Origin: Clostridia bacterium
Lineage (GTDB): Bacteria > Bacillota > Clostridia > TANB77 > CAG-465
Direction of reading: 5' to 3'
DNA length: 32,000 nt
Assembly: GCA_036660635.1 (NCBI GenBank)
Contig: JAVXAF010000002.1
Location: forward strand, 1 to 32,000
Shown: in pieces, positions 1 through 32,000 of the stretch
Layout of the letters: each line of letters opens with the position of its first letter
Numbering within the stretch: the stretch's first letter is position 1
Position numbers and translations under genes: made by a program
Notes under the pieces: generated by a model
What the model saw: only the letters and a program-made list of their open reading frames with translations
Told to the model about the DNA's origin: nothing
The model's database searches: none

Positions 1-58
1 ATTATTCTCTTAAACCAAGAGTATTTGTATTTATTCAGCCTAACTATACAAAAAACGG

Positions 59-90
59 CATAATAAAAGAGCTATATTTCTATAACTCTT
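59..90 (-). terminator. Rho-independent terminator downstream of the minus-strand gene pair 115..1079
   Basis: On the minus strand: AAGAGTTATA-GAAA-TATAGCTCTT, a 10 bp stem with one G.U pair, running into TTTTATTAT. Confidence 0.5.
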
Positions 91-114
91 ATTAACTTAT
101 TTATTCAATTTAAA

Positions 115-336
115 CTACAGTTTATCTTTTACAGCCCTATAATTTATATTATTTATATCTATATCTCGTTTTGGACAATCATATTTTTTAGCATAACAAT
201 ATTCTTTTGGTCTTTCGCCATAAACTTTACATTTACCATTGGCAATATAGTTTGAACATGCTTTACATACAGGTGTTATAACTTCGAAATATGGGTCGTT
301 TTCAATACTCATACTATTACTTATTTCTCTTTTCAT
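115..336 (-). CDS. Small Cys-rich protein (73 aa), possibly zinc-binding; function unknown
   Basis: The ATG overlaps the upstream stop as ATGA (333..336). A GGAGG Shine-Dalgarno (344..348) lies 7 nt upstream. The protein has five Cys, including CKAC. Confidence 0.6.
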   Translation of the reverse strand: MKREISNSMSIENDPYFEVITPVCKACSNYIANGKCKVYGERPKEYCYAKKYDCPKRDIDINNINYRAVKDKL

Positions 337-1079
337 TCTAATACCTCCATTTCAAAATAATATTTACCATCCTTATAATTAGTTTTGGTTACAAAAAAGT
401 TTGTATCTCTTTTCAATAATACTTCATCCTGATATTTATACTTATTTACCGCATAATCTTTAATACTTAATGCCCCGTCAAATGCTTTTGGTACTTTTAT
501 TTGCATTATAATATTTCTACCTTGCTCTTCTGGTTTAATTTTACTCGTTGATATAAAGACACTATCCTTTATTATAGTTTCACTTAAATTCATTATAACT
601 TTATGAGATACATTAATACTATTTTCAAATCCAACAAAGTTTTGTATAATTCCACCTCTATATACAATTATATCTTCCTCCAGTGGATGTGATTTATTTA
701 TGGCGCTATCTAGTATATTAATTTTTTCTTGTATTAAAGGTGTTATATTGTTTGTTCTTATGGCTTTATTAATTTTGGTAGCATTAAATCCTGTATAATC
801 TTTTATAGTATCTTTTTCCTCATCTGTTAATTCTAATTCATCTTCAAATACTGGTAGTGTTGTACTTCTACAAAATGGATGCATTGGTGGGTAATTGTTA
901 CCAGTTCGAGCAGATTCTACTTTAAATACCTTACCATTTAAATTTTTACAAATTTCAGATGTTCTATTATCCAAATAAGCAGAATATCTATAATAAATTA
1001 TACCATCATCTTTATATGATTGCAACTCTGCAAAAATAAGACTTGCAAAAAGAGGAGAAATTTTAAATATTGTTGCCAT
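333..1079 (-). CDS. 5'-truncated phage head-morphogenesis (Mu F / SPP1 gp7-like) domain fused to an ADP-ribosyltransferase domain
   Basis: The N-terminal part carries DNRTSEICKNLNGKVF...PPMHPFCRS, the C-terminal half of the Mu-F motif. The C-terminal part carries the ART triad: VYRG (R), FISTS (STS) and YQDEVLLKRD (Q-x-E ARTT loop). No Shine-Dalgarno precedes ATG 1079, and the N-terminal half of the Mu-F domain is missing. Confidence 0.65.
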   Translation of the reverse strand: MATIFKISPLFASLIFAELQSYKDDGIIYYRYSAYLDNRTSEICKNLNGKVFKVESARTGNNYPPMHPFCRSTTLPVFEDELELTDEEKDTIKDYTGFNATKINKAIRTNNITPLIQEKINILDSAINKSHPLEEDIIVYRGGIIQNFVGFENSINVSHKVIMNLSETIIKDSVFISTSKIKPEEQGRNIIMQIKVPKAFDGALSIKDYAVNKYKYQDEVLLKRDTNFFVTKTNYKDGKYYFEMEVLE

Positions 1080-1191
1080 AGAAAATAGATTTTTAAAGTT
1101 GGCAGATGGGACCTATTTTAAGATATGTTTGCTTGGGGGAATTTTTAAGTAAAATATAGTAAAAAATAGGAAAAATGGGTAAAAATAAAAT

Positions 1192-1231
1192 AAAAAAATA
1201 TCAAGCCAATCTTTAATGAAAAGCTTGATAT
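1192..1231 (-). terminator. Terminator of the tRNA operon
   Basis: A 9 bp stem (ATATCAAGC / GCTTGATAT) with a 16 nt loop lies 14 nt past the tRNA-Thr 3' end. A T-run follows on the minus strand (A-run 1192..1198 on plus). Confidence 0.55.
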
Positions 1232-1244
1232 TTTACTTTTAACT

Positions 1245-1320
1245 TGGAGCTGAGAGTCGGATTCGAACTGACGACCTGCGGTTTACAAGACCGCTGCTCT
1301 ACCAACTGAGCTATCCCAGC
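1245..1320 (-). tRNA. tRNA-Thr (anticodon UGU)
   Basis: The reverse complement reads GCTGGGATAGCTCAGTTGGTAGAGCAGCGGTCTTGTAAACCGCAGGTCGTCAGTTCGAATCCGACTCTCAGCTCCA. It folds as a cloverleaf with anticodon loop CTTGTAA and an encoded CCA. Confidence 0.93.
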
Positions 1321-1334
1321 ATTTGCAATTCATA

Positions 1335-1409
1335 TGGTGACCCGTGGGAGAGTCGAACTCCCCACTCCGCCGTGAAAGGGCGATGTCTTAACCGATTGAC
1401 CAACGGGCC
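1335..1409 (-). tRNA. tRNA-Glu (anticodon UUC)
   Basis: The reverse complement reads GGCCCGTTGGTCAATCGGTTAAGACATCGCCCTTTCACGGCGGAGTGGGGAGTTCGACTCTCCCACGGGTCACCA. The anticodon loop is CTTTCAC and CCA is encoded. Confidence 0.93.
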
Positions 1410-1412
1410 TAG

Positions 1413-1488
1413 TGGTGAGCTATCCGCGATTCGAACGCGGGACAACTTGATTAAAAGTCAAGTGCTCTGCCAGCTGAGCTAATAGCCC
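1413..1488 (-). tRNA. tRNA-Lys (anticodon UUU)
   Basis: The reverse complement reads GGGCTATTAGCTCAGCTGGCAGAGCACTTGACTTTTAATCAAGTTGTCCCGCGTTCGAATCGCGGATAGCTCACCA. The anticodon loop is CTTTTAA and CCA is encoded. Confidence 0.93.
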
Positions 1489-1508
1489 ACAAAATGGATT
1501 GCTCATAT

Positions 1509-1537
1509 ATAATACAATAATATTGGGTAAAAGTCAA
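1509..1537 (-). promoter_or_regulatory. Sigma-A type promoter of the tRNA Lys-Glu-Thr operon
   Basis: The minus strand reads TTGACT-17 nt-TATTAT, ending about 20 nt upstream of the tRNA-Lys 5' end. A second copy of TATTGACTTTT lies 22 bp further upstream. Confidence 0.6.
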
Positions 1538-1645
1538 TACTTTTAATTAAAAAAGTCAATAAATATAGTACAAATGAAAAATAGCAAATAAAAATGTCGA
1601 AAAACATAGGGTTTTATCTATATTTGTAAGATAATAGTATATTAA

Positions 1646-1674
1646 TTGACATTATGTAAATGCAATGCTAAAAT
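1646..1674 (+). promoter_or_regulatory. Near-consensus sigma-A promoter of the T4SS-like operon
   Basis: TTGACA (1646..1651), 17 nt spacer, TAAAAT (1669..1674). GGTGA (Shine-Dalgarno) lies at 1681..1685 and the ATG at 1693. Confidence 0.6.
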
Positions 1675-1692
1675 AATTTTGGTGATCGCAAA

Positions 1693-3534
1693 ATGTTTTT
1701 TATCTTTGAGTTTTTTGTCTATATAATTTATTTTATTCTTAAGCTATATTCCATTGTAGACAAATATTATATATTTTCTAGTTCGGGGAGCAAGCTGAGA
1801 AAATATATAGAAAAAGATCTGCAAAATGTAGCTAGCAATTTGAGCTTACATAATTTTATATTTTTCCCTTTTAGAAAATTTTTATCTAAAATGCGATCAC
1901 AAAAGGTATATAGGCAGTATTTAATTAAACTGCTTATATACTTAGTTATAATTAATATAAAAATTTTGATTTCATATGATTTTTTATTCGCAAATTTTTT
2001 TTCAATACAGTTATTCAAAAAAAATATTGATATTATTTCTTTTTTTGGTAAGTATTCATTATTTTTAAAAGTAATATATTTATTCTTATTTTCATTTTTA
2101 GTCATAAACTTTATAAATAAAGTATATAAAAGCATAACAAAATTTAAAAAATATCCTGAAAGTAATATTATAGAATTAAATCCTGAAAGAAATATATATT
2201 TAGGCAATAATAATGAGGTGGTTTTTAAAAAAGAAGGTCTTTTTCAAAATATTTTAATAACAGGAAGTATTGGCAGTGGAAAAACTAGTTCGGCCATTTC
2301 TAATCTTTTGTATCAGTTACTTAGCTCTAGTATGTGTGGATTAATTATAGATATAAAAGGAACTTATAAAAATATACTAAAACAGATGATTGAAAAATTA
2401 AATTTAGATATTAAAGTAAAAGAAATTTCTTTAGACAATGAGTTTGTGTATAATCCTATTGATAGGAATGATTTAAGTAGTAGTGAAATAGCAAGTAGGT
2501 TAAAAAAAGTTTTGGAACTTGTTTCAAGAAATAATAATTCCGATTCGTACTGGTTAGATAAAGCTAAAGGTTATATATCTGATTTTATAACAATTATCAG
2601 AGTAACAAACAAATATGTGGATTTTTTAAAACTTCATGAGATTATTATAAATGAAAAAATATTAAAAGAAACTTTATTAAGTGTTAAAAATAAAGTATTA
2701 AATAATAAGTTTTCTGATGAAGATCTGTTTAAAATAAATAATGCACTTGGTAATTTGAAAAATGAATTTTTGAATTTAGATGAAAGAACCAAAAATATAA
2801 TTAAATCAGAAATAACAAGAATAACATCACCATTTGTAAGTGACTATAATTTATACAACAAATTTTGTGGAAAATCTGAAAATATAGATTTTTCTACTGA
2901 ATTAGTGATTTTATCAATAGATATAGGTAAAAACGAAGAAATAGCAAAAATTATAGCAACATATATCAAATTAGAATTTCAAAAATTTGTTCTTTCACAA
3001 GAAGGACCTAAAAAAGAAATGTTTTTTGTATGTGATGAATATCAAAGCGTAGCTAATGAAAATGATGCTGATTTTTTTTCTATTTCTAGAGAATTCAAAT
3101 GTATAAATATTATTAGTATGCAAAGCTATAGTTCTCTAAATAATACATTGGTAAATCAAAATGCTGCAAAAACAATAATTCAAAATTTAGTAAATAAAAT
3201 TTGGTTTAGAAATGATGATGTGTATACTGTAAGAGAAATAATAAATCAAATAGGGAAGGAAACCCACAAGGTAAAATCAATTGGCTATAGTGAAAACAGC
3301 TATAATTCTAAATATAATGCACTTAATAAGAATTTTAAAGATATAAAATCTGGACTTACACAAAGTTACAGTATAAATGAAAAAGTTGAATATAAATTTA
3401 ATGAAGAATATCTTACATTACAGTTAAAAGCTTTTGAGGCAGTTATACTATGCAGTGATGGGAAGAGTATGAAATTATTTAGTAAAGTAAAATTAAAGAG
3501 GTGGGATGAAAATGAAAGATCTATTAAAAAATAA
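1693..3534 (+). CDS. Type IV secretion coupling protein-like ATPase (TraD/TrwB/VirD4 superfamily), divergent
   Basis: The N-terminal region is hydrophobic and looks like TM segments. It is followed by Walker A ILITGSIGSGKTS, then IIDIKG, SYWLDKA, Walker B FFVCDEYQ, and the MQSYSSL..IWFRNDD..T motif order typical of T4CPs. The exact start is uncertain. Confidence 0.65.
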   Translation: MFFIFEFFVYIIYFILKLYSIVDKYYIFSSSGSKLRKYIEKDLQNVASNLSLHNFIFFPFRKFLSKMRSQKVYRQYLIKLLIYLVIINIKILISYDFLFANFFSIQLFKKNIDIISFFGKYSLFLKVIYLFLFSFLVINFINKVYKSITKFKKYPESNIIELNPERNIYLGNNNEVVFKKEGLFQNILITGSIGSGKTSSAISNLLYQLLSSSMCGLIIDIKGTYKNILKQMIEKLNLDIKVKEISLDNEFVYNPIDRNDLSSSEIASRLKKVLELVSRNNNSDSYWLDKAKGYISDFITIIRVTNKYVDFLKLHEIIINEKILKETLLSVKNKVLNNKFSDEDLFKINNALGNLKNEFLNLDERTKNIIKSEITRITSPFVSDYNLYNKFCGKSENIDFSTELVILSIDIGKNEEIAKIIATYIKLEFQKFVLSQEGPKKEMFFVCDEYQSVANENDADFFSISREFKCINIISMQSYSSLNNTLVNQNAAKTIIQNLVNKIWFRNDDVYTVREIINQIGKETHKVKSIGYSENSYNSKYNALNKNFKDIKSGLTQSYSINEKVEYKFNEEYLTLQLKAFEAVILCSDGKSMKLFSKVKLKRWDENERSIKK

Positions 3535-3850
3535 AAATAAAATGATTTTGGTATTTGTGATAGCTATTATTATTAGTGTTTTTATGACTAATATTTATGC
3601 TGCGTCTCAAGAACCAATTCTTGTAAATAAAATAAATTTGGCGCTAAAAAAAATACAAGGCTATCTTGTTAAAATATCAGCTCCAGCAGCTGGAGTTGCA
3701 ATAGCTTCGGGGGTTTTAATAAGAAAATTAAGCTTTGGGAGTGAAGAAAAAATGGTTATTGGCAGAAAAATAATAATAAATGCAATTGTAGGGTATGCAA
3801 TAATTATTTCAATTGACATAATAATAAAATTTATAAATACTTTAATATAA
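3506..3850 (+). CDS. Small secreted/membrane protein with VirB2/TrbC pilin-like architecture
   Basis: A signal peptide ends in IYA/AS and two hydrophobic helices follow. The start overlaps the T4CP stop. GAGGTG (3498..3503) serves ATG 3506 or the in-frame ATG 3512. The call rests on architecture only. Confidence 0.4.
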   Translation: MKMKDLLKNKNKMILVFVIAIIISVFMTNIYAASQEPILVNKINLALKKIQGYLVKISAPAAGVAIASGVLIRKLSFGSEEKMVIGRKIIINAIVGYAIIISIDIIIKFINTLI

Positions 3851-3856
3851 GAAAAT

Positions 3857-4699
3857 ATGGATGCAAATAATATACTAGATAATATAAATACAATTGCAGA
3901 AAAACTATATAAATCTATTGAAATTGAAGTATATCCTATTTTGGATAAAATAGTAAATATTGGACCTAAAATTTTAAAAGAAGAGCCTCTTAAAAAAATT
4001 TTTTTTGAAAACAGAATAAATGGAATAACGGTAATAGCTAATTCATTAATATTGCTTTTTTTAATGTATTATATATGCACACAGTTACTAAGTATATATA
4101 ATGGAAATAAGGCAGATAACATTTTAATGTTTATAGTTAAAATAGTAATAATAAGTATTGTTATAAATAATTCTTATTATATTTGCTCTGAAATTTTAAA
4201 TATCTTTGAACTTTTTTCAAATGCCATAGATGAGGTTATTTTCAAGTCTATTGGAAAAGAGGCAACTTTTAATGAACTTAAAGAAATTATAATAAATATT
4301 AAAGATATATTAAATTCGGATTATATTAGCTTAGAGGGTATAATTAAAGGAATTCTTTCTTTTGGAAGCGTTACTGTACTTATAAATTTTGCAATTAGAT
4401 ATGTGACAATAATTTTTTTAATAATTATTTCTCCGATTGGACTTGCTTGTATGGCTAGCGAGTTGACACAGGAGTTTTCAAAGACATGGTTTAAACTATT
4501 TATTTCTAATTTATTAATTCAAATAATTGTAAAAATTATAATTTTTATACCTTTAGCTTTTAGTAAAACTAGCGATATCATATATAAAGTTATATTGGTA
4601 GGAGCTATATATATGATATACAGAATTAACAATTTTGCAAAAGAAATAACAAGTAAATTTGTTTCAACAAAATCAAAAACAAATATTTTCAGAGGGTGA
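3857..4699 (+). CDS. Polytopic membrane protein, VirB6/TrbL-like by architecture and position
   Basis: 280 aa with about 5-6 predicted hydrophobic helices. The gene starts 7 nt after the upstream stop. No catalytic motifs were seen. Confidence 0.35.
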   Translation: MDANNILDNINTIAEKLYKSIEIEVYPILDKIVNIGPKILKEEPLKKIFFENRINGITVIANSLILLFLMYYICTQLLSIYNGNKADNILMFIVKIVIISIVINNSYYICSEILNIFELFSNAIDEVIFKSIGKEATFNELKEIIINIKDILNSDYISLEGIIKGILSFGSVTVLINFAIRYVTIIFLIIISPIGLACMASELTQEFSKTWFKLFISNLLIQIIVKIIIFIPLAFSKTSDIIYKVILVGAIYMIYRINNFAKEITSKFVSTKSKTNIFRG

Positions 4700-4702
4700 T
4701 AT

Positions 4703-5029
4703 ATGATAGATAAAAAAGTAAGAGTATATATGAACTATAAAAGAAAAAATAAATGGCTTGGGATAATAGAGTATAAATCTTTGAGTGCTTTTTTAATATA
4801 TTCATTTATAGTTGGAGCTATTATTAATTTACTTCCAATTTGCTTTGAATGGTCAGTATATATTTTCCTGTTTTTAGTATTTCCTCTTTTAGGACTTTTG
4901 CTAGTTAATGTTAATGGAAATGATATACTAGATATGATTAATGATATATTTTCTTTCAATAAAATAAAAGGAATTTACGTTAAAAATGTACAAAGTGTAA
5001 AAAAATTTAAAAAAATAGTATATAAATAA
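4703..5029 (+). CDS. Small two-TM protein, VirB3 / TcpE / PrgI-like
   Basis: 108 aa with a basic N-terminus (KRKNKWLGIIEYKSL), then two adjacent hydrophobic helices. An AGAGGGTGA Shine-Dalgarno overlaps the upstream stop. In Gram-positive T4SS loci this is the position normally followed by VirB4. Confidence 0.4.
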   Translation: MIDKKVRVYMNYKRKNKWLGIIEYKSLSAFLIYSFIVGAIINLLPICFEWSVYIFLFLVFPLLGLLLVNVNGNDILDMINDIFSFNKIKGIYVKNVQSVKKFKKIVYK

Positions 5030-5072
5030 TAATAAAATCAAATTTAATGAGAATTCATTTTGATTAAATGTA

Positions 5073-5101
5073 TTGTAAATTATAAAAAACAATGATATAA
5101 T
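5073..5101 (+). promoter_or_regulatory. Sigma-A promoter of the dnaD-like/dnaI-like pair
   Basis: TTGTAA-17 nt-TATAAT. A GTGGGAG Shine-Dalgarno lies 9 nt before ATG 5136. Confidence 0.5.
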
Positions 5102-5135
5102 TAAGTCCAACATATAAAAGTGGGAGAATTGTTTT

Positions 5136-6086
5136 ATGAAAATACAAAGAAAAGATAAAATGGAACTTTGCGATACTGAAGTATCAGATTTGTTTATATT
5201 AAATTATATGAGTACTTTAGAAGAAAATGATGTTAAAGTATATATGTATATGCTTTTTTTATCTCAAAAAAATATTGAAATGGAAAAGTCTACAATTGCT
5301 AAAAAAGCAGGAATATCTGAGCAAGAGTTAGAAATTGCTTTTGATAGACTCCAATTAGAATCTCTTATTACAAAAACAACTCAAGGATATATAATAACTG
5401 ATCTAAAAGAAGTAGAAATAAACAAAACATATATTCCAAAAATTGAACCTAAGAAAACAAAAAATCAAACAGACCAAGAAAGGAAAAGAATAGCTGCCGC
5501 AACCGCAATAAATGAAAGTTTCTTTCAAGGAATAATGTCACTAGGCTGGTATACTGATATAAGTACAATGTTTGAAAATTATATGTTTTCTGAAGAAGTA
5601 ATGATTGCACTATTTCATTATTGCCAAGAAAGAAAAGCGTTAAATAAAAAATATGTTCATGCGGTTGCAGAAACATGGTATAAAGGTGAAGTTAAAACCT
5701 TCGAACAATTAGAGGAATTTTTAGAAAACTATGATAAAATAATTAAAATAAAACAAAAAATATGTAAAGCTTTGAGAATAAACAGAAACTTTACAAAATA
5801 TGAAGAACAATATATTGATGTATGGATAAAAGACTTTGGATATGATTTTGAAATGATAGAGGAAGCTTTAAAAAGAACCGTGTCTAAGTCAAATCCAAGT
5901 ATAAATTATGTTAATGGCATTTTATCTAATTGGAATAAAAAAGGATTTAAATCGCCAAAAGATTTAGAAAAAGAAGTAAAACCTACTAAAAGTATAACTG
6001 ATAGTGGGGCAAAGACTAAGGTAAAATATCAAAACTATGAGCAAAGAAATTATGAAGATTTAGAATCATTTTATGATAATATGTAG
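5136..6086 (+). CDS. DnaD/DnaB(Firmicutes)-type replication initiation / helicase-loading protein
   Basis: The C-terminal DnaB_2/DnaD signature is ...SNPSINYVNGILSNWNKKGFKSPKDL. An earlier related repeat reads KKYVHAVAETWYKGEVKTFEQL. The N-terminus is winged-helix-like. Confidence 0.75.
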   Translation: MKIQRKDKMELCDTEVSDLFILNYMSTLEENDVKVYMYMLFLSQKNIEMEKSTIAKKAGISEQELEIAFDRLQLESLITKTTQGYIITDLKEVEINKTYIPKIEPKKTKNQTDQERKRIAAATAINESFFQGIMSLGWYTDISTMFENYMFSEEVMIALFHYCQERKALNKKYVHAVAETWYKGEVKTFEQLEEFLENYDKIIKIKQKICKALRINRNFTKYEEQYIDVWIKDFGYDFEMIEEALKRTVSKSNPSINYVNGILSNWNKKGFKSPKDLEKEVKPTKSITDSGAKTKVKYQNYEQRNYEDLESFYDNM

Positions 6087-6106
6087 TATTAGAAGGGGTG
6101 AGTAAT

Positions 6107-7120
6107 TTGGATAATGATTTATACAGAAAATTAAAAAGGCAATATGATATTAAAAAACAAATAGCAGTTGATAAAGCAAATGTTAAAAAGAAAAAAATAT
6201 ATGAAGAAAATCCAAAATTACAAGAAATAGAAGACCAAATTAATGGACTTGCATTAGATATCACTAAAAAGATATTAAATTCAGATAAGATAACAAGGCA
6301 AATAGAACAAGAAAATATGAGTATGAAACTTTCTAAATTGAGTGATAAACTAGATAGTGAATTTAAAAAAATTAATATAAAAAAAGAAAGCTTAAAACCA
6401 ATATTTGAATGTGAAACTTGTCAAGATACTGGATTTGTAACAAAAGATGGTCAAACAAAGCAATGTAATTGCTTCTTACAAGCACTTATAAATGAAACGT
6501 ATAAACAATCCAATGTAACAAAATTAGAGGAAGAAAATTTTTCTACATTTGATATTGGATTTTATGCAAAAACTCCAAATAAACAAAAGTATGGAATTGA
6601 AAAATCCCCTTTAGAAAACATAGAACAAATAAAAAATATATCATATGAATTTTCTAAAAATATATACAAAAAAGATCAAAAAAATTTACTTTTTATCGGT
6701 AATACAGGCTTAGGTAAAACATTTTTGGCCAACTGTATAGCTGCCGAGGTTATAAATAGTGGAAAAACTGTTATTTATCAAACAGCACCGGTTTTAATGG
6801 ATAAAATTATTACGTATAAATTTTCATATGATAAAAAAGATATAGAAAAAGATCAATATAACAAAATATTTGATGTTGACTTACTTATAATTGATGATCT
6901 TGGAACAGAGACGATGACTAATAATAAGTTTACAGAACTATTTAATATAATTAATACAAGGTTATTACGAAATAAGAAAATAATAATATCTACTAATTTA
7001 ACTTTAAATGAATTATATAAGCAATATGATGAAAGAGTTATATCAAGGCTTATTGGAAACTTTACAATATGTAAATTTGTAGGAGACGATATCAGGCTAA
7101 AGAAAAAAAGAATTAATTAA
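6107..7120 (+). CDS. DnaI/DnaC-type helicase loader AAA+ ATPase
   Basis: Walker A is GNTGLGKTFLANCIA and Walker B is LLIIDDLGTE. A Cys cluster CETCQDTG..CNC lies upstream of the AAA+ domain. The ORF opens at GTG 6098, but the AGAAGGGG Shine-Dalgarno (6091..6098) fits the in-frame TTG at 6107 better. Confidence 0.85.
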   Translation: MDNDLYRKLKRQYDIKKQIAVDKANVKKKKIYEENPKLQEIEDQINGLALDITKKILNSDKITRQIEQENMSMKLSKLSDKLDSEFKKINIKKESLKPIFECETCQDTGFVTKDGQTKQCNCFLQALINETYKQSNVTKLEEENFSTFDIGFYAKTPNKQKYGIEKSPLENIEQIKNISYEFSKNIYKKDQKNLLFIGNTGLGKTFLANCIAAEVINSGKTVIYQTAPVLMDKIITYKFSYDKKDIEKDQYNKIFDVDLLIIDDLGTETMTNNKFTELFNIINTRLLRNKKIIISTNLTLNELYKQYDERVISRLIGNFTICKFVGDDIRLKKKRIN

Positions 7121-7124
7121 AAAT

Positions 7125-7158
7125 AAAAAAAGAGAATTAAATTTCTCTTTTTTCTTTT
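7125..7158. terminator. Bidirectional terminator between the convergent dnaI-like and J-protein genes
   Basis: AAAGAGAA-TTAAA-TTCTCTTT stem-loop with T-runs on both strands. It overlaps the last codons of the minus-strand gene. Confidence 0.55.
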
Positions 7159-8090
7159 GCTTTTTCATCACGTTTTTTCTCTATTTTTAAAAGTTGTTCA
7201 TATAATTTTTCTTCACGCTCGGAAAGATTAAGCGGCATATCAATATGAATAATTAAAAGTAAGTTCCCTCTTGTCTTGTCTTCAGTAATATATCCTTTGG
7301 ATGGAACTGTTACTATTTGGTTATAAGACAGATGCTTGGGAAGAGTTATAAAAAGTTTTTCACCCATTACTATAAGCTTTTGCTTTCCACCTAAAGCAGC
7401 TATTGCAGGAGAAATAGTAATAGTTTTTTCTAAATCAATTCCATTTAATTTATATTCAGAGTTATTTAACAATTTCACATGTATTATAAGGTCACCATTT
7501 TTACCACCGTTTTTGCCTGGGTTTCCAAGAGCGGCCAGTCTGATTTTATCACCATTTTTAATTCCAATCGGTACATTAACAGAAAAAGTTTTCAATCCAG
7601 ATTTGTACGATTTTATTGCGATTTTTTTCTCTACACCAAAAAAGCCTTCTTCTAAAGTTACTTCTAAATGAGTTATTATATCTTTTCCTTTGACAGGCTT
7701 TTGCTTTATTTTTTTATCTTCTTTAGGTGCATTATTTATATCACCAAAGTTTTGTGCTTCATCTTTTTTAAATCCAAGTATAGTTGTAAGAAGATCGTTT
7801 ATAACGGTTACTCCGGATCTAAATTCATACTTAACATTTGACAAACTAGAATCTCCCGATACAATACCATATCCATATCTTGAAACTTGTCTATCATATT
7901 TACGTCTTTTTTCTTCATTTGTAAGTGTATTGTATGCTTCATTTATATCTTTGAATTTAGTTTCAGCCTCATTACCTTTATTTGTATCTGGGTGGTATTT
8001 TTTGGCCATTTTCCTATATGATAGCTTTATTTCTTCTTTAGAACTTCTTCTATTTACTCCAAGTATTTCATAATAGTTTTTGTATTTCAT
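7137..8090 (-). CDS. J-domain co-chaperone, CbpA-like (DnaJ class II, no zinc-finger region)
   Basis: The J domain reads YYEILGV...KKYHPDTNKG...AYNTLTNEEKRRKYD, followed by a DnaJ C-terminal substrate-binding fold. The CxxCxGxG repeats are absent. Confidence 0.85.
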   Translation of the reverse strand: MKYKNYYEILGVNRRSSKEEIKLSYRKMAKKYHPDTNKGNEAETKFKDINEAYNTLTNEEKRRKYDRQVSRYGYGIVSGDSSLSNVKYEFRSGVTVINDLLTTILGFKKDEAQNFGDINNAPKEDKKIKQKPVKGKDIITHLEVTLEEGFFGVEKKIAIKSYKSGLKTFSVNVPIGIKNGDKIRLAALGNPGKNGGKNGDLIIHVKLLNNSEYKLNGIDLEKTITISPAIAALGGKQKLIVMGEKLFITLPKHLSYNQIVTVPSKGYITEDKTRGNLLLIIHIDMPLNLSEREEKLYEQLLKIEKKRDEKAKEKREI

Positions 8091-8172
8091 ATATGTACTC
8101 CTCTTAAATCAATTTATGTTTTTAACTTTTTTACATTATATCACATTTTACGCAATTTTCAAGAATATCCCC

Positions 8173-8201
8173 TTGCTTTTTTGTTTTTTTTCTAGTATAA
8201 T
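8173..8201 (+). promoter_or_regulatory. Sigma-A promoter of gyrA
   Basis: TTGCTT-17 nt-TATAAT. A GGAGG Shine-Dalgarno precedes ATG 8232. Confidence 0.5.
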
Positions 8202-8231
8202 GATAAAGTATAATGATGGAGGTATATAATA

Positions 8232-10691
8232 ATGGACGTTAATGACGAGAACTTCTTGAAGGCACAAAAAATTGTACCTGTTAAAATTGAAGATGAAATG
8301 AAAAAATCATATATAGATTATGCTATGAGTGTAATTGTGGCACGTGCGCTACCAGATGTTAGAGATGGTATGAAACCAGTTCACAGAAGAATTTTATATG
8401 TTATGCATGAATTATCTTTATGGCCTGAAAGAGGATATAGAAAATCCGCAAGTATAGTCGGAGATGTTATGGGTAATTATCACCCACATGGAGATGCTGC
8501 AATTTATGACGCGCTTGTTCGTATGTCACAAGATTTTTCGCTAAGATATCCAGTAGTAAATGGTCATGGAAACTTTGGATCAATAGATAATGATCCACCT
8601 GCTGCAATGAGGTATACAGAAGCAAAACTGCAAAAAATAGCTTTAGAAATGCTAAATGATTTAGATAAAGATACAGTTAATTTTATACCAAATTATGATG
8701 ATAGATTGAAAGAACCATCAGTTTTACCAGCAAAATTACCATATTTATTAGTAAACGGTGCATATGGAATTGCAGTTGGTATGGCTTGTAACATTCCACC
8801 TCATAATATAACTGAGGTAATAAATGGAATTGAAGCTCAAATAGATAATCCTGATATAACAAATGAAGAATTAATACAATATATAAAAGGACCTGATTTT
8901 CCTACAGGTGGTACAATAGTTGGAAAAGAGGGTATAAAAAATGCATATACTACAGGTAGAGGAAAAGTGTGTGTAAGAGCAAAAGCAGAAATTGAAGAAG
9001 ACAGCAGAGGAAGATATAAAATAATTGTTAATGAAATTCCTTATCAAGTAAATAAAGCTGCATTAGTGGAAAATATAGCAAAATTAGTTCAAGAAAAGAC
9101 AATTGAAGGAATATCAGATTTAAGAGATGAATCTGATAGAACTGGACTTAGAGTTGTAATTGAACTTAAAAAAGATGCTAATCCTAACGTTGTTCTAAAT
9201 TTATTATATAAACATACTCAGCTTCAAACAACACAAAGTATGTTAATGCTTGCTTTAGTTGATGGACAACCAAAAGTTTTAAAATTAAACGAGATATTAT
9301 ATGCTTATATAGAGCATAGAAAAGAAATAGTTGTAAGAAGAACAAAGTTTGAACTTGCAAAAGCAGAAGCTAGACTACATATTTTAGAAGGCTTAAAAAT
9401 TGCACTTGATAATATTGATGAAATAATTAGAATTATTCGTGCATCATATGATAATGCTGCTCAAAAACTTATGGAAACATTTGGACTTTCTGAAATTCAA
9501 GCAACAGCAATTCTTGAAATGAAGCTAAGAACTTTACAAGGTTTACAAAGAGAAAAAATAGAAGAAGAGTATAAAAACTTAGTAGCATTAATTACTCACT
9601 TAAAAGGAATATTAGCTTCAGAAGAATTAGTTATGAATATAATAAAAGAAGAATTAGATGAATTAAAAACAGCTTATGGTGATGAGAGAAAAACTGATAT
9701 TATCCATGGTGAAGGGGATATAGACATAGAAAGCCTTATAAAAGAGGAAACAAATATTGTTACACTCACACATTTTGGATATATAAAAAGAATAGCTTCA
9801 GATGTTTACAGATCTCAAAAACGTGGTGGTAAGGGGCTTACTGCAATGAATACAAGAGAAGAAGATTTCGTAGAGCATTTATTTGTAACTTCAACCCATA
9901 ATTTTATAATGTTTTTTACAACTGCTGGTAGAGCATTTAGGCTTAAAGCTTATGAACTCCCAGAAGCGGGTAGAACAGCTAAGGGAACTGCAATAGTAAA
10001 CTTACTTCAACTTGCTCAAGGTGAAAAAATTGCAGCAGTTATTCCAGTAGCAAATTATACAGATGAGTTATATGTATTAATGGCTACTCAAAATGGTCTT
10101 ATTAAAAGAACAAAATTATCTGAGTATAGTAACATTAGAAAAACAGGAATTCAGGGTATTACTTTAAAAGATGATGATGAATTAATTGATGTAAGATTAA
10201 CTGACGGAAATAATGATATAATAATGGTTACAAAAAAAGGACTTTCAATTAGATTTGCTGAAGAAGAAGTAAGATCTGTTGGAAGAACATCTATGGGTGT
10301 AAAAGGAATTACATTGTCTAAAGATGATAAAGTTGTTGGCATGGAGCCTATAGCTTGTGATAAAGATTATATATTAGCAATTACAGAAAATGGTTTTGGT
10401 AAAAGAACAGAAGTGGAAGAATATAGACAACAAGGAAGAGGCGGAAAAGGAGTACTTACATATAAAACTACTTCAAAAACTGGCAAAATAATAGGAATTA
10501 AAGTTGTAAATGATAATGATGATATAATGATCATTACTGATACAGGAGTAATAATAAGAATAAAAGTAGAAGATATATCAGTACTTGGAAGAAATACTCA
10601 AGGTGTAACTCTTATGAGAACATCAGATGGTGGTAAGGTTATAAATATAGCTAAAATACTACAAGAAGAAGATGAAATAGTTGAAGAATAA
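8232..10691 (+). CDS. gyrA: DNA gyrase subunit A
   Basis: The QRDR reads [30 protein letters not shown]. The catalytic Tyr lies in [11 protein letters not shown] GyrA box SQKRGGKG is present in the C-terminal beta-pinwheel domain. Length is 819 aa. Confidence 0.95.
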
Positions 10692-10748
10692 GAGAAAAAT
10701 AAAATATGAAATCTTTACTTGTTTAAGAAAATGTGATATAATTTATAT

Positions 10749-11069
10749 GTATTTCTGATAGTCGCATGCTTTGCATGAGGAAAGTCCGGACACCATAGGG
10801 CAATAGTGCTAGATAACGTCTAGTGGGAGAGATCCTAAGGAAAGTGCAACAGAAAAATAACCGCCAGTAATGGTAAGGGTGAAAACGCGAGGTAAGAGCT
10901 CACGAACTTTTATGGAGACATAGAAGTGGTGTAAACCCCACTTGGTGCAACACCAAAAATAGAAAGGTTAAGACTGCCCGTCATCTTTCGTGGTTGGTGG
11001 CTTGAAGTATATAGTGATATATATTCTAGATAAATGACTATCTAATACAGAATCCGGCTTATGAAATAC
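10749..11069 (+). ncRNA. rnpB: RNase P RNA
   Basis: Conserved P4 strands GAGGAAAGTCCGGAC and ACAGAATCCGGCTTA are present, as are GGTAAGGGTGAAA and GGTAAGAGCTCAC. P1 pairs GTATTTC (10749..10755) with GAAATAC (11063..11069). P2 pairs GATAGTC with GACTATC. Confidence 0.92.
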
Positions 11070-11070
11070 T

Positions 11071-11100
11071 AAAGGCTCATGAAAATGAGCCTTTATTTTA
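11071..11100 (+). terminator. Rho-independent terminator of rnpB
   Basis: AAAGGCTCAT-GAAA-ATGAGCCTTT, a perfect 10 bp stem, followed by ATTTTA. Confidence 0.8.
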
Positions 11101-11120
11101 TGTAAAAATAAATGTTTTTA

Positions 11121-11149
11121 TTGACAACACAATCTTGGAGTGATATAAG
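11121..11149 (+). promoter_or_regulatory. Sigma-A promoter (extended -10) of the clpX-like gene
   Basis: TTGACA-17 nt-TATAAG with TGn immediately upstream of the -10. It lies downstream of the ORF-track start at 11112, which supports ATG 11202 as the real start. Confidence 0.55.
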
Positions 11150-11201
11150 TAAGGTATCTAAAAAATCAAATCTTTTGATTAATATTAAAGGAGGCATTAA
11201 A

Positions 11202-12458
11202 ATGAAGAAAGTAACGTATCATAAGGTGGCTGGAACTGATTTGGAAAAACAAGTTTCAAATGAAAGCTTTTTTATTTGCTCATGCTGTAATAAACAAATT
11301 CAAGGAATAAGTAATTCTTTGGTTTGCGGATCAGCAATTTTTTGTGAAAAGTGCTATGTGAAAATTGTTGACAATATGCTTGATAACATATTTGGAGAAC
11401 AAGTAGCTGAAATTAAATATGTACAAAATGCAGAGAAAGTAAAAAAAATAAACGTAAAAGTTGCAAAAAAAGATCTTACACCTAATGAAGTTTTACAAAG
11501 TGTTTTAAAAGATATAAAAGGTCAAGACAATAATATTGAAACTTTAATATCGGTGTTAAATAAAAATTTTAACACTGAGGATTGTGAATTTAAAAGCAAT
11601 ATTATTATTGTTGGTAAGACAGGGACTGGCAAAACAGCAACACTTAAAAACATCTTCAAACTTTTAGATGTGCCATATATAATAGCAAATTCAGCTTCTT
11701 TTTCTAAAGCTGGTTTTGTAGGAAAACCTGTAGCAACAATTATACATGATTTAATTAATAAAAATAATGGTAATATTGAAAAAGCACAAAAAGGTGTAAT
11801 TATTTTAGATGAGTTTGATAAATTATCTTCTAATTCAACAAACGGTAAGGAAGATATTAAAGAAGGAGCACAACAAGAACTTTTAAAACTAGTTGAAGGA
11901 ACTAAAATAACAATTCAAGACCAAAATGGATCGCTTAAAGAATTTGATACTAGTAAAATTACTTTTATTGGACTTGGAGCTTTTCCATATTTGTATGATC
12001 AAAGAGAACAGAAAACTAAATCTAAAAAAATGGGATTTTTTGATTTACAAACAGAATTTTCTAATAACGAAAAGCAAAAATTTGTGCTTGAAGATTTTTT
12101 AAAAGCTGGATTGATGTCAGAACTTATTGGAAGGTTTTCAATGGTTATAGAATGGAATTCACTTGATGTAAAAGCAATAAAAGAAATAATTGTTAATTCT
12201 GAATCATCTCAATTTACTAAGATGCAGAAATATCTTAAATCTAAAAATATTGATCTTGTGATAAAAAAAGGCACAATAGATAAGATGGCTGCAGAAGCAG
12301 AGTCTTTTGGTACCGGTGGAAGAGCAGTAAAGAAAATAGTTGACGAGATATTTTCTGAAATTCTAAAAAAGCTAACTTTTTTAGAAAACAAAGATATAAG
12401 CAAATGTATTATATCTGAAGAAACAATAATAGACCCTAAAAATTTTAAATTTAAGTGA
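11202..12458 (+). CDS. ClpX-like AAA+ unfoldase, divergent paralogue
   Basis: An AAAGGAGG Shine-Dalgarno precedes ATG 11202. The N-terminal C4 zinc ribbon is CSCC...CEKC. Walker A is GKTGTGKT and LLDVPYIIANSASFSKAGFVG aligns to ClpX LLDVPF..ADAT.LTEAGYVGED. Walker B is ILDEFDK. MGFF sits at the IGF-loop position and ELIGRF is present. Confidence 0.7.
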   Translation: MKKVTYHKVAGTDLEKQVSNESFFICSCCNKQIQGISNSLVCGSAIFCEKCYVKIVDNMLDNIFGEQVAEIKYVQNAEKVKKINVKVAKKDLTPNEVLQSVLKDIKGQDNNIETLISVLNKNFNTEDCEFKSNIIIVGKTGTGKTATLKNIFKLLDVPYIIANSASFSKAGFVGKPVATIIHDLINKNNGNIEKAQKGVIILDEFDKLSSNSTNGKEDIKEGAQQELLKLVEGTKITIQDQNGSLKEFDTSKITFIGLGAFPYLYDQREQKTKSKKMGFFDLQTEFSNNEKQKFVLEDFLKAGLMSELIGRFSMVIEWNSLDVKAIKEIIVNSESSQFTKMQKYLKSKNIDLVIKKGTIDKMAAEAESFGTGGRAVKKIVDEIFSEILKKLTFLENKDISKCIISEETIIDPKNFKFK

Positions 12459-12464
12459 TTTTTT

Positions 12465-12495
12465 AAAAGTGGGCTTCATAATGAAGTCCACTTTT
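12465..12495 (+). terminator. Terminator of the clpX-like gene
   Basis: AAAAGTGGGCTTCA..TGAAGTCCACTTTT, a long stem with one G.U pair, followed by AAGTTTT. Confidence 0.6.
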
Positions 12496-12635
12496 AAGTT
12501 TTAGAAATATGTAGAAAAATGTCGATATAAAGTACGTCAAGTTGACAAGACTTTTATTGACATTTTTTTTCTTTTGTAATATACTTGTCTTATAATATAG
12601 TTTGTGATGTTATATAATGGAAAGAAGGAAAGAAT

Positions 12636-13334
12636 ATGGAATTTAAAGCAAATCCAGAAAAAAAAATAGAGATAGAAGTAAATGGAGAGGTCTTTTTAAG
12701 AAATGCGATCGAAACACATTATGTTCAGATAGGTGAAGATTATATTAAGATAATAGAAAAATATGTAAAAGATATATATGAATCAGGTGATATAGTTTCA
12801 ATAAGTGAAAAAATAATAGGGCTTTGCCAAAAAAGAGTTGTATACAAAAAAGATATGAAAGTTACCTCACTTGCAAAATTTTTATCTAAGTTTGCAATGA
12901 GGAGTGATGCAGGTGTTGGTGTTGATAATCCGTATAAAATGCAATTTGCAATTGATCTTTGTGGAAGATTAAAAGTTATTTGGGCAGCTATTGCAGGAGG
13001 GATATGTAAAATTTTCCATAGAAAAGGAGTTTTTTATGAAATCGTAGGACCAGAAATAAGTGGATTAGATGGATTTTATGGAAATGTATTTGAAGACTAT
13101 GCAAAATTTGGGATAAGAATACCAGAAAATTCTACTGGTGTGTGTAATGAAATTTATGATAAACTTGGAATAAGATGTATGATAGTTGATGCAAATGATT
13201 TTAATGTTGAAATATTAGGAAAAGCAGATGTAATATCTGAGTACGATGAAGATACTTTAAAAAAGATGATAAAAGACAATCCTGCTGGTCAAGCCAAAAC
13301 GCTTACTCCACTTGTTTTGATAAGAAAAAAATAG
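12636..13334 (+). CDS. CofE-like (F420-0:gamma-glutamyl ligase superfamily) protein; physiological role unknown
   Basis: The call rests on size (232 aa) and recalled family pattern: GDIVSISEKIIGLCQKR, a Gly-rich centre, and IVDANDF. It needs HMM confirmation. Confidence 0.35.
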   Translation: MEFKANPEKKIEIEVNGEVFLRNAIETHYVQIGEDYIKIIEKYVKDIYESGDIVSISEKIIGLCQKRVVYKKDMKVTSLAKFLSKFAMRSDAGVGVDNPYKMQFAIDLCGRLKVIWAAIAGGICKIFHRKGVFYEIVGPEISGLDGFYGNVFEDYAKFGIRIPENSTGVCNEIYDKLGIRCMIVDANDFNVEILGKADVISEYDEDTLKKMIKDNPAGQAKTLTPLVLIRKK

Positions 13335-13362
13335 CTGTGTAATTTTAATTTTGGAGGCATTT

Positions 13363-15066
13363 ATGAAAAAAGAAAAATTCGAAGAAGATAAATTATCAAA
13401 TGATAATTTAAAAATGCCTTTAGAAGATAACTTAGAGGCTGATATAAAAAATAATAATATTAGTGATGAAGTAGAGATATCTACTTTTGAAAAAAATGTA
13501 TTAAATAGAGGCTCAAAAAAAATAGCTTTTATAATATTAGTTTGTGTATTAGATTTAGTAATACTTTTTGGTATTATTTTTTCGATAAATAAATTGAATG
13601 AAAATGTATATAAAAATGTTTTTTTACTAGGAAAGGATATAAGTGGCAAAAATTTTAACCAAGTAGTAGAAATATTAAAAAGTGATAAAGAAAAAAGCGG
13701 CCAAAATTTATTACTTATTGTTTGTGAAGGAAATAATGAAATATATAGAATAAATAGTAACGATATAGATTTTAATATTGATATACAGCAAACTGCAAAA
13801 AAAGTATTTGATTTTGGAAGAGATAGTAATTTGTTTAAAAATAATTTTTGTATAATTAAAACATTAATTACTAAAAAAAATATTGAGCCTATTTTTAAAT
13901 TTAATGAAGAAGAGTTAGATCTTATAATTAAAAATATTGATTTGACATTGGAAAATAGGAAAGTTGATGCTTCATATAGTATAGACCCGATAAATCATAA
14001 GCTAATCATAAAAAATGGTGTAAAAGGTAATACTATTGATTATCAAGAAGTGAAAAATCAAATATTAAACTCATTTAAAAATTTTAAACAAGAAAAAATA
14101 AATTTAAATGTTATTATCGCACCACCAAATAAATTAAATGAAGAGGATGTTTATAAAAAAGTAAGGTGCGATCCAATAGATGCTTACATTGACGAGAGTG
14201 TATCACCATATAAATTTATATCAGAAGTAGTTGGATATGATTTTGATCAAGAAGAACTAAAAAAAGTACTAGAAAAAAATACTAATGAAGGTGAGAATAT
14301 AGAATTCACGTTAAATGTTATAGAACCTAAAGTAAAACTTTCTGATATAACATACAAGTTATATAATGATAAATTAGCTGGGTATACTACGTATTTTGAC
14401 CCAAGCCAGTCGGCAAGGGCCAAAAACTTAAGTATTGCACTACAATATTTAAATGGAAAAGTTATTATGCCTGGTGAGACATTTTCATATAATAAAACGG
14501 TAGGAGATATTACTAGTTCGAAAGGATATTTACCTGCTGCAACATTTAAAGGTGGTACAGTTGTAAATGAAGTCGGTGGTGGAATATGCCAAACCAGTTC
14601 GACGTTATACAATGTATCCTTAATGGCAAATATGGAAATAGTAGAAAGGCATCAACATGGATTGCCTGTGGGATATGTGCCTCCAAGTAGAGATGCAACG
14701 GTATATTTTCCGGTTTTAGATTTCAAATTTAAAAATACAAGAAAATATCCTGTTAAAATAGTTACTTCTTTTAGCTTTGGAGGAACAGTAAATATTTCTA
14801 TATTTGGAACAAAAGAACAAACTGAGTATAATATTGTTTTATCAAATAAATACATTAGTACAATAAATTATCCAACAAAATATATTTATGATGAAACTTT
14901 ACCAGAAGGAGAACAGCAAGTGATTTCGAATGGAGTTAATGGATATGTATCAGAGTCATATTTAACTAAATACTTAAACGGGAAATATATTACTTCATAT
15001 ATGTTATCAAAAGACACATATAATCCACAAATAGCACTAGTAAAGCTAGGAACATTAAAAAAGTAA
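13363..15066 (+). CDS. VanW-domain / G5-domain membrane-anchored protein (possible L,D-transpeptidase class)
   Basis: GGAGG (13353..13357) precedes ATG 13363. There is an N-terminal TM segment. The VanW core reads PGETFSYNKTVG...GGGICQTSSTLYN...ERHQH. A C-terminal G5-like segment reads LPEGEQQVISNGVNGY. Confidence 0.8.
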   Translation: MKKEKFEEDKLSNDNLKMPLEDNLEADIKNNNISDEVEISTFEKNVLNRGSKKIAFIILVCVLDLVILFGIIFSINKLNENVYKNVFLLGKDISGKNFNQVVEILKSDKEKSGQNLLLIVCEGNNEIYRINSNDIDFNIDIQQTAKKVFDFGRDSNLFKNNFCIIKTLITKKNIEPIFKFNEEELDLIIKNIDLTLENRKVDASYSIDPINHKLIIKNGVKGNTIDYQEVKNQILNSFKNFKQEKINLNVIIAPPNKLNEEDVYKKVRCDPIDAYIDESVSPYKFISEVVGYDFDQEELKKVLEKNTNEGENIEFTLNVIEPKVKLSDITYKLYNDKLAGYTTYFDPSQSARAKNLSIALQYLNGKVIMPGETFSYNKTVGDITSSKGYLPAATFKGGTVVNEVGGGICQTSSTLYNVSLMANMEIVERHQHGLPVGYVPPSRDATVYFPVLDFKFKNTRKYPVKIVTSFSFGGTVNISIFGTKEQTEYNIVLSNKYISTINYPTKYIYDETLPEGEQQVISNGVNGYVSESYLTKYLNGKYITSYMLSKDTYNPQIALVKLGTLKK

Positions 15067-15165
15067 AAAATGTTTACATAATAATCAAAAAATGTTGCAT
15101 TATGTAAATAAATATAGTATAATAATAATAGACCAGATTTTTTAATCTGAGAAAGAGGTAGTAAA

Positions 15166-15693
15166 ATGGAACCTTTAATACAAATGAATAAATTTGAGGT
15201 TGTCGATATGCCTGGAATGAATACAATTGCATTTTTAGTAGAAAAAGATGAAGAGGCTTATCAAAAAGGAAATTCACTTTTATCACTACAAAAAATAGAT
15301 TGTATAGATACTCAAGAAGAAGGAAAAATAAAAAAAACTTTTAATGTTATAAAAACAGAAGAAGATGAAAATCAATTAATAGTACTTCTTACACTCACAA
15401 ATTCAAAAGCTATTTTGAATACAGGTGAACTTACAAGTGAAGGATTCAAGGCTACAGAAAAAAATGTACCATTAAATTATGGTTCTATTTATAATCAAGA
15501 TGGCGTTGAATATAAAGAAGTAGAGTATACACCAAGTATGAAAAGACATTTTTCAATAATAGATACTCAAACTGGTGATGAGGTTAGACCAATGTTGTAT
15601 ACTGATCAAGTAACAGGTAAGATTAAAGGAAAATGCAAATTATTACCGCAAAAGCCATATATTGTATTAGAATTAAAATACGAAGAAAAATAA
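15166..15693 (+). CDS. Hypothetical cytoplasmic protein (175 aa)
   Basis: An AGAGG Shine-Dalgarno lies 9 nt upstream. The ORF is acidic and non-hydrophobic, with no recognisable motif. Confidence 0.5.
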   Translation: MEPLIQMNKFEVVDMPGMNTIAFLVEKDEEAYQKGNSLLSLQKIDCIDTQEEGKIKKTFNVIKTEEDENQLIVLLTLTNSKAILNTGELTSEGFKATEKNVPLNYGSIYNQDGVEYKEVEYTPSMKRHFSIIDTQTGDEVRPMLYTDQVTGKIKGKCKLLPQKPYIVLELKYEEK

Positions 15694-15735
15694 ATATATA
15701 ATTATATGTAGAATTAAATAAGGAGGAATTATATA

Positions 15736-15897
15736 ATGGGAAAGGTTATTGTTAGTGCTTGTGGAGCAACGATAAAAGAAAATGATGAATTATTAGAACT
15801 TATCGGCAAACCTGTAAAAATAAAAATTGGGAATTTATCACTAAATAAAAAGGAACTAAAAAATAAATCTGATAAATCTGATGATATGATAGTATAA
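15736..15897 (+). CDS. Small hypothetical protein (53 aa), below the ORF-track threshold
   Basis: An AAGGAGG Shine-Dalgarno (15720..15726) lies 9 nt before the ATG. The translation is MGKVIVSACGATIKENDELLELIGKPVKIKIGNLSLNKKELKNKSDKSDDMIV. Confidence 0.45.
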   Translation: MGKVIVSACGATIKENDELLELIGKPVKIKIGNLSLNKKELKNKSDKSDDMIV

Positions 15898-15949
15898 CAT
15901 CTATTTTGTTTTAATATAAGAGGTTAACAAAAGAAGACGAGGTTTTAAT

Positions 15950-17923
15950 ATGAAAAATAAATTAAACAAATTAAAAAGGGAAGCTATACCGTTCATAATA
16001 GTCTATATTCTATTTATTTTAATAGTTATAGGCTCTTTTGTCGTAACGGCCAAAAGTGTGGCGGAAGGAGCAAACTCATTTGATAAAATAAGTAGTATAA
16101 TGAGTGGATTTGTACCAAATATAACAAACTTTAAATTTTTGAGTGCGATATTTGTGGATTTTACAAGCTTTATTAACGCATCATTTTGGTCTTTACTTAT
16201 CTTTATTGGTATGTTTATAGCATGGAAAATTAAATTTGCACAAAAGAATACTTATGATGGAATAGAACATGGATCAAGTGATTGGAGTAAGAACGGCGAA
16301 GAATTTGACAAAACTTCTGATGGGAAAGAGATTTTAAATAAAAAGGGTGGATTTATACTTAGTAAAAATCATTATTTGGGAACTGGTTTAAGAAGCGTAT
16401 TAATTAATAAGAATGTTCTTGTTGTTGGTGGATCTGGTTCCGGTAAAACAGCTTGTTACGTTAAACCTAATATACTACAATGTTTAGGCTCATATGTAAT
16501 AACAGATCCCAAAGGAGAACTATATAGAGATATGTCTGGATTTTTGAAGGCTAATGGATATGAAGTTAAAGCTTTTAATTTAGTTAATCCGGAATATAGT
16601 GACAGATACAACCCTTTAATGCATATAGTAGATCATAAAAGTGTTGATATACTTGCAGAAACAATTGTACAAGGAGCTAAAAAAGGTACAAGTGGCAGCA
16701 ATGATCCATTTTGGGATGATACTGCAAAAATGTTGCTTAAAGCTTGTATTTATTATGTAATATCTGTACTTCCAGAAGAAGAACAAAATATTTCTAGCTG
16801 CCTTAATATAATAAGAGCAGGTGGTGCTGATGATAGTGTATTTAAAAAATTATTTTTAGATGAGCTAAAGCCTGAACATCCTGGTAGAAAAGAGTATGAA
16901 AACTTTAGTACTTCAGCTGATAAAACCATGCAAAGCATAGTCATTTCAACTATTGCAAAGATTAGTACTTTTGATACACCAGCAATGCAAAAAATAACAA
17001 CATCAAATAATATTAATTTTGATGATCTTGGAAAAAAGAAACTTGCAATTTTTGTAATAACATCAACGTCTGATAGTACATATGATTTTATATCAACAAT
17101 GTTTTTTAGTCAAATGTTGCAAAAGTTATTTTTACAAGCAGATAATTGTGGTGGAACTTTAAAAAATCAAGTATATTTTTTGTTAGATGAATTTCCAAAT
17201 ATTGGCCAAATACCAGATTTTTCTAAAAAATTAAGTGTAACAAGAAGTATGGGAATTAGTATTTCAATTATTGTGCAAGCATTAGATCAATTAGAGTCTT
17301 TATATAAAGAACAGTATGAAATTATAATAGGTAACTGTGATACACAAATATTTTTAGGGAGTCAATCAATAAAAACATGTGAATATTTTTCAAAGAGTTT
17401 AGGGCAAAAAACAATCACATATAAAAGTAGATCTGTAAGTAAAGATAAAGATGAATGGAACAAACAAGGAGTATCTATTAGTGAACAAAAGCAAGGCAGA
17501 GAATTAATGACAATTGATGAACTAAAAAGGCTAGATCCTAATGAGGAGATTTTGGTAGTACGAACATTAAAGCCAATAAAGGCTAAAAAGTATTGGTATT
17601 ATAAGTTACATCCAAGACGTACTGAGTCAATAAAGTATGAAATTCATGATATAAGTGAAATGCCAAAGACTGAAGATGTAGAAGTTAAAATTATGAACGT
17701 AGAACAACATTTAAATAAAAGAACACAACTTGCCAAAGAAAGAATGAAAGAACAAAGACAAAATGAAGTTGTAAATGAAATAGAAATAATAGATGTAGAA
17801 AACAAATCTGAACAAAAGCAAGACATTAATAAACCTAAAGAAAAAGAAGGAACTATTGATTTACAAAAAGAACTAGAAAAAAAGTTTGATGAACTTTTTG
17901 GAAGTAGTAATAATAATGATTAA
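15950..17923 (+). CDS. VirD4/TraG-type type IV secretion coupling protein
   Basis: Two N-terminal TM helices are followed by EHGSSDWS (the GSARWA-like motif). Walker A is VVGGSGSGKT, then ITDPKGE, DPFWDD, Walker B YFLLDEFPNIG, and IVQALDQL. The C-terminal tail is charged. Confidence 0.88.
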   Translation: MKNKLNKLKREAIPFIIVYILFILIVIGSFVVTAKSVAEGANSFDKISSIMSGFVPNITNFKFLSAIFVDFTSFINASFWSLLIFIGMFIAWKIKFAQKNTYDGIEHGSSDWSKNGEEFDKTSDGKEILNKKGGFILSKNHYLGTGLRSVLINKNVLVVGGSGSGKTACYVKPNILQCLGSYVITDPKGELYRDMSGFLKANGYEVKAFNLVNPEYSDRYNPLMHIVDHKSVDILAETIVQGAKKGTSGSNDPFWDDTAKMLLKACIYYVISVLPEEEQNISSCLNIIRAGGADDSVFKKLFLDELKPEHPGRKEYENFSTSADKTMQSIVISTIAKISTFDTPAMQKITTSNNINFDDLGKKKLAIFVITSTSDSTYDFISTMFFSQMLQKLFLQADNCGGTLKNQVYFLLDEFPNIGQIPDFSKKLSVTRSMGISISIIVQALDQLESLYKEQYEIIIGNCDTQIFLGSQSIKTCEYFSKSLGQKTITYKSRSVSKDKDEWNKQGVSISEQKQGRELMTIDELKRLDPNEEILVVRTLKPIKAKKYWYYKLHPRRTESIKYEIHDISEMPKTEDVEVKIMNVEQHLNKRTQLAKERMKEQRQNEVVNEIEIIDVENKSEQKQDINKPKEKEGTIDLQKELEKKFDELFGSSNNND

Positions 17924-17924
17924 A

Positions 17925-17960
17925 TTAAATCTCACCACAATTCATTGCGGTGAGATTTAA
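17925..17960. terminator. Bidirectional hairpin terminator between convergent genes
   Basis: A perfect 12 bp stem, TTAAATCTCACC...GGTGAGATTTAA, with a 12 nt loop. Confidence 0.6.
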
Positions 17961-18139
17961 TCATCTATAAAAGTTCCAAGAGATACAATAAAATTGTTTT
18001 TATAAACATGTATTGCTTCTATATTTAATTTATCAGTAGCAAGAAGTATTATTATAATAAGTTTATTAATGTCTAAATTTCCAACTTTGTATTTTTTTAT
18101 AATTTCTGAGAGGTCACAATTTGAAAATAAATCGTTCAT
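17957..18139 (-). CDS. Small hypothetical protein (60 aa)
   Basis: A strong Shine-Dalgarno (TAGGAGGG on the minus strand) lies 7 nt upstream of the ATG. There is one central hydrophobic stretch. Confidence 0.5.
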   Translation of the reverse strand: MNDLFSNCDLSEIIKKYKVGNLDINKLIIIILLATDKLNIEAIHVYKNNFIVSLGTFIDD

Positions 18140-18222
18140 AAAATTCCCTCCTATAAAATTATATTGATATTATTGTTTTTTTATGAAGAGTATAGTATAA
18201 TAATATTACTAGGAGGTAGCAA

Positions 18223-18915
18223 ATGAAAAAAACAAATAGGGTGATTAGCTTTTTTGTAATTGTAATATCTATGGCGCTTATATATACATTAAGTGTTGTG
18301 CTACTTGACAATTCTTCAAAGATAAATCAGGGTAAATATAGAGTTAATGACATTGTACTTTTATCAACTGTAAATGTAGAAGAAAAAAATGAAAAGCAAG
18401 AACAAACTAATATTTCTGACTTAGTGCTTAATTTATCACAGTCAAACAAAATTTCTATGCTAATGTCAAAAGATGAAAAATATAATAAAATGTATATTGA
18501 TAACATTTCTGTTTCAAACCCAAAACTATTAGGTGAAATTTATTATACTCAAGAAGGCTTAGAAGATACTTTTACTAAAATAACAAAAGAAACAAAAGCT
18601 ATAGAAATATATCCTGTAGAAAAAGATGAACAATATTTTGTTGAAATGAAATTTGAAAATGCAAATTTTTTAAAGGATGCTAAAATACCAGAAGATATTA
18701 ATAAGATTGTATATGATGGGACTATTTTAAAGAACTTAAATGTTGATGAGGGTAATTTAAAATTTAACATTAAATTTAATTTTAATATTGTTGATATAAC
18801 AGGAAAGAAAAGTGTGTGCAAATTTAATTTAACTGTACCAAATGATGAAATTAGTAAAAATGGAATAAATATTACAAGACTAGATGTTTCTGATTATGGA
18901 TTTAAACTAAAATAA
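18223..18915 (+). CDS. Hypothetical membrane-anchored / exported protein (230 aa)
   Basis: A TAGGAGG Shine-Dalgarno is present. An N-terminal signal-anchor helix (VISFFVIVISMALIYTLSVVLL) is followed by a hydrophilic domain with no recognised motif. Confidence 0.55.
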   Translation: MKKTNRVISFFVIVISMALIYTLSVVLLDNSSKINQGKYRVNDIVLLSTVNVEEKNEKQEQTNISDLVLNLSQSNKISMLMSKDEKYNKMYIDNISVSNPKLLGEIYYTQEGLEDTFTKITKETKAIEIYPVEKDEQYFVEMKFENANFLKDAKIPEDINKIVYDGTILKNLNVDEGNLKFNIKFNFNIVDITGKKSVCKFNLTVPNDEISKNGINITRLDVSDYGFKLK

Positions 18916-18937
18916 AGAGCAAATATAAAATAAATAC

Positions 18938-18966
18938 TTGAAAAATTAGAGTGCATGATATATAAT
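18938..18966 (+). promoter_or_regulatory. Sigma-A promoter of the SRP RNA (and probably dnaX)
   Basis: TTGAAA-17 nt-TATAAT, ending 7 nt before the SRP RNA helix. Confidence 0.65.
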
Positions 18967-18972
18967 ATAAAT

Positions 18973-19056
18973 GCACTAAACGATAGAGCACTGCAAACCT
19001 TGTCAGATCCGGAAGGAAGCAGCAATAAGCATTACGCTCTATGTGTTTGGTGTAAT
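18973..19056 (+). ncRNA. ffs: Signal recognition particle RNA, short (4.5S-like) form
   Basis: The domain IV core GTCAGATCCGGAAGGAAGCAGC is present. The closing helix pairs CACTAAAC.GATAGAGC with GCTCTAT..GTTTGGTG. The position immediately upstream of dnaX is typical for Firmicutes. Confidence 0.85.
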
Positions 19057-19078
19057 TTTGTATAAGGGGGAGAGTTTT

Positions 19079-20641
19079 ATGTCATATGTAGCATTATATA
19101 GAAAATATAGGCCTAACACTTTTGATGGTATTGTAGGACAGAAAAATATAACCCAAATACTTAAGAATCAAGTAAGAAGTGGAAAAATTTCACATGCATA
19201 TATTTTTAGTGGAACAAGAGGAACCGGAAAAACAAGTGCTGCAAAGGTTTTGGCAAGAGCAATAAACTGCTTGAATCCACAAAATGGAGAACCATGTAAT
19301 GAATGTGAAGTTTGTAAAAATATACTAGAAGGAAATACAACTGACGTTATTGAAATGGACGCAGCATCAAATAATAGCGTAGATAATATTAGACAAATAA
19401 GACAAGAAGTTGTATATGCAACTATTGATGTTAAATATAGAGTATATATAATTGATGAGGTACATATGCTAACAACTAGTGCATTTAATGCACTACTAAA
19501 AACGCTTGAAGAGCCACCTGAAAATGTTGTATTTATTCTTGCAACAACAGAACAACATAAAATACCAGTTACAATACTTTCAAGGTGTTTAAGATTTGAT
19601 TTTAATAGAATATCTGATATAGATATTGTAAATAGACTAAAATTTGTATTAGAAAAAGAAGAAGTACAATATGAGCAAAAAGCACTAGAATATATTGCAA
19701 TGCTTGCAGAAGGTGGACTAAGAGACGCACTAAGCATTTTGGACAGATGTGTATTAGAAAAAAGTGAAGAATTAAGATATAGTGATGTGTTAAAAATAGT
19801 AGGAGCAACAGATAAAAGTTTAATTGACGATGTGGTAAACAATGTGTTAGATTATAATACAAATACCGCATTGGAAATTATCGATAAAGTAATAAAAAAG
19901 GGAAATGATTTAAGACAATTTATCTGCCAAATAACAGAAGTATTTTTAGAAAAACTTTTGAAAATGGGAGAAAAAGAAGATAAAACTAGACTTATAAAAA
20001 TAATAGACATTTTATCAAAAATGGATTCGCAAATTAGATTTACTACAAGTCCAGTTATCGTACTTAAAGCATGTATTGTTGAAATATCTAGTATTAGCGT
20101 ATTAGTTGAAAATTCGACAATATCTACTACAGGTAATGTGGATATCAACTTTTTAATTGAAAAAGTTGATAAACTAGATAAAAAAGTAGAATTATTAACT
20201 TCAAAACTAAATTATCAAGATAAAAAAAAATCTGATGAGGAAGAATATATAAGTAAAAACATAGATAACTCAGAAATAAAAGAAAATAAAGACAGAAAAC
20301 ATCAGGTACAATCAGTAATTAAACAAAAAAAGCAAATTAATGATATAGATGAAATAAAAAAAATTATATTAAAAAGTGGTAAACTCAAGCTTTATTCAGC
20401 TTTAGCAGGTGCAACATTATTAAATAATGAGCAAAAAGTATCAGTTGTTACGTCCAATACATTTGCATATAATATATTAAAAATGCAAGACAATATAGAA
20501 ATCTTAAGTGAAGTCTTAAATGATACATATTCAATACAAAAACCTGTGAGTGTTGAACTTGAAGAAAAACAAGAAGTAGTACAAAATAAGATGGAAAATT
20601 TATTAAAAAATCAAGATATAAATTATACATCAATGGATTAA
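19079..20641 (+). CDS. dnaX: DNA polymerase III subunit tau/gamma
   Basis: An AAGGGGGAG Shine-Dalgarno is present. The N-terminus is MSYVALYRKYRPNTF. Walker A is GTRGTGKTS, the Zn module is CNECEVC, Walker B is IIDEVHML, and SRC is present in LSRCLRF. Confidence 0.95.
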   Translation: MSYVALYRKYRPNTFDGIVGQKNITQILKNQVRSGKISHAYIFSGTRGTGKTSAAKVLARAINCLNPQNGEPCNECEVCKNILEGNTTDVIEMDAASNNSVDNIRQIRQEVVYATIDVKYRVYIIDEVHMLTTSAFNALLKTLEEPPENVVFILATTEQHKIPVTILSRCLRFDFNRISDIDIVNRLKFVLEKEEVQYEQKALEYIAMLAEGGLRDALSILDRCVLEKSEELRYSDVLKIVGATDKSLIDDVVNNVLDYNTNTALEIIDKVIKKGNDLRQFICQITEVFLEKLLKMGEKEDKTRLIKIIDILSKMDSQIRFTTSPVIVLKACIVEISSISVLVENSTISTTGNVDINFLIEKVDKLDKKVELLTSKLNYQDKKKSDEEEYISKNIDNSEIKENKDRKHQVQSVIKQKKQINDIDEIKKIILKSGKLKLYSALAGATLLNNEQKVSVVTSNTFAYNILKMQDNIEILSEVLNDTYSIQKPVSVELEEKQEVVQNKMENLLKNQDINYTSMD

Positions 20642-20679
20642 GATATTTATAGATAAAAATAAAGAAAGGATGATTTATA

Positions 20680-21015
20680 ATGGGTAAATTTGGAGGGTTC
20701 CCAGGCGGTGGCATGGGAGGAAATATGCAAAATATTTTAAAACAAGCACAAAAAATGCAAAAAGAAATGCAAGAAAAACAAGAACAAATAGCAACTAAAC
20801 AAATAGAAACTTCAGCAGGTGGTGGAGCAGTTATAGTAAAAGCCACAGGAGATAAAGTGATTAAAGAAATCATAATTAAACCTGAAGTTGTCGATAAAGA
20901 GGATATTGAAATGCTACAAGATTTAATACTTACAGCTGTAAATGAAGCTTTAGGCAAGGCTGATACAATGATGAATTCAGAACTTGGAAATTTAAACATG
21001 CCTGGAATGTTTTAG
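20680..21015 (+). CDS. ybaB: YbaB/EbfC nucleoid-associated protein
   Basis: The N-terminus is Gly-rich, followed by [16 protein letters not shown]...SAGGGAV.V...G. The gene shows the usual dnaX-ybaB-recR synteny. Confidence 0.92.
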
Positions 21016-21022
21016 GTGAAAT

Positions 21023-21616
21023 ATGTATTCAGATACAATTAACAAATTAATAAATCAATTTGAAAAACTTCCTGGAATTGGGCATAAGAGTGCAGTAAGG
21101 TTAGCTTTCTACATTTTAGAAGCACCAAAGCAAACTGCTCAAACTATGGCAGATATATTAGTTGAAGCAAAAGAAAAAGTTAGATTTTGTTCAATTTGCT
21201 ATAATATAACAGAGAATGATCCTTGTAATATTTGTTCCAACACAAAAAGGGATGAATCAATTCTTTGTGTAGTAGAAAATGTAAAAGATGTTGTGGCTAT
21301 GGAAAAAACCCATGAGTATAAAGGAAAATATCACGTTCTACATGGATCTATTTCTCCTATGAATAATATAACAGCAGGAGATATTAAAATCAAGGAACTT
21401 TTAGAAAGATTAAAAGATGATAAGATAAAAGAAGTTATTTTAGCTACAAATCCTACTGTCGAAGGAGAAGCAACAGCTATGTATATTTCTAGGTTAATTA
21501 AACCACTTGGTATTGAAGTAACTAGAATAGCGCATGGAATACCAGTTGGCGGAGATCTTGAATATACTGATGAAATAACAATTATAAAAGCACTAGAAGG
21601 TAGAAGAAAAATGTAG
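21023..21616 (+). CDS. recR: Recombination protein RecR
   Basis: The HhH motif is [14 protein letters not shown] and the C4 zinc finger is CSICYN..CNIC. A Toprim domain is present. Confidence 0.95.
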
Positions 21617-21673
21617 TAGGTAAAGTATAACTTTACCTACCACATAATCTTGTTTATATAAGTTAAACAAGAT
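21617..21673 (+). terminator. Two tandem hairpins after recR (possible terminator, no clear U-tract)
   Basis: TAGGTAAAG-TATAA-CTTTACCTA (21617..21639) and ATCTTGTTTA-7 nt-TAAACAAGAT (21647..21673). Confidence 0.35.
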
Positions 21674-21784
21674 GGTATATATAAAATAAAAAAATATATA
21701 TAAAACTATGATCATAGTTATATATATAGTATGACCAATAAAATAATATATATACATTGTATTAAAATATTTTAAGGAGCATTT

Positions 21785-23218
21785 ATGAAAAATAATGAAA
21801 AATATCTAGAGTTAAGAGAAAAATATAATACATTTATTTATCATAGCTATAAATTATCTCAAGATAGTCAAAAGATAACTATTGAGTATAATTTTGAAAT
21901 AGTAGACTTGGCAACTTTTAATCCAAAATTAGTAATATATAAAAAAAATTTAAAAAATGTCAATAAAGATTTAGAAGTTGATGATATTGATCTTGAAGAC
22001 GGTATATTAAAAAATTTAGCTTTTAATTTTGGAATGGAAGATATTATAAACTACTTAAAACTTACATGTTCTAAAAATGTTGTAATAGAGTGTGGATATT
22101 TAGATGAAAAACAGGAGCAATGGTTTAGAAAATTATATATTAATGGACTAGGAGAATTTTTCTATATTAATGGAATTGATTTTAAACCAGATGATTTTGT
22201 GACATTTACTTCAAATAAAAATTATATTTGTAAAAAAAATTTATCAAATAAGAAATTACATGGAAATCTAATACCAGTTGGAGGAGGAAAAGACTCTTGT
22301 GTTACACTTGAAGTTTTAAAGCCATTAAAAAATGAAAATACAGCATTTGTTGTAGAAACTAATTTCAATATAAAAGCACCCAATAATGTTATTGAAGTTG
22401 CAGGATATAAAGATAATTCTTTATATGCAAAAAGAATATTAGATACAAAAATGTTTGAACTAAATAAACAAGGCTTTTTAAACGGTCACACACCATTTTC
22501 GGCAATGCTTGCATTTTTAACTAATATTGTTGCGTATGTAGCAGGTAAAAAATATGTTGTATTATCTAATGAATCTAGCGCAAATGAGCCAACAGTAAAA
22601 GGTACAAAAATAAATCATCAATATTCTAAGAGTATAGAACTTGAAAATGATTTTAGATGGTATGAAAATAATTATTTAAAAAGTGGAGTAGAATATTTTA
22701 GTTTACTTAGACCGCTTACTGAACTACAAATAGCAAAAATATTTACAAGTTCTAGGACATTTAATAAGGTATTTAGAAGTTGCAATGTTGGAAGTAAAGA
22801 TGATGTATGGTGTTGTAATTGTCCTAAGTGTTTATTTGTATATATAATGTTATCAACATTTTTAACAGATGATAATCTTATTTCAATATTTGGCGAAAAT
22901 TTACTAGAAAAAGAAAATTTAAAAGATATTTTTTATGAGCTTATAGGAAAAGAGAAAGCAAAACCGTTTGAATGTGTTGGTACAATTGATGAAATTAATT
23001 TTAGCATATGTAAAAAAATACAAAGAAATATTGAAGATGGTATAGATCTTCCAAAACTTCTTAAAATATATTTTGAAAAAGAAATGAAAAGTGATATATC
23101 AAAAGTAAAATTATATATAAAAGAAAATGAAAAAAAGTTATTGCACTCATACTTTGATTGTAATAATGTTAAAGGTGAGTTTAAAAAGCTTTTAAAGAAA
23201 AAGTTAAAAGAGGATTAA
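21785..23218 (+). CDS. PP-loop-like ATP-utilising protein with a C-terminal Cys cluster; candidate MurL-like partner of the downstream MurD-family ligase
   Basis: An AAGGAG Shine-Dalgarno is present. The PP-loop-like motif is IPVGGGKDSCV (compare SGGKDS). The Cys cluster is CNVGSKDDVWCCNCPKC. The stop lies 2 nt before the next ATG. The MurL assignment is an inference, not a recognised sequence match. Confidence 0.35.
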   Translation: MKNNEKYLELREKYNTFIYHSYKLSQDSQKITIEYNFEIVDLATFNPKLVIYKKNLKNVNKDLEVDDIDLEDGILKNLAFNFGMEDIINYLKLTCSKNVVIECGYLDEKQEQWFRKLYINGLGEFFYINGIDFKPDDFVTFTSNKNYICKKNLSNKKLHGNLIPVGGGKDSCVTLEVLKPLKNENTAFVVETNFNIKAPNNVIEVAGYKDNSLYAKRILDTKMFELNKQGFLNGHTPFSAMLAFLTNIVAYVAGKKYVVLSNESSANEPTVKGTKINHQYSKSIELENDFRWYENNYLKSGVEYFSLLRPLTELQIAKIFTSSRTFNKVFRSCNVGSKDDVWCCNCPKCLFVYIMLSTFLTDDNLISIFGENLLEKENLKDIFYELIGKEKAKPFECVGTIDEINFSICKKIQRNIEDGIDLPKLLKIYFEKEMKSDISKVKLYIKENEKKLLHSYFDCNNVKGEFKKLLKKKLKED

Positions 23219-23220
23219 TT

Positions 23221-24537
23221 ATGGAAGATATAATTAGAGAATTACGTGGTAGAAAAATAGCAATATATGGATTCGGAAGAGAAGGAAAATCTACATATAA
23301 AATTATAAGAAAATACTTAAAATCTGAAGAGATTTTAATTATGGATAAAAATATCAATAGCATTTTTGAAGAATCTAAAATGAAAATAGAAAATGATAAA
23401 AAAACTAGAATTTTAGCTGACGAGAATTTAAAAGTTTTAGAAGAATATGACTTGATATTTAAAACACCAGGAATTTCTTTTAATGGAAAAAAAATAGATA
23501 AAATAAAAGGAAAAATAACTTCACAACTACAAATGTTTTTAAAGTATGCAAAAGTTTATACCATTGGAGTAACAGGAACAAAAGGCAAAAGTACAACTAG
23601 CTCTTTAATATATCAAATATTAAAAGATCAAGAAAAAAAGACATGTCTTATTGGTAATATTGGAGTACCAGTTTTTGAAGAAATTGAAAATATAGAAAAA
23701 ATGGATTACGCTGTAATTGAAATTTCGGCCCATCAATTAGAATTTATTCATAATTCACCTAATATAGCAGTATTACTAAATTTATTTGAAGAACATTTAG
23801 ATCATTTTGGAACATATCAAAAGTATATAAACGCAAAATTAAATATATTCAGATTTCAAGAAAAAAAAGATTTTGCAGTATATAATACAGATAGTAAAGT
23901 AGTAGTTGAAAATGTGGATAATTTAAGTGTAATTTCAAACAAAATGGGAGTAGCTACTAAAACTGCAAAAAAACAATTTACTTTTGACTTTAATGAAAAA
24001 AGATATTTAATTGGTAAACACAATGAAATTAATATAATGTTTGCTTTAACAGTAGCAAAAATTCTTAGATTAAATGAAAATCAAACAAATGAAACAATAT
24101 ATGAGTTCAAATCTTTACCACACAGGATGGAATTTATTGGAAAGTTTAATGGAGTGGATTACTATAATGATTCTATATCAACAATACCAGAAGCTACGAT
24201 TGCATGTGTAAATTCAATTAAAAACACATCCACTGTTATAATTGGTGGTTTAGATAGAGGAGTAAGCTACAATGAATTAATACAATTTTTACAAAAATCT
24301 AATTTGGATAATATTATTTGTATGAGCACAACTGGTAAAAAAATATATGATATAATTAAAGATAAATGTAAGGCAAATGTAGAATATTTTGAAACGTTAG
24401 AAGAATGTGTAAAAAAAGCAAAAGAAGTTACTATAAAAAATAAAGCATGTATATTTTCACCTGCTGCTGCAAGTTATAATATGTTTAAAAATTTTGAACA
24501 ACGAGGAGATGCATTTAAAGCACTAGTTAAATCTTAA
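23221..24537 (+). CDS. murD: MurD-family UDP-N-acetylmuramoyl-L-alanine--glutamate ligase (D-Glu or L-Glu specific)
   Basis: The N-terminal Rossmann motif is IAIYGFGREG and the P-loop is IGVTGTKGKSTT. The C-terminal MurD signature is FSPAAASYNMFKNFEQRGDAFKALV. Confidence 0.8.
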   Translation: MEDIIRELRGRKIAIYGFGREGKSTYKIIRKYLKSEEILIMDKNINSIFEESKMKIENDKKTRILADENLKVLEEYDLIFKTPGISFNGKKIDKIKGKITSQLQMFLKYAKVYTIGVTGTKGKSTTSSLIYQILKDQEKKTCLIGNIGVPVFEEIENIEKMDYAVIEISAHQLEFIHNSPNIAVLLNLFEEHLDHFGTYQKYINAKLNIFRFQEKKDFAVYNTDSKVVVENVDNLSVISNKMGVATKTAKKQFTFDFNEKRYLIGKHNEINIMFALTVAKILRLNENQTNETIYEFKSLPHRMEFIGKFNGVDYYNDSISTIPEATIACVNSIKNTSTVIIGGLDRGVSYNELIQFLQKSNLDNIICMSTTGKKIYDIIKDKCKANVEYFETLEECVKKAKEVTIKNKACIFSPAAASYNMFKNFEQRGDAFKALVKS

Positions 24538-24549
24538 AATTAAATTCAG

Positions 24550-24566
24550 GTTACAAAAAAGTTACA
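24550..24566 (-). promoter_or_regulatory. WalR-type direct-repeat binding site
   Basis: The minus strand reads TGTAAC-TTTTT-TGTAAC. This matches the published WalR/YycF consensus TGT(A/T)A(A/T/C)-N5-TGT(A/T)A(A/T/C) exactly. It ends 51 nt upstream of the walR -10. Confidence 0.55.
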
Positions 24567-24613
24567 AAAAAACAAAAAATATTACATAAATTATAGCAAA
24601 AAAAAAATATACA

Positions 24614-24622
24614 TGATATAAT
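24614..24622 (+). promoter_or_regulatory. Extended -10 promoter element of the walRK-like operon
   Basis: TGATATAAT (TGnTATAAT). The -35 is weak (TAGCAA, 17 nt upstream). Confidence 0.45.
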
Positions 24623-24654
24623 GTTTTTATAATAATTTAGTGAGGTGTATATAT

Positions 24655-25356
24655 ATGAATGATAAAAAAATTTTAATAGTTGATGATGAAAAACCAATTG
24701 TTGATATATTGAAATTCAATTTAGAAAAAGAAGGCTTTATTACGACTGTTGCATATGATGGCCAAGAGGCAATAAATCTTGCTCTTTCAGTTAAACCGGA
24801 TTTAATATTACTTGATTTAATGCTACCTAAAATCGACGGCTTTAATGTATGCAAGGAACTAAGAAAGACTTTAGTTTGCCCTATTATAATGCTAACAGCA
24901 AAAGAAGAGGTCGTAGATAAAATTATTGGACTTGAACTAGGAGCCGATGATTATATGACAAAACCTTTTAGCATTAGAGAAGTTATTGCTAGAATAAAAG
25001 CTAATCTTAGAAAACACATCGTGCCAGATACAGAAGAAGAAAGAAAATCTTCAAAATCAAAAATTAAAATCAAGGATATGGTAATAGATCCTGAAAGGTA
25101 TATTGCAATTGTAGGGTCTAAAGTAATAGACTTAACAATAAAAGAATTTGAACTTTTAAAAATGTTATCTTCAGCACCCAATCAAGTATTTACAAGAGAA
25201 CAAATATTAAGAGGCGTTTGGGGATATGATTTTTATGGGGATGCTAGAACAGTAGATGTTACAGTTAGAAGATTAAGAGAAAAAATAGAAAAAAATCCAG
25301 CTGAACCACAGTATGTTATGACAAAAAGAGGAATGGGATACTACGTTTCAAATTAA
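24655..25356 (+). CDS. walR: OmpR-family response regulator, WalR/YycF-like
   Basis: MNDKKILIVDDEKPIVDILKFNLEKEGF closely parallels B. subtilis WalR [27 protein letters not shown]. The protein has a receiver domain and a winged-helix domain. GAGG precedes ATG 24655, so the ORF-track GTG 24640 is less likely. Confidence 0.8.
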   Translation: MNDKKILIVDDEKPIVDILKFNLEKEGFITTVAYDGQEAINLALSVKPDLILLDLMLPKIDGFNVCKELRKTLVCPIIMLTAKEEVVDKIIGLELGADDYMTKPFSIREVIARIKANLRKHIVPDTEEERKSSKSKIKIKDMVIDPERYIAIVGSKVIDLTIKEFELLKMLSSAPNQVFTREQILRGVWGYDFYGDARTVDVTVRRLREKIEKNPAEPQYVMTKRGMGYYVSN

Positions 25357-25372
25357 TAGGTAGGAAAAGCTT

Positions 25373-32000: not shown

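Follow-up and report, generated by a model that had tools for sequence, protein, structure and literature searches.

The window, the 32-kb stretch of DNA that was analysed, contains a block of four tightly packed genes on the forward strand, which were identified by ORF calling at positions 1693–5029 (Table 1). ORF1 and ORF2 overlap by 29 nt, and gaps of 6 nt and 3 nt separate ORF2 from ORF3 and ORF3 from ORF4, in agreement with an earlier note on this DNA that described four intact genes overlapping or lying no more than 7 nt apart. The gap between ORF4 and dnaD, the first gene downstream of the block, is 106 nt long. Just upstream of the block lie a Thr-Glu-Lys tRNA cluster and a gene of the phage Mu-F/ADP-ribosyltransferase type.

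Table 1 Positions of the block, its regulatory elements, and related genes in the window.
Feature	Position	Strand	Basis or location
Extended -10 sigma-70-type promoter of the block	1646..1674	+	TTGACA-17-TGcTAAAAT, 11/12 positions match, TG upstream
Shine-Dalgarno-like GGTGATC of ORF1	1680..1686	+	extreme 5' end of the mRNA, which is predicted to have a short leader
ORF1, divergent type IV coupling protein (T4CP) ATPase, 613 aa	1693..3534	+	Pfam, Foldseek, hhalign
ORF2, VirB2/T4SS_pilin-like protein, 114 aa	3506..3850	+	PF18895, ortholog profile matches, alignment
ORF3, VirB6/TrbL-like polytopic membrane protein, 280 aa	3857..4699	+	profiles, AF2 model, hhalign
ORF4, PrgI/VirB3-like two-TM protein, 108 aa	4703..5029	+	ortholog profiles, hhalign, operon position
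dnaD-dnaC promoter	5073..5101	+	TTGTAA-17-TGnTATAAT, inside the 106-nt gap 3' of ORF4
DnaD/DnaB_2-type protein	5136-6086	+	directly downstream of the block
DnaC/DnaI-like helicase loader	6098-7120	+	downstream of dnaD
Second, canonical T4CP (CD1115 family), possible partner	15950..17923	+	T4SS-DNA_transf 257.6 bits, NF045973 441 bits

The near-consensus promoter TTGACA-17-TAAAAT that had been claimed upstream of the block is present. The site is not significant by itself, since the region contains 52 promoter-like sites and 50.6 are expected. However, of 25 relatives, 23 have their best-scoring match, TTGAC(T/A)-17-TGnTA(A/G)AAT, at a distance of 16–22 nt upstream of the start of ORF1, with a GGTGAT-type Shine-Dalgarno sequence after it. 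The promoter is therefore a conserved element, because its position and sequence are kept while its flanks diverge among the relatives that retain it. A GGTGAT or GGTGGT motif occurs at the equivalent position in relatives. The separate promoter of dnaD, also proposed previously, scores at least 10 of 12 in 47 of 59 relatives, most of which have identical hexamers. No terminator is predicted in the gap between ORF4 and dnaD, and only 5 of 59 relatives have a terminator-like hairpin there.

ORF1 is firmly identified as a T4CP. Public annotations shorten the protein to 438 or 547 aa; however, the alignment of homologs indicates that its N-terminus is conserved from residue 1. Three hydrophobic segments (residues 4–22, 76–94, and 114–132) form its membrane anchor, and they are followed by a Walker A motif, GSIGSGKT (191–198), and a Walker B motif, MFFVCDE (443–449). 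Across 20 homologs, no variation is seen at residues G191–T198, D448, and E449. The profile search for T4CP domains gives scores above the cut-offs for TrwB_AAD_bind (44.7 bits, cut-off 20.5) and TraG-D_C (33.3 bits, cut-off 22), and both domains are also precomputed for homologs of ORF1. The description of the protein as a membrane-anchored P-loop ATPase of the T4CP type thus holds. The AF2 model of ORF1 (pLDDT 77.6) matches Cagbeta (7e-13), TrwB (1e-11), HerA (8e-9), and VirB4 (7e-8) in a Foldseek search. It has the T4CP fold with an all-alpha insertion, a helical block formed by residues 263–391, and a beta-rich C-terminus; however, it lacks the three C-terminal helices characteristic of VirB4 (PMC3548315). 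Comparison by hhalign yields 95.5% over 348 columns against plasmid T4CPs, but 16% over 95 columns against VirB4s. The possibility that ORF1 is a disguised VirB4 was rejected, because Pfam, Foldseek, and hhalign all favor a T4CP.

The assignment of ORF2 to the VirB2/T4SS_pilin family is good. As proposed in the earlier note, the protein has a signal peptide (…IYA|AS, with a conserved A-x-A-type cleavage site) followed by two hydrophobic helices, which are connected by a short, conserved charged loop, K/R-x-S-F-G-x-E-E-K (KxSFGxEEK). The window protein matches PF18895 marginally, with 26.7 bits against a cut-off of 26.6; among orthologs, 28 of 29 match PF18895 and 13 of 29 match TrbC (PF04956) at E ≤ 0.05. 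In conjugative operons of Firmicutes, the T4CP gene is followed by one for a small protein, to which ORF2 aligns by hhalign at 52% with E = 1.5e-4.

ORF3 was expected to be a VirB6-like polytopic protein of about 280 aa, and the evidence for this is of moderate strength. The protein contains five hydrophobic segments, and residues R181 and P193 are invariant. On the TrbL profile, the window protein reaches 17.6 bits and stays under the cut-off of 25.9. Among 28 orthologs, 11 give a TrbL match (best 7.8e-7), and a TrbL_4 match at 2.7e-8 was obtained for one. The five best matches of the AF2 model (pLDDT 75.7) among 350,542 PDB chains are all TrwI/VirB6 proteins, with E-values of 0.06–0.15 and TM-scores of about 0.35. 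ORF3 aligns by hhalign with plasmid VirB6-like proteins at E = 0.002, collinearly over 209 columns, and R181 and P193 are aligned with R162 and P174, which are invariant in the plasmid proteins.

The evidence that ORF4 is a PrgI/VirB3-like protein, in line with the earlier assignment to VirB3-like proteins with two transmembrane helices, is weak but consistent. ORF4 has two hydrophobic segments and the invariant residues G20, Y24, and P61. The window protein has no Pfam match, and orthologs match weakly, 8 of 26 to PrgI (best 0.019) and 2 of 26 to VirB3; hhalign against plasmid PrgI gives E = 0.011 with 3.8% probability. The size and topology of ORF4 fit PrgI/VirB3, as does its place after the VirB6-like gene, which is the slot of PrgI in plasmid operons. 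ORF3 and ORF4 are naturally fused in two species, which supports their interaction. All four family assignments of the earlier note hold, and their support decreases along the block, from the T4CP through the pilin and VirB6 to PrgI/VirB3.

Relatives of the block were searched for in GTDB species representatives, which yielded 249 matching stretches, of which 80 loci were kept; every genome examined is a MAG. ORF2 accompanies ORF1 in 80 of 80 loci, ORF3 in 79 of 79, and ORF4 in 77 of 77. The order of the four genes is unchanged throughout, and they co-occur down to 34% identity of ORF1. The block occupies an equivalent chromosomal site in the 80 species, with differing upstream context; contigs of the relatives reach 771 kb, and the neighbors of the block are housekeeping genes. 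The median dN/dS values of ORF1–ORF4 are 0.12, 0.20, 0.18, and 0.23, indicative of purifying selection similar to that acting on the neighboring replication genes (0.15 for DnaD and 0.16 for DnaC), and fragmented ORFs are no more common in the block than in DnaC. As read from these genomes, the block is a conserved and selected chromosomal operon in hundreds of species, which form a large lineage of gut and rumen Clostridia that have not been cultured. Therefore, it probably does a job for the cell.

No VirB4, relaxase, or T4SS hydrolase is encoded among the ORFs of at least 90 aa in the window; the earlier note had claimed this absence for the operon. In the 80 relatives, no relaxase or VirB4 was found within 10 kb on either side of the block, and the corresponding regions around the second T4CP contain no VirB4. 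The relatives examined also lack VirB4 in the approximately 45 kb that span both T4CPs, and virB4 does not directly follow ORF4 in any of 77 loci. There is no relaxase, integrase, or wall hydrolase at the locus, and the presence of the block is not variable (80 of 80 species). Within the window, and within 10 kb on either side of the block and the second T4CP in relatives, the locus is not that of a complete conjugative T4SS or ICE of the MPF_FATA/FA type. Searches of 2.9 M viral contigs and 50,697 phages retrieved no relatives of the block. Among 72,556 plasmids, ORF1 has only distant matches, with at most 29% identity over part of its length, and ORF2 and ORF3 have no match at E ≤ 0.1.

Four plasmids of Firmicutes carry conjugative operons that begin with the gene order of the block. 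These operons, of the CD1115/CTn2 type (MPF_FATA-like), encode in order a T4CP, a small protein, VirB6, PrgI, in some cases another protein, VirB4, and a hydrolase; their first four genes are ordered as in the block, for example, in C. botulinum pCDC3875 and C. perfringens pSXP-169_2. They include a two-helix protein of about 110 aa with a signal peptide and a VirB6/TrbL-like protein of about 265 aa, which resemble ORF2 and ORF3, and each component of the block has remote, profile-level similarity to its plasmid counterpart. The earlier expectation of VirB4 after the fourth gene is correct for the plasmid operons, which continue with VirB4 (CD1110 family) and a peptidoglycan hydrolase. By contrast, the block ends after ORF4 and is followed by dnaD. 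Furthermore, the plasmid operons adjoin a relaxase with MobC or DUF3801, unlike the block, which is chromosomal, universal in its lineage, and highly diverged, with ORF2 and ORF3 lacking a BLAST-level match on plasmids.

The block is best explained as the ancient, vertically inherited, and domesticated 5' part of a CD1115/CTn2-like conjugative operon, kept upstream of dnaD-dnaC (probability of approximately 0.7). The origin from a CD1115-type operon is supported by the match in gene order. Co-occurrence, synteny, purifying selection, conserved promoters, and the lack of mobile-element relatives support the domesticated module that the earlier note had offered as one of two possibilities.

The product of the block is probably a membrane translocon or pilus driven by the T4CP, with DNA as a possible substrate. 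A short-leader mRNA transcribed from the extended -10 promoter would enable coupled translation of the four genes. ORF2 would be exported by Sec, cut after the A-x-A motif, and retained in the membrane as a two-helix pilin, while ORF3 bound to ORF4 could form a membrane platform or channel. A membrane-anchored hexamer of ORF1 may hydrolyze ATP to push a substrate through the ORF3/ORF4 platform, and/or to extract the pilin into a short VirB2-type filament spanning the wall. The most likely substrate, by analogy to the function of T4CPs and to the systems of Patescibacteria, Ced/Ted, and ComB, would be DNA or nucleoprotein, which may be either imported or exported. ORF1 may either replace VirB4 or cooperate with a VirB4 whose gene lies at another site in the genome. 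Two properties of known T4SSs speak against a machine with a T4CP as its only motor: VirB4 is the binding partner of VirB3, and it is VirB4, not the T4CP, that pilus biogenesis requires. To our knowledge, such a machine has no experimental precedent.

Domesticated relaxase-less derivatives of T4SSs with VirB2-like pilins have precedents in Ced/Ted (PMC9905601) and in Patescibacteria (PMC12102498). The T4SS of Patescibacteria (CPR) is, like the block, a chromosomal system of monoderm cells without a relaxase, widely conserved in an uncultured lineage with reduced genomes, and it similarly combines VirB2-like pilins (PF18895), VirB6, and PrgI/VirB3 with neighboring replication genes (PMC12102498; PMC12857230). 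However, the CPR system is defined by VirB4, together with TrsD and VirB8, whereas the block has no VirB4 nearby. The T4CP of CPR is usually encoded at a distance and is non-essential in one strain, whereas that of the block leads the operon, and the CPR pilin genes form an array instead of the single gene of the block. Archaeal Ced/Ted systems, too, are minimal T4SS derivatives that have been domesticated. They consist of about four proteins, and their parts (one ATPase, a VirB6-like channel, a VirB2-like pilin, and the small two-transmembrane-helix protein CedA2) are analogous to those of the block; TedC is cleaved by signal peptidase I (PMC9905601). Nevertheless, the Ced/Ted ATPase is VirB4/HerA-like, the one in the block is a T4CP, and there is no detectable sequence relationship. 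Despite the analogous composition, the T4CP-type ATPase sets the block apart from Ced/Ted-type importers. Ced/Ted is archaeal and UV-induced, and it is only there that DNA import has been demonstrated experimentally.

ComB, the DNA-uptake T4SS of Helicobacter pylori, resembles the block as a relaxase-less T4SS derivative that was exapted by the host chromosome and has one ATPase (PMC12857230; PMC3548315). However, ComB shows the reverse of the block, with VirB4 retained and VirD4 missing, and it is a diderm system with VirB7–10. ATPases of the T4CP superfamily without a cognate VirB4 are also found as orphan T4CPs of integrative mobilisable elements (PMC3548315) and in the single-ATPase conjugation of Streptomyces by TraB, a member of the FtsK/T4CP superfamily (PMC9585547). 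Unlike the block, these belong to mobile elements that hijack another T4SS or move double-stranded DNA through hyphae; they lack partners that resemble VirB2, VirB6, or PrgI, and they have not become fixed as core genes.

The second T4CP, which is located 12 kb downstream of the block and is absent from the earlier note, has only 26% identity to ORF1 over 135 aa. Its homologs are 60–80% identical and are found on contigs matching in size those that carry relatives of ORF1; it is fixed in the chromosomes of relatives that share the wider gene order, where its context is identical. It is possible, although unlikely, that the block is one island of a complete but dispersed chromosomal T4SS, as in Rickettsia and many Patescibacteria, with VirB4, a VirB8-like protein, and a wall hydrolase encoded elsewhere. 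The block would then be one part of an ordinary machine with two ATPases, in which the second T4CP might serve as a substrate receptor. Since the second T4CP is fixed 12 kb from the block, T4SS genes are already dispersed in these genomes. Moreover, the T4CP of Patescibacteria is often encoded far from virB4 (PMC12102498), and PrgI/VirB3-like proteins normally partner VirB4 (PMC12857230). However, the absence of VirB4 from the region spanning both T4CPs argues against dispersal, as does the position of dnaD, which in 64 of 68 loci takes the virB4 slot of every related plasmid operon.

It is improbable that the module forms only a surface filament or adhesin for host mucus or other cells, for which the T4CP-like ATPase would extract the pilin without any transport. 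The pilin ranks with the better conserved proteins of the block and has a nearly invariant FSFGDEEK loop, and conjugative pili are mainly attachment organelles (PMC12857230); however, T4CPs are not known to drive pilus assembly, and ORF1 retains the all-alpha, substrate-binding region of T4CPs. Even less should be expected of a reading in which T4SS ancestry is incidental and the module was recruited with DnaD and DnaC for chromosome biology; it could, for instance, process incoming DNA at the membrane, or be anchored there as a pump or tether for DNA when replication is initiated or restarted or during FtsK/SpoIIIE-like segregation. T4CPs are members of the FtsK/HerA superfamily (PMC3548315), and the link to dnaD-dnaC, which in 64 of 68 loci lie downstream of the block on the same strand, with a median gap of 95 nt and rare terminators, is very tight. 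Nevertheless, dnaD has its own strongly conserved promoter, seven loci carry insertions of 0.6–6.4 kb between ORF4 and dnaD, and in locus L065 the dnaD-dnaC pair is inverted and upstream of the block; in addition, a secreted pilin-like protein is difficult to reconcile with a purely cytoplasmic role in DNA metabolism. The remaining proposal of the earlier note was a freshly truncated ICE remnant. An ICE or conjugative plasmid that inserted next to the tRNA cluster, was recently truncated, and is now decaying would account for the tRNA and phage genes upstream and for the resemblance to the 5' part of a conjugative operon, but it is virtually untenable given the retention of all four genes under purifying selection at an equivalent site in 80 species with differing upstream context, the conserved promoters, and the absence of phage, viral, or close plasmid relatives.

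The tight linkage to dnaD-dnaC is left unexplained by the translocon or pilus model. It is tighter than that between dnaC and gyrA, the orientation of which switches between subclades. The housekeeping counterpart of the DnaD/DnaC pair in C. difficile is CD3653-CD3654 (PMC5204125).

The block comprises four ORFs on the + strand, spanning positions 1693–5029 of a window with a G+C content of approximately 26%. The first two ORFs share 29 nt; ORF2 is separated from ORF3 by 6 nt, ORF3 from ORF4 by 3 nt, and ORF4 from dnaD by 106 nt. The earlier note described a T4SS-like operon devoid of VirB4, relaxase, and hydrolase; none of the window's ORFs shows a match to VirB4, to a relaxase, or to a T4SS hydrolase. 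The absence of VirB4 extends over approximately 45 kb around the T4CPs encoded by ORF1 and T4CP2, a second T4CP gene located downstream, which speaks against a module of VirB4, relaxase, and oriT just outside the window. The observation is confirmed and its interpretation supported: according to the general model, the block is a domesticated T4SS derivative, with a probability of about 0.7. VirB4 is the basis for defining and classifying every T4SS; therefore, VirB4-based tools such as CONJScan would not report the module.

Features of the window and of related loci (L-numbers)
Feature	Position	Strand	Remarks
Phage_Mu_F head-morphogenesis domain fused to ADP-ribosyltransferase toxin domain, plus small CxxC protein	115-1079	-	adjoins tRNA cluster
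tRNA Thr-Glu-Lys cluster	1245-1488	-	upstream of block
ORF1 promoter	1646-1674		TTGACA-17-TGcTAAAAT
ORF1	1693-3534	+	T4CP-type ATPase
ORF2	3506-3850	+	VirB2/T4SS_pilin-like
ORF3	3857-4699	+	VirB6/TrbL-like (remote)
ORF4	4703-5029	+	PrgI/VirB3-like (remote)
dnaD promoter	5073-5101		TTGTAA-17-TGnTATAAT
DnaD/DnaB_2 protein, DnaC/DnaI-like loader	from 5136		downstream of block
DnaJ-like gene		-	downstream of block
gyrA, RNase P RNA			downstream of block
ClpX-like AAA+ paralog	11112-12458	+	Cys-rich N-terminal region; between RNase P RNA and u232
u232	12636-13334	+	faint F420-ligase or folate gamma-glutamate-ligase-like match
PG_binding_4-VanW-G5 wall protein	13351-15066	+	membrane-anchored
u175, small ORF, u230	15166-15693 and 18223-18915		conserved flanks of T4CP2
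T4CP2	15950-17923	+	downstream of block
SRP RNA, then dnaX-ybaB-recR			downstream of T4CP2
tRNA-Pro	28476-28551	+	adjoins 311-aa ORF
311-aa ORF	28952-29887	-	adjoins tRNA-Pro
VirB2-like ~110-aa plasmid genes	L090:10631-10966, L091:6220-6543, L093:6257-6634, L094:6183-6476		signal peptide, two hydrophobic helices, charged loop
ORF3-ORF4 fusions	L038:11889-13094, L041:3070-4278		single ORF of 401-402 aa

Relatives of ORF1 were sought in one genome per GTDB species, which yielded 249 stretches, and the best 80 of these were analyzed. All 80 originate from uncultured Clostridia of the gut (human, rabbit, chicken, and ruminant), and many are on contigs of 100–500 kb. Where the contig reaches, family HMMs detected ORF2 in 80/80, ORF3 in 79/79, and ORF4 in 77/77 of these best 80 loci, and the order of ORF1–4 is constant down to 34% identity of ORF1. 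Of 68 loci, 64 have dnaD-dnaC downstream in the same orientation (median gap 95 nt), and the upstream context varies among housekeeping genes (IreB, RuvX, MutS, MutL, Tex, IleRS). The median pairwise dN/dS values are 0.12, 0.20, 0.18, and 0.23 for ORF1 to ORF4, comparable to 0.15 for DnaD and 0.16 for DnaC. Relatives of the block are absent from 2.9 million viral contigs and 50,697 phages, and a plasmid search with ORF2 and ORF3 remained empty even at E ≤ 0.1. The fixed gene order, low dN/dS, and lack of phage or viral relatives contradict the proposal that the block is a freshly truncated ICE remnant, whereas the co-occurrence, constant order, and selection support the alternative of a domesticated module. 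Nor do relatives carry the block as pseudogenized ICE debris, as all four genes are kept under selection. Split ORFs occur in the block; however, they are rarer than in DnaC, which is presumably essential. Therefore, they represent assembly errors of metagenome-assembled genomes rather than pseudogenization.

The results of Pfam, fold, and profile-profile comparisons indicate that ORF1 is a T4CP and not a disguised VirB4. In agreement with the proposed T4CP assignment, ORF1 scores above the curated Pfam cut-offs for TrwB_AAD_bind and TraG-D_C, and its Walker A and Walker B residues are invariant. At the sequence level, ORF1 is very divergent: only 282 of 1.84 billion cluster representatives match at E ≤ 1e-30, and the best plasmid match has at most 29% identity, within the ATPase domain only. 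A search of the ORF1 profile against PDB sequences returned nothing significant, and fold and profile-profile methods were needed. The best fold matches of the AF2 model (pLDDT 77.6) are the coupling proteins Cagbeta (7e-13) and TrwB (1e-11), whereas HerA (8e-9) and VirB4 (7e-8) match less well. The model contains an all-helical insertion (263–391) and a beta-rich C-terminus; the three helices that mark the C-terminus of VirB4 (PMC3548315) are missing from it. In profile-profile comparisons (hhalign), ORF1 aligns to T4CPs of Firmicutes plasmids at 95.5% (E = 1.6e-8, 348 columns). By contrast, the alignment to VirB4s from the same plasmids reaches 16% and covers 95 columns in the surroundings of the P-loop only. 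The fold ranking and the profile-profile comparison rule out that ORF1 is a diverged VirB4.

ORF2 has a signal peptide with an A-x-A-type site, followed by two hydrophobic helices connected by a near-invariant FSFGDEEK loop. Its orthologs match PF18895 (T4SS_pilin) in 28 of 29 cases and TrbC/VirB2 in 13 of 29. The TrbL score of the window's ORF3 protein is sub-threshold; 11 of 28 orthologs match TrbL (best 7.8e-7) and one matches TrbL_4. The five best PDB matches of the ORF3 model are all TrwI/VirB6 chains, with weak E-values of 0.06–0.15. Public records label ORF3 homologs as "hypothetical" or "membrane protein". The ORF4 protein of the window has no family match, and the only families matched more than once by its orthologs are PrgI (8/26), VirB3 (2/26), and DUF2207_C (2/26). 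The assignments of ORF3 to VirB6 and of ORF4 to PrgI are remote. ORF3 and ORF4 are fused in two species and are separate in their close relative L039; this natural fusion provides Rosetta-stone evidence that the two proteins act together.

One operon order recurs on plasmids of Clostridium botulinum, C. perfringens, Paenibacillus, and Cohnella: T4CP, a protein of approximately 100–125 aa, a VirB6-like protein of approximately 265 aa, PrgI, in some cases one more gene, VirB4 (CD1110 family), and a hydrolase. The block matches this order up to PrgI and ends at the point where VirB4 would come next, which bears out the expectation that VirB4 belongs after the fourth gene. Since hhalign of single sequences against pCDC3875 proteins was uninformative, small plasmid alignments were built. 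With these profiles, ORF2 aligns to the small plasmid protein at 52% (E = 1.5e-4, both helices covered), ORF3 to the VirB6-like protein (E = 0.002, 209 columns), and ORF4 to PrgI (E = 0.011). The only invariant arginine and proline of ORF3 align to the invariant arginine and proline of the plasmid family with identical 12-residue spacing. The matches are individually modest but jointly collinear, and suggest an origin of the block from the 5′ portion of such a conjugative operon, captured long ago. In CD1115-type operons, the "hypothetical" gene of about 110 aa between T4CP and VirB6 has a VirB2-like architecture, and its family is the one that aligns to the ORF2 family (hhalign 52%). According to a 2025 nomenclature review, VirB2 is not found in Gram-positive T4SSs apart from those of Patescibacteria (PMC12857230).

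The best promoter match of the region precedes ORF1; however, promoter-like sites are no commoner here than in shuffled sequence, and the consensus match alone therefore proves nothing. The near-consensus promoter postulated for the four genes is substantiated by its conservation: the best-scoring match retains its position, 16–22 nt 5′ of the homologous start codon, and its architecture in 23 of 25 relatives, with a GGTGAT-type SD sequence after it and diverged sequence around it. The conserved promoter and SD place the true start of ORF1 at 1693. Public annotations start ORF1 66 or 175 codons later, giving 547 aa (another assembly) or 438 aa (NCBI). The N-terminal 170 residues are conserved, and together with the promoter and SD they support a predicted 613-aa protein with three TM segments. 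The dnaD promoter is conserved more strongly than that of ORF1, scoring at least 10/12 in 47 of 59 relatives, most of which have identical TTGTAA and TATAAT hexamers and the TG. Terminator-like hairpins occur at only 5 of 59 ORF4-dnaD junctions; with two promoters and rare terminators, read-through from the block into dnaD is possible. The dnaD promoter is nearly base-for-base identical across species (L006–L082) whose proteins are only about 50% identical. This conservation suggests that it is also a regulatory site.

T4CP2 is a canonical T4CP; it belongs to the NCBIfam "VirD4-like, CD1115 family" (441 bits) and matches 2,121 plasmids, mostly conjugative plasmids of Firmicutes, at up to 38% identity. 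Its homologs in relatives are 60–80% identical and sit on contigs whose lengths equal those of the ORF1 hits, and the order dnaD-dnaC-dnaJ(-)-gyrA-u232-VanW-u175-T4CP2-u230-dnaX-ybaB-recR is preserved; therefore, T4CP2 is not a stray ICE gene. ORF1 and T4CP2 share 26% identity over 135 residues only. Because both are fixed in relatives, the genomes keep two domesticated T4CP-type ATPases approximately 12 kb apart. It may be speculated that T4CP2 is a substrate receptor while ORF1 energizes the membrane module. Family scans assigned no family to u175, u230, or the small ORFs beside T4CP2. The u230 protein has an N-terminal TM anchor and an ectodomain of about 200 aa, and a VirB8-like role for it is speculative. 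In an abundant relative (L086/L087), T4CP2 is in two pieces, a TM part of 163 aa and an ATPase part of 502 aa.

ORF1–4 would be co-expressed and translationally coupled. The ORF2 pilin would be exported via Sec into a membrane pool, and the VirB6-like and PrgI-like proteins would form a membrane platform. A membrane-anchored T4CP hexamer could drive the substrate through the platform, extract the pilin, or both; the substrate and direction of transport are suggested by analogy only. The closest functional analogues are three domesticated T4SS derivatives. Ced/Ted, which imports DNA, pairs a single ATPase with a channel resembling VirB6, a VirB2-like pilin, and a two-TM protein (PMC9905601). 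The Patescibacteria system is chromosomal, lacks a relaxase, and has VirB2-like pilins (PMC12102498), and ComB is the DNA-uptake system of H. pylori (PMC12857230). Unlike the block, which has no VirB4 nearby, all three keep VirB4. A literature search found no paper describing the module; the "conserved pilin" paper on TANB77 deals with a different system, the cluster for a Tad (type IVc) pilus.

A more specific proposal, considered somewhat doubtful, is that the T4CP-type ATPase, which would be deep-branching, alone powers a VirB2/VirB6/VirB3-like machine. It would replace VirB4 in partnering VirB3 and energizing the pilin or channel, and the machine would be an organelle that an uncultured gut lineage inherits vertically as part of its core equipment and uses to exchange DNA or other macromolecules. 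Among T4SS proteins, only VirB4 has been described as ubiquitous (PMC3548315; PMC4027160). If the module works without it, this rule of one universal component would be broken, and a coupling-protein-type ATPase could drive a T4SS-like machine unaided, with implications for the division of roles between the two ATPase families. Conjugation machinery would also have been domesticated independently once more, in addition to Ced/Ted, ComB, and the Patescibacteria system, and these Clostridia would join Patescibacteria as the second monoderm lineage in which a VirB2-type pilin system is chromosomal. The hosts are abundant, uncultured, low-GC gut and rumen Clostridia, and exchange of DNA or nutrients with neighbors could be central to their lifestyle. 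The near-invariable placement of the block immediately before dnaD-dnaC, the helicase-loading genes, is testable; the C. difficile counterpart, CD3653-CD3654, is considered the core helicase-loading module (PMC5204125).

L088, the window's own species, is the only one in which the Mu-F/ADP-ribosyltransferase and CxxC genes were seen, and the region beside the tRNA cluster is probably a prophage edge. The ClpX-like paralog reaches 206 bits where the ClpX cut-off requires 359, and only some of the relatives have it (L036, L088). u232 and the VanW/G5 wall protein form a conserved gene pair after gyrA in relatives, and the T4CP2 region lies just upstream of SRP RNA-dnaX-ybaB-recR. The 311-aa ORF has no Pfam or NCBIfam match, and the GC skew falls to approximately zero around 28476–29887.
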